From the NCBI GenBank assembly GCA_965223665.1, contig OZ245011.1, forward strand, positions 1,152,001-1,216,000: DNA of 64,000 nt. The letters run 5' to 3'. Shown here in pieces: positions 1-64,000 of this stretch (position 1 is its first letter; every line of letters begins with the position of its first letter). The DNA comes from Nitrospinaceae bacterium (GTDB taxonomy: Bacteria; Nitrospinota; Nitrospinia; Nitrospinales; Nitrospinaceae). The position numbers were made by a program, and so were the translations under genes. A model generated the notes under the pieces. It was given only the letters and a program-made list of their open reading frames with translations. It ran no database searches and was not told where the DNA came from.

Positions 1-1330
1 CCCAATGGAAATTGTCCTGGCGCGTCACTAACTATAGAAGCCACTTCAATATTGTCGGAAGCTGTAGCTGTTCCAATATTCACGGTATTTAATTTTCCGG
101 TCGCTTCCATGGTTTTATCCGATGGCGCGGTGACCACTGGTGGAATGGTATCTTCAGTTTTAGTTACCGTGACTACTTGTTGATCAGAACTTGTATTTCC
201 GGAAGAGTCAGTGGCTGTCCAAGTTACAGTTGTTGAACCCACCGGAAATAATGAGGGAGCATTATTGGTGATGGAAACCACTTCCACCTTATCCGTTGCA
301 GTAGCGGTTCCAATATTGACTGTAATATCGTCTCCCTCCGTTGAAGCGGAAACATCTGCCGGCGCTGTTACCACCGGTGGAGTTGTATCCTGAACATTAA
401 TTTTCTGAGTATCATTTGCGGTGTTACCAGAAGTATCTGTCGCAGTCCACGTAACTATCGTAGACCCTACTGGAAACTGAGAAGGGGCATTGTTAACTAT
501 CGAAGCCACTTCAATATTGTCGGAAGCTGTGGCTGTCCCAATGTTCACGGTATTTAATTTTCCGGTAGCTTCCATGGTCTTATCAGAAGGTGCTGTCACT
601 ACTGGGGGAATTGTATCTTCCGTTTTGGTTACCGTGACTACTTGTTGATCAGTACTCGTATTTCCAGAAGAATCAGTGGCTGTCCAAGTTACAGTTGTTG
701 AACCCACCGGAAATAATGAGGGAGCATTATTGGTGATGGAAACCACTTCTACCTTATCCGTTGCAGTAGCAGTTCCAATATTAACTGCAATATCGTCTCC
801 CTCCGTTGAAGCGGAAACATCTGCCGGCGCTGTTACAACCGGCGGAGTGGTATCTTGAACATTAATTTTTTGAGTATCATTTGCGGTGTTACCAGAAGTA
901 TCTGTCGCAGTCCACGTAACTATCGTAGACCCTACAGGAAACTGAGAAGGCGCATTGTTAACAATGGATGCCACTTCAATATTGTCAGTAGCCGTAGCCG
1001 TCCCAATTTCTACCGTATTTAACTTTCCATTCGCTTCCATGGTTTTATCAGATGGCGCGGTGACCACTGGTGGAATGGTATCTTCCGTTTTAGTTACCGT
1101 GACTACTTGTTGATCAGTACTCGTATTTCCGGAAGAGTCAGTGGCCATCCAAGTCACAGTTGTTGAGCCCTCTGGAAATAATGAGGGAGCATTATTGGTG
1201 ATAGAAACCACTTCTACCTTATCCGTTGCAGTAGCCGTTCCAATATTGACTGCAATAGAATCCTCTTCTGTACTAATAGAAATATTTTCCGGGGCTGTTA
1301 TCACAGGTGGAGTGGTATCTTTTACTATTA
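1..1330. repeat. Intragenic tandem repeat with 465-nt period (two HYR domains per unit)
   Basis: Near-identical segments start at 211, 676 and 1141; the + strand shadow ORFs are almost identical. Confidence 0.9.
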
Positions 1331-2156
1331 TTGTTTGGGAATCTGTTCCAGTATTCCCAGAAGTATCAGTTGCTATCCAAACAACCGTAGTTGTTCCCAC
1401 TGGAAATTGAGAAGGAGCATTATGAGTTAGTGATGCTATACCGACGTTATCTGTTGCATAGGCCTGCCCAATATCCACTGTGTTTAATTTTCCTGAAGCT
1501 TCTATTTCTTTATCTCCAGGAGCAGTTACTACCGGTGGAATCGTGTCAAATTCAGGTTCGCTATTACTTTTTACAATAATCAATTGAGTATCTGTTGAAC
1601 TGTTACCAGAAGAGTCAGTAGCCGTCCAAACTACGGAAGTAGTTCCCAAAGGAAATAAAGCAGGGGCATTATTTGTTAAGGAAACTAATTTAACTTTATC
1701 TGAAGCAGTTGCCAATCCAATGTCAACTGGAGTTTCTTCTGAATCAATAGTAACCGTAATATCTTCAGGGGCTGTTACTTCTGGTGGAGTAGTATCTTGA
1801 ATTACCACTGATTGCGTATCAGTTCCAATATTCCCGGCAGCATCCTTTGCTGTCCATGTAACAATGGTGGAACCAAGAGGAAATTTTGACGGAGCATCGT
1901 TAGTAATGGAAACAACACCAACATTATCGGTAAAAACAGGTTGCCCAAGGTTCACCGGGGTAAGTTTGCCCACTGCTTCCTTTAATTTATCTCCAGGAGC
2001 AGTAATCACCGGGGATTCAGTATCCGGTTCCCCTCCACCATTTTTTATATTTTTTCCCTTAAGGCCACCCGCTGCAGCAAAAGCTGATCCGGAGACTAGA
2101 AGAAAAATCATTGCTGTCAAAAAGCTAATTAATTTATATTTAGTTGCCCTAACCAT
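1..2156 (-). CDS. Large secreted HYR-domain repeat surface protein (3' end beyond window start)
   Basis: Not in ORF track because it runs off the window. Manual translation from ATG 2156: MVRATKYKLISFLTAMIFLLVSGSAFAAA (signal peptide), then repeats such as DTTPPEVTAP...TDNVGVVSITNDAPSKFPLGSTIVTWTAKDAAGN, typical of HYR domains. AAGGA RBS upstream. Confidence 0.88.
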   Translation of the reverse strand, partial: MVRATKYKLISFLTAMIFLLVSGSAFAAAGGLKGKNIKNGGGEPDTESPVITAPGDKLKEAVGKLTPVNLGQPVFTDNVGVVSITNDAPSKFPLGSTIVTWTAKDAAGNIGTDTQSVVIQDTTPPEVTAPEDITVTIDSEETPVDIGLATASDKVKLVSLTNNAPALFPLGTTSVVWTATDSSGNSSTDTQLIIVKSNSEPEFDTIPPVVTAPGDKEIEASGKLNTVDIGQAYATDNVGIASLTHNAPSQFPVGTTTVVWIATDTSGNTGTDSQTIIVKDTTPPVITAPENISISTEEDSIAVNIGTATATDKVEVVSITNNAPSLFPEGSTTVTWMATDSSGNTSTDQQVVTVTKTEDTIPPVVTAPSDKTMEANGKLNTVEIGTATATDNIEVASIVNNAPSQFPVGSTIVTWTATDTSGNTANDTQKINVQDTTPPVVTAPADVSASTEGDDIAVNIGTATATDKVEVVSITNNAPSLFPVGSTTVTWTATDSSGNTSTDQQVVTVTKTEDTIPPVVTAPSDKTMEATGKLNTVNIGTATASDNIEVASIVNNAPSQFPVGSTIVTWTATDTSGNTANDTQKINVQDTTPPVVTAPADVSASTEGDDITVNIGTATATDKVEVVSITNNAPSLFPVGSTTVTWTATDSSGNTSSDQQVVTVTKTEDTIPPVVTAPSDKTMEATGKLNTVNIGTATASDNIEVASIVSDAPGQFPL

Positions 2157-2226
2157 GATTTATCCTTTTATTCAAAAATTCCTTAAGAACATCCTTCTTA
2201 TTTAGAAAACAACCTTTATTGTAAAT

Positions 2227-3564
2227 TTATGAAGAACTTAAATTTTTCCAACTTCCACCACTGAATACATTCAAAGTCTGCGTGGAAGTGTTATAAATCA
2301 TTAAACCTTCTGGAACGGATCCCATGGCATCTCTTTGGCTGGAAGTCATTCTAGGTGGAAGAAAACCTTTACTAGAAGAGTCCGCACCTAAAGCCACCCT
2401 TGGATGAATATCCATTGATTTATTTCCAACATAAACACCTGGTAACTTAAAGAAATTTCCATTTCCGCCAGTCATTACCGCAGGAGGTGAGGTCCATAAA
2501 CTATTGTCTTTGGCACTTCCTTCCAAACCATAGAACTCAGTTCTGGTAGCGGCATTGTCAACATCTCGGGGATTGCCCTCTAAATTAACACTATAAAAAC
2601 GATTATTGGCATTCCCCCAAAATTCCCATTTATCTGTACTATCAATAACTATAGCAGTAGGAATTTCTCTTGGAGTGTTACCAGCATATGGAGTTTCTTT
2701 TAAAATAATATCTGTCATTGAACAATGAACACAAGTGTTAGTGTCACCACTTTCAATATGAAAACCCACATTCATATATCGCATAGAAATATTTTCAAAA
2801 TGATTCCTGTTCACGCTGGGTGAATGATAAACCCCACTTGCCAAATAAATCCCGCGTACCATATAACTTAGAGAAATATGTGAAAAAGAATTCCAATAAC
2901 AAGCGCTGTTGGCATCATCAGGTCCACACATCATCAGGATCCCCTCCTGGGTATTTCCTATGTGAACATTCTCGACCACATTGTAGGCAATTCTTGATAA
3001 ATTAGATTCGTCCTGCATATCATCAGGTACCATTCCAATTCCAACAACACCCGTATTTAATTCTCCATAATTAACCCCACCATTTATTGTAAGGTCTTTA
3101 ATAGTGGCATAGCCAGCAGAAACTCGAATAATGATTAAGTCATCTGAGTCCCCTTGAATTACTGATGATTTTCCGGCCCCACGAAGTGTAACTCTATTAT
3201 TTCGGCCATTGGTTACGTCTGTAGGTCTATTAAATGTATCATTTTCGTTTCGCAGATAAATGCCATTTTTCATCACCCGACCTTGAAACGTATCGCCTGA
3301 TCCAGGTTGACCCACAACTCTATATTTTCCAGGAGGAAAATAAACTGTTCCGCCCCCAAGATTTTTTACATATAAAGAATCAACAGCGGCCTGAATCGCT
3401 AAAGTATCATCCGTAATTCCATCGCCTTTGGCTCCGAAATCTTTAACGTTTACAAAATAATCTGTCGTTTGGGCAATACCTTGAGTTCCCAAAAATGTAA
3501 TAAAAATCAGGGCAATTAAAACTTGCACCTTAAATATTTTTTTTATTTTAAATCGGGTCTTCAT
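2227..3564 (-). CDS. Secreted right-handed beta-helix protein (pectate lyase 3/GH28-like N-terminus)
   Basis: Signal peptide; FVNVKDFGAKGDGITDDTLAIQAA...GGTVYFPPGKY motif; C-terminal SSKGFLPPRMTSSQRDAM...GLMIYNT module. Confidence 0.8.
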   Translation of the reverse strand: MKTRFKIKKIFKVQVLIALIFITFLGTQGIAQTTDYFVNVKDFGAKGDGITDDTLAIQAAVDSLYVKNLGGGTVYFPPGKYRVVGQPGSGDTFQGRVMKNGIYLRNENDTFNRPTDVTNGRNNRVTLRGAGKSSVIQGDSDDLIIIRVSAGYATIKDLTINGGVNYGELNTGVVGIGMVPDDMQDESNLSRIAYNVVENVHIGNTQEGILMMCGPDDANSACYWNSFSHISLSYMVRGIYLASGVYHSPSVNRNHFENISMRYMNVGFHIESGDTNTCVHCSMTDIILKETPYAGNTPREIPTAIVIDSTDKWEFWGNANNRFYSVNLEGNPRDVDNAATRTEFYGLEGSAKDNSLWTSPPAVMTGGNGNFFKLPGVYVGNKSMDIHPRVALGADSSSKGFLPPRMTSSQRDAMGSVPEGLMIYNTSTQTLNVFSGGSWKNLSSS

Positions 3565-3619
3565 AATTCATCCTTCAACACAAAATAATTTTTGTAATCC
3601 TCCCCATTCACTTTTACAT

Positions 3620-3635
3620 TGCAATTCGCTTACCA
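3620..3635 (-). promoter_or_regulatory. Putative sigma54 -24/-12 promoter
   Basis: Minus strand TGGTAAGCGAATTGCA (GG-N10-GC), about 55 nt upstream of the beta-helix gene. Confidence 0.6.
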
Positions 3636-4117
3636 TACCCTAATTGAGGCATACTTTAAAAAATAAGCGCCAAAATATTAAAGATTTTCATCTTGAAAAA
3701 AATTATTTTTAAATGATTACTTTAATAAAAGGGTATTAACATACCCCTTAAATTGTTATTTTTATCAAACTACACTTAACACAAAAGTGCACACCTTGAT
3801 TATCTGGATAAATTTTTATAAGTTAATCGATAAATGACGGAGGAATGTCAAAAAAGTATTACTATTTTTTCTTTTCAAACATTTACATTGCAGCATTATT
3901 TTTTTTATTGTTTTACTCCAAAGAGATTTATTATCTGAATACCGACTATTTGGATAAAAATTTGCTGGAATTATTTTTAACTTAATTATATGATTCTGTA
4001 TAAACCCTTTCTGTTTTGTATTTTTCTCTTAATAGAAAGCGTCCACCTAATAAATTGAAAAAATTTTCAATTTACTTTTAACCTTCCGAAAATCATAAAT
4101 TATCCTGCGAGGCAAAA

Positions 4118-4816
4118 ATCCGAACTAAAACCGTTGCTATTATTCAATCAAATTACATTCCCTGGAAGGGCTATTTTGATGTCATCCACATGGTCGATGA
4201 ATTCGTTTTATTTGACGATGCTCAATTTACTAAAAGAGACTGGAGAAATAGAAATCAAATTAAAACCCCGGATGGACTGCATTGGCTGACAATTCCTGTA
4301 GAAGTGAAAGGGAAATACACACAAAAAATTAAAGATACTAAAATATCTGATCCTAAATGGCCTATTTCACATTGGGAAACCATTCGGCATAGTTACAACC
4401 AATCAAGGTTTTTTAACGATTTTAAAGATGCTTTTGAATATTTGTTTTTGAATCGTAAAGAAATGTATTTAAGTGATGTAAATTATATTTTTCTTGAAAC
4501 CATTAAAGAAATTTTAGGTATTAAAACTCGTATTTGGTGGTCTGATGAATTTGACCTTCCTGAAGGCAAGAATGAAAAGCTTATTTCTATATGTAAATCC
4601 CTTAAAGCTACGCACTATCTTTCAGGACCCGCCGCCAAATCTTACATCGACGAATCCCTATTTAATCAAGAAAAAATCCAGGTTGGTTGGATGGACTATA
4701 CGGGCTATCCTGAATACAAACAACTTTACCCCCCCTTTGAACACCAGGTCAGCATTTTGGATTTAATTTTTAATGAAGGACTGGATGCTCCCAACTTTAT
4801 GAAAAGTTTTATTTAA
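4118..4816 (+). CDS. wbqC: WbqC family protein
   Basis: Conserved N-terminal motif VAIIQSNYIPWKGYFD lies in frame upstream of the ORF-track Met (4190); also DDAQFTKRDWRNRN, YLSGPAAKSY and SILDLIFN. Start placed at ATC 4118 (see findings). Confidence 0.8.
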   Translation: MRTKTVAIIQSNYIPWKGYFDVIHMVDEFVLFDDAQFTKRDWRNRNQIKTPDGLHWLTIPVEVKGKYTQKIKDTKISDPKWPISHWETIRHSYNQSRFFNDFKDAFEYLFLNRKEMYLSDVNYIFLETIKEILGIKTRIWWSDEFDLPEGKNEKLISICKSLKATHYLSGPAAKSYIDESLFNQEKIQVGWMDYTGYPEYKQLYPPFEHQVSILDLIFNEGLDAPNFMKSFI

Positions 4817-4850
4817 ACAATTCATCAAGTTGAATCATCTTCAATTCATT

Positions 4851-5273
4851 CTAAGTCTCAGAAACGATTTTCTTTTGAGAATTAATAACTTCCTCCACAG
4901 CCTGGTCAAAAAATAAATCTAATCGATGCCGCATATCCGGGGAAAGTTCAATAAGGCGAGAACGTGCATCCTTTGGGTTTTCTTTTTCAATTAAATAACC
5001 ATGGTTCAAAGCGGTTTCAACATATTTACCTGCCGTTTGGGCACTTTTAAGGTTTACCATAAATCTGGATGCATCCATTTTTCTAACCGGCCCAATGGTT
5101 CTCCACAAACGAGAAAACAAATCCCAATATGAAGTTTGGTAAAATTCACTGTTTCCCTCAAAAACTCCCAACCAGTTTTGACCAATAATGTCAATCATAT
5201 TGAGATATTCGCGTCTTTGGTTACAATTAAATTTTAATTTTTTACTCTCATTTGCCAAAAAAAGACCCTCCAA
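4851..5273 (-). CDS. MarR-like winged-helix DNA-binding protein
   Basis: GYLIEKENPKDARSRLIELS wing motif; start codon uncertain. Confidence 0.6.
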   Translation of the reverse strand: MEGLFLANESKKLKFNCNQRREYLNMIDIIGQNWLGVFEGNSEFYQTSYWDLFSRLWRTIGPVRKMDASRFMVNLKSAQTAGKYVETALNHGYLIEKENPKDARSRLIELSPDMRHRLDLFFDQAVEEVINSQKKIVSET

Positions 5274-5397
5274 TTAACTTCAATTATTAAAATTTTTTAA
5301 TTTAGCCCTCTATATTTTGAGTCCGGTAGCTCCTAAAGCATTATATAACATAATGTTAATTATTAAAATAATTTTATTTATAAATTTATTATTAAAT

Positions 5398-5426
5398 TTG
5401 ACATTAATTTTATAATTATATATATT
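5398..5426 (+). promoter_or_regulatory. Putative sigma70 promoter
   Basis: TTGACA-N17-TATATT upstream of the 5491 ORF. Confidence 0.55.
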
Positions 5427-5490
5427 ATTATCATTAGAAATAAAAAGAATTACGGCGGTTTCAGTATTTAATTATTAAGGAGGACCAGCC

Positions 5491-5880
5491 ATGAAGAAAT
5501 TAACAATAAGTATATTTGCTTCCCTATTACTACTATTGGCACATTCACAGAGTGAGGCTCACCCTCGTTCAGGGGTTTTTGTATCCCCAGGATTTGGATT
5601 TTCAGTTTCGAATGGATTTGTGGGGTTTTCAACATTTTGGGGAGGGCAACCTTATTATCCTCCTGCACAGATTATAATTCCACGCCGACATAATCATTCC
5701 TATTATCGGCCAAGTTTTTATGAAAAACGGCTAAGGTGGAAATTACGCAATGAAAGAAGGATGAACCGTCAACATCGCTTTTTTAAACGTGATCGATTTC
5801 GTGGCCCTCGAAACCAGGGCTTCATATCACCCAACAACGGGCGTCGCGGTAATGGCCACCGGCATCATGGTCGACGTTGA
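5491..5880 (+). CDS. Hypothetical secreted protein with Arg/His-rich tail
   Basis: AGGAGG RBS; signal peptide ending SEA. Confidence 0.75.
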   Translation: MKKLTISIFASLLLLLAHSQSEAHPRSGVFVSPGFGFSVSNGFVGFSTFWGGQPYYPPAQIIIPRRHNHSYYRPSFYEKRLRWKLRNERRMNRQHRFFKRDRFRGPRNQGFISPNNGRRGNGHRHHGRR

Positions 5881-6094
5881 GTGATTTGTTGAAACAAGGA
5901 CAATTGGGGCCCAGGGAGGGGCCTTTTCAAGTCCCTTACCAAATTGACAAATCTCCCAAATAGACTTTCCATCTTTATTGGGTTGCTCTAAATCTTTAAT
6001 TCCAAAAAAATAAATCTTTGAAAACTTTCTTTATTTACCTCAATTAGCTTTGAAAAACAATTGATGATAATTAACCAAGAAGGGAATTGGAGGC

Positions 6095-6170
6095 AAAAAA
6101 TGCGGACCAAGGCCACATAAATGTATGCCTTGACCTTATTGGAGGAGGTAAGACTGCCTTGATCCGCACC
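6095..6170 (-). ncRNA. Candidate small RNA with CCUCCUCC loop
   Basis: 13-bp outer stem (6101-6113 with 6156-6168, one G-U pair on the minus strand) followed by U6; inner hairpin presents CCUCCUCCAA. Confidence 0.4.
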
Positions 6171-6306
6171 ATTTAATTTTAATCAATAACTATAGATTAG
6201 GCCTTCTCCCTTAAAAAATCAATTCAAATAAAATAGATTTTTGAAGTTGAAATATTTTCCAATCATTGAAATTTCTTAATAGGGAAAGATAAGATTTAAT
6301 TACCAT

Positions 6307-6342
6307 AAAAAAATGGGCTTCCGGAATCCATCCGAAAGCCCA
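6307..6342 (-). terminator. Intrinsic terminator of the pilin cluster
   Basis: TGGGCTTTCGGA-tggat-TCCGGAAGCCCA followed by T7. Confidence 0.75.
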
Positions 6343-6374
6343 ATGATAAAATCTTTCTTAAAATTCAAAAAAAG

Positions 6375-8180
6375 TTAAATGTCTTGTTCTGCATTTTCCA
6401 CAACTACATCATCGAAATAGTAAATATCGTGAGAAGCTTCCAATCCAAACTTACCATTGTTAAAGGTACTGTCTGTGGCCTCAAGTTTCCAGTCATTTGG
6501 CTCATCGGCTGAAGGGTCAGCAGGATCCGCAGGCGCCCAGTATTTCACTTTTATTTCATTACCCTTAACTTGGACTTTAAGTGTATAAGGAACAGAATCG
6601 TCAAAAGAAGGTAAATTTTTAGGTGTGTGCGGTAAAGTTTGGGAACTTAACACTGTATCAGAACCACTTTCTCGTTTTCCAATTTGCAATTCATACCCTC
6701 CCGGACGAGCCAATCTTACCCAGAAATAGTCGTCTTCATCTACACTTCTTAAAATAATTCCTGCATATTCACTATTTGCCATAATGCCGCTTCTTTTAAT
6801 ATTTGCTTGCACCACATAATTTTGCCAATTTGAGCAGCCATTTATGGAACCCACATGAACGGCCGGGCCGGTTTGGGATGATTTAAATTCTTCTGAGTCA
6901 ACCACAAAATTCGACCCCCCTGGAACCAAAGGAGCCCACGGTTGTAAAAGCGAACCATCAAAATGATCAATAAATCCCTGGCCACCAAAGGCAAATCCCA
7001 CTGGAATCGCATTATAAATGGGATTTTTATTTCCGTTTCCATCATCTACAAACGCACTTCCAGAAACTGTGGATGTTAAAAATGGATAAGAATAGTCATA
7101 TGAAACGGTAGTCGTTGCCTGACCATTTGTATCAGAGGTTCCTGAGGTGGGGCTTAGAGTAACTCCACTTCCAGTAGCAGTGAAATTCACGGGTTCTCCG
7201 TCAATAGGTTCACCGTTTACATCTAAAAGTGTAACCGTTACCGATGAAGTTCCCGGACAACTTACTGTCTCTGGATTCGCTAATACTTCAACATTTCCCC
7301 AGGGGGCCATCACCAGGTTTCTCGGAGAAGATTGTGCCGTAAAAGTTTCACGATGATATTGATCATTATAAGAGGTTCCACCGCTTACTACAGCTGCCAG
7401 GCTCCCCTGCGGATAAGTTCCCGAGTCATAAAATTCCGACCTTGGATCCTCATTTCGGGAACGCCCTAAAACATCTATTTCAACTTTTCGTATATTGTTT
7501 AGTTCTGCAGCAGGAAGAGTATAAGTCCAATTGCCACTATCTGGAACACCATCATCATCAGCATCAATCCCTTGCGGTAAGAGCTTTCCATAACGATCAT
7601 AATAACGAATCACCATATTATCGATATCCCGCGCAACCAAACTTCTGGTAATATCAGTCCCGTCAGATGTAGGAGTTACTTTGTATAAATTAAAAGGTGT
7701 CTTAGCGGTGGTCATCTTGATGGTAACAGTGGGATTTTCTCCATTTTCTACTGCACCATCCCCATCAACGTCAAAAAATGCTTTAAAGGAAAAGTTATCA
7801 TCATCAGTCCCGTCATATACATTGGCAATCGTATAAGTAATTACTTCATCGTTCTGGATTACATTATCATTATCTTCGTCATACACTGCTGTGAAATAAT
7901 GATCGGAGGCTGACAAAAATCGAGTTCCGCGAATCACGTTAAACCCTGCGTTTTGAACTGACCGAGCTAAAAATTCAGTACCAGCACGACCATTGGCCTG
8001 CATTTTATTCAACTCATTTTGCGTGGTGAATGACTTTTGTTGGGATCGAAACATATGCGCTAATAATCCCAAAACAAGGATTGACATAACGGCAGCCACT
8101 AACAATTCTATAAATGTAAATCCTTTTTCATTAGTCTTGAAAATTTTTTTATTTAGTAAACTAATCATTATTCTTCTCAT
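6375..8180 (-). CDS. PilW-like minor pilin with C-terminal Ig-like (Big_1) and lectin-like beta-sandwich domains
   Basis: KGFTFIELLVA prepilin motif; LARSVQNAGF; DxDxDG motifs; VTVTLLDVNGEPIDGEPVNFT...SDTNGQATT (Big_1-like). Confidence 0.8.
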   Translation of the reverse strand: MRRIMISLLNKKIFKTNEKGFTFIELLVAAVMSILVLGLLAHMFRSQQKSFTTQNELNKMQANGRAGTEFLARSVQNAGFNVIRGTRFLSASDHYFTAVYDEDNDNVIQNDEVITYTIANVYDGTDDDNFSFKAFFDVDGDGAVENGENPTVTIKMTTAKTPFNLYKVTPTSDGTDITRSLVARDIDNMVIRYYDRYGKLLPQGIDADDDGVPDSGNWTYTLPAAELNNIRKVEIDVLGRSRNEDPRSEFYDSGTYPQGSLAAVVSGGTSYNDQYHRETFTAQSSPRNLVMAPWGNVEVLANPETVSCPGTSSVTVTLLDVNGEPIDGEPVNFTATGSGVTLSPTSGTSDTNGQATTTVSYDYSYPFLTSTVSGSAFVDDGNGNKNPIYNAIPVGFAFGGQGFIDHFDGSLLQPWAPLVPGGSNFVVDSEEFKSSQTGPAVHVGSINGCSNWQNYVVQANIKRSGIMANSEYAGIILRSVDEDDYFWVRLARPGGYELQIGKRESGSDTVLSSQTLPHTPKNLPSFDDSVPYTLKVQVKGNEIKVKYWAPADPADPSADEPNDWKLEATDSTFNNGKFGLEASHDIYYFDDVVVENAEQDI

Positions 8181-8191
8181 TAGATTTTTAA

Positions 8192-10024
8192 TTATTCGAT
8201 AAATCCCACACGTTCCACACTAAAAATTGAGGGAATGAAAGGAGGCCAGAAGTTTGGATCCTGGAAACGCACATCCCACCCAAAATTCCGTACCGGCCTT
8301 AAATAACAATTTGAGGATGAGCCATGACACCAATCACCCGTTGCTTGAGTGCTTTCCCACAAGCTGATAAAACTTCCTGAAATGGTGAGAGTTCGGTCAT
8401 TCCCCCAATTTTCATGCATTCTCGGATAGTTGTGTAAACCACCTCCAATTCGAGTTCCACCAACCGGATTGGGTTTGATCCCGGAAAAAAAGGCAGCATT
8501 GACGGTTGTATTTCCTGCTTTAGGATATGTCACGGAATCATCTTTGGAGGTAAAGGAGGTTGACAAAATATTTGTGGCATCACTGACTAAAGCAACACCT
8601 CTGGTTGTGTCAGTATTAAAGTCGCCCTGTATATAAATAGGGTTGTCCGTAGCAACTGTTGTATTCACCCAAACTTTTGCTGGAGAGCCACCTAAGCTAA
8701 GCAGGCGAATCGCCTCGCGCCTAGCACCATTATTTGCGAAAGGTATCGGAGCAGTCGGTGATCTTGAGGTATAAATCAGCATACCATCACCCGCCCAGTT
8801 AAGACCCTGACTGTCCAGATAATCTTTGTACCATTGCCCCAGTCGATGCAAATCTATATCTGTAAAGTCTACATATTTTCCCTCTCTTGTATCATATAGA
8901 GTATCAGTTCCTGCTGTTTCTCGAACTGGTGCAGGACTTAGGGTACCACCAGCATTCAATAAATTTCCTGCTAACACATCTGTAGTGACATTTAGAAGGG
9001 ATGGTCTCGAAACCCAAATTTCAATTGCTCCCCCTGTACCCACAATTTTCATAGAATCTATTCGTGGGTTTTGAGGATCTTCGGCTCGTTGTTCATAAAA
9101 CCCATTTCTAAAAAATTGTGTTTGTGAAGGCGCAGAATATTTATTTTCATTCACATTTACATAACCGTTAAAATTAGGTTCCTCGGTATCTTCATTGCCA
9201 GAATTAATACTTAAAGGCAACTGTCTAAATTCAGAATCTGAACTTGGATCAGAAGAAATATTTAGTGAGTTAGTCTTTTTTACAAAGGTATCTGTTTTAG
9301 AGTATGTATTTCCCGATTTTTGTTTCCCTCTAAACTCTCCACCCATAGACATAAAGTGAGGAGAAAAATTTCCATCAAGATCATAATTCATTATATTAAT
9401 GTCATTGCCCCGTCCCACAATGTACATATCTCTGTTCGCGTGCATTCTCCCCCAAATATTCATATCGGCACCAGGGTACAACTCTAAATCGGCCAAATCT
9501 CCATCTCCCGCATAAAAAGCAAAATACTGAACCAGGGGGGTTTCTAAAATCCGAATTCGCTCCCTTAAAGTCTCTTTAGCCTTACCTGTCAATGAATCAG
9601 ATTCAGCTTCGATATCGAAAGTATGTGCATAATGATAGATAGTTCCTTTCCCTAATACAGTTTGGTATAAAAATCGGTCTAAAGGATTCGTCACATTGTA
9701 GTAAACATCGTACCCACGATAATTACTTATTGTCTTCCCGGGGCTTCCTCCATCATTAGCTGTCGTGGTATAAATACTAAGGTTTTCGAATTCAGAAATA
9801 ATATCGTTAACTGCTGCATCCAGACCCACTTCTGCAGCATAAAAAGATCGCTTTCCTTTATTATGAGCATTCGAGGATTCTAAATTGAGCTGGGTCAATT
9901 TAATTGCACCCATAGCTAAAGCAACCATGGTAGCCAATAGCACAAGCACCACAATCAGCGTACTTCCGGTTTCTTTTTTTGCCTTTCTTATAAACCTATA
10001 AATTGAATCCGAATAATTACTCAT
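8192..10024 (-). CDS. PilX-like minor pilin with a large C-terminal domain
   Basis: ETGSTLIVVLVLL (no Glu5) and SFYAAEVGL, typical of the PilX N-terminus. Confidence 0.8.
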   Translation of the reverse strand: MSNYSDSIYRFIRKAKKETGSTLIVVLVLLATMVALAMGAIKLTQLNLESSNAHNKGKRSFYAAEVGLDAAVNDIISEFENLSIYTTTANDGGSPGKTISNYRGYDVYYNVTNPLDRFLYQTVLGKGTIYHYAHTFDIEAESDSLTGKAKETLRERIRILETPLVQYFAFYAGDGDLADLELYPGADMNIWGRMHANRDMYIVGRGNDINIMNYDLDGNFSPHFMSMGGEFRGKQKSGNTYSKTDTFVKKTNSLNISSDPSSDSEFRQLPLSINSGNEDTEEPNFNGYVNVNENKYSAPSQTQFFRNGFYEQRAEDPQNPRIDSMKIVGTGGAIEIWVSRPSLLNVTTDVLAGNLLNAGGTLSPAPVRETAGTDTLYDTREGKYVDFTDIDLHRLGQWYKDYLDSQGLNWAGDGMLIYTSRSPTAPIPFANNGARREAIRLLSLGGSPAKVWVNTTVATDNPIYIQGDFNTDTTRGVALVSDATNILSTSFTSKDDSVTYPKAGNTTVNAAFFSGIKPNPVGGTRIGGGLHNYPRMHENWGNDRTLTISGSFISLWESTQATGDWCHGSSSNCYLRPVRNFGWDVRFQDPNFWPPFIPSIFSVERVGFIE

Positions 10025-10551
10025 TGTACAAACTGTCTCCTTTGCAATGCAGTACCTATTTCCACTTTTTTATTGTGGCCGGAACTACTCACCCACGAAA
10101 CTTCTACATTTACGTCTACCATATGAATTGTGTTTGGTTGGGTAAAATCCTCCCTGGATTGTGCTGAAGGAGGAAAAATGCTAACCGTTGTTTTTCTAGT
10201 AAACCCACCACTTAAAGATTCTGTTTTCGTCCTCGTGTAATCATCAGGTGCACTGTAACTGGTTAAAAATCCATTTTGATCATCAACAAAATATTCAAAC
10301 CCATGAGCACCACCTAAGGGTTCATTGGTTGCGGTACGCTTAATTAATTCCAGTTGATCCGAGGCCAACATTGTAGCTTCAGTATTATCATCAGAATTTC
10401 TTTGATGATGGCTCACAGAATTGAAGGAAGAAAGCAAACCCATAATTCCCACCACTAACACAACAATGGAAATTAAAACTTCTATTAAAGTAAACCCTGA
10501 TTCTTTTCTTTTTTTCAAATTAGCTTCATTCAATGTTTTCATCTTCTTCAT
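10021..10551 (-). CDS. pilV: PilV-like type IV minor pilin
   Basis: SGFTLIEVLISIVVLVVGIMGL; ATMLASDQLE; VNVEVSW. Confidence 0.75.
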   Translation of the reverse strand: MKKMKTLNEANLKKRKESGFTLIEVLISIVVLVVGIMGLLSSFNSVSHHQRNSDDNTEATMLASDQLELIKRTATNEPLGGAHGFEYFVDDQNGFLTSYSAPDDYTRTKTESLSGGFTRKTTVSIFPPSAQSREDFTQPNTIHMVDVNVEVSWVSSSGHNKKVEIGTALQRRQFVQ

Positions 10552-10560
10552 CCCTAAATT

Positions 10561-11193
10561 CTATTCCCAAGGAATAGGTGACAAACTACTGTTATATTTC
10601 CAAAGTTCCGCCGCACCCGTACCTTGAACTACACTAATTCCGCGTAATTGGTCATTTGTCTTGCCGGCATCATCTTTATGTATTAAATATAGAGACCCAC
10701 TAATATTGGACTGACCCCTCTGGTTAAAAACAACGACATCATTGGTTCCCATGGACACACTGTCAGTGATTGTATTATTTTCCATATCTTGAATTGATGA
10801 GCCGTAAAACCCGAATTCAACTAAGTTTTCAAGATTAATGGTTTTTAAGTTTTCTCCACTATCTGCCGAACCATTGCTATTGGTGTCATCCAAAATGGTA
10901 TAACTGTCATTAGCCGAATTAAAAGTTACTATCACGTTATTATTATTTTTAATCGCGGTTGATCTTGCTAATATTAAATCCATATAAACCCGTTCGGATT
11001 CGGCACGAATTTGATAATTCTTCCTCCAAGCTGAAATATTTGGAATCGCAACCGCAATTAGAATTCCAACAATGAGCATGATGACTATAAGCTCTACCAA
11101 AGTCATTCCACGATCATTTTTGGCCTTTTCAAACCAATTCGTTCGGCTCCAACTTTTTATATTCATATTTAATAGTTTAAGGCTATGTATCAT
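10561..11193 (-). CDS. fimT: FimT/FimU (GspH-like) minor pilin
   Basis: RGMTLVELIVIMLIVGILIAVAIP; DLILARSTAIK; VVFNQRG. Confidence 0.75.
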   Translation of the reverse strand: MIHSLKLLNMNIKSWSRTNWFEKAKNDRGMTLVELIVIMLIVGILIAVAIPNISAWRKNYQIRAESERVYMDLILARSTAIKNNNNVIVTFNSANDSYTILDDTNSNGSADSGENLKTINLENLVEFGFYGSSIQDMENNTITDSVSMGTNDVVVFNQRGQSNISGSLYLIHKDDAGKTNDQLRGISVVQGTGAAELWKYNSSLSPIPWE

Positions 11194-11229
11194 TTTCTCT
11201 ACAGTTATTTTTGTTTTTCTGTAACTTTT

Positions 11230-11245
11230 AGCAAGAAGCAGACCT
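11230..11245 (-). promoter_or_regulatory. Putative sigma54 promoter of the pilin cluster
   Basis: Minus strand AGGTCTGCTTCTTGCT (GG-N10-GC). Confidence 0.45.
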
Positions 11246-11698
11246 TAATTCCCAAAGGCAATTTTTTATCTTGATCAAAGTATATTAATCGCAAAATTTC
11301 AAAGCTTATTTTTTGAATTACAATCGCAAATGGCAATAAGATAGAAAATCAAAGAAAATGTTAATAAAAATTATTTAGACAGGCAGGGACAAATTTTGGG
11401 AATGAAAACGACCATTTTTGTCACAAATAGAAAGTTTCAAAGTAAATGAAACTTTATTTTTTTATTTTTTGGGAAATCTATGGAGGGTTTTAAGTTAGCA
11501 TACATTCGGAAGCACCCAAATTGGGTCGCCTTGATCTGTTAATCAAATCACTTTCTTTTGAAGATGTGTATGTAATGATCAAAGGTCTCTACAAGAATAA
11601 TTATTTAATGGTTAAAAAAATGTTCAACCACAACGCAATTTTGTTCCGCCAAATACAATTACTTTTGATGAGACCTGAAACCAATTACAAAATATTGA

Positions 11699-14353
11699 TC
11701 AAAACTTAAACTTATTAACCATTCCTTGTAGTTGTGCAGCGATAGACGCTAATTCTTTAGCTGATTTTTCAGTATCAACGGCTCCACTAGAAGTTACTTG
11801 AGCCGCATCAGCTACACTGGATATATTTTCTGTTATCTCGTTAGTTCCTCTTGCTGCTTCAGAAACATTTCGACTCATTTCATTTGTAGTCACAGACTGC
11901 TCTTCTACAGCACTCGCAATGGTATTGGAAATATCATTGATGGTATTGATAACTTCCGAAATTTCTTCAATAACATCAATAGAGCTTTTAGCGTCCATTT
12001 GAATTGCTTCAATCTTTTGACTAATTTCTTCAGTTGCACTAGCTGTTTGGTTTGCTAATTCTTTTACTTCATTTGCCACTACGGCAAAGCCCTTTCCTGC
12101 CTCCCCGGCACGCGCAGCCTCAATGGTAGCATTTAGAGCCAGCAAATTGGTTTGTTCTGCAATGGAAGTGATCACTTTTATTACCTGGCCTATTTCCTCC
12201 GAGCTTTGCCCCAATTTACTCACTGTCGTATTTGTCTTTTCAGCCAAAGCCACTGCGTTACCAGCAACTTTAGCAGCCTCAGTAGAGTTTTTCGAAATTT
12301 CTTTTATACTTGCAGACATTTCCTCTGCTCCGGTGGCAACTGTATTGACATTTTCTCCTACCTGATTGGATGTTTTTGAAACAACATCAGATTGAAGGGA
12401 AGTCTCTTGAGCACTAGTCCCCATTTGTTGACTTATGGATGCCAGTTCTTCAGAGGAACTTGCCAAAGTTTGAGAAGTTTCACTAATCCCCGTCATACTT
12501 TTCCTGAAGTCATTTATCAGTTTGGTTAATCCCTGTCCTAATTGACCAATCGGATCTTCCCCTTTCACTGAAACTTGTCGAGTCAAATCACCATGACTTG
12601 CAGATTCGACAACCTCCAACATTTCGTTTATTTTTTGACTTAATTCCTCTGCTTGTCTTCTTTCTCTATCAATTTGTTCCCTTTCTTTTTCAGCTTTTTC
12701 CGCTGCGAGCTTACTTTCTCGTTCTTCATTTTGCTTCTCTTGTTTCCTTCGAAGCTCTTCTTGCTCTTTAATTTTTCTTTCGTTCTCAATTTTATCTTTG
12801 GCCTGTGACAACATATTCTCCAAAGATTTTCTAAAATCCCCTTCTACATCAAAATTACTCATGCTTATATTCCCCTCCAGTATCATTTGAGATTGAGAAA
12901 TATAATTTTTAAATGTAGAAATCAAATGATTAAAAGATTTTCCCATAGAACCAATTTCATCATTTAATTGAATCTTAATTTCATCCTGACTTAATTGACC
13001 CTTGCTTAAATCATCAATTGATTTTGAAATCTCGACAATTGGAGCGGAAACTTTATTACCAAGAACGAAAGCAATAACAACAACAATAACCAAGGCTCCT
13101 AATCCAATCCACATAGTAATTTCCTGAATACTATCTAATGTAGAGAATGCTTCCTCCTCATCAATCTCGGCCAGAATCCCCCATCGATTGCCAATAGCTT
13201 CCACTGATCCAAAAGCACTCAATACTGGAACACCACGATAGTCATTAATAACATCAAATCCTGATTCTCCCGACAAAGACCTCTCTGTTCCAATTGTATG
13301 AACTTCATTCATACCAATGGAAGTATTCAAACTTTTTGATTTTTCTAAAATTGAATTTTCCACACCTGTTTGTTTTAAGGTTTTAAAATACTCTTTAGGT
13401 TGTTCAATAAAAAACCGAGAATTATTTCTTAGTTTAAAATCCTTTCCCACTAAATAAACTTCGCCGGAATCTCCCAACCCTACTTTTTTCCAGGATTGAT
13501 TACTGGACATTACCGCGTCAATTCGGTCCACCGGAGCTTGAAAAATTAGAACCCCTACCCGTTCATTATTTTCAAAAATAGGTGAAGCAATAAAAGCAGC
13601 TGCAGCATTATAGGAGGGAGCATATGGAGAAAAATCATCCATAACTACAGAATTTTTTTCTATTTCGAGAGCTTGCTTAAATACCCTTCCTATTCCAGTG
13701 TTTTTGTAGGGCCCGGAGATAAGGTTTGTGGCATAGTCCACTTCTTTAAAAACGCTATAAACAATATAACCTGTTTTTGCATCAACTAAGAATATGTCGT
13801 AATAACCAAATTCATCCAAGAAGGACCTTAATTTAGGATGATATCTTTTGTGAGTTTTGCTATATAAGGACCCATCTGTTGCGGAATCTAAAAGGTGTTT
13901 TGAGCCAATGGGATTAGAGTTTTCGGAAATATATTTTGACTGTAATATTTGAGAAGCTTTATTCTTCGGAAACCATTCTGAAATAGCTTCCTTTGGAGCG
14001 CCTGGAGTATTGGCTTGTTGATAAACATACCGTTCATTTAGTTGATCACTTTCCTTTTGACCATAATTAATTTCAGGTTCCACAGTTATAGAGGAAAAAT
14101 CTCTTGTGAATTCTTTCATGGCTTGGACAACCATTGAATTTTCAGATAAGGTCCGGATTTGCCCTTCGATTTGTTTAAAATAATGTTCTATTTGAAGCTT
14201 TTTCTCTTCTCTTAAGGAAGTCAGTCGATTTTTATTTAAATCAAGAAGTTCTTTTTTTACATTACTTAATGAAATAAAGGTTAAAACCGCCATGGGGACC
14301 AAACCAGCCAACAATAATATAAATATGGTTTTGTTTCGAATATTCCAATTCAC
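11699..14353 (-). CDS. Methyl-accepting chemotaxis protein with large periplasmic Cache-like domain
   Basis: Two TM helices, HAMP domains and [37 protein letters not shown]. Start moved to GTG 14353, which follows GGAGG. Confidence 0.93.
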
Positions 14354-14873
14354 TTTTAAAAAGCCTCCTAAACCGCGATTGTTGAAAATTATGATTCCGT
14401 TAGATCTATAACAATGGAAAGCTCCCAGCAGCAGTAAACCCAACTCGAAAATCTTTTATTGTTTTGCTCCTTTTCTTCAACCAATTGTCTGGTTATATCC
14501 AGAAAAGAATAACTAAGTGTCTAACTATAGTTAAGAGTAAAATGATTAACTTAAACTTTCAACGTAAAATTGCCATAAATATTTGTTTTTTAAGTTGTTC
14601 AGCCTTTCCGATATTCCTTTCTCGTATATTTTTAGAAATTAAATGTTAATTTAAAAATGACTTGAATTTTGTGTTTATAAATATCTCTCTAGGAAATAAC
14701 CTGCCGAATTTTGGTATTTTCAAGACTCGAAATGAAATCCATACCGAAACTGTTTAGCCATAAAACCGATAAAACACTCTAAAAAAGGCAATCCAAATAA
14801 TTTATTATCTTCCAGAATTCAACCTTTAGAAGTAAAAGCCTCGTTTCCATGGGAAAAAATTAATATAATGCCC

Positions 14874-15836
14874 TTATTCCCGCATTTTCTGAACTTCGTT
14901 GAAAATATCATCCTCAGTCAATATATTTTTTTCCTCTAATATATTAATAATGGCTTGCAGTTTTTCTTCTGAATTTGGGGGAGTTATAGGGGTGGGTTCG
15001 GGTTCCTCATCCCTACATTGGTTTCCCCAAATGGCTTTAACAAATTGGGGATTGTCAATATAAGGATTTCGATTTCCCTGCCAGGAATAGATAACCTCGT
15101 TTCTACGTTTTTCAAAATCATCAACCGGATCTTCTTTATTCCAATTATACAAATCGCAAAGGCGACCAAACCGTGTTGATCCAATGTGAGTGATACCTTC
15201 TACAATTTCCAAATCAGGGGTCTTTGATTGGTCCGACCCTTCATATCTAGTGGCCATATAAAACATCATTCTTGCCACATCTCCCTTGACTACGTTTGGT
15301 GGTTCCCAGGTATTAGAGGTAAATCGACAATCTCTACATTCATGATGCTTACGACCTCCTAAACCAAAGTCCATATTACCTCTGTCGCTATTGACTGTTT
15401 TGTCGGAAGGTCTCAAATGATGTGCGTCCGTATGGGCAGCCTGATCTTTTCTTTTAAACCCATGCGATTTGGCCCAAACATGCTCCCGGTTCCAGTTATT
15501 ATTTCCTCCACTACTTCTAACCTTTTTACTTTTAGCCAGGCTTCGACCCGTATAAATTAAAATTACATTATTTCTATTATTAGGATCCTCATCGGATTCT
15601 TCTAATATCTTCCAAACACATTTATAGGAATGGCGTGTATGACCTTTAATTATTCTGTTAAGAGCTGATTTTAATTCAGGGCCGCTTTTTCCCATGGCGG
15701 TTTGATAATATTTATTAGAATCAAATGGTTCAATTCCAGAAGGTTTACGACAATTTGCTTGAGAATTCCCTGCCAAAAAAACACCAATAAGAAATAAAAC
15801 AATGGTTTCTAATCTTAAACGCTTTAAATAGAACAT
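14874..15836 (-). CDS. Secreted endonuclease I family nuclease (Bsn-like)
   Basis: NREHVWAKSHG, HTDAHHLRP, KGDVARMMFYMATRY, QGNRNPYID; signal peptide from Met 15836. Confidence 0.9.
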   Translation of the reverse strand: MFYLKRLRLETIVLFLIGVFLAGNSQANCRKPSGIEPFDSNKYYQTAMGKSGPELKSALNRIIKGHTRHSYKCVWKILEESDEDPNNRNNVILIYTGRSLAKSKKVRSSGGNNNWNREHVWAKSHGFKRKDQAAHTDAHHLRPSDKTVNSDRGNMDFGLGGRKHHECRDCRFTSNTWEPPNVVKGDVARMMFYMATRYEGSDQSKTPDLEIVEGITHIGSTRFGRLCDLYNWNKEDPVDDFEKRRNEVIYSWQGNRNPYIDNPQFVKAIWGNQCRDEEPEPTPITPPNSEEKLQAIINILEEKNILTEDDIFNEVQKMRE

Positions 15837-16143
15837 TCTTATCCCCCCTAGTGAACAAATCGTTTTGTATTGGAAATCAAACCCTGATGGAACCAAATTT
15901 TATCCTCTAAACGAAACTAATTCTATTAAAAAATAAAACCTTTTGGGGAATAACATTCCATAACTTGTAACTTATTAAAACTACCAATGAACTCTTAAGC
16001 CCCTAACTTAAAAATATCAATCGATGTTAACAAATCTTTCCACAATCAATATCCATTCCTTGACATTAATAACTCAGTTAAGATTAAATTGGTTAAACCC
16101 TATAATTCGTAGGCCAATAAAAATCTTTGCTCGGAATAAACAA

Positions 16144-16866
16144 ATGAAAAAAATATATATTGTCGCAATTCTAACTTGGTTATCTTTTGTAAACACAAGC
16201 CAAGCTGGTCTATTGGATGATTTTTTAGGCGGATTTAAAAATAATCCCCTTACTGGTGGTCAGCTTTCATTAGATACAACAATTAAAGGTTTAAAGGAGG
16301 CTCTTTCGATAGGCTCAGATAATGCTGTTGCGTTATTGTCTAAAAATGAAGGCTATTTATCTAACGAGGCGGTAAAAATTTTAATGCCAGAAAAAATTCA
16401 AAACGTTGCCGACATGCTTTCTAAAATTGGTTATCAAAAACAAGTAGACAATTTTATTCTTAGCATGAACCAAGCCGCTGAAAACGCAGCTCCACAAGCA
16501 AAGGAACATTTTTTGAACGCAATCAAAGAAATGTCCTTTGAAGATGCTAAAAAGATTTTAAACGGATCAAATACCGCGGCAACCGATTATTTAAAAACTA
16601 AAACTTCCAAAAAAATATTTGATTCCTTTAAACCAATTGTCACATCGAGCTTAAACAAAGTTGGGGGAACTCAAGCTTACAACACATTAATGGAGAAATT
16701 TAATTCTATTCCATTCGCAACAACACAATCTTTTGATCTCAACAATTATGTTACCGATAATGCTTTAAAGGGAATGTTCTATATGATCGGTAGAGAAGAA
16801 GAAAAAATCAGAACTGATCCGGCGGCAAGAGTAACAGATGTATTAAAAAAAGTATTTTCCAAATAA
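16144..16866 (+). CDS. DUF4197 family secreted protein
   Basis: GLKEALSIG, SMNQAAENA, ATDYLK, EEEKIRTDPAARVTDVLKKVF; signal peptide from Met 16144. Confidence 0.85.
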   Translation: MKKIYIVAILTWLSFVNTSQAGLLDDFLGGFKNNPLTGGQLSLDTTIKGLKEALSIGSDNAVALLSKNEGYLSNEAVKILMPEKIQNVADMLSKIGYQKQVDNFILSMNQAAENAAPQAKEHFLNAIKEMSFEDAKKILNGSNTAATDYLKTKTSKKIFDSFKPIVTSSLNKVGGTQAYNTLMEKFNSIPFATTQSFDLNNYVTDNALKGMFYMIGREEEKIRTDPAARVTDVLKKVFSK

Positions 16867-16981
16867 CATACTTTTTATGTTTTTTCTTTATTCCTTAAAA
16901 ATTTAATTTTAAGAAATTTAATTTACTTTATTTTGAAGTTTGAAATTCGATAAAAGTAGTTATATTTTTTATAATAATTTT

Positions 16982-18952
16982 TTATGAATTCCAATTTTTT
17001 GATTGCTTTACAATTTCTTGGAGTTCTGCCGAAAGATTAGACAGTTCCATTGCCGCTTTCTGAGAATCATTAGCCGCTTGGGTAGTACTTTGAGCAGCGC
17101 TGGAAACACCTGCAATATTTTGAGCAATTTCTCTAGACCCACGAGCCGCATCTGTAACATTACGACTCATCTCATTTGTTGTAGCTGTTTGCTCCTCGAC
17201 TGCACCTGCAATATTATTTGAAATATCATTTATTTGATTTATCACATCAGAAATTTCGTGTATTGCATTTACAGATTGTTGAGTGTCTGATTGAATGGCC
17301 TCAATTTTTAAACTTATTTCTTCGGTGGCTTTTGCGGTTTGATTTGCTAATTCTTTTACTTCATTGGCAACCACAGCAAACCCTTTTCCAGCTTCACCTG
17401 CTCTGGCCGCTTCAATGGTGGCATTGAGTGCCAATAAGTTAGTTTGCTCGGCAATTGATGTAATCACTTTGATCACTTGCCCAATTTCCTGAGAACTTTC
17501 TCCCAATTGAGTCACCGTTGAGTTAGTTTTCTGCGCAATTTCCACAGCCGATCGAGAAATCCTAGCCGCCTCACTAGAACTTTTCGCAATTTCCTTAATA
17601 CTAGCACTCATTTCTTCTGTTCCTGTAGCAACTGTCTCAACATTTGTATTCACCTCATCTGAAGACCTAGAAACAATTCCAGCTTGAGTGGAGGTTTCCT
17701 CTGCATTTCCAGCCAATTGTTGGCTCACAGAAGAAAGTTCTTCTGAAGAACTGGCAAGAATTGTAGCTTTATTCGTTACTTCTTCAATAATTTTTTGCAT
17801 TTCCTCTGTTATATCTTTTTCTCTCCGTTGCATTTCTATCTTTTTAGTGACAATCTCCCAAGTCATCATAGGGCCTAAAAAATTTCTATCGTCGTCATAT
17901 ATTGGAGAAACTAAAACATCCAAGATTTCAGGACCTAATTTAATTTGTGCTTTATGAGGTAAATTTTTTGGATCAGAAAGGATTTTCCTTTGATATGCAG
18001 GGTTTTTATGAAATATATCAATACTCTGGCCAGGGATCTCATCCACTTTCACTGGAAGGTATTTCTCTAAAACTTTCAGAGTATCTTTGGAAGCCGTATT
18101 CATATATTGAATATTAAAATTTAAGTCGGTACACATAACATTAACAGGAGCATTTTCCATCATCGAATTCACTCGAGCCATATTAGTTATTAGACTTCGC
18201 AAGTTTTTTACCATATTGGAAAAAGATCCTCCTAAAGATCCCTGACTATTATCGATTAAAGCACTATTATTTAAATCATTTTTGGAAATTATTTCTGCTT
18301 GCTTAGAAAACCAAACCATTTTTTCATTTAGTTTACTAAACGCCTCACCCAGTTCACCTGGCATTCTTTCTTTTAGGATTCTATTTTCAAGATCATCATT
18401 AGCAATTGCAATTGCTTGAGCAGTTAACTTTCGGGTTTCCTTGGTCAAGTTATCAAATGCATCCGCTAACTCACCATGTGTCACCTGATATTCCTTCTCA
18501 ACAAAATCAGCCGCAGAGTCAAAATCCATTCCCTGGTTCATTCGCTCAAACATTTTTGTTGTATTTAAATTGCCGTCTTCAATATCTGTTGCTTGCTTTA
18601 CAAAAAGTTGGAATGTCGAAATCATTTGATTGAAATTATCAGCCAATACTCCAAGTTCATCTCCTGAATTGTAATTTATTGTTTGCTGATTTAAGTTTCC
18701 ATTCGCCAATTGAATCGAGGTATCCGTCAACAACTTAACAGGTTTACATATGGAACGGGCAACAAAAATTCCCAGTATAGTTCCAACCAATAAACCAGCT
18801 ATTAGCAACCCCCAAAGCCAACCGTATAAAGATGAACCAGGGTCTGTCTGAGACATTGTAATTGAGGTAGTTAAAAGAAAAATCACGCCAATTGAGCCAA
18901 ACCCAAAGCCAATTTTCTTACCAATACTTAAATTTTTAAAAACCTCACCCAT
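16982..18952 (-). CDS. Methyl-accepting chemotaxis protein with Aer2-type PAS domain
   Basis: TM hairpin, HAMP domains, PAS ([10 protein letters not shown]...[14 protein letters not shown]...MTW) and MCP signalling motif. Confidence 0.93.
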
Positions 18953-19003
18953 GCTTTACTCCTAAATTTACAAAATCAAAAAAATCTACTCTAGTTGTAC
19001 TTA

Positions 19004-19019
19004 TGCAACCAGGTACCCT
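19004..19019 (-). promoter_or_regulatory. Possible sigma54 promoter
   Basis: Minus strand AGGGTACCTGGTTGCA (GG-N10-GC), about 50 nt upstream of the MCP start. Confidence 0.35.
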
Positions 19020-19324
19020 TTTTGAGAGTTTGTAATCGATATACAAGTTCCTTAAAACTTTTTAGAAAAGAATCTTTAAAGTCCATTAATTCATAATAGA
19101 ATCAATGAGTTTCACTCATTTGTAAACGGAAAATTAACCAAAAAGAATTAGATCCAATTTTTTAACAACTCTTATTTCAGTATAGGCAAAAAATTAAGAC
19201 ATTAAAGCTGCGAATACCCTTATTAGGTCATAGTTGTTGATGGCTGAGGATTGTCTTATTTAGGAGGGGAAGATGGAATTCCATCAATTTTTCACAAAAA
19301 TCAATTTAGGACAAACAAATTAAA

Positions 19325-21049
19325 TCAAGAGATAGTACTGACCGGTTTATTTTCTAATACTTTTTCTTCATAAATACAAACTCGGTCTCGACCAGAATTT
19401 TTGGCTTGATATAAAGCTGTATCTGCATTTTTTACTAGAGTTTGAGCAACTCCAGGCTTGGGAGTCTGAGAAGCTACACCTAAACTAATGGTAATATTCT
19501 TTTGAGAAGCCCCTAATTTGACGGTAATCTTTAGCTTTCTAATAGCATCACAAAAGCGTTGCGCAACAATGGCAGCTCCTTGCGTTTCCGTCATGGGAAG
19601 AATAACAGCAAACTCTTCTCCCCCAATTCGAGCTACAATATCTCCTGGACGTTTCAACATCGATTGAATTTTGTTAGCAACTATCTTTAAGCATCGATCG
19701 CCCGCAGGGTGTCCATAAGAATCATTAAACTGCTTAAAAAAATCAATATCCAATACAATCACAGAGATAGGAAGTTTTACCCGTTCGCATCTCGACCATT
19801 CTCGTTTTAAAACTTCTTCAAACAACCTACGATTTGGAATTCCGGTTAAAGGGTCATGGTATGAAAGCTTTTCTAATAATTTATTCTTCTCTTCCAATTC
19901 GATTTTTCTATTGTGTAGCTCCATCTCCATATTTTTACGTGCGGTAATATCCTTAAATGTTACAACAGCACCCTTAATAATCCCATTTTCAACTATGGGA
20001 TTGCTAATATACTCTACTGGAAAACTGGTCCCATCTTTCCTCCAAAATACTTCATTATCTTCTCTATGAACTTTTCCATCTTTAAAAGACGCAAAAATGG
20101 GACATTCCTCTATTGGATACGGGCTTCCATCGAATTTAGTATGATGAATCATTTTATGCTGAGGGCAATCCAGCATTTCCTCAATTTTATAACCTAACAT
20201 TTTTAATGCGGAAGAATTCACAAATGTGGTTTTCCCATTTAAATCGACCCCATAAATTCCCTCACCAGCAGATTCCAGAATTTGCCTGTTTCTTTCATGC
20301 AGATTTTTCAAGTTTTTCTCAAATAATTTCCTTTCTGAAAGATCTCGCGTAATTCCGCAGAAATGAATCTCACCTCCTAATTCCATTTGACTTACTGACA
20401 AATCCAAAGGAAAAGTACGTCCATCTTTTTTTAAACCCACTACTTCTCTTCCAATTCCTATAATTCTGGAATTCCCTATTTCTAAATATTTTTTTATATA
20501 TTGATCATGCTCTGAATTCCAAGGTTCGGGAACAATAATTTTTATATTCTTTCCCAAGGCCTCTCCACATGAGTAACCAAACATTTTTTCGGCGGCAGGA
20601 TTAAAACTTTGAATAATTCCCATTGAGTTTGTAGTAATTATTCCGTCATCTGAGTGATTCAAAATTGCCTGAACCCTTGCTTCATTATCGAGGCGTGAAG
20701 CATTTTGCTCGCTCCTCTCTAATCCCTTTTGATATGACCAACATAAGAAAGCAGTAGCCCATAATAAAAAAAGACTCAATGTCCGATTGAATAAAATCTT
20801 CCAACTTTCACCACCAGGAGGAGACAAATAATACCCTAGCCAAATTAAAAGGGAGCCTATACTAGCGGCCATCAAAATATGATCTTTTCTTCCTGAGCTC
20901 AAAGAGAATAAAACTAAAAACACATAAGGAATACCAGCGGCAACTCCCAATTCCACTGACAAATCGAAGGTAAGAAACAAAAGAATTAGAAGAATTTGAA
21001 CACTATAATAAAAATAATTACTTATTTTTATAGAAAAAAAATTTTTCAT
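19325..21049 (-). CDS. Membrane PAS-PAS diguanylate cyclase
   Basis: N-terminal TMs; FixL-like PAS (EHDQYIKKY...IIGIGREVVG); DPLTGIPNRR, RPGD I-site and GGEEF active site. Confidence 0.93.
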   Translation of the reverse strand: MKNFFSIKISNYFYYSVQILLILLFLTFDLSVELGVAAGIPYVFLVLFSLSSGRKDHILMAASIGSLLIWLGYYLSPPGGESWKILFNRTLSLFLLWATAFLCWSYQKGLERSEQNASRLDNEARVQAILNHSDDGIITTNSMGIIQSFNPAAEKMFGYSCGEALGKNIKIIVPEPWNSEHDQYIKKYLEIGNSRIIGIGREVVGLKKDGRTFPLDLSVSQMELGGEIHFCGITRDLSERKLFEKNLKNLHERNRQILESAGEGIYGVDLNGKTTFVNSSALKMLGYKIEEMLDCPQHKMIHHTKFDGSPYPIEECPIFASFKDGKVHREDNEVFWRKDGTSFPVEYISNPIVENGIIKGAVVTFKDITARKNMEMELHNRKIELEEKNKLLEKLSYHDPLTGIPNRRLFEEVLKREWSRCERVKLPISVIVLDIDFFKQFNDSYGHPAGDRCLKIVANKIQSMLKRPGDIVARIGGEEFAVILPMTETQGAAIVAQRFCDAIRKLKITVKLGASQKNITISLGVASQTPKPGVAQTLVKNADTALYQAKNSGRDRVCIYEEKVLENKPVSTIS

Positions 21050-21379
21050 TCAATTAATATAAACTTTTCCGAGCAATAATCCTGGATTCGTATGAAATCT
21101 CTTTCTCACTTTTAATATCCTTCTTTCAATTAGTATAAGGGATAAAGACCAATTTTTAACTCAAAAATCCTTGCTCTGACTAAAGGATTTACTTGATAAT
21201 AGAATAGGTAATTTATAATTGTGGATTCTTTTTTCTTTACTGAAAATGGGCTCTGATTATTCTGGCGCTTCCATAAACTTCTATTTTATATTTTTCAAAT
21301 AAAATTACTTTTTATGTTAACCTAATTAGATAGTTTTCATACTATTGTAAGTCCACAAACATTTAATCCGAAAAACCAA

Positions 21380-21772
21380 ATGGCTAAGATTATTGTCGTT
21401 GAAGATGAAAACCCTGTTTGGAAATTATTGGAGTTTAAACTTCGAAAATCGGGGCACACTCCCCTCCATGCAAAAGATGGAGAAGAGGCATTAGACTTAT
21501 CAAGAATGCAGCAACCAGACCTCATCCTATTGGATTTAATGATCCCCTATCCAGATGGAATTCAGGTTTTAAAAACTCTAAAAGAAGACCCAGAACTCAG
21601 TAGCATTCCTGTAATAATTCTTTCTTCATTAGCTCAAGATAATAATGTGCTTACCGGCCTTAAGTTAGGTGCTGAGGATTATTTAACCAAACCTTTTAGT
21701 CCTGAAGAACTAATTTTAAGAGTAAACAAACTCTTACTTCGAACACAACACCAAGCACCCAAGAATTCTTAA
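21380..21772 (+). CDS. Single-domain response regulator
   Basis: IIVVEDE, DLILLDLMIP, DYLTKPF. Confidence 0.9.
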   Translation: MAKIIVVEDENPVWKLLEFKLRKSGHTPLHAKDGEEALDLSRMQQPDLILLDLMIPYPDGIQVLKTLKEDPELSSIPVIILSSLAQDNNVLTGLKLGAEDYLTKPFSPEELILRVNKLLLRTQHQAPKNS

Positions 21773-21809
21773 CAAGCAAAAACAACACAGTCCAATTTAT
21801 CAAGCTAAA

Positions 21810-23060
21810 ATGACAGGACTTAGAATAGAAATTCTTTTCTTTTTAAAATTTTTCCCAAATAACAAATTAAATATTTTGGTTCTTTCCAATACAACTCCCC
21901 ATACAACAATAGAAAATAAAAGTTTCGATTTTCTCATTCTATTTTACGAGTCATTTAAAGAAAATTTAGATTTTATTATTGAAATGGTCCAAAAAGAAAA
22001 ATTCCTGGTAGGTTTTCCAGTTCTTATACTGGGAACAATAGGAGTTTTAGCTATTCTTCTAAACGTTTATATATTAGCTGCCCGAGCACATAGAAACTAT
22101 TTTGAAAGAAAAAGAAAGCGCCTGTTTGATAAATGGAGCGAAAAATTATTTCTTATTCTTGAAGAAAAAGCTGCTCTTTATGAAATTCTCATTTTAGTTA
22201 ATGACAATGATACGGAAAAAGAATTCTTTACTGAATTTTTAATTTATTACTTGGAAACTATTAAAGGTCAAAACTGGAAAGTAATTTGCCAAATTTTTCA
22301 AAAAGCTGGATTAGTGGAAAGAGAATTAGAAATTCTTCAAACGGACGAAAACAATTGGCGATGCGCAATGGCGGCCTATCGTTTAGGGCAGGTAAAGGCT
22401 AAAGAAGCTTTACCAACTTTACTTGAAACCGTAAGAACCGATAATAATATGTTGGCTTATTCCGCCGCAGCTTCGATCCTGAATTTGGAAGAAAAAGAAA
22501 GTACCTACGAAACTTTAAAATTTTTACTCAGCCACAAAAGTTTTAGTGAAGAGCAATTTGCAGAGATTATTTTAGGTCACGGAAGCTTGGTAACCAGCGA
22601 ATTGATTGACTTAACCAGTTTATACGAAAAGTTACCTTTGACGCGCTATATGATCATTGACTTTTTTGGCTACTTTAAAACTCTCAATGCAGCCCCATTC
22701 CTCATCAAACTACTTAAAAAGTCAAAGGAAACAGAAGAGAAGATTCGTCTGGTAAAGGCTCTTGGAAATATTATGTCCATTGAAGCCATCCCCACTTTGA
22801 AAAACTGTTTAAAGGAAGAGAATCCTATTATTCGATCCCAAGCTGCAAAAGCCTTAGGAAACTTTGAAGACGAAGAGAATATTCATTTTTTAGCACCTTT
22901 ACTGGAAGACAGAGATTGGTGGTGCAGGAACCACGCTACCATTGGAATTATGAAAATCGGCAAAACAGGAAGAGAATTTTTACAACAAAAATTTGAAGAG
23001 ACGCAAGATCCTTACGCTAAAGATATGATCAACCAAATCTTGCAAAATTTTCATGGATAG
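21810..23060 (+). CDS. Membrane-anchored HEAT-repeat protein
   Basis: One TM helix followed by repeats RCAMAAYRLG, IRSQAAKALG and DRDWWCRNHA. Confidence 0.8.
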   Translation: MTGLRIEILFFLKFFPNNKLNILVLSNTTPHTTIENKSFDFLILFYESFKENLDFIIEMVQKEKFLVGFPVLILGTIGVLAILLNVYILAARAHRNYFERKRKRLFDKWSEKLFLILEEKAALYEILILVNDNDTEKEFFTEFLIYYLETIKGQNWKVICQIFQKAGLVERELEILQTDENNWRCAMAAYRLGQVKAKEALPTLLETVRTDNNMLAYSAAASILNLEEKESTYETLKFLLSHKSFSEEQFAEIILGHGSLVTSELIDLTSLYEKLPLTRYMIIDFFGYFKTLNAAPFLIKLLKKSKETEEKIRLVKALGNIMSIEAIPTLKNCLKEENPIIRSQAAKALGNFEDEENIHFLAPLLEDRDWWCRNHATIGIMKIGKTGREFLQQKFEETQDPYAKDMINQILQNFHG

Positions 23061-24486
23061 CTTTTATCATAATATATTGTCAAATTTTATTTCGTTTGTA
23101 AACCATATTACGGTGGTTTACCTATTCGTGGTCAACGGAACATATTTAACAATGCTTGTACTGGCATTTAAAGCTATTCGTAAACATTTGAAAGAAATCC
23201 AGCTTGTAAAATTTAAAAGGATATTTCATTCCCCTTTTTTCAAACCCATTTCTATTATTGTTCCCGCATATAATGAAGAAGCCACCATTGTCGACAATGT
23301 TGAATCCTTATTACAAATTCATTACCCTTTATATGAAATAATTCTGGTTAATGATGGTTCAAGTGATCAAACTCTAAAAAAATTAGCCGACAGGTTTAAC
23401 TTCACTCCCTCTGAAAATGTCGTAAGGCATCAGGTCGCATGCTCAGAAATTTTAGGAATTTATACAAGTCCGGACTATCCAAAACTAATTTTAGTAGATA
23501 AAGTAAATGGAGGAAGCAAGTCTGACGCAATTAATGCTGGAATCAATGTATCTAAATTTCCTTTATTTTGTGCAATCGATGCCGATTCTCTACTGGAGCC
23601 AGATGTTTTATTAAGGTTGATTCGGCCTTTCATCGAAGATCCTTCTACAGTCGCTGCTGGAGGAACGGTTCGTATTTCAAATGGCTGTACAGTAAAGAAT
23701 GGTTACATAACTCAAGTCCGGTTGCCGAAAAGTTTGATAGGAAAATTTCAAATATTAGAATATTTGCGAGCCTTTCTTTCAGGGCGTGTTGCATTTTCAG
23801 CCATAAATGGATTAATCATAATTTCTGGAGCATTTGGATTATTTAAAAAAGAGGCAGTTATTCAGGTAGGAGGATACAAAGAAGGAATCATTGGAGAGGA
23901 TATGGAACTGGTTGTAAGACTCCATCGTGAATTAACCAAAAACAATATTCCTTATAGAGTTGCATTTGTACCTGAACCAGTTTGCTGGACAGAAGCCCCG
24001 GAAACATTAAAAATTTTAAAAAGGCAAAGAAAAAGATGGCAACGGGGGTTAATGGAAAGTTTGTTTGGGAACAAAGAAATTCTATTTAACTTTAAATATG
24101 GGGTAATCGGTTGGTTTGTTTTTCCGTTTTTTCTATTCATAGAGGGACTCGGCTGCTTTATTGAATTTTTTGGAGTTATTTTGCTACTAACTTCCTGGTA
24201 TTTAGATTTAATAAATCCCACTCTCTTGTTGTTATTTTTTATTGGGGGAATAGTTCTAAACATTTTCCTTTCTCTGGGTACTATTCTTTTTGAAGAGTTC
24301 TCCCTTCGTCGTTACCCACTATTATCAGATGTAATCATCCTTTCATTACTACCATTTATCGAAGTTTTTATTTATCGACCTTTTCAAGTATGGTGGCGTA
24401 TTCTTGGAAGTTGTGAATACTTTTTTAATATGCCTGCAAAATGGGGTCAAATGGAAAGATCAGGATTTGCAACTAAACCAAAATAA
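23053..24486 (+). CDS. Processive GT2 glycosyltransferase (PgaC/IcaA-like)
   Basis: SIIVPAYNEE, DGSSD, KSDAIN, IDADS, GEDME, QRKRW and C-terminal TMs; overlaps the HEAT gene stop. Confidence 0.9.
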   Translation: MDSFYHNILSNFISFVNHITVVYLFVVNGTYLTMLVLAFKAIRKHLKEIQLVKFKRIFHSPFFKPISIIVPAYNEEATIVDNVESLLQIHYPLYEIILVNDGSSDQTLKKLADRFNFTPSENVVRHQVACSEILGIYTSPDYPKLILVDKVNGGSKSDAINAGINVSKFPLFCAIDADSLLEPDVLLRLIRPFIEDPSTVAAGGTVRISNGCTVKNGYITQVRLPKSLIGKFQILEYLRAFLSGRVAFSAINGLIIISGAFGLFKKEAVIQVGGYKEGIIGEDMELVVRLHRELTKNNIPYRVAFVPEPVCWTEAPETLKILKRQRKRWQRGLMESLFGNKEILFNFKYGVIGWFVFPFFLFIEGLGCFIEFFGVILLLTSWYLDLINPTLLLLFFIGGIVLNIFLSLGTILFEEFSLRRYPLLSDVIILSLLPFIEVFIYRPFQVWWRILGSCEYFFNMPAKWGQMERSGFATKPK

Positions 24487-24512
24487 AGTTTAATTAAGGG
24501 AAAATTATTTAA

Positions 24513-25244
24513 TTAGTTTGAGGGGCAATCGCATTTATATTCAGTATCTGAAATCCAAGTAATACAAATATAATCAGGAAATAATGTTGTGTTTTTTTCA
24601 AAAATAGCCACTTCTAATTGTGGACAGGTTAGGTTTAACGCTTTAGATAAATCGGCTCCGCTTAAATCTGCTTCTTGAAAATCAGCATTTACCAAGTTAG
24701 CACCATTAAAAATTGAATTAGATAAATCGGCTCCAGTAAAATCTGCCTCACTAAGGTCGGCTTGACTAAAATTAATTCCTTCCAGTTTAGAATATTGAAA
24801 CTCAGATCGTTTCATAAGTGCATGCGAAAAGTCTGAGTTTCTTAAATCGGCAGCTTTAAAGTCAGTTTCAATTAAATTAGCATTTTGAAGACTAGCTTCG
24901 CTCATATAAACACCCGTCAGATTGGAACCTTCTAAATTACCTCCGGAAAGATCTGAACGTCTAAAATCCGCGCCTTCTAATTCTGCATGAGAAAGCTTAG
25001 CTCGTACCAAATAAGCATCACTAACATTTGCTTCCGTCAAATCTGTTTCCGATAAGTTTGCACCTTCTAAATTTGATTCCCGAAGCCTTACTCTATATAA
25101 ATTGGCACGAAATAAATTGGCTTCTTGAAGGTTAGCCTCAGTTAAATCAGATTCACTCAAATCCGATTCCTGAAGATTACAACTCTTCCAGTCTTGACCA
25201 ATTAACTCTTTTCCACTGAGATCCTGCTTGGAAAGATCTAACAT
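24513..25244 (-). CDS. Pentapeptide repeat protein
   Basis: Continuous A(D/N)Lxx repeats. Confidence 0.92.
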   Translation of the reverse strand: MLDLSKQDLSGKELIGQDWKSCNLQESDLSESDLTEANLQEANLFRANLYRVRLRESNLEGANLSETDLTEANVSDAYLVRAKLSHAELEGADFRRSDLSGGNLEGSNLTGVYMSEASLQNANLIETDFKAADLRNSDFSHALMKRSEFQYSKLEGINFSQADLSEADFTGADLSNSIFNGANLVNADFQEADLSGADLSKALNLTCPQLEVAIFEKNTTLFPDYICITWISDTEYKCDCPSN

Positions 25245-25270
25245 AACTTGTCCTTTTAAATTATTTTTAA

Positions 25271-25468
25271 TTACTTTTTGGGAGGAAGGTCAAAGTCGAT
25301 GATCCCCTGTTGCCCTTTAGATGCCAAACCTCGCCTCTTAGAACTTTTCAACAAATCTTTAATATCTTTTTTATTATTGGTTGGTGACATTTCATCTGAA
25401 TTATTTTTATTTTCTTTAATTTCTTCAGAATCAGATTCGTCTTTAGGCGTTTTTTTGATGGAAGACAT
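25271..25468 (-). CDS. Small hypothetical protein
   Basis: 65-aa hydrophilic ORF co-oriented with its neighbours. Confidence 0.45.
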   Translation of the reverse strand: MSSIKKTPKDESDSEEIKENKNNSDEMSPTNNKKDIKDLLKSSKRRGLASKGQQGIIDFDLPPKK

Positions 25469-25565
25469 TAGGCTCAGTTAAATCAATTAAAAGTTCCAAA
25501 TTTACAATAAGCAAAAATAGTTATATCACGGTTAAAATGGATAATTAATAATACCAATTCACTGG

Positions 25566-26732
25566 TTATTTTTCATTCTTTGTTTTTAAAGAATTGTATT
25601 TTATAGCATTCTTATATACCTGGACTATTTTTTTAGTCGACTCAGACCAAGAAAATCTTTTTAACATCTCATCCTTTGCTTTTTGCCCCATCTTTTCATA
25701 TTTTTCCTGATAGGTCAGTACAATTTTTAGAGATTGGGCTAAGGCTGGAATATCGTCTGGTTTCACTAGGGTTCCAGTAATACCGTCTTCTAGAAATTCA
25801 GGAATTGCCCCTACCCCATTTGCAATCACAGGTAGACCTGACGCTAAAGCCTCAGCTATCGCTAGACCAAAACTTTCTATTTTGGAAGGAAAAACACCTA
25901 CATTACATTCAGCAGATAACTCCTGAATTTGCTCGGGACTTTTCCAACCTAAAAACTGAACCTGGTTTTTTAGACCTAATTTTATAGATTCTGCTTTATA
26001 TTTCTCAGTCAAACTTCCCTCACCCACTAATCTTAATCTAAAATGTGGAATTTCTTTTTTAAGAATAGAAAGTGCTTTTAGGAGTTCTATTATTCCTTTT
26101 TGGTCTTCCATCCTGCCCCAAAGTAAAATTTCATTATTTGAAGAAGGACATCGTTTGACATGGAACCAACTATTATCAATTCCGGGAGAAATCGTTTCAA
26201 TTTTTTCCGTAACATTTTCGCCCAATCCACGGACAACTAAATTTTTGGAAAACTCGCTAAACGTAATTATCCTATCTGCAATTCTAGCAGAGTGCCGTTG
26301 GAGGTAACAGTTTACACGTTTCAAAAAATGAAAGGGTCTATTTAAACCAAGAAGAATTCCTGTACTTGGAATAATATTTGAATGGGAAGTATAAACATAG
26401 GGTATCTGGTACTTAGATACAAGAGATTGAAACAAACAGGATTCTTCTGCATTCCCATGAATAACATCGAACCGCTCATGACTTAACAAACGGCTCAAGG
26501 CAAATCGAAAGGAAAATATATTTAAGTTCACGGTAGCCCAATTAAAATGGCGAACCCATTTAACGCGATAGTTCACATTAGATTTAATATTTTTTTGGGG
26601 ATCTTTAGAATATAACACCAAAACTTCATGACCCAGTTTAGTCAATTCAGTGGCATGGTGATGAACAGCAATATTTCCACCCCCTCTTCCGTCAGACCAA
26701 GGAGAGGAGTTCATAGTGAGACAAATCTTCAT
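25566..26732 (-). CDS. GT4 family glycosyltransferase
   Basis: GGGNIAV, GRMEDQKG, ESFGLAIAEALASGLPVI. Confidence 0.92.
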   Translation of the reverse strand: MKICLTMNSSPWSDGRGGGNIAVHHHATELTKLGHEVLVLYSKDPQKNIKSNVNYRVKWVRHFNWATVNLNIFSFRFALSRLLSHERFDVIHGNAEESCLFQSLVSKYQIPYVYTSHSNIIPSTGILLGLNRPFHFLKRVNCYLQRHSARIADRIITFSEFSKNLVVRGLGENVTEKIETISPGIDNSWFHVKRCPSSNNEILLWGRMEDQKGIIELLKALSILKKEIPHFRLRLVGEGSLTEKYKAESIKLGLKNQVQFLGWKSPEQIQELSAECNVGVFPSKIESFGLAIAEALASGLPVIANGVGAIPEFLEDGITGTLVKPDDIPALAQSLKIVLTYQEKYEKMGQKAKDEMLKRFSWSESTKKIVQVYKNAIKYNSLKTKNEK

Positions 26733-26746
26733 ATTGGTATTTAAGG

Positions 26747-27997
26747 CTAAGAATAAAGCATGACTATGGAGTCTTCAGCAACTCCTTTATTTATCAATTC
26801 TTCTTTTATTTGATTTCGCCAAGCAAATGAAGAAATTAAAACAAGAAATTCGTTAGGCCCCATGGATGAAAAGGGAATTTCATCAGGAAGCAATACTGGT
26901 ATTCCATGAATCCTAGTACCTTGCTTCAGCTTATCTTTATCTAATATCAAAAATTGTCTTTCTTTTTGAAATAACCTCGTAAATAAAGAAAGGTACTCTG
27001 TATGATGTCCTGCACCCCAAATTATGATCTTTTTATCCTTGGAGAAACTTGAAACTATTTTTGCAACCTTTTGTGAACTCTCTCTCCATACTTTTAGGTA
27101 ACTATCCGTGATTTTATTTTCATTTTCTATTTCTTCGCGATTGGGAAAGTTAAGTTTTTTTGAACTTGGTTTAGCCACCACCCGAAACCCATTCCCAACA
27201 TGATCATACTCATAAATAATTTCCCAACCTGCTCCCAATAACATTCTTTTTAAAGAGTTTTTGCTGAAATGCACAAAATGGGAAATTGAAAAAAAACCAC
27301 ATAAATCTTTCCCCTGAGTTTCTATAGCTCTATCAATAGTAGGGACTTCCACTAATAGATAACTATCTCCCTTCATCAATTCATTAAGTTTTTCTAAAAA
27401 ATATAAAGGATGAGAAATATGTTCTAAAACATGAAATAAAGAAACGAGGTCTGGATTGAGAGTATTCAGCGCCAACTCAAAATCATTTTCCCAAAACTGA
27501 ATATGGGGAGATAATAACCTGGCCCTTTCAACCATACCCTTGTCGATTTCCACCCCGGCACATTTTATATGGCTTGGAAAATTTTTGAGAAATTGACCTT
27601 CGCCACAACCAATATCGACAACACTTTTAATATCAGGTAAAAATTTTTTTACCCAACTTACTCGTTCCTGGGGATCGCAATATCCATAACTTTTTCCTGC
27701 TTTTTCGAACAAATAGGCTATACCCTTTTCAGTGAACCATGGATTGGAATAAATTAAACCACAAACATCACAGGTAACTACCTGAAGGGTAATTCGATTT
27801 TTTCCTTCTTTATCTTCGAAAAATTGAAAATCTGAAAATGAAATAAGCTCCTCAAAAGAATTTTTTGAGCAATAAGGGCAATTTACTTTTTCTTGAAGAA
27901 TGAAGGGTGAGCTTTTCGCCTTTAAACGATTATAAAAAGCCCAAGGCAAACCATTTTCATTTTTTGGGGGCTTGAGTTCAAAATCCAGAATAGCCAT
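26747..27997 (-). CDS. Class I SAM-dependent methyltransferase with N-terminal Zn ribbon (sugar C-methyltransferase-like)
   Basis: CPYC...CDVC, VVDIGCGEG, FHVLEHI, IIWGAG. Confidence 0.8.
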   Translation of the reverse strand: MAILDFELKPPKNENGLPWAFYNRLKAKSSPFILQEKVNCPYCSKNSFEELISFSDFQFFEDKEGKNRITLQVVTCDVCGLIYSNPWFTEKGIAYLFEKAGKSYGYCDPQERVSWVKKFLPDIKSVVDIGCGEGQFLKNFPSHIKCAGVEIDKGMVERARLLSPHIQFWENDFELALNTLNPDLVSLFHVLEHISHPLYFLEKLNELMKGDSYLLVEVPTIDRAIETQGKDLCGFFSISHFVHFSKNSLKRMLLGAGWEIIYEYDHVGNGFRVVAKPSSKKLNFPNREEIENENKITDSYLKVWRESSQKVAKIVSSFSKDKKIIIWGAGHHTEYLSLFTRLFQKERQFLILDKDKLKQGTRIHGIPVLLPDEIPFSSMGPNEFLVLISSFAWRNQIKEELINKGVAEDSIVMLYS

Positions 27998-28070
27998 ACT
28001 ACATTTATCGAAATAATTTGAGGAAAACTAAAATGTATTGCTATTCCTTATAATCAAGTCACAATTTAAC

Positions 28071-28844
28071 TTATGCAACTTTCTTTTGGGTAAACCAATA
28101 GGGAATACTCACAAAAACCATTCCTCCCACCATATTCCCCAGAGTAACCCAAAATAAATTAAATCCCATTCCGCTAATGGAAATTTCTGCACCATGAGGT
28201 AATAACAGTCCAATGCTTAAAAGTGTCATATTTGCCACACAATGCTCAAATCCACTAGCGATAAAGGCAAATAGACACCAAAAAATCAAGATCAATTTGG
28301 CAACGTCACTTTGAGTTCTTCCACATACCCAAATCGCCAGGCACACCAACCAATTACATAATATGCCTCGGAAAAATAATTCATTGTATTCAGCATTCAT
28401 TTTTGAATAACTATATTTAAGAATTAAGTCCTTTGATGCATCCACAAAGCTATTTGCCTGGACAACAAATTCTGCCAACAAAAATGATCCAGCTAGATTT
28501 CCGAAGAAACAGACCAATGACAACGTCAACAACTCATTTCTAGTAATAGTTCCATTTAATCTTCCCATAAGACCTACCAGATTATTACCCGTAAATAATT
28601 CTGACCCAGCAAATACGACAAGACTTAAAGCAATCCCAAAACTTGCACCCATAATAACTTTTGAAAAAATTCCCTGACCAAAACTTTGGACGGGTCCTCC
28701 AATAGAAAAAATAAGCACAATCCCAAAACCTACGTAAGCTCCTGCCAGCATAGAAAGAAAAAAATAACCCACTGGAGTTTCTTTCATTAATTGAACCTTT
28801 TTATATGCCAATTCCGACATTTTCTGTGTTTCTTGCAAAAACAT
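28071..28844 (-). CDS. nirC: Formate/nitrite transporter (NirC)
   Basis: LAGAYVG, GSELFTGN, RGILCNWLVCLA, GFEHCVANM, VTLGNMVGG; directly downstream of nirA. Confidence 0.88.
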   Translation of the reverse strand: MFLQETQKMSELAYKKVQLMKETPVGYFFLSMLAGAYVGFGIVLIFSIGGPVQSFGQGIFSKVIMGASFGIALSLVVFAGSELFTGNNLVGLMGRLNGTITRNELLTLSLVCFFGNLAGSFLLAEFVVQANSFVDASKDLILKYSYSKMNAEYNELFFRGILCNWLVCLAIWVCGRTQSDVAKLILIFWCLFAFIASGFEHCVANMTLLSIGLLLPHGAEISISGMGFNLFWVTLGNMVGGMVFVSIPYWFTQKKVA

Positions 28845-28880
28845 AATTTCCTCAATTTAAGGAGTTGAAGATAATTACCA

Positions 28881-30455
28881 TCAATTTTCTAACAAGGGTG
28901 CCATTGGTTTGGAAACGTCTTCAGGCTTTTTATGCTTTTTAGCTTCGCGTTTTTTAACTATTGGATGGATCTTTTTTCTTGCATGATAAGGAACTATTGA
29001 TTCGAGAACTTTTGACAAACTACTACAAGGAACATTTTCCATTATTTTTGTTGATTCTTTTGGATAAGGCCCCGATCTACCTCCCACAAATATATCCACA
29101 GCGTCCACAATTTCTTTTCCAATTTTCACTCGTTTTCCTAACAAACCAATATCAGCAACCAAATGATTTCCGCAACCCGCCGAACACCCTGACCAGTGCA
29201 TGGACAGGGGTTCTACCTTTTCCAAAGTTCTTTCTAGTTTTCTGGCCACTTCCACAGCACGTTCTTTGGTTTCGATAGTTGCTAAACCACAATAATCAAT
29301 TCCTACACAACTCACCAGGTTTTTCATAATCGAAGAGGGGGCATACAATAATTTTTTAAGCAAAGGTTCCTTAACCAGATCACCTAGAAAATCATCAGAA
29401 ACATTAGGAATAATTAGAGTTTGAGCCGGAGAAATTCTTATCTCTCCGTTTCCAAATTTTTCAGCTAAGGAAGCTAATTCACGTAACTCATCTGAGTTTA
29501 TTCGGCCCACTAATACTTTAAGCCCTACATAGTTTAGAGATTTTTGTTTTTGCCTAAATACTCCAATGTGCTCATTTACATTTTTTTCACGAGCATCAGT
29601 TCCAGCTGTTTCCAAGGTATAACCCAAACGATCGCATAAAACAGACCGAAAATATTTTTCTCCCCAATCCTCAACTAAAAATGCTAAACGATTTTGAGTT
29701 CTTACCTCTCGATTCCCGAATTCGTTATAAATACCAATAATTTCTAAACATACATCAATCAATTCTTCTGGTTTTATAAAAATATCTAAACAAGAAGCTA
29801 TTCGATAACCACCCGACCCTAATTTCCCACCCACTCTAACGTTAAAACCAACTATTTTTTCACTCATTGATTCTTTAAAAGCAGGAATAAACGCAAGGTC
29901 CTGAGTTTCTAAATGCAAACAATTCTCGGGACATCCACTTAAAGCAATATTTAATTTTCTCGGCAAATTTGTATATTTGGGATTCTTTAGAATACAGCTG
30001 TTTAATTTATCCAAAATGGGAAAGACATCCATCAGTTCTTTGGGAGCCAGCCCGGAAACAGGACAGCCAATTATATTTCTTACGTTATCCATACCTGTTT
30101 GCATTGAATTAAGCCCAACCATATCCAACAAATCATAAACAGCTGGCATGTTTTCAATTTTCAACCCTCTAATTTGAACTTGTTGTCTGGTAGTAATATC
30201 AATTGTGCCATTGCCATATTGCTTAGCAATATGGGCAACCATTTTAATTTGTTGAGTATTCGTAAATCCATTAGGAATCCTTACCCTTAGCATAAAATAT
30301 CCAGGAGTTGGTTTTCGTAAAAACAACCCATACCATTTCAACCTATGGATATCCTCTTCACTTATCGATTCCCAACCGTCTTTCGCAAATGATTCAAGCT
30401 CGTGAATAATTTGCAAAGGATCTTTCTCGGTTTTTATGATTTCAATTGAATTCAT
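28881..30455 (-). CDS. nirA: Ferredoxin-nitrite reductase (assimilatory)
   Basis: RLKWYGLF, FMLRVRIPNG, TTRQQVQ, NLPRK; siroheme/4Fe-4S ligands CVGIDYC and GCSAGC. Start placed at Met 30455. Confidence 0.9.
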   Translation of the reverse strand: MNSIEIIKTEKDPLQIIHELESFAKDGWESISEEDIHRLKWYGLFLRKPTPGYFMLRVRIPNGFTNTQQIKMVAHIAKQYGNGTIDITTRQQVQIRGLKIENMPAVYDLLDMVGLNSMQTGMDNVRNIIGCPVSGLAPKELMDVFPILDKLNSCILKNPKYTNLPRKLNIALSGCPENCLHLETQDLAFIPAFKESMSEKIVGFNVRVGGKLGSGGYRIASCLDIFIKPEELIDVCLEIIGIYNEFGNREVRTQNRLAFLVEDWGEKYFRSVLCDRLGYTLETAGTDAREKNVNEHIGVFRQKQKSLNYVGLKVLVGRINSDELRELASLAEKFGNGEIRISPAQTLIIPNVSDDFLGDLVKEPLLKKLLYAPSSIMKNLVSCVGIDYCGLATIETKERAVEVARKLERTLEKVEPLSMHWSGCSAGCGNHLVADIGLLGKRVKIGKEIVDAVDIFVGGRSGPYPKESTKIMENVPCSSLSKVLESIVPYHARKKIHPIVKKREAKKHKKPEDVSKPMAPLLEN

Positions 30456-30492
30456 TCCTAATTTCCATGGCAAACAATAAAACAGTCTACAA

Positions 30493-30508
30493 AGCAATAT
30501 CCATTCCA
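30493..30508 (-). promoter_or_regulatory. Putative sigma54 promoter of nirA-nirC
   Basis: Minus strand TGGAATGGATATTGCT (GG-N10-GC). Confidence 0.65.
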
Positions 30509-30714
30509 AGATTTAAATTTGGAATCAAAATTCTTAAATAACCCAATTCTTAGATGTAAACACTTTAATTGTTAGGTTTAGGTTTGATTTCAGGACAACA
30601 GTTTTGCTTCATTTTTATTCAACTGAGATCCATAGTGACTAATAATGCATCAAAAAAATTTAACTTTTGAATAGGCTTGGAAGTATGAAAGGAAAAACAT
30701 TGGGAAAGAAATGT

Positions 30715-31362
30715 TTAGTTATTTAATTGAATAACAAAAAACATATTGGCATATATATCAATATTGTAGTTTCTTTTATCTGCCAATTTGGACAAAGAGT
30801 TGTTGCAAAAGAAATTTACATGGGTGGGGTCGTCTTTATACCACCAAGCATTGAAGCTCTCGATTTCAGCCGGTGTATTTATAAATGGATTCGTAAGTAA
30901 TGTGGAAAATACCATTATCCCATCATGAGTAAGTACTTTCTCAATTTCACCTAATTCTTGAAAAAGGTTTGGAATATGCTCAATCACTTCATATCCAAAA
31001 ACAACATCAAATTTTTGATTGTACTTTTGATCCTTTAAAAATCCGTGAATCATAGGTTCTAGAGGAGTCACATTTAATCCTCTTCCTTGTAATTCTCGTG
31101 TCAAGTCTCCCGAACCTGAACCAAAATCCAAAATTGAGTTCGCATTATTATAATTGGAAGCGAGTTTCAATAATACCTCTGCCTTATTTTTCCAACCTGA
31201 TGGATCGCTTGTTCCCCATTGGTCTTTATAGTGAATATCTTCTTCCTCTCTTTCTAATAGACATTCAGAAAAAATAAAAGAGCAGTCAGGACATTTATAA
31301 AAGTCCCGATCTTTTTTATAGAATAAAACTGAAGGCTTTTCACAAATTTTACAGGAAGTCAT
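30715..31362 (-). CDS. Class I SAM-dependent methyltransferase with Zn ribbon
   Basis: CKIC...CPDC, ILDFGSGSG, EVIEHI, WWYKDDPTHVNFF. Confidence 0.85.
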   Translation of the reverse strand: MTSCKICEKPSVLFYKKDRDFYKCPDCSFIFSECLLEREEEDIHYKDQWGTSDPSGWKNKAEVLLKLASNYNNANSILDFGSGSGDLTRELQGRGLNVTPLEPMIHGFLKDQKYNQKFDVVFGYEVIEHIPNLFQELGEIEKVLTHDGIMVFSTLLTNPFINTPAEIESFNAWWYKDDPTHVNFFCNNSLSKLADKRNYNIDIYANMFFVIQLNN

Positions 31363-31657
31363 AACTTTAATTCTTAGGTTTTTTACTTATTAATTAAATA
31401 TCGGGTTTTTTCAAATTTTCCTCAGCTTTTATTGAAATTTTTCTAATTTTTCTAATTTAAAAACACTCTATTAAATAACCATAAAAAGTGGCAAAAACGG
31501 TTAACATCCTTTAACCTGTAAAAATGGAAGAAGTATCTATTATTGCTTTTATAAAAACTTAGCTCTCAATTGAAATAGTTCTTTTGGAATAGTGCTTGGA
31601 AAAATCATTTAAAATTGGGAAATTATTTAATTAATCCTTTCCAGAGCTCCCTAAATA

Positions 31658-32776
31658 ATGAGAAAAATTAAAGTATTAGTTGTAGATGACGCGGTGGTAG
31701 TAAGAAAAATAGTTTCTGACACCTTAATGAACGACCCAGATATTGAAGTTTCAGGTGTTGCGGCCAATGGGAAAATTGCCTTACAACGCATTCCACAAAT
31801 CAATCCTGATTTAGTCACTTTAGATGTAGAAATGCCGGAAATGAATGGCATAGAAACTCTAAAAAATATAAGGGCGGATTATCCTTCCCTACCCGTTATT
31901 ATGTTCAGCACTTTAACTGAGCGTGGTGCCTCTACAACGTTAGAAGCTTTATCATTAGGGGCAACAGATTATGTAACAAAACCTGCTAATGTAGGTAGCG
32001 TGGCAATCGCCATGGAGAGGATCCGCACAGAACTAATTCCAAAAATCAAAACTCTGTGTGCCCAAAAAGTCGGTCTTAAAACACCTTCAACTATTCCAAG
32101 CACAAAACCTTTACCCTCCAAAACAGTTCAAAAAGGATTTTCAACTTCTAAGAGATCGAAACTTTCATTACCTCCATCAAAAATCGATATTGTCACAATT
32201 GGTGTTTCTACGGGGGGTCCAAATGCACTAGCGGAACTTTTCCCCACGTTTCCAGCAGATTTCCCGGTTCCAATTGTTATGGTTCAGCACATGCCTCCTT
32301 ATTTCACAAAACTGCTTGCCGAACGACTTTCAACAAAATCAAAAGTTGAAGTTATCGAAGCAAGTCATGGAATGGTCGTTAAACCTGGTAAAGCTTATAT
32401 CGCCCCCGGAAACTACCATATGGTTTTAAAGAGAGATAACAATCAATTGAAAATAGTCACCAACCAGGATCCGCCAGAAAACTCTTGTCGGCCTGCGGTT
32501 GATGTATTATTCAGATCGGTAGTGGAACTTTTTGGGAACAAAACTCTAGCCGTTATTTTAACCGGAATGGGACAAGATGGATTGGCAGGCTGTGAAGAAG
32601 TTAAGGATAAAGGAGGCCAGGTGATTGTGCAGGATGAAGCTTCCAGTGTGGTATGGGGAATGCCCGGTTTTGTTGCTCGGGCCAATTTAGCTGATAAAAT
32701 CTTACCATTAAATCAAATGGGTGAAGAGATAAATCAAAGAAGCCGAAAGGGACGGTTAACCTCTCTTACCTCTTAA
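31658..32776 (+). CDS. cheB: Chemotaxis protein-glutamate methylesterase
   Basis: REC domain plus GVSTGGP, VQHMPP, RPAVDVLF, LTGMGQDG. Confidence 0.95.
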   Translation: MRKIKVLVVDDAVVVRKIVSDTLMNDPDIEVSGVAANGKIALQRIPQINPDLVTLDVEMPEMNGIETLKNIRADYPSLPVIMFSTLTERGASTTLEALSLGATDYVTKPANVGSVAIAMERIRTELIPKIKTLCAQKVGLKTPSTIPSTKPLPSKTVQKGFSTSKRSKLSLPPSKIDIVTIGVSTGGPNALAELFPTFPADFPVPIVMVQHMPPYFTKLLAERLSTKSKVEVIEASHGMVVKPGKAYIAPGNYHMVLKRDNNQLKIVTNQDPPENSCRPAVDVLFRSVVELFGNKTLAVILTGMGQDGLAGCEEVKDKGGQVIVQDEASSVVWGMPGFVARANLADKILPLNQMGEEINQRSRKGRLTSLTS

Positions 32777-32799
32777 ACCAAAATAAATTCCTGAAGTCT

Positions 32800-33318
32800 T
32801 TAAGCTCCTGGTTTCCTTCCGTGATCACCAGACTTGGACCCGGCAATTTTGAGATGAATGGCACCTTCGGGCAATTCAAAGATCATTTGACGGGTTGGCA
32901 TATCCTGAGGAAGTAATGGCTCCACATCATGGCCTCGCATAATGGTTGGCAAGGACATAGCCACTTTTATCCCTTCATTGGCTAATCGAGCCACCAAATC
33001 TCCTGCAAGTACATTTGCTAGTTCTCCAACCACATCTCCCATATCATTACTTTCATACGGAACTTCAAAACCAGTAAACTTCAAAGTTAAGGCTTCCGCT
33101 GATTTCCTAGGCATTGTGAGCATCATCATCCAATTGATATCGCCCATATAAGAAATAATACCAACAACACCTTCTCCATATTTTTTTGAATCCTCAGAGT
33201 CTTCCAGGCAACTTGGTTCAGATCCAAAAATAGTATTAAAAACAGATACCACTGAATTTTTAACTATTGTGCAGAGCTGTTCAGATATTGCTTTTTCAGT
33301 AGATTGAAATGTGGTCAT
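32800..33318 (-). CDS. cheX: Chemotaxis phosphatase CheX family
   Basis: GVVGIISYMG; DVVGELANVLAG (E-x2-N); SLPTIMRG. Confidence 0.85.
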   Translation of the reverse strand: MTTFQSTEKAISEQLCTIVKNSVVSVFNTIFGSEPSCLEDSEDSKKYGEGVVGIISYMGDINWMMMLTMPRKSAEALTLKFTGFEVPYESNDMGDVVGELANVLAGDLVARLANEGIKVAMSLPTIMRGHDVEPLLPQDMPTRQMIFELPEGAIHLKIAGSKSGDHGRKPGA

Positions 33319-33525
33319 AGCTGTCCTCTATAAAAATATTTGGGACAATTTTAATTAATTAAAATCAAATCCCATTCTTTCGCTATTTGGATTTAACAAT
33401 ATAAATAGCCTAAGTCGACTACTTTTAAATCAAAGAATTCTATTCCAGGTTTTTGAGCTTATATTCTAAATAGAAGGGGTTTTAAGCCATAAGTCAAGAA
33501 AAAAACTCCCTAAACCCCTTGAATT

Positions 33526-33567
33526 AAAAGAGAATTTGCGACTCCCTCGGAGCCACAAATTCCCTTT
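33526..33567 (-). terminator. Hairpin terminator downstream of cheY
   Basis: AAGGGAATTTGTGGCTCC-gag-GGAGTCGCAAATTCTCTTTT. Confidence 0.65.
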
Positions 33568-33655
33568 CAGATAGATAGAGAAAACTATTTTTTAAAAATT
33601 GATTACTTAATGATTTCTTGGCAGGATTTTTACAATTGATGCGGACAATGATTCA

Positions 33656-34039
33656 TTAAGGAAAAATTTGTTTAATTTTATCTTCCAATTGGTTTGCATT
33701 AAAAGGTTTTACAATATATTGATTTACTCCAGCTTGAACTGCTTCCATTATTTTTTCTTTATCAGCTTCTGAGGTCACCATCAAAAATGGAGTGCCTTTT
33801 AATCCGCCATCAACACGAACTGCTTTTAAAAATTCTATTCCAGTCATTTTTGGCATATTCCAATCTGAAATCACTAAATCTATTCCGCCCTCGCCTAATT
33901 TCTTTAATCCCATTTGTCCATCTTCAGCATCAGTGATATTCCCATGATCAAATCCCAATTGCTTCAGATTATTTTTTATTATCTGACGCATCACTGAGGA
34001 GTCGTCAACTACCAAAACTTTTTTGGATTCGTAAGCCAT
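33656..34039 (-). CDS. cheY: Chemotaxis response regulator
   Basis: VLVVDD, ISDWNMPKMTG, FLMVTSEA, YIVKPF. Confidence 0.92.
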   Translation of the reverse strand: MAYESKKVLVVDDSSVMRQIIKNNLKQLGFDHGNITDAEDGQMGLKKLGEGGIDLVISDWNMPKMTGIEFLKAVRVDGGLKGTPFLMVTSEADKEKIMEAVQAGVNQYIVKPFNANQLEDKIKQIFP

Positions 34040-34268
34040 GTTTCTGTTTCCTTTTATGACTGGAAAGATTTATGTTTTTTTTATTTTCCACATGAGGCAT
34101 TAACTTTTGAATTAATAATTCTAAAAATTAAACTGCCTTTATACCTATGGTATTTAAAACCCTATATTAACAGTAATTAAACTCTCACTGTAAAAGAGTC
34201 AAGCAAAAATAAATAAGTTCAATCGAGAAAAGCCAAATATAAGGGAAAAAATAAAAGAAGGGATTAAA

Positions 34269-35369
34269 TTAGGCTACTGCAAGATGGGACTGTTCGTAGA
34301 GAGTATCTCTTTGGAGTGGGATCCGACCTGCTTCTTGAATCATTTCAACAATACGGTTTTTTCTAAAAATCTGGTCAGTGGTGGCACCAGCGGCATGAAT
34401 AATTTTTTCCTCCACAACTGTCCCATCCATATCATCTGAACCAAACCCTAAAGACATTTGCGCAATATTCTGAGAAATCATGATCCAGAAAGCCTTTATA
34501 TGAGGGAAATTATCGAGCATTAAACGAGACACAGCCAGTGCACGTATATCCATTTGGCCTGTTGTAGGATGAATGAAATCCAGAGGTGTATTATCAGGAT
34601 GAAACGCTAATGGAATAAACGTTACAAAACCACCTGTTTTATCTTGTAAGTCTCGCAATCGAATTAAATGATCTACACGCTCTTCAATTGTTTCTAAATG
34701 CCCATACAACATGGTGGCATTACTTTTTAGACCAACTGAATGAACGGTTTCGTGAACTTCCAACCAACGTTCCCCTGTTATTTTTTCATTACAGATTTTT
34801 CGTCTTACTCGTTTTGCAAATATTTCAGCTCCGCCTCCCGGAATAGATCCAAGACCAGCTTCTTTCAAATCTAATAAGGTTTCCTTTAGGGGCATTTTTG
34901 CCAGTTGAGCTAAATAATCTAATTCAACCGCAGTAAAGGCTTGAATATGAACTTCAGGGAACCGTTCCTTTAATCCCTTTACCATATCGTAATAGTAAGA
35001 ATAGGGTAAATCTGGGTGTAACCCACCTACAATATGAAACTCACTAACCTTGCCTCTTTCATAAGACTCAGCATCCTTAAAAATTTCTTCAAGGGTTTTT
35101 TCATAGGCATCAGGGCGGTTTTCCTTTGTTCCAAAGGCACAAAATTGGCAACTGTGGAGGCAAATATTAGTCGGGTTTATATGACGATTATGAATAAAAA
35201 ATGCATTGTTCCCATTTAACCGTTCGCGGATTATATTGGCTAAATGACCAACTCCCAAAAGATCTGGTGTTTGGAATAAGACAATACCTTCATCAAAAGA
35301 AAGCCTTTCTCCGTTATAGACCTTTTCAGCAATAGGATTTAATCGTTCATCTAAAAATTCAAACAGCAT
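34269..35369 (-). CDS. mqnE: Aminofutalosine synthase (radical SAM)
   Basis: NRHINPTNICLHSCQFC, EFHIVGGLHP, PGGGAEIF, SNATMLYGH, HIKAFW; near mqnP. Confidence 0.85.
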   Translation of the reverse strand: MLFEFLDERLNPIAEKVYNGERLSFDEGIVLFQTPDLLGVGHLANIIRERLNGNNAFFIHNRHINPTNICLHSCQFCAFGTKENRPDAYEKTLEEIFKDAESYERGKVSEFHIVGGLHPDLPYSYYYDMVKGLKERFPEVHIQAFTAVELDYLAQLAKMPLKETLLDLKEAGLGSIPGGGAEIFAKRVRRKICNEKITGERWLEVHETVHSVGLKSNATMLYGHLETIEERVDHLIRLRDLQDKTGGFVTFIPLAFHPDNTPLDFIHPTTGQMDIRALAVSRLMLDNFPHIKAFWIMISQNIAQMSLGFGSDDMDGTVVEEKIIHAAGATTDQIFRKNRIVEMIQEAGRIPLQRDTLYEQSHLAVA

Positions 35370-35505
35370 AAGAATTTACACCCGAAAATTTGAAAAAGGG
35401 ATTATACCTGATTCCATCCTAAAAAAGAAACCCAATAAAATAGCTTCAAATGGAGGAATCTTCTTTTCCTCGGAAAAAGGAAAAAAATTTATTCGGCAAA
35501 ATGAA

Positions 35506-35742
35506 TTAAGCAACCTGCTTGGCGAGAAGAACCCCAGTAGACCATCCACTTGAGGTCAATGGGCTCCTGGGGTCCTTCCCGCCATTTAGCAATTCCCGTT
35601 CGATCCGCTTGTTTTTTGCTCGTTTATAAACCTTTATAGAAGGCTTTACCTGCAACCGATATTGTCCATTGCTTAATGATTGAGCAACAGGATTTTCTTT
35701 TTGTAAAACCATTTTCTTTCCTTTTGACTTTTGTCGTTTCAT
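35506..35742 (-). CDS. ArfA-like alternative ribosome rescue factor candidate
   Basis: AAGGAG RBS; basic 78-aa protein with KENPVAQSL...YRLQV...VYKR; long hairpin in the 3' coding region. Confidence 0.6.
   Translation of the reverse strand: MKRQKSKGKKMVLQKENPVAQSLSNGQYRLQVKPSIKVYKRAKNKRIERELLNGGKDPRSPLTSSGWSTGVLLAKQVA
35520..35584 (-). other. Long RNA hairpin inside the 3' end of the ArfA-like CDS
   Basis: Minus strand TGGCGGGAAGGACCCCAG ... CTGGGGTTCTTCTCGCCA, 18 bp including G-U pairs. Confidence 0.8.
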
Positions 35743-35760
35743 AGACAGTCTCCTTTTCGA

Positions 35761-36627
35761 TTAAATCCAAAGGCAGTCAACAATGACTACTGACATTAAT
35801 AATACACTAATTATCCCATTAACATTAAAAAAGGCCAAATTTACCTTGGATAAATCCTTACTACTCACCAGCGAATGTTCGTACCATAATAATCCACCAA
35901 CAACCAAAACTCCTATTAAGTATCCCATTTCCAAACCAGGATGTACTAGCAAAATAAGTAAAAAAATAATCATTAACCCATGTGACATCAAAGCAATAGA
36001 TAAAGCGCGATCCACACCATAGCTTTGAGGTATGGAAAAAAGATTATTTTTTTTATCAGATTCATAATCCAAGCAAGAATATATGATATCAAAACCAATC
36101 AACCAAAAAACAACTGCCGTTCCCAATACTAAAGAAATAATTGAGATTTCTTCCCTAATAGCTACCCACGCTCCAACAGGGGCCACCGACAAGGCTAAGC
36201 CTAAAAAGAAATGGGAATACGGTGTAAAACGCTTGGTCAAAGAATAGAAAAAAACAATTGCAAGTGCCAACGGTGAAAGTAATAAAGCTAAGTGATTTAA
36301 CCTTCCACTCGCCCAAACAAATATCGCAGCAGATACCACTAAAAAAATTATATATTGCGGCGTTCCGGTTTTCCCTGCAGGCAACGCCCGACCTTCTGTC
36401 CGTGGATTTCTGGAATCTATCCGTGCATCGACAAGCCGATTGAAGGCCATTGCACTATTTCGTGCAAAAAACATACAAACTATGATCCATCCCAATTTAT
36501 CCCAATCTGGTAAACCTTCTGCTGCCAAAAAGGCACTCATTATCGCAAATGGCAAAGCAAATATTGTGTGCTGAATCTTAATATCCGCAAAAATGACTTT
36601 TAATTGTTTAAAAAATGAACGTACCAC
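35761..36627 (-). CDS. mqnP: UbiA-family prenyltransferase of the futalosine pathway
   Basis: IKIQHTIFALPFA, ARNSAMAFNRLVDARIDSRNPRT, GFDIIYSCLD, AFFNVNG. Confidence 0.8.
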   Translation of the reverse strand: MVRSFFKQLKVIFADIKIQHTIFALPFAIMSAFLAAEGLPDWDKLGWIIVCMFFARNSAMAFNRLVDARIDSRNPRTEGRALPAGKTGTPQYIIFLVVSAAIFVWASGRLNHLALLLSPLALAIVFFYSLTKRFTPYSHFFLGLALSVAPVGAWVAIREEISIISLVLGTAVVFWLIGFDIIYSCLDYESDKKNNLFSIPQSYGVDRALSIALMSHGLMIIFLLILLVHPGLEMGYLIGVLVVGGLLWYEHSLVSSKDLSKVNLAFFNVNGIISVLLMSVVIVDCLWI

Positions 36628-36882
36628 AACAAAATATTCTTTTAGTTTTAAGTCGATGAAAAATGATTATAAAGTCTTTAAAGGAAATAGGGAAAATATG
36701 AATGCAATTATTTTCTTCACTTCTTATCCCAATTCACTGACCAAAATTATTTTCTATTAAGACTCATAGTATCTAATCTTGGTTAATTTAGAAAAAATTG
36801 ACCCAAAATGACCTTTACCCGAAAATAGGTATCACATGATAATAAGTATGGATTTATCAAAACCAAGAAGGAGGAAAATTGG

Positions 36883-37254
36883 ATGAAAAAGTTTATTCTA
36901 ATAATTGTAACAATATTTCTATTTCAAGGGATTGCACAAGCGGATGATGAAAATAACAAAGAAAAAAATATCAATCAGGTTAAAGATCAAATTTTAAAGC
37001 ACACAGATAAAAAGATTTCCATTCTCTCTAGCTTTAAATCTTGTGTAAGTTCTGCCAGTTCTAAGGATGATATAAAGTCTTGTCATCAAGAAAAAAAGAA
37101 TTCAATGAAAGCTGTAAAAAAAGAAAACAAAGAAAGGAGAAAAGAATTTCGAAAAGGCAAAAAAAGAGGAAAAGGAAGAAGGAATAAAGGTCGCAAAAAT
37201 AAAGATGACGATGATAACGAAAATGATGACGACGACGAAAAAAATGATGACTAA
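36883..37254 (+). CDS. Hypothetical secreted helical protein with basic/acidic tail
   Basis: AGGAGG RBS, signal peptide, C-x11-C pair. Confidence 0.75.
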   Translation: MKKFILIIVTIFLFQGIAQADDENNKEKNINQVKDQILKHTDKKISILSSFKSCVSSASSKDDIKSCHQEKKNSMKAVKKENKERRKEFRKGKKRGKGRRNKGRKNKDDDDNENDDDDEKNDD

Positions 37255-37303
37255 AAATTGATGAATTAAACAATAACTTATTGCCCTTTCAAAGAACCCT
37301 AAA

Positions 37304-37330
37304 ATCCGGGGAGCAACCTACTCCCCGGAT
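37304..37330 (+). terminator. Intrinsic terminator
   Basis: ATCCGGGGAG-caaccta-CTCCCCGGAT. Confidence 0.65.
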
Positions 37331-37509
37331 ATCTTTCCTTAAAATACCCCCTCAAAAATCAAATTAAGACTTTCTTTAGACACTTCTTTAAACTTAGAAA
37401 AAATTAGGTCCTATGTTATAAATGTCCAAATAATTTGAAAGCGTATGACCAATTGAATGAGCTTGGACTCTAAAATTTTTTTCTTTATTTTTTCAACTGA
37501 ATTCAAACT

Positions 37510-39258
37510 ATGAAAAATATTAAACGCATTTTCCAGTTATTAATTCCTTACAAAATACCTCTTCTCTATGGAAGCTTATTATTAGTTCTTGCCTCAGTTA
37601 CAAATTTAATCGTCCCCTTATTTGTAAAAGAACTGGTGGATGTAGTCATGGTTCAAAAGAATTTGGACTTGCTAAATAAGATGGCCTGGATGATTGGCTT
37701 TGTTTTTCTTTTACAAATGATATTTTCTACGGCACACAACTACTTATATGACGTAACCGAAAAACGAGTCATTACCGATTTTCGAAAAATGATATTTGAG
37801 CATTTGCATAAACTTTCTCTTAGTTTTTTTGTTAAACGCCGAACCGGAGAAATTGTTTCTCGTATGACCAATGATGTCTCAACTGTAGAAGGAGTTGTCA
37901 CTGATTTACCTGCAACTGTTCTTCAACAATCTATTCGTCTGTTTGGCGGCATAGTTATTATCATATATATGAATTGGCGGCTTACCTTTATGATATTAGT
38001 GCTCGCCCCAATTCTCGTATTATTCGCTAAAGTTTTCGGCAAAAAATTAAAAAACTTATCCAAAGAAATTCAAGATAAACTGGCCGTCTGCACTACGGTT
38101 TTGGAAGAAAATGTAAGTGGCATTCAGGTTGTGAAATCTTTTGTTCGACAAAAACTGGAGATTAATCGATTTTCCGATGCCGTTGAAGAAAGCTTTGAAA
38201 CCGCAAAAAAGCGAGTAAAAATTTCAGCATTCTTTGGTCCCACCATTGGTTTTATTGCCTTCTCTACGGCCTTAGTTTTACTTTGGTATGGCGGCAAAGA
38301 GGTTATCCAAGGTAGCATTAGTCCCGGAGATCTAATAGCATTTATTCTTTACGCAACCATAATTGCCGGCCCCATGGGTAGCTTCGCCAGGTTATACACT
38401 AGAATTCAAGAGGGATTGGGAGCTTCCGAGCGCATATTTGAAATTCTCGACACAGAACCTGAAATCAAAGATATAAACCATGCGAAACCTCTGCCAACAA
38501 TTAAGGGAAAAGTCGAAATTAAGAACTTGGAATTTCATTACCGAGAAGATCAACCTGTATTAAGGGGAATCAATTTTTCTGCAAACCCGGGTGAGATGGT
38601 GGCTTTAGTGGGACCCAGTGGCGCTGGAAAAACAACTTTTGTCCAATTGCTACACCGTTTCTACGATCCCACAAAGGGAGACATCTTGGTGGACGGATTA
38701 AACATCAAGGAGGTGCAGCTTTCCAGTTATTGTCAACAAATAGGATTGGTACCGCAGGAGACCTTGCTCTTTGGAGGAACCATTGAGGAGAATATTCGTT
38801 ACGCAAAACCTGAATCTTCACGGGAAGAAATAGTGGATGCCGCCAAGTCGGCCAATGCCCACGCTTTTATAGAAGAATGTCCCGAAGGCTATCAAACTAT
38901 TGTAGGAGAAAAAGGAATCCGATTATCTGCAGGCCAAAGGCAACGGATCGCAATTGCTCGCGCTATTCTTAAAAACCCTCACATTCTTATTTTGGATGAG
39001 GCCACTTCTTCCCTCGACAACGAATCGGAAAAATTAATTCAAGAGGCTTTAGAACGGTTAATGGAGGGAAAAACCTCTTTTGTTATTGCGCACCGATTAT
39101 CGACCATTCACAATGCCGACAAAATCATTGTAATGGACCGAGGAGAAATTGTAGAAACCGGGACTCACGAAACCCTCATGGAGAAAAAAGGACTTTACCA
39201 TTACCTCTATACCCTCAAATCTCTCCAAGGAGAGCAAACCTCTCAGTTAACGGGTTAG
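37510..39258 (+). CDS. ABC transporter permease/ATPase (MsbA-like exporter)
   Basis: Six-TM domain; GPSGAGKT, LSAGQRQR, ILILDEATS, IAHRLST. Confidence 0.93.
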   Translation: MKNIKRIFQLLIPYKIPLLYGSLLLVLASVTNLIVPLFVKELVDVVMVQKNLDLLNKMAWMIGFVFLLQMIFSTAHNYLYDVTEKRVITDFRKMIFEHLHKLSLSFFVKRRTGEIVSRMTNDVSTVEGVVTDLPATVLQQSIRLFGGIVIIIYMNWRLTFMILVLAPILVLFAKVFGKKLKNLSKEIQDKLAVCTTVLEENVSGIQVVKSFVRQKLEINRFSDAVEESFETAKKRVKISAFFGPTIGFIAFSTALVLLWYGGKEVIQGSISPGDLIAFILYATIIAGPMGSFARLYTRIQEGLGASERIFEILDTEPEIKDINHAKPLPTIKGKVEIKNLEFHYREDQPVLRGINFSANPGEMVALVGPSGAGKTTFVQLLHRFYDPTKGDILVDGLNIKEVQLSSYCQQIGLVPQETLLFGGTIEENIRYAKPESSREEIVDAAKSANAHAFIEECPEGYQTIVGEKGIRLSAGQRQRIAIARAILKNPHILILDEATSSLDNESEKLIQEALERLMEGKTSFVIAHRLSTIHNADKIIVMDRGEIVETGTHETLMEKKGLYHYLYTLKSLQGEQTSQLTG

Positions 39259-39401
39259 TTTTATTTTTCAGAAGACACCCTTTACAGCCAAAACTATAAA
39301 AATTAAAATAATTATTGAGAAAGAAATTTTTATTTCCGCGGGATAAATACAACCCTCTTGCAAATTTTAATTTAACAGTTATCCAATCAACTAAATAAAC
39401 G

Positions 39402-40145
39402 ATGGAAAACATTTCCTGGCCAATTACCACCTTAATAACCATTGGTTTAGGTTTAATGATCCTTGAACGGCCAATTCCCAACCACAAGCTTCCCCAGGTA
39501 ACAGGCTGGTGGCTTCGAGTGATTATAATTAATCTCGCTCAAATAGGTATTGTGGTTTTAGGGGGAATCACATGGGAAATTTGGTTCCAAGGCTCAAGTT
39601 TATTCCACTTGGATTCCTTACCAAACCCGGTCAGCGCTCTATTCGCATACTTACTTATAACATTTGTTTACTACTGGTGGCATAAATGGCGCCACGACTC
39701 AAATTTTCTTTGGTTGACGCTTCACCAAATTCACCATAGCCCGCAACGAATAGAAACAATCACTTCATTTTATAAACACCCCTTAGAAATTTTAATCAAT
39801 TCAATTATCATTAGCTTCGTAACTTACTCTGTATTAGGCTTATCGTTAGAAGCTGGTGCATGGGTAACCGTTTATACTGGGATCGCCGAATTTTTCTACC
39901 ACATGAATATTAGAACTCCCTATTGGGCGGGTTATTTCATTCAAAGACCCGAAAGCCACCGCATTCATCATGAAAGGTCACGACATTATAAAAATTTTTC
40001 AGATCTCCCAATATGGGACATTCTTTTTGGAACTTTCGAAAATCCTAAGCGAAGGGTACACTGTGGTTTTAAATCTTCTCGAGAGCAAAAGTTTGTAAAA
40101 ATGCTCCTGTTTAAAAATGTAAATAATCCTTTGCAAAAAAAATGA
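39402..40145 (+). CDS. Sterol desaturase/fatty acid hydroxylase family protein
   Basis: His boxes HKWRH, HQIHH and HRIHH; WDILFGTF. Confidence 0.9.
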   Translation: MENISWPITTLITIGLGLMILERPIPNHKLPQVTGWWLRVIIINLAQIGIVVLGGITWEIWFQGSSLFHLDSLPNPVSALFAYLLITFVYYWWHKWRHDSNFLWLTLHQIHHSPQRIETITSFYKHPLEILINSIIISFVTYSVLGLSLEAGAWVTVYTGIAEFFYHMNIRTPYWAGYFIQRPESHRIHHERSRHYKNFSDLPIWDILFGTFENPKRRVHCGFKSSREQKFVKMLLFKNVNNPLQKK

Positions 40146-40624
40146 AACCTCAAAAATTCTCATTTTATTTTCTAATTTTAATTGGATGTTTACAGTTTCT
40201 AGGAATAGCATTAGGATCAAAACAACTTAAAGGTTTAGGGTTAGCGACCGTTGCATCTCCATTACCATTAGTCTTTTCACATTTTCGTAATCATGAAACC
40301 TTTGCAGCCGATTTTCATATTTTTCTAACCCAACAAAACAAGATTATTTACGAAAAACAAATAACCCCAAAGTTATACAGCAATTTGCAGGGCCCTTATA
40401 ATCGACGGAATATTTATGGCGCCGTATTTTCCTATGGCCCGCATTTAAATCAGGCCGGTGAAAAAAAATTAGTGCAAACAGCTCTAAAAAACGCCTTTTG
40501 TAATAACGGGTTTTTAGCAAAGGAGTTTCAACTTCCCCAACTCTTCGATCTTGCAAAAATTCATATTAGAACTAAAACAAAGAATAAAGAACAAACATTT
40601 AAACTAGAAGTTTCCTGCTTGTGA
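40142..40624 (+). CDS. Hypothetical membrane-anchored protein, translationally coupled
   Basis: 4-nt overlaps with both neighbours; ASPLPLVFS and LQGPYNRRNIYGA motifs. Confidence 0.75.
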   Translation: MKPQKFSFYFLILIGCLQFLGIALGSKQLKGLGLATVASPLPLVFSHFRNHETFAADFHIFLTQQNKIIYEKQITPKLYSNLQGPYNRRNIYGAVFSYGPHLNQAGEKKLVQTALKNAFCNNGFLAKEFQLPQLFDLAKIHIRTKTKNKEQTFKLEVSCL

Positions 40625-56591: not shown

Positions 56592-58568
56592 ATGAAAATC
56601 CAGTCTATCCTTTCATTAATATTTCTAACATTCCTTTTCGTTCTATTTTCCACCCCATTAGGTTGGGCGGAGAAACCTGTGAATGTAACCAGTCTGCAGG
56701 ATGAAGAGCTCGAAACCTTATTAGATCTGGACATAGAAAGCCTGAAGGTTTTTGCCGCCTCTCGACGTGAACAAAAATTCCGGGATGCTCCGGGGATTGT
56801 GACCGTCATTACCGGGGAGGAAATCACCCGGTTTGGTGCTAATACGTTGCACGATGTTCTTTTTCGCCAGCCCAACACTTATGTGTATGGTTCTGTTAGC
56901 GTTCCCGATAATTTTGTTTCACTTCGCGGTGTGGCCGGATTAGGCGGACTGGCCAACCATACCCTCCTTCTGATTAATGGTCGTCCGGTAAGAAGCAGTC
57001 TCGATGGTGGACCGGGAATGCTTTTTTTTCACACCCTACCTGCGGAACTAATCGATCGAATAGAAATCATTCGAGGTCCTGGATCCGTACTTTATGGCAG
57101 TGGAGCTTTTGGCGGTACTATCAACATCGTTACTAAAGGGGCTTCCGAAGAAGAACGGCATTTATTCACTCAGGGTTACGGATCATTCAATACCTGGCAG
57201 ACCTCCGGATTCTTCAGCAAAATTATCAACGATTTTGAATTTGTGATTTCCGGAAAATATTTCGATACCAACGGTTGGAAATACCAAATGACCGATGCCA
57301 CAGGATTCAACGGCACCGTTAATCAAAATCGAGATCGTTATGGCATTTGGGGACAAATGAAATACAAAAGACTCACCGTATCCGCCTTTTTTGGTGATCG
57401 CAAAGAAACAGTTCCGGGAATTTCCGGTACCTGGCCACAGGATGAAAACCAGGATGAAACCGTATTTCTCGATATCCAATACGATCATCCCTTGTCTAAT
57501 AATTGGCGAATACAAACTAATATTACTTATAACGGAATTATCATTCCACCAAGCAGTTTAGACGTTGATCCCAAAAGCCGGCACCACGATTTTTTGTTTG
57601 AGGCTGATTTATTCGGATCGATGTTTGATGAAACAGTCAATATTGTCCTGGGCACCACTTATCAAAGCTTAAACGGCAAATTTATTCAGGTAGGAGTTCC
57701 CAGCAACTCTTACCATAACGATTGGTTCACATTTTATACTCAGGTGGATTACCAGCCCTGGGATTTCCTGACATTCATTGCCGGCGTCCAGGTCAACAAA
57801 ACTCCCAGTGTGGAAGAGAATTATTCGCCACGATTTGGAATCCTCTTTAACCCCGACCCACAATGGGGTGTAAAATTATTATATGGAAGGGCTTTTCGAT
57901 CTGCTTCTGGAATAGAGCAGGCCATCATTATTCCTGGTGCGTTGGTGGGCAATCCTCAATTAGGTCCCGAGAAAATCAATACCTTTGATGCCCAAATCTA
58001 TTACAACGCTCCAAGAGGCAATGCTTCCCTCACTTACTATAAAAGTAAACAAACCGATTCTGTGACGGTGGTTGCACCGGGCGGCATTCTTTCCTTTGCC
58101 AATGGCGGGGATGTTGATTTTTGGGGTCTGGAATTCGAGGGAAAACTGAATATATATTCCGGTTGGCAATTGATCGGCTCTGTCACTTATCAGGAAAACG
58201 AAGATTCTACTGGAGCTGAGGTCGGATTGATTCCAAACTTTATGGCCAAGGCCGGACTGTCTTACACTTCTCCCAGAGGTTATTCCCTGGGAATTTTTGA
58301 TACCTATTTTAGTAATGCCGTCTCGTTGCCGGGAACTTTAAATGTCAATCCCCCGGCAGATTCCTACAATTGGCTTTCCGCTAACTTTATTTTTGACGTG
58401 CCGCGATTAGCTAATAACTACGACTTCCCCGATATTAAACTGAGTCTCTATGCTGAAAACCTTTTAAACGAAGAAGTGTTCTTTCCGGAATGGATTAACC
58501 GAGTCGTTAACACCTTCCCCCTCCGCGGAGGTATTGCCGTGTATGGGAATGTGACTTTAAATTTCTAA
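56592..58568 (+). CDS. TonB-dependent receptor
   Basis: Signal peptide, LLDLDIESL N-terminus, IEIIRGPGSVLYGSGAFGGTINIVTK, C-terminal Phe. Confidence 0.92.
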   Translation: MKIQSILSLIFLTFLFVLFSTPLGWAEKPVNVTSLQDEELETLLDLDIESLKVFAASRREQKFRDAPGIVTVITGEEITRFGANTLHDVLFRQPNTYVYGSVSVPDNFVSLRGVAGLGGLANHTLLLINGRPVRSSLDGGPGMLFFHTLPAELIDRIEIIRGPGSVLYGSGAFGGTINIVTKGASEEERHLFTQGYGSFNTWQTSGFFSKIINDFEFVISGKYFDTNGWKYQMTDATGFNGTVNQNRDRYGIWGQMKYKRLTVSAFFGDRKETVPGISGTWPQDENQDETVFLDIQYDHPLSNNWRIQTNITYNGIIIPPSSLDVDPKSRHHDFLFEADLFGSMFDETVNIVLGTTYQSLNGKFIQVGVPSNSYHNDWFTFYTQVDYQPWDFLTFIAGVQVNKTPSVEENYSPRFGILFNPDPQWGVKLLYGRAFRSASGIEQAIIIPGALVGNPQLGPEKINTFDAQIYYNAPRGNASLTYYKSKQTDSVTVVAPGGILSFANGGDVDFWGLEFEGKLNIYSGWQLIGSVTYQENEDSTGAEVGLIPNFMAKAGLSYTSPRGYSLGIFDTYFSNAVSLPGTLNVNPPADSYNWLSANFIFDVPRLANNYDFPDIKLSLYAENLLNEEVFFPEWINRVVNTFPLRGGIAVYGNVTLNF

Positions 58569-58580
58569 AAACTTCTTTGA

Positions 58581-59675
58581 TTACCAAGCCCAGGAAACGG
58601 TAATGGAACCAAATTCGTCGAGCTCTTTTTGGTTATTGAATTCTTCGGTTCGAAAGACATTGGAGAAGGCAATTCGAAATTGCGAAATGACTAACACAAA
58701 ACCCAAATGAAGGTCCCCGACAAAATATTTTTTGTCGACACTGTGACTGGTAGCAAAAGTATTACCATCGAGAAAAATATTATGAATCACTGCCCTGCCC
58801 TCAAGTCCTGCGAACAAGTACCAACTCACTAAACGATCGCCTTCCCCGGGAATAAAAAAATCTGACCCCTGGGCACCGGGTCGAATGCGCGGAGGACCAT
58901 AATCTTTTGGAAGGTTCACTCCCAGGCGAAGGGTTGCCCCTGCAGAAAAATAATTCATTACATTTCCCGCAGCCGTACCGACACTGGGTAAAATATCCAG
59001 CTCTAACCCCTGCTTCCAGGGTTGAAGCTGCTCAAACAGCCACTTTAACTCCAGGTTAATTAAAATACCCGGCTCATTGTCCAACTGATTGTTCCATCCT
59101 CTTGGGCGAGGCGAGTCGATGATTTTATGCACCCGCAATTGAGCATCGTCTGCAAACGATAAAGGACCCACCACTCCAAGGTCAACTTCTAAAGACACGA
59201 AAGAAGCTCCATAACTTGTATTTTCCTGTTTCACCAACCCAATTCCAAAATATAGCCAACCTGCATAAGGCCTGTCATCGATAATTAAGCTCGGAGTGGT
59301 AATGTTTTCAGGAGTAAAAATATTTTGCCCGAGTATAAAGCTTACTCCCTTCGCGCCAAATCCTTCATCAGATATCATTCTATGGAACCAGCTTTTGGTA
59401 GGCTCAATTTCGAAATTGCTGCCCAACTCGTTACATTTGGACTTATTCGTAACCTTTTTCTTTAACTCTACATAAGACAGGCGGGTTCCGTGGGTGAAAT
59501 GTTTATCTGCACCCCCTCCAAAGAGATCATTCTCTAAAGTAACATTCAGTGCCCTTAGTTTTTCAAAACAGGGACCTGAGATTGGTTCAGCTTTCCCTTC
59601 ACTAACCATCCCCAAGGCTACTAAAAAAAAGATTCCTAAGTAGAGTAGGTTAAAAAAGTGAGCTTTTTTGAGCAC
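58581..59675 (-). CDS. Lipid A deacylase LpxR family (DUF2219) outer-membrane protein
   Basis: ENDLF...DKHFTHG, LGQNIFTP, DRPYAGWLY, GWNNQL, NIFLDGN. Confidence 0.85.
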   Translation of the reverse strand: MLKKAHFFNLLYLGIFFLVALGMVSEGKAEPISGPCFEKLRALNVTLENDLFGGGADKHFTHGTRLSYVELKKKVTNKSKCNELGSNFEIEPTKSWFHRMISDEGFGAKGVSFILGQNIFTPENITTPSLIIDDRPYAGWLYFGIGLVKQENTSYGASFVSLEVDLGVVGPLSFADDAQLRVHKIIDSPRPRGWNNQLDNEPGILINLELKWLFEQLQPWKQGLELDILPSVGTAAGNVMNYFSAGATLRLGVNLPKDYGPPRIRPGAQGSDFFIPGEGDRLVSWYLFAGLEGRAVIHNIFLDGNTFATSHSVDKKYFVGDLHLGFVLVISQFRIAFSNVFRTEEFNNQKELDEFGSITVSWAW

Positions 59676-60050
59676 TTAATCTCCTTTTACGGAATAGGAA
59701 AAATAAAAATAGAAAAACAATAGAAGTTAAGTATTTGAAAAAAATAGGACTTTTCAATCGTCCTTTCATGGGACCCGCCTATTTTAATTAAAAGCCCTTT
59801 CCGAGTCCAATATTTATCAATTGTCCGAAAACTTGTAAAAGTTTTTTACTCTACCCCCCCCAAGCAGAATATTATCAGTTCCAAAATACTTGAAAACAGA
59901 TAACCCTCGTAGCCCCATAAAAAATTATGGAAAATGTTTCTTTTATTTAGTCCAAAATTCCAAGATTTTTGAGTTTAATTCGATTTTATTCTTTTCTTAA
60001 AAGTGGAACCCCCTAAACCCCTTAATCCTCTTAATTTTAACGCTTTTTCA

Positions 60051-60079
60051 TTGACAACTCAGGGTGCATAGAGTAGTAT
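60051..60079 (+). promoter_or_regulatory. Putative sigma70 promoter of the nuo operon
   Basis: TTGACA-N17-TAGTAT. Confidence 0.6.
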
Positions 60080-60247
60080 CGCGCGTCACATTTTCCTGCA
60101 TTTTCCACGTCATAAACCGTGGAAATGATATTAAAGAAACAGTGGTTTTTAAATGAATTACAGGTTAGAATCCACTTTTTTCCAGGTTCGCAGAACCTGA
60201 TCACAAGCTTTTATTAAAACCTTCATGTAAGAGGCCATCAGGAAGTC

Positions 60248-60601
60248 ATGGAGTCGTACATAGGCGCAGCCATTTTGTTTTTTATAGCAGTCGCTATCGC
60301 TGTTGGGATGGTTGTGGGAACTTCCTTTCTCGGGCCCAAGCGTAAATTCGCAGATAAAATGGAACCGTTTGAATGTGGAGAAAGCCAAATCGTTTCTCCT
60401 TACCAGCGGTTTTCCGTAAAATTCTACTTAGTTGCCGTTCTGTTCATTCTTTTCGATATTGAAGCCGTTTTTTTGTTTCCCTGGGCCATTCTATATAAGC
60501 AATTGGGGTTATTTGGCCTCGTTGAAATGATTCTTTTCCTAATAATTTTAGGAGTAGGACTCATGTATGTTTGGATACGAGGCGGATTGGATTGGGAATA
60601 A
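60248..60601 (+). CDS. nuoA: NADH-quinone oxidoreductase subunit A
   Basis: KMEPFECG, FYLVAVLFILFDIEAVFLFPWA, GGLDWE. Confidence 0.95.
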   Translation: MESYIGAAILFFIAVAIAVGMVVGTSFLGPKRKFADKMEPFECGESQIVSPYQRFSVKFYLVAVLFILFDIEAVFLFPWAILYKQLGLFGLVEMILFLIILGVGLMYVWIRGGLDWE

Positions 60602-60611
60602 TATTCATAGT

Positions 60612-61097
60612 ATGAGTGAAACTTCATTAATAGATAAAGTAAAAGCAAAATTTGGGGATAAAGTCCTGGAGTCCCATGACTTTAGAGGAGACCAAACTGT
60701 TACCGTTGATAAAGAAATCGGGTTTGCGGTGGCCGAATTTCTCAAAGACGAACCCTCTTTGGACATGGATATATTAATGGACCTTACGGCCGTTGATTAT
60801 TTAAACAAAAAGCCCGTACGGTTTGAGGTGGTATATCATTATTATTCTTTAAAACATAACCACCGTCTTCGAGTAAAGATCCCCGTAGCTGAAGATGATT
60901 GTATAGTCGATTCTTTGGTTCCTTTATATAAATCATCGAATTGGTTTGAGCGGGAAGTATGGGACCTTTATGGAATTAAATTTAAAGGACACCCCAACTT
61001 AAAACGGATTCTATTATATGAGGGTTTTAAGGGACATCCTTTAAGGAAAGATTATCCCATTAATAAAAGGCAACCATTAATTGGACCTGTGAATTGA
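60612..61097 (+). CDS. nuoC: NADH-quinone oxidoreductase subunit C
   Basis: DLTAVDY, RFEVVYH, WFEREVWDLYGIKFKGHPNLKRIL, GHPLRKDYP. Start placed at ATG 60612. Confidence 0.93.
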   Translation: MSETSLIDKVKAKFGDKVLESHDFRGDQTVTVDKEIGFAVAEFLKDEPSLDMDILMDLTAVDYLNKKPVRFEVVYHYYSLKHNHRLRVKIPVAEDDCIVDSLVPLYKSSNWFEREVWDLYGIKFKGHPNLKRILLYEGFKGHPLRKDYPINKRQPLIGPVN

Positions 61098-61111
61098 GGT
61101 AGTGAAGTAAA

Positions 61112-62188
61112 ATGTGGGTTGATTTAGCCATCACCATGGCAAAAATTCTTTTTATCCTTGGCGTCACCGTCGGTTTTTTTGCCCCTATTCTTACCTGGGT
61201 GGAACGCAAACAAAGTGCGATCATGCAAGACCGCATAGGAGCGAACCGTGCCGATATTATGGGATTCACGGCTTTGGGACTGTTTCACATAATGGCGGAT
61301 GGCCTGAAAATGTTCACTAAAGAAGATTTCATTCCTGATGGCGCAAACAAATTTTTACATACCTTAAGTCCGATCATTGCCTTAATCCCGGCTATTCTTA
61401 CTTTTGCTGTTGTTCCCTTTGGTGGTGAATACAATTTATTTGGTAAAGAAGTCAATCTCGTAATTTCTGACTTAGATGTTGGGCTCTTGTTTGTTTTTGC
61501 CATTGCATCTCTGGCGACCTATGGATACGTGGTTGCAGGGTGGAGTTCAAACAATAACTGGTCCCTGTTAGGCTCCATGAGAACTGCTTCGCAGATGGTT
61601 TCTTACGAAGTGACCATGGGCCTTACCATTATTGGAGTTTTAATGGTTTATGGATCAATGCAGCTTACAACTATTGGTGCTGAACAAGAAACCTTTTGGC
61701 GATGGGGAATTTTTCTGCAACCTTTAGGCTTTTTGATGTTTCTGGCAGCTTCTATCGCAGAAAATAAGCGCATTCCTTTTGATGCTCCAGAAGCGGAGTC
61801 AGAGTTGGTTGCAGGATATTTTACAGAATATAGTGGTCTTAAATTTGGCATGTTTTTCATGGCCGAATTTATTGAAATGGTAACCATCGGTGCAATCGTT
61901 ACCATTTTATTTTTTGGTGCTTGGCATATTCCTTTTGTTACCACAAAAGACTTATTGGATGTATTTGACTTTTTAGGAACTACCGGCTCTAACCTGGTTG
62001 TCATGTTGATTCATGTAGGTGTGTTTTTCGGGAAGGTAGTTATTTTTATATGGGTGCAAATGACCATTCGGTGGACACTTCCACGATTTCGTTACGATCA
62101 GATAATGAAATTAGGATGGAAAATCCTGTTACCTCTTTCTTTGGCCAATGTTGTTGTGACTGGAATCGTCATTTTGGCCTTAAATTAA
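61112..62188 (+). CDS. nuoH: NADH-quinone oxidoreductase subunit H
   Basis: ERKQSAIMQDRIGANR, PFDAPEAESELVAGYFTEYSG, PRFRYDQ. Confidence 0.95.
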   Translation: MWVDLAITMAKILFILGVTVGFFAPILTWVERKQSAIMQDRIGANRADIMGFTALGLFHIMADGLKMFTKEDFIPDGANKFLHTLSPIIALIPAILTFAVVPFGGEYNLFGKEVNLVISDLDVGLLFVFAIASLATYGYVVAGWSSNNNWSLLGSMRTASQMVSYEVTMGLTIIGVLMVYGSMQLTTIGAEQETFWRWGIFLQPLGFLMFLAASIAENKRIPFDAPEAESELVAGYFTEYSGLKFGMFFMAEFIEMVTIGAIVTILFFGAWHIPFVTTKDLLDVFDFLGTTGSNLVVMLIHVGVFFGKVVIFIWVQMTIRWTLPRFRYDQIMKLGWKILLPLSLANVVVTGIVILALN

Positions 62189-62200
62189 AGGAGTTTTATT

Positions 62201-62770
62201 ATGGCTTACTACGTCAATCGCAATGTCAAAATGACGTGGTGGGAGCGACTATATATCCCTGAAATTTTTCGGGGAATGTGGATTACATCACGACATTTTT
62301 TTAAGAATTTATTAGGATTTGTTCCTTTTTTTCTCGGTAAAAAAAAGGACCGCGAAATTTTTACAGTTTACTATCCGGAAGAAACTGTTGAGTTTCCAAT
62401 TGCATATCGTGGCCGACCAGTTTTAGCGTTGAATGAGCACAACCGACCCAATTGTGTTGCCTGCGGATTATGCGAAATTGCTTGCCCGGCTTATTGTATC
62501 GATATCATACCGGGTGCAAACAGTGGAAAACAAAACGAAGTCGAAAGGTATCCTGAGGCATTTACCATTGATTATGCGGTTTGCATATTTTGTGGTTTTT
62601 GTGAAGAAGCCTGCCCGGAAGAAGCAATTTTCATGAGTAACAGTTATGACATTTCCATGCTTGACAGAAAAAAAATGAAATACGATATGGAGCAACTTCT
62701 TGTTCCTGTATCTGAATTAAAAGAACGAATGGAATTTTGTAGACAAATGTACGGAAAATGGAACTACTAG
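62201..62770 (+). CDS. nuoI: NADH-quinone oxidoreductase subunit I
   Basis: CVACGLCEIACP and CIFCGFCEEACP. Confidence 0.95.
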   Translation: MAYYVNRNVKMTWWERLYIPEIFRGMWITSRHFFKNLLGFVPFFLGKKKDREIFTVYYPEETVEFPIAYRGRPVLALNEHNRPNCVACGLCEIACPAYCIDIIPGANSGKQNEVERYPEAFTIDYAVCIFCGFCEEACPEEAIFMSNSYDISMLDRKKMKYDMEQLLVPVSELKERMEFCRQMYGKWNY

Positions 62771-63264
62771 TATTTTATCCCTTAGCTTTTTTATGCATTG
62801 TCATGGCTTTGTTAGTGGTATTTAACAACAGTCCCATTGGCTCAGCTGTGTCCTTAATTGCAATGATGCTTGGTTTGGCAGGTGTGTTTGTTGTGATGCA
62901 CGCTCATTTCCTCGCCATCCTTCAGGTCATAATTTATGCTGGGGCGATCATGGTTCTTTTTATGTTTGTCATCATGCTCCTGAACTTAAAAGGTGATGAT
63001 AAAGAATGGACAGCTAGGGAAGGGAATTTAACTTTATCCATTGCAGCCGGTTTATTAATGGTAACAGTTTTATATAAATTTATAGAAATTACCATGGACT
63101 CAGATTTCAATTCGCCGGCAAAAATTCCTGATGATTTTGGTACCACAGTTAAAGTGGGTACATCCTTATTTACAGATTTTGTGTTGCCGTTTGAGGTGGC
63201 TTCTATTCTTTTACTTGCAGCTATGGTCGGTGCAGTAGTGCTTGCTAAAACAAAATTGGATTAA
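62758..63264 (+). CDS. nuoJ: NADH-quinone oxidoreductase subunit J
   Basis: [38 protein letters not shown]. Confidence 0.95.
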
Positions 63265-63266
63265 AC

Positions 63267-63569
63267 ATGATTCCTCTTTCACATTATTTAATATTGAGCG
63301 CAATTTTATTTTCAATCGGGGTCTTAGGCGTTTTGATCCGTCGAAATGCAATTGTTGTGTTCATGTGTGTCGAGATCATGTTAAACGCCGTCAACATATC
63401 CTTAATTGCATTTGATAATTACCTCAATCAACACGACGGACAGATTTTTAGTTTCATGGTGATGTGTGTTGCAGCGGCAGAAGTTTCCGTTGGTTTAGCT
63501 ATCGTTATCGCTTTGTTCCGCAACAAACCAACAGTGAACTTAGATGAATTTAACCTGATGAAGTGGTAA
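63267..63569 (+). CDS. nuoK: NADH-quinone oxidoreductase subunit K
   Basis: [28 protein letters not shown]. Confidence 0.95.
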
Positions 63570-63576
63570 AGAAAGA

Positions 63577-64000
63577 ATGAATTTTTTCGCAAACTTGGCT
63601 TTTCTGGTTCCGCTTTTTCCATTGTTGGGATCTATTATCAATGGATTTTTCGGACTCAAAATTGGAAAAAGAAATGTAAGCATCATTGCCTGCGGCGGAC
63701 CCATATTATCTTTCGTCGTGACTCTTATTTTATGGGTCATGCTGTTATTTCATCCGGAAGGAACCCCCTACCCTGAGCAAGTATTATTTACCTGGATCTC
63801 CGCTGGAGATTTTAACGTAGATTTTGGTTTTCAAATTGATCCTCTTTCCATGGTCATGATGATGGTGGTTACAGGCGTTGGTTCTGTAATCCACGTTTAC
63901 TCAATTGGCTATATGTATGAGGAATACAGCTACTACCGATACTTTGCCTATTTAAACCTCTTCCTCTTTTCAATGCTTCTTTTAGTCATGGGAAATAATT
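63577..64000 (+). CDS. nuoL: NADH-quinone oxidoreductase subunit L (partial, runs off window)
   Basis: Manual translation MNFFANLAFLVPLFPLLG...IDPLSMVMMMVVTGVGSVIHVYSIGYM...RYFAYLNLFLFSMLLLV. Confidence 0.93.
   Translation, partial: MNFFANLAFLVPLFPLLGSIINGFFGLKIGKRNVSIIACGGPILSFVVTLILWVMLLFHPEGTPYPEQVLFTWISAGDFNVDFGFQIDPLSMVMMMVVTGVGSVIHVYSIGYMYEEYSYYRYFAYLNLFLFSMLLLVMGNN

Follow-up and report, generated by a model that had tools for sequence, protein, structure and literature searches.

ArfA, a small factor whose hallmark is the KGKGS motif, acts on ribosomes stalled on stop-less mRNA and is the closest described counterpart of the gene reported here. Published overviews, among them a survey of over 15,000 genomes from 2024, limit ArfA to the Gammaproteobacteria, some Betaproteobacteria and the Bacillus subtilis group (PMC8012679, PMC11633108); with so narrow a range, many lineages seem to be without a back-up to trans-translation. 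Residue F25 of ArfA is described as sitting in an RF2 pocket of V198 and F217, and the same excerpted source describes no single residue of the KGKGS tail as essential for activity (PMC6299226). BrfA of B. subtilis is presented, in sections of three papers, as a small RF2-dependent factor made from non-stop mRNA and repressed by trans-translation (PMC6881298, PMC8012679, PMC11633108). The ArfA and BrfA systems are described as species-specific (PMC8012679). ArfT of Francisella tularensis is characterized in part of one report as a small basic release-factor-dependent peptide without the exact KGKGS motif (PMC6299226); it is 40 amino acids long and is reported as being without truncated-mRNA regulation, and Burroughs and Aravind assign it to a separate repeat family (PMC6514570). 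Pelagiphage HTVC027P encodes a protein, gp30, listed in a section of a further paper with a Pfam ArfA domain (PMC12753301). Our literature searches (Nitrospina, SAR11, SAR86) found no paper on the Pfam family DUF7230 and, among main texts, nothing linking the DUF7230-like family or the Nitrospinota to ArfA.

Here, we report a gene of a Nitrospinaceae bacterium that probably encodes a divergent ArfA-type rescue factor under ArfA-like control by a non-stop mRNA; we infer its rescue activity, the cleavage of its message and its dependence on tmRNA. The gene lies in the window, meaning the whole 64,000-nucleotide stretch that was analysed (assembly GCA_965223665.1, contig OZ245011.1, positions 1,152,001 to 1,216,000), and window positions are used throughout. 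Its features and neighbours, in transcription order, are as follows.

36627 to 35761 (35761..36627), minus strand: upstream neighbour, UbiA-family (MqnP-like) prenyltransferase (Pfam UbiA, 1.1e-51; TIGR01475, 295.8 bits)
35750..35755, minus strand: ribosome-binding site AAGGAG, read from the sequence, 7 nt before the ATG
35506..35742, minus strand: ArfA-like open reading frame (ORF), 78 codons (ORF list), stop TAA at 35506-35508
35605..35706, minus strand: conserved core, residues ~13-46, aligning with the RF2-contact and mRNA-channel segment of ArfA
35521..35583, minus strand: in-frame RNA hairpin, codons 54-74, 26 bp interrupted by three small internal loops
35506..35520, minus strand: terminal sense codons K-Q-V-A and the stop, 3' of the hairpin and present in full-length transcripts only
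34269..35369, minus strand: downstream neighbour, MqnE, aminofutalosine synthase (TIGR03700, 498.4 bits; cut-off, 434.55)

The original prediction, made from the letters of the DNA, had described a basic 78-residue ORF with its own ribosome-binding site, located between mqnP and mqnE. The ORF list and the AAGGAG box bear out the ORF and its start, and a GGAG-type site stands upstream of most homologs of the 78-codon ORF. The placement held for MqnE and was loosened on the other side, where the upstream gene is an MqnP-like member of the UbiA family that scores above the TIGR01475 cut-off but leaves the MqnP models below theirs.

The N-terminal two thirds of the ORF are conserved as protein. 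Residues 1-53 are basic (16 K+R versus 3 D+E), and in an alignment of 20 Nitrospinales orthologs (A1) the residues P18, A20, L23, S35, Y39 and R41 are invariant and protein conservation stops near residue 46-50. Compared with the homolog of a same-genus genome (G001), codons 1-53 carry 12 synonymous and 8 non-synonymous changes and codons 54-78 carry 1 synonymous and 7 non-synonymous changes; with ratios of 12:8 and 1:7, the first two thirds are selected as protein and the last third is not, and codons 1-53 are, by these counts, under purifying selection.

Taken singly, the window protein has no Pfam or NCBIfam match (E ≤ 10), the ArfA and DUF7230 models included, and its BLASTP comparison with E. 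coli ArfA gives an E value of 1.8. The Pfam ArfA model (PF03889) matches none of the 20 A1 members, and no canonical ArfA was found over its cut-off anywhere in the genome; the Nitrospinales-only A1 profile matches no Protein Data Bank (PDB) chain at E ≤ 10. Besides the window protein itself, a word-indexed protein search returned a single 79% relative. All clusters holding the 20 family proteins are named "hypothetical protein," and one of them also holds an unrelated 453-amino-acid helicase.

Family profiles reach further. Searched against 1.84 billion representative proteins, the A1 profile retrieved 268 small proteins (E ≤ 1e-3; 34-100 amino acids throughout the best 150 of the 268), and 149 of these, the window protein included, make up alignment A2. 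The nearest Pfam model is DUF7230 (PF23876), matched by 64/149 A2 members at E ≤ 1 (best, 4.8e-7) and by 5/20 A1 members (best, 0.0018), with the relatives scoring 17.7-26.1 bits and not reaching the gathering score of 27 bits; four A2 members match ArfA weakly (best E, 0.008). A1 aligns with A2 minus its 13 closest rows at 99.1% in hhalign (E = 1.6e-18), and the Nitrospinales family and DUF7230 have in common the motif NP(V/I)AK..L...(Y/F)R.(R/K)V..SKK.Y.R.

Canonical ArfA was represented by 35 diverse sequences (A8), namely E. coli ArfA and 34 metagenome loci. Metagenome contigs were scanned with patterns derived from enteric ArfA, and 43 of 58 loci were extracted; near-identical enteric loci, one locus cut by a contig end, four near-duplicates and L156-L160 were left out. 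A2 aligned with A8 at 94.2% in hhalign (E = 1.2e-7, 40 columns), A2 without its Nitrospinales rows at 93.6%, and A1 alone at 58.3% (E = 9.7e-5); against a narrow enteric ArfA alignment, the values were 88.8% for A2 and 10.6% for A1. Over 60 column permutations of A8, the maximum scores were 17.2 and 15.1 (versus 39.3 and 27.6 observed), and the reversed A8 alignment scored 8.6 and 8.1, so that composition does not account for the match. An hmmsearch of the A2 profile against 177,635 PDB sequences gave seven hits at E ≤ 10. ArfA chains take the first six places (E = 0.0011-0.0068) and are the only hits below E = 1; the seventh has E = 2.6, and no BrfA chain is among the seven. The idea of a divergent ArfA is thus supported at the level of family profiles, A2 strongly and A1 less so, and the profile comparison proposed with it was positive by this route only, the single protein matching no ArfA model. 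Since the ArfA match runs through an intermediate family that is itself uncharacterised, the argument for membership is a chain of transitive steps.

The links of this chain can be followed in short proteins from other lineages. Scanning species genomes for the family's N-terminal motif gave 26 loci (SAR86, Pelagibacteraceae, Bacteriovoracaceae, Bacteroidota and others). All four Pelagibacteraceae intermediates pass the Pfam ArfA gathering score (26.4-32.1 versus 25.5 bits) and carry KKGKGSF after the family N-terminal motif; SAR86 and other scanned proteins match DUF7230 below its cut-off, and one (L027) matches nothing. BLASTP of the window protein against one Pelagibacteraceae short ArfA gives E = 7e-5 over 20 residues. 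These Pelagibacteraceae forms share the N-terminal motif of the window family and, unlike the window protein, pass the Pfam ArfA threshold, have KGKGS, are 35-38 amino acids long and end at an ordinary stop without a hairpin, as seen in the 35-38 codons of L040-L043 on metagenome-assembled contigs. Approached from the side of ArfA, proteins found through its KKGKGS pattern have NP(V/I)AK...PK(Y/F) in L156 and L160 and a looser version of it in L157-L159. DUF7230-like members are also encoded by Roseobacter phage CRP-13 and by T4-like Acinetobacter phages, where they are annotated as hypothetical proteins (MW514247.1, HQ698922.4, PP174317.1, MK240351.1).

Compared with E. coli ArfA (YhdL, PF03889), the window protein is similar in size (78 versus 72 codons) and has a basic core that aligns over 37-40 columns, in which hhalign and hmmsearch place its Y28 on ArfA F25, giving an aromatic residue at that position, and its Y39 and R41 on Y39 and R41 of ArfA. 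It differs in its N-terminal motif (NPVA versus DNAI of ArfA), in its phylum (Nitrospinota versus the surveyed proteobacterial and B. subtilis range), in lying below detection by the Pfam ArfA model, being known here from sequence alone, and in having no KGKGS loop. The last difference had been noticed at the outset and is seen in the alignments as a three-residue gap opposite G-K-G, where the window reads S-I-K-V-Y-K-R; the E. coli ArfA sequence given for that comparison agrees with the database record. A likeness between TTGLLL of ArfA and STGVLL of the window protein had also been pointed out. It is real, and both stretches come from the 3' arm of a hairpin, but it is not conserved in Nitrospinaceae, where genus g2 encodes G-L-M-G-S-F at this place, and as a homology signal it is treated as coincidence. 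On these comparisons, the window gene fails formal Pfam membership and is without KGKGS, and it is a profile-level relative of ArfA that is built like arfA.

The hairpin spans exactly the first base of codon 54 to the last base of codon 74 (35521-35583), with 26 pairs, a 17-bp outer stem and a predicted energy of -43.6 kcal/mol. The 18-bp stem first proposed at 35520-35584 corresponds to this outer stem plus a flanking U-A pair. Folding of the coding strand over 35490-35620 (131 nt) gives -57.6 kcal/mol (z = -5.9; 0/200 shuffles as good), and the reverse strand gives a weaker fold (-45 kcal/mol; z = -3.4), as expected from two G-U pairs read within the outer stem and in line with the G-U pairs originally assigned to the coding strand. 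For 600 crudely defined gene 3' ends taken from this chromosome, the strongest fold over 70 nt averages -13.3 ± 4.3 kcal/mol (minimum, -28.6), and none reaches -30, versus -46.0 kcal/mol for the window gene. The hairpin sequence is single copy in the genome, on which ground an origin from a repeat or mobile element was rejected, and Rfam gave sub-threshold miRNA-precursor-like matches only. The terminator scan called no intrinsic terminator at the window hairpin; its stem is followed by AAGCAGGUUGCU, with no U-run, and a nuclease therefore has to be assumed. The hairpin is proposed as a candidate place for an endonuclease to cut or for the transcript to end prematurely, either of which would leave a non-stop mRNA.

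The arrangement is that of arfA, in which a hairpin of ~22 bp starts at about codon 51 in E. coli (131-nt stretch, z = -4.97). In both genes, a hairpin of ~22-26 bp lies inside the 3' coding end a few codons past the conserved core, and the tail that it encodes is poorly conserved and partly hydrophobic. An energy of -25 kcal/mol is reached by 24/34 canonical ArfA gene ends versus 5/600 ends of the window genome, two sets that differ in GC content, and by 0/5 of the L156-L160 forms.

Nearest relatives of the gene keep the hairpin. It was found inside the 3' coding end at 13/13 loci of genera g1, g2 and g5 (23-36 pairs), with the stop codon 2-31 nt past the hairpin (at a greater distance in L014) or inside the 3' arm or the basal extension of that arm. 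Alignment of these 13 hairpins (A6) led RNAalifold to predict 21 pairs, of which 10 are changed on both sides, and 98.9% of cells are paired; the observed covariation was reached by 0/500 shuffles, and controls with slid partners gave at most 4 compensatory pairs versus the 10 observed. The 13 sequences represent three hairpin types and 10 come from one genus, so these changes amount to few independent events. The covariation check suggested with the original prediction therefore shows conservation with compensatory changes across Nitrospinaceae homologs (10/21 pairs, 13 loci), and by this pattern the hairpin is under selection at the level of RNA, not of protein.

Farther away, the 3' end is built differently. 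At four loci of other families (L015, L017, L019, L021), the stop codon lies inside a hairpin of unrelated sequence with 25-38 pairs; a weaker hairpin was found at L018 (-22.5 kcal/mol), and U-rich 3' flanks adjoin the hairpins of L015, L016, L017 and L021. For these four stop-enclosing, terminator-like hairpins, ordinary transcription termination past the stop would fit as well. In total, 18/30 distinct family genes examined within the order have a strong 3' hairpin; the 12 without one belong to g12 (2/2 genes), g9 (2/2), f2 (6/6) and g3 (2/3). No 3' hairpin was seen in the SAR11, SAR86 and other short forms either, so non-stop control is not family-wide.

Family members were found in 38/61 genomes of the order (A2 profile, E ≤ 0.01), distributed over 15/20 genomes of the window genome's own family (f1), 13/29 of f2, 4/6 of f3 and 5/5 of f4, with one copy per genome except in G035, which has two. 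A six-frame query with the single protein (E < 1e-3) detected it in 15/20 same-family and 5/5 sister-family genomes. Genus g4 of the same family (G004, G008, G011, G013; 96-99% complete) had no family match at E ≤ 0.01. The four g4 genomes are also without ArfB, and these searches recognised no back-up to tmRNA in them.

The partners that ArfA has in its hosts are present. The window genome encodes tmRNA (202 bits), SmpB, RF1, RF2 and RNase III. Its RF2 is 75% identical to RF2 of Nitrospina gracilis and N. watsonii, and in prfB (L059:1425-2544) a short frame stopping at 1518-1520 overlaps a main frame that is open from 1477, which appears to be the usual layout of a programmed +1 frameshift. 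RF2 keeps V198, F217 and SPF, in a region that is conserved in RF2 generally and so is not discriminating. Other back-ups were sought as well: ArfB was found neither in the window genome nor in any of the 61 order genomes (E ≤ 1e-10), and no NFACT_N/RqcH domain was found in the window genome. A complex prediction of RF2 (340 amino acids, 52-row alignment) with residues 1-56, run without controls, scored 0.00 and speaks neither for nor against an interaction.

From these likenesses, a probable mode of action can be outlined. When a ribosome has stalled at the 3' end of an mRNA that has no stop codon, the small basic peptide would bind in its empty mRNA channel; by homology, the core (residues ~13-46) would lie in the vacated channel and the strand around Y28 would be presented to RF2. 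A class I release factor, most likely RF2, would be recruited and the nascent chain freed. Supply of the peptide would be set at the hairpin, whose 26-bp length suits RNase III. It would be cut by RNase III, by analogy with arfA, or in some homologs would end transcription; most messages would then be without a stop codon, and their product would be tagged by tmRNA-SmpB and degraded, so that the peptide would accumulate only when trans-translation is saturated. By its description as a small RF2-dependent factor made from non-stop mRNA, BrfA is like the gene proposed here; ArfT is like it in being a small basic release-factor-dependent peptide without exact KGKGS, and unlike it in size and in the reported regulation.

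C-terminal alanine is seen at the full-length ends of these ORFs. The window ORF ends in Q-V-A, and 7/20 Nitrospinales ORFs end in Ala; an Ala-Ala end is present in 16/35 canonical ArfA ORFs of A8 (for example, L-I-A-A, S-K-A-A and R-Q-A-A). Ala-Ala endings are reminiscent of the C terminus of the ssrA degradation tag, and Ala endings might be a mark on full-length read-through products for proteolysis.

Three other explanations were weighed against an ArfA-type factor with non-stop control. The one that survives best, although we think it unlikely, keeps the relationship and changes the function: an ArfA-superfamily ribosome-binding protein with another role (use of RF1 as well, hibernation or assembly), whose hairpin serves mRNA stability or 3'-end formation. 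It would fit the loss of KGKGS, a nearest Pfam model that is a family of unknown function, and the wider family, in which most of the DUF7230-like proteins seen have 35-50 amino acids, ordinary stops and no 3' hairpin; ArfT is a described example of how partner and regulation can vary among small factors (PMC6299226). It sits less well with an aligned segment that is exactly the RF2- and mRNA-channel-contacting part of ArfA, with an aromatic residue at the F25 position, or with a hairpin that starts where protein conservation stops and is selected as RNA, as in arfA.

Less probable still, and by a clear step, is that the hairpin acts mainly as a signal for processing or attenuation of an mqnP-mqnE transcription unit, with the small ORF as its passenger or leader peptide. 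Synteny is what recommends this explanation: mqnE lies downstream at 14/14 other f1 loci searched, an MqnP-like gene lies upstream at 12/14, and the window hairpin is about 136 nt upstream of mqnE. But mqn neighbours were found at 0/5 f3 and f4 loci, where the genes have strong 3' hairpins; g3 keeps the mqn synteny, yet two of its three genes are without the hairpin; and the protein core is conserved far outside the mqn operon. The original prediction had also suggested that cleavage could uncouple mqnP from mqnE expression; the hairpin accompanies the gene outside the mqn context as well and so does not primarily serve the mqn genes. The spacer between the ORF and mqnE (35376-35505, minus strand; 136 nt) holds a U-rich stretch in which a weak A/U-rich hairpin lies (UUUUUUUCCUUUUUCCGAGGAAAAGAA) and, near 35400, a TATAAT-like box, elements that may be a promoter or terminator arrangement of mqnE. 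Elsewhere in the neighbourhood, 36883-37254 (plus strand) is a 123-amino-acid ORF with a signal-peptide-like start and a tail very rich in Lys/Arg and Asp (K/R runs followed by D/E/N).

A chance ORF over a structured noncoding RNA or repeat element, to which the sub-threshold Rfam matches might point although they show merely a long hairpin, is already contradicted by the conservation pattern (single-copy hairpin, synonymous excess in codons 1-53, a ribosome-binding site and a family match at E = 1.6e-18) and would be very hard to sustain.

The divergent ArfA-type factor with non-stop control thus is our preferred reading. Around it a broader proposal can be drawn, for which, taken jointly, we see the case as evenly balanced. 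The Nitrospinales family, the DUF7230-like mini-proteins (those of SAR86, SAR11, Bacteroidota, Bacteriovoracaceae and some phages) and canonical ArfA would form one superfamily of mRNA-channel sensors; ArfA-type rescue would extend beyond the beta- and gammaproteobacteria, with the KGKGS loop dispensable; the hairpin switch would be a module gained, lost or swapped for unrelated hairpins by lineage; and Nitrospinaceae, in which no ArfB or RqcH was found, would rely on the gene as their sole back-up to tmRNA.

If the protein is an active rescue factor, a marine nitrite-oxidiser lineage, the Nitrospinaceae, would gain a back-up pathway in a setting where the searches found neither ArfB nor RqcH, a Pfam family of unknown function would gain a testable role, and a natural factor would be seen to do without the KGKGS loop. 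The 3' designs that differ by lineage, with the hairpin in the ORF, over the stop or absent, would offer a natural series for the evolution of a tmRNA-coupled switch.
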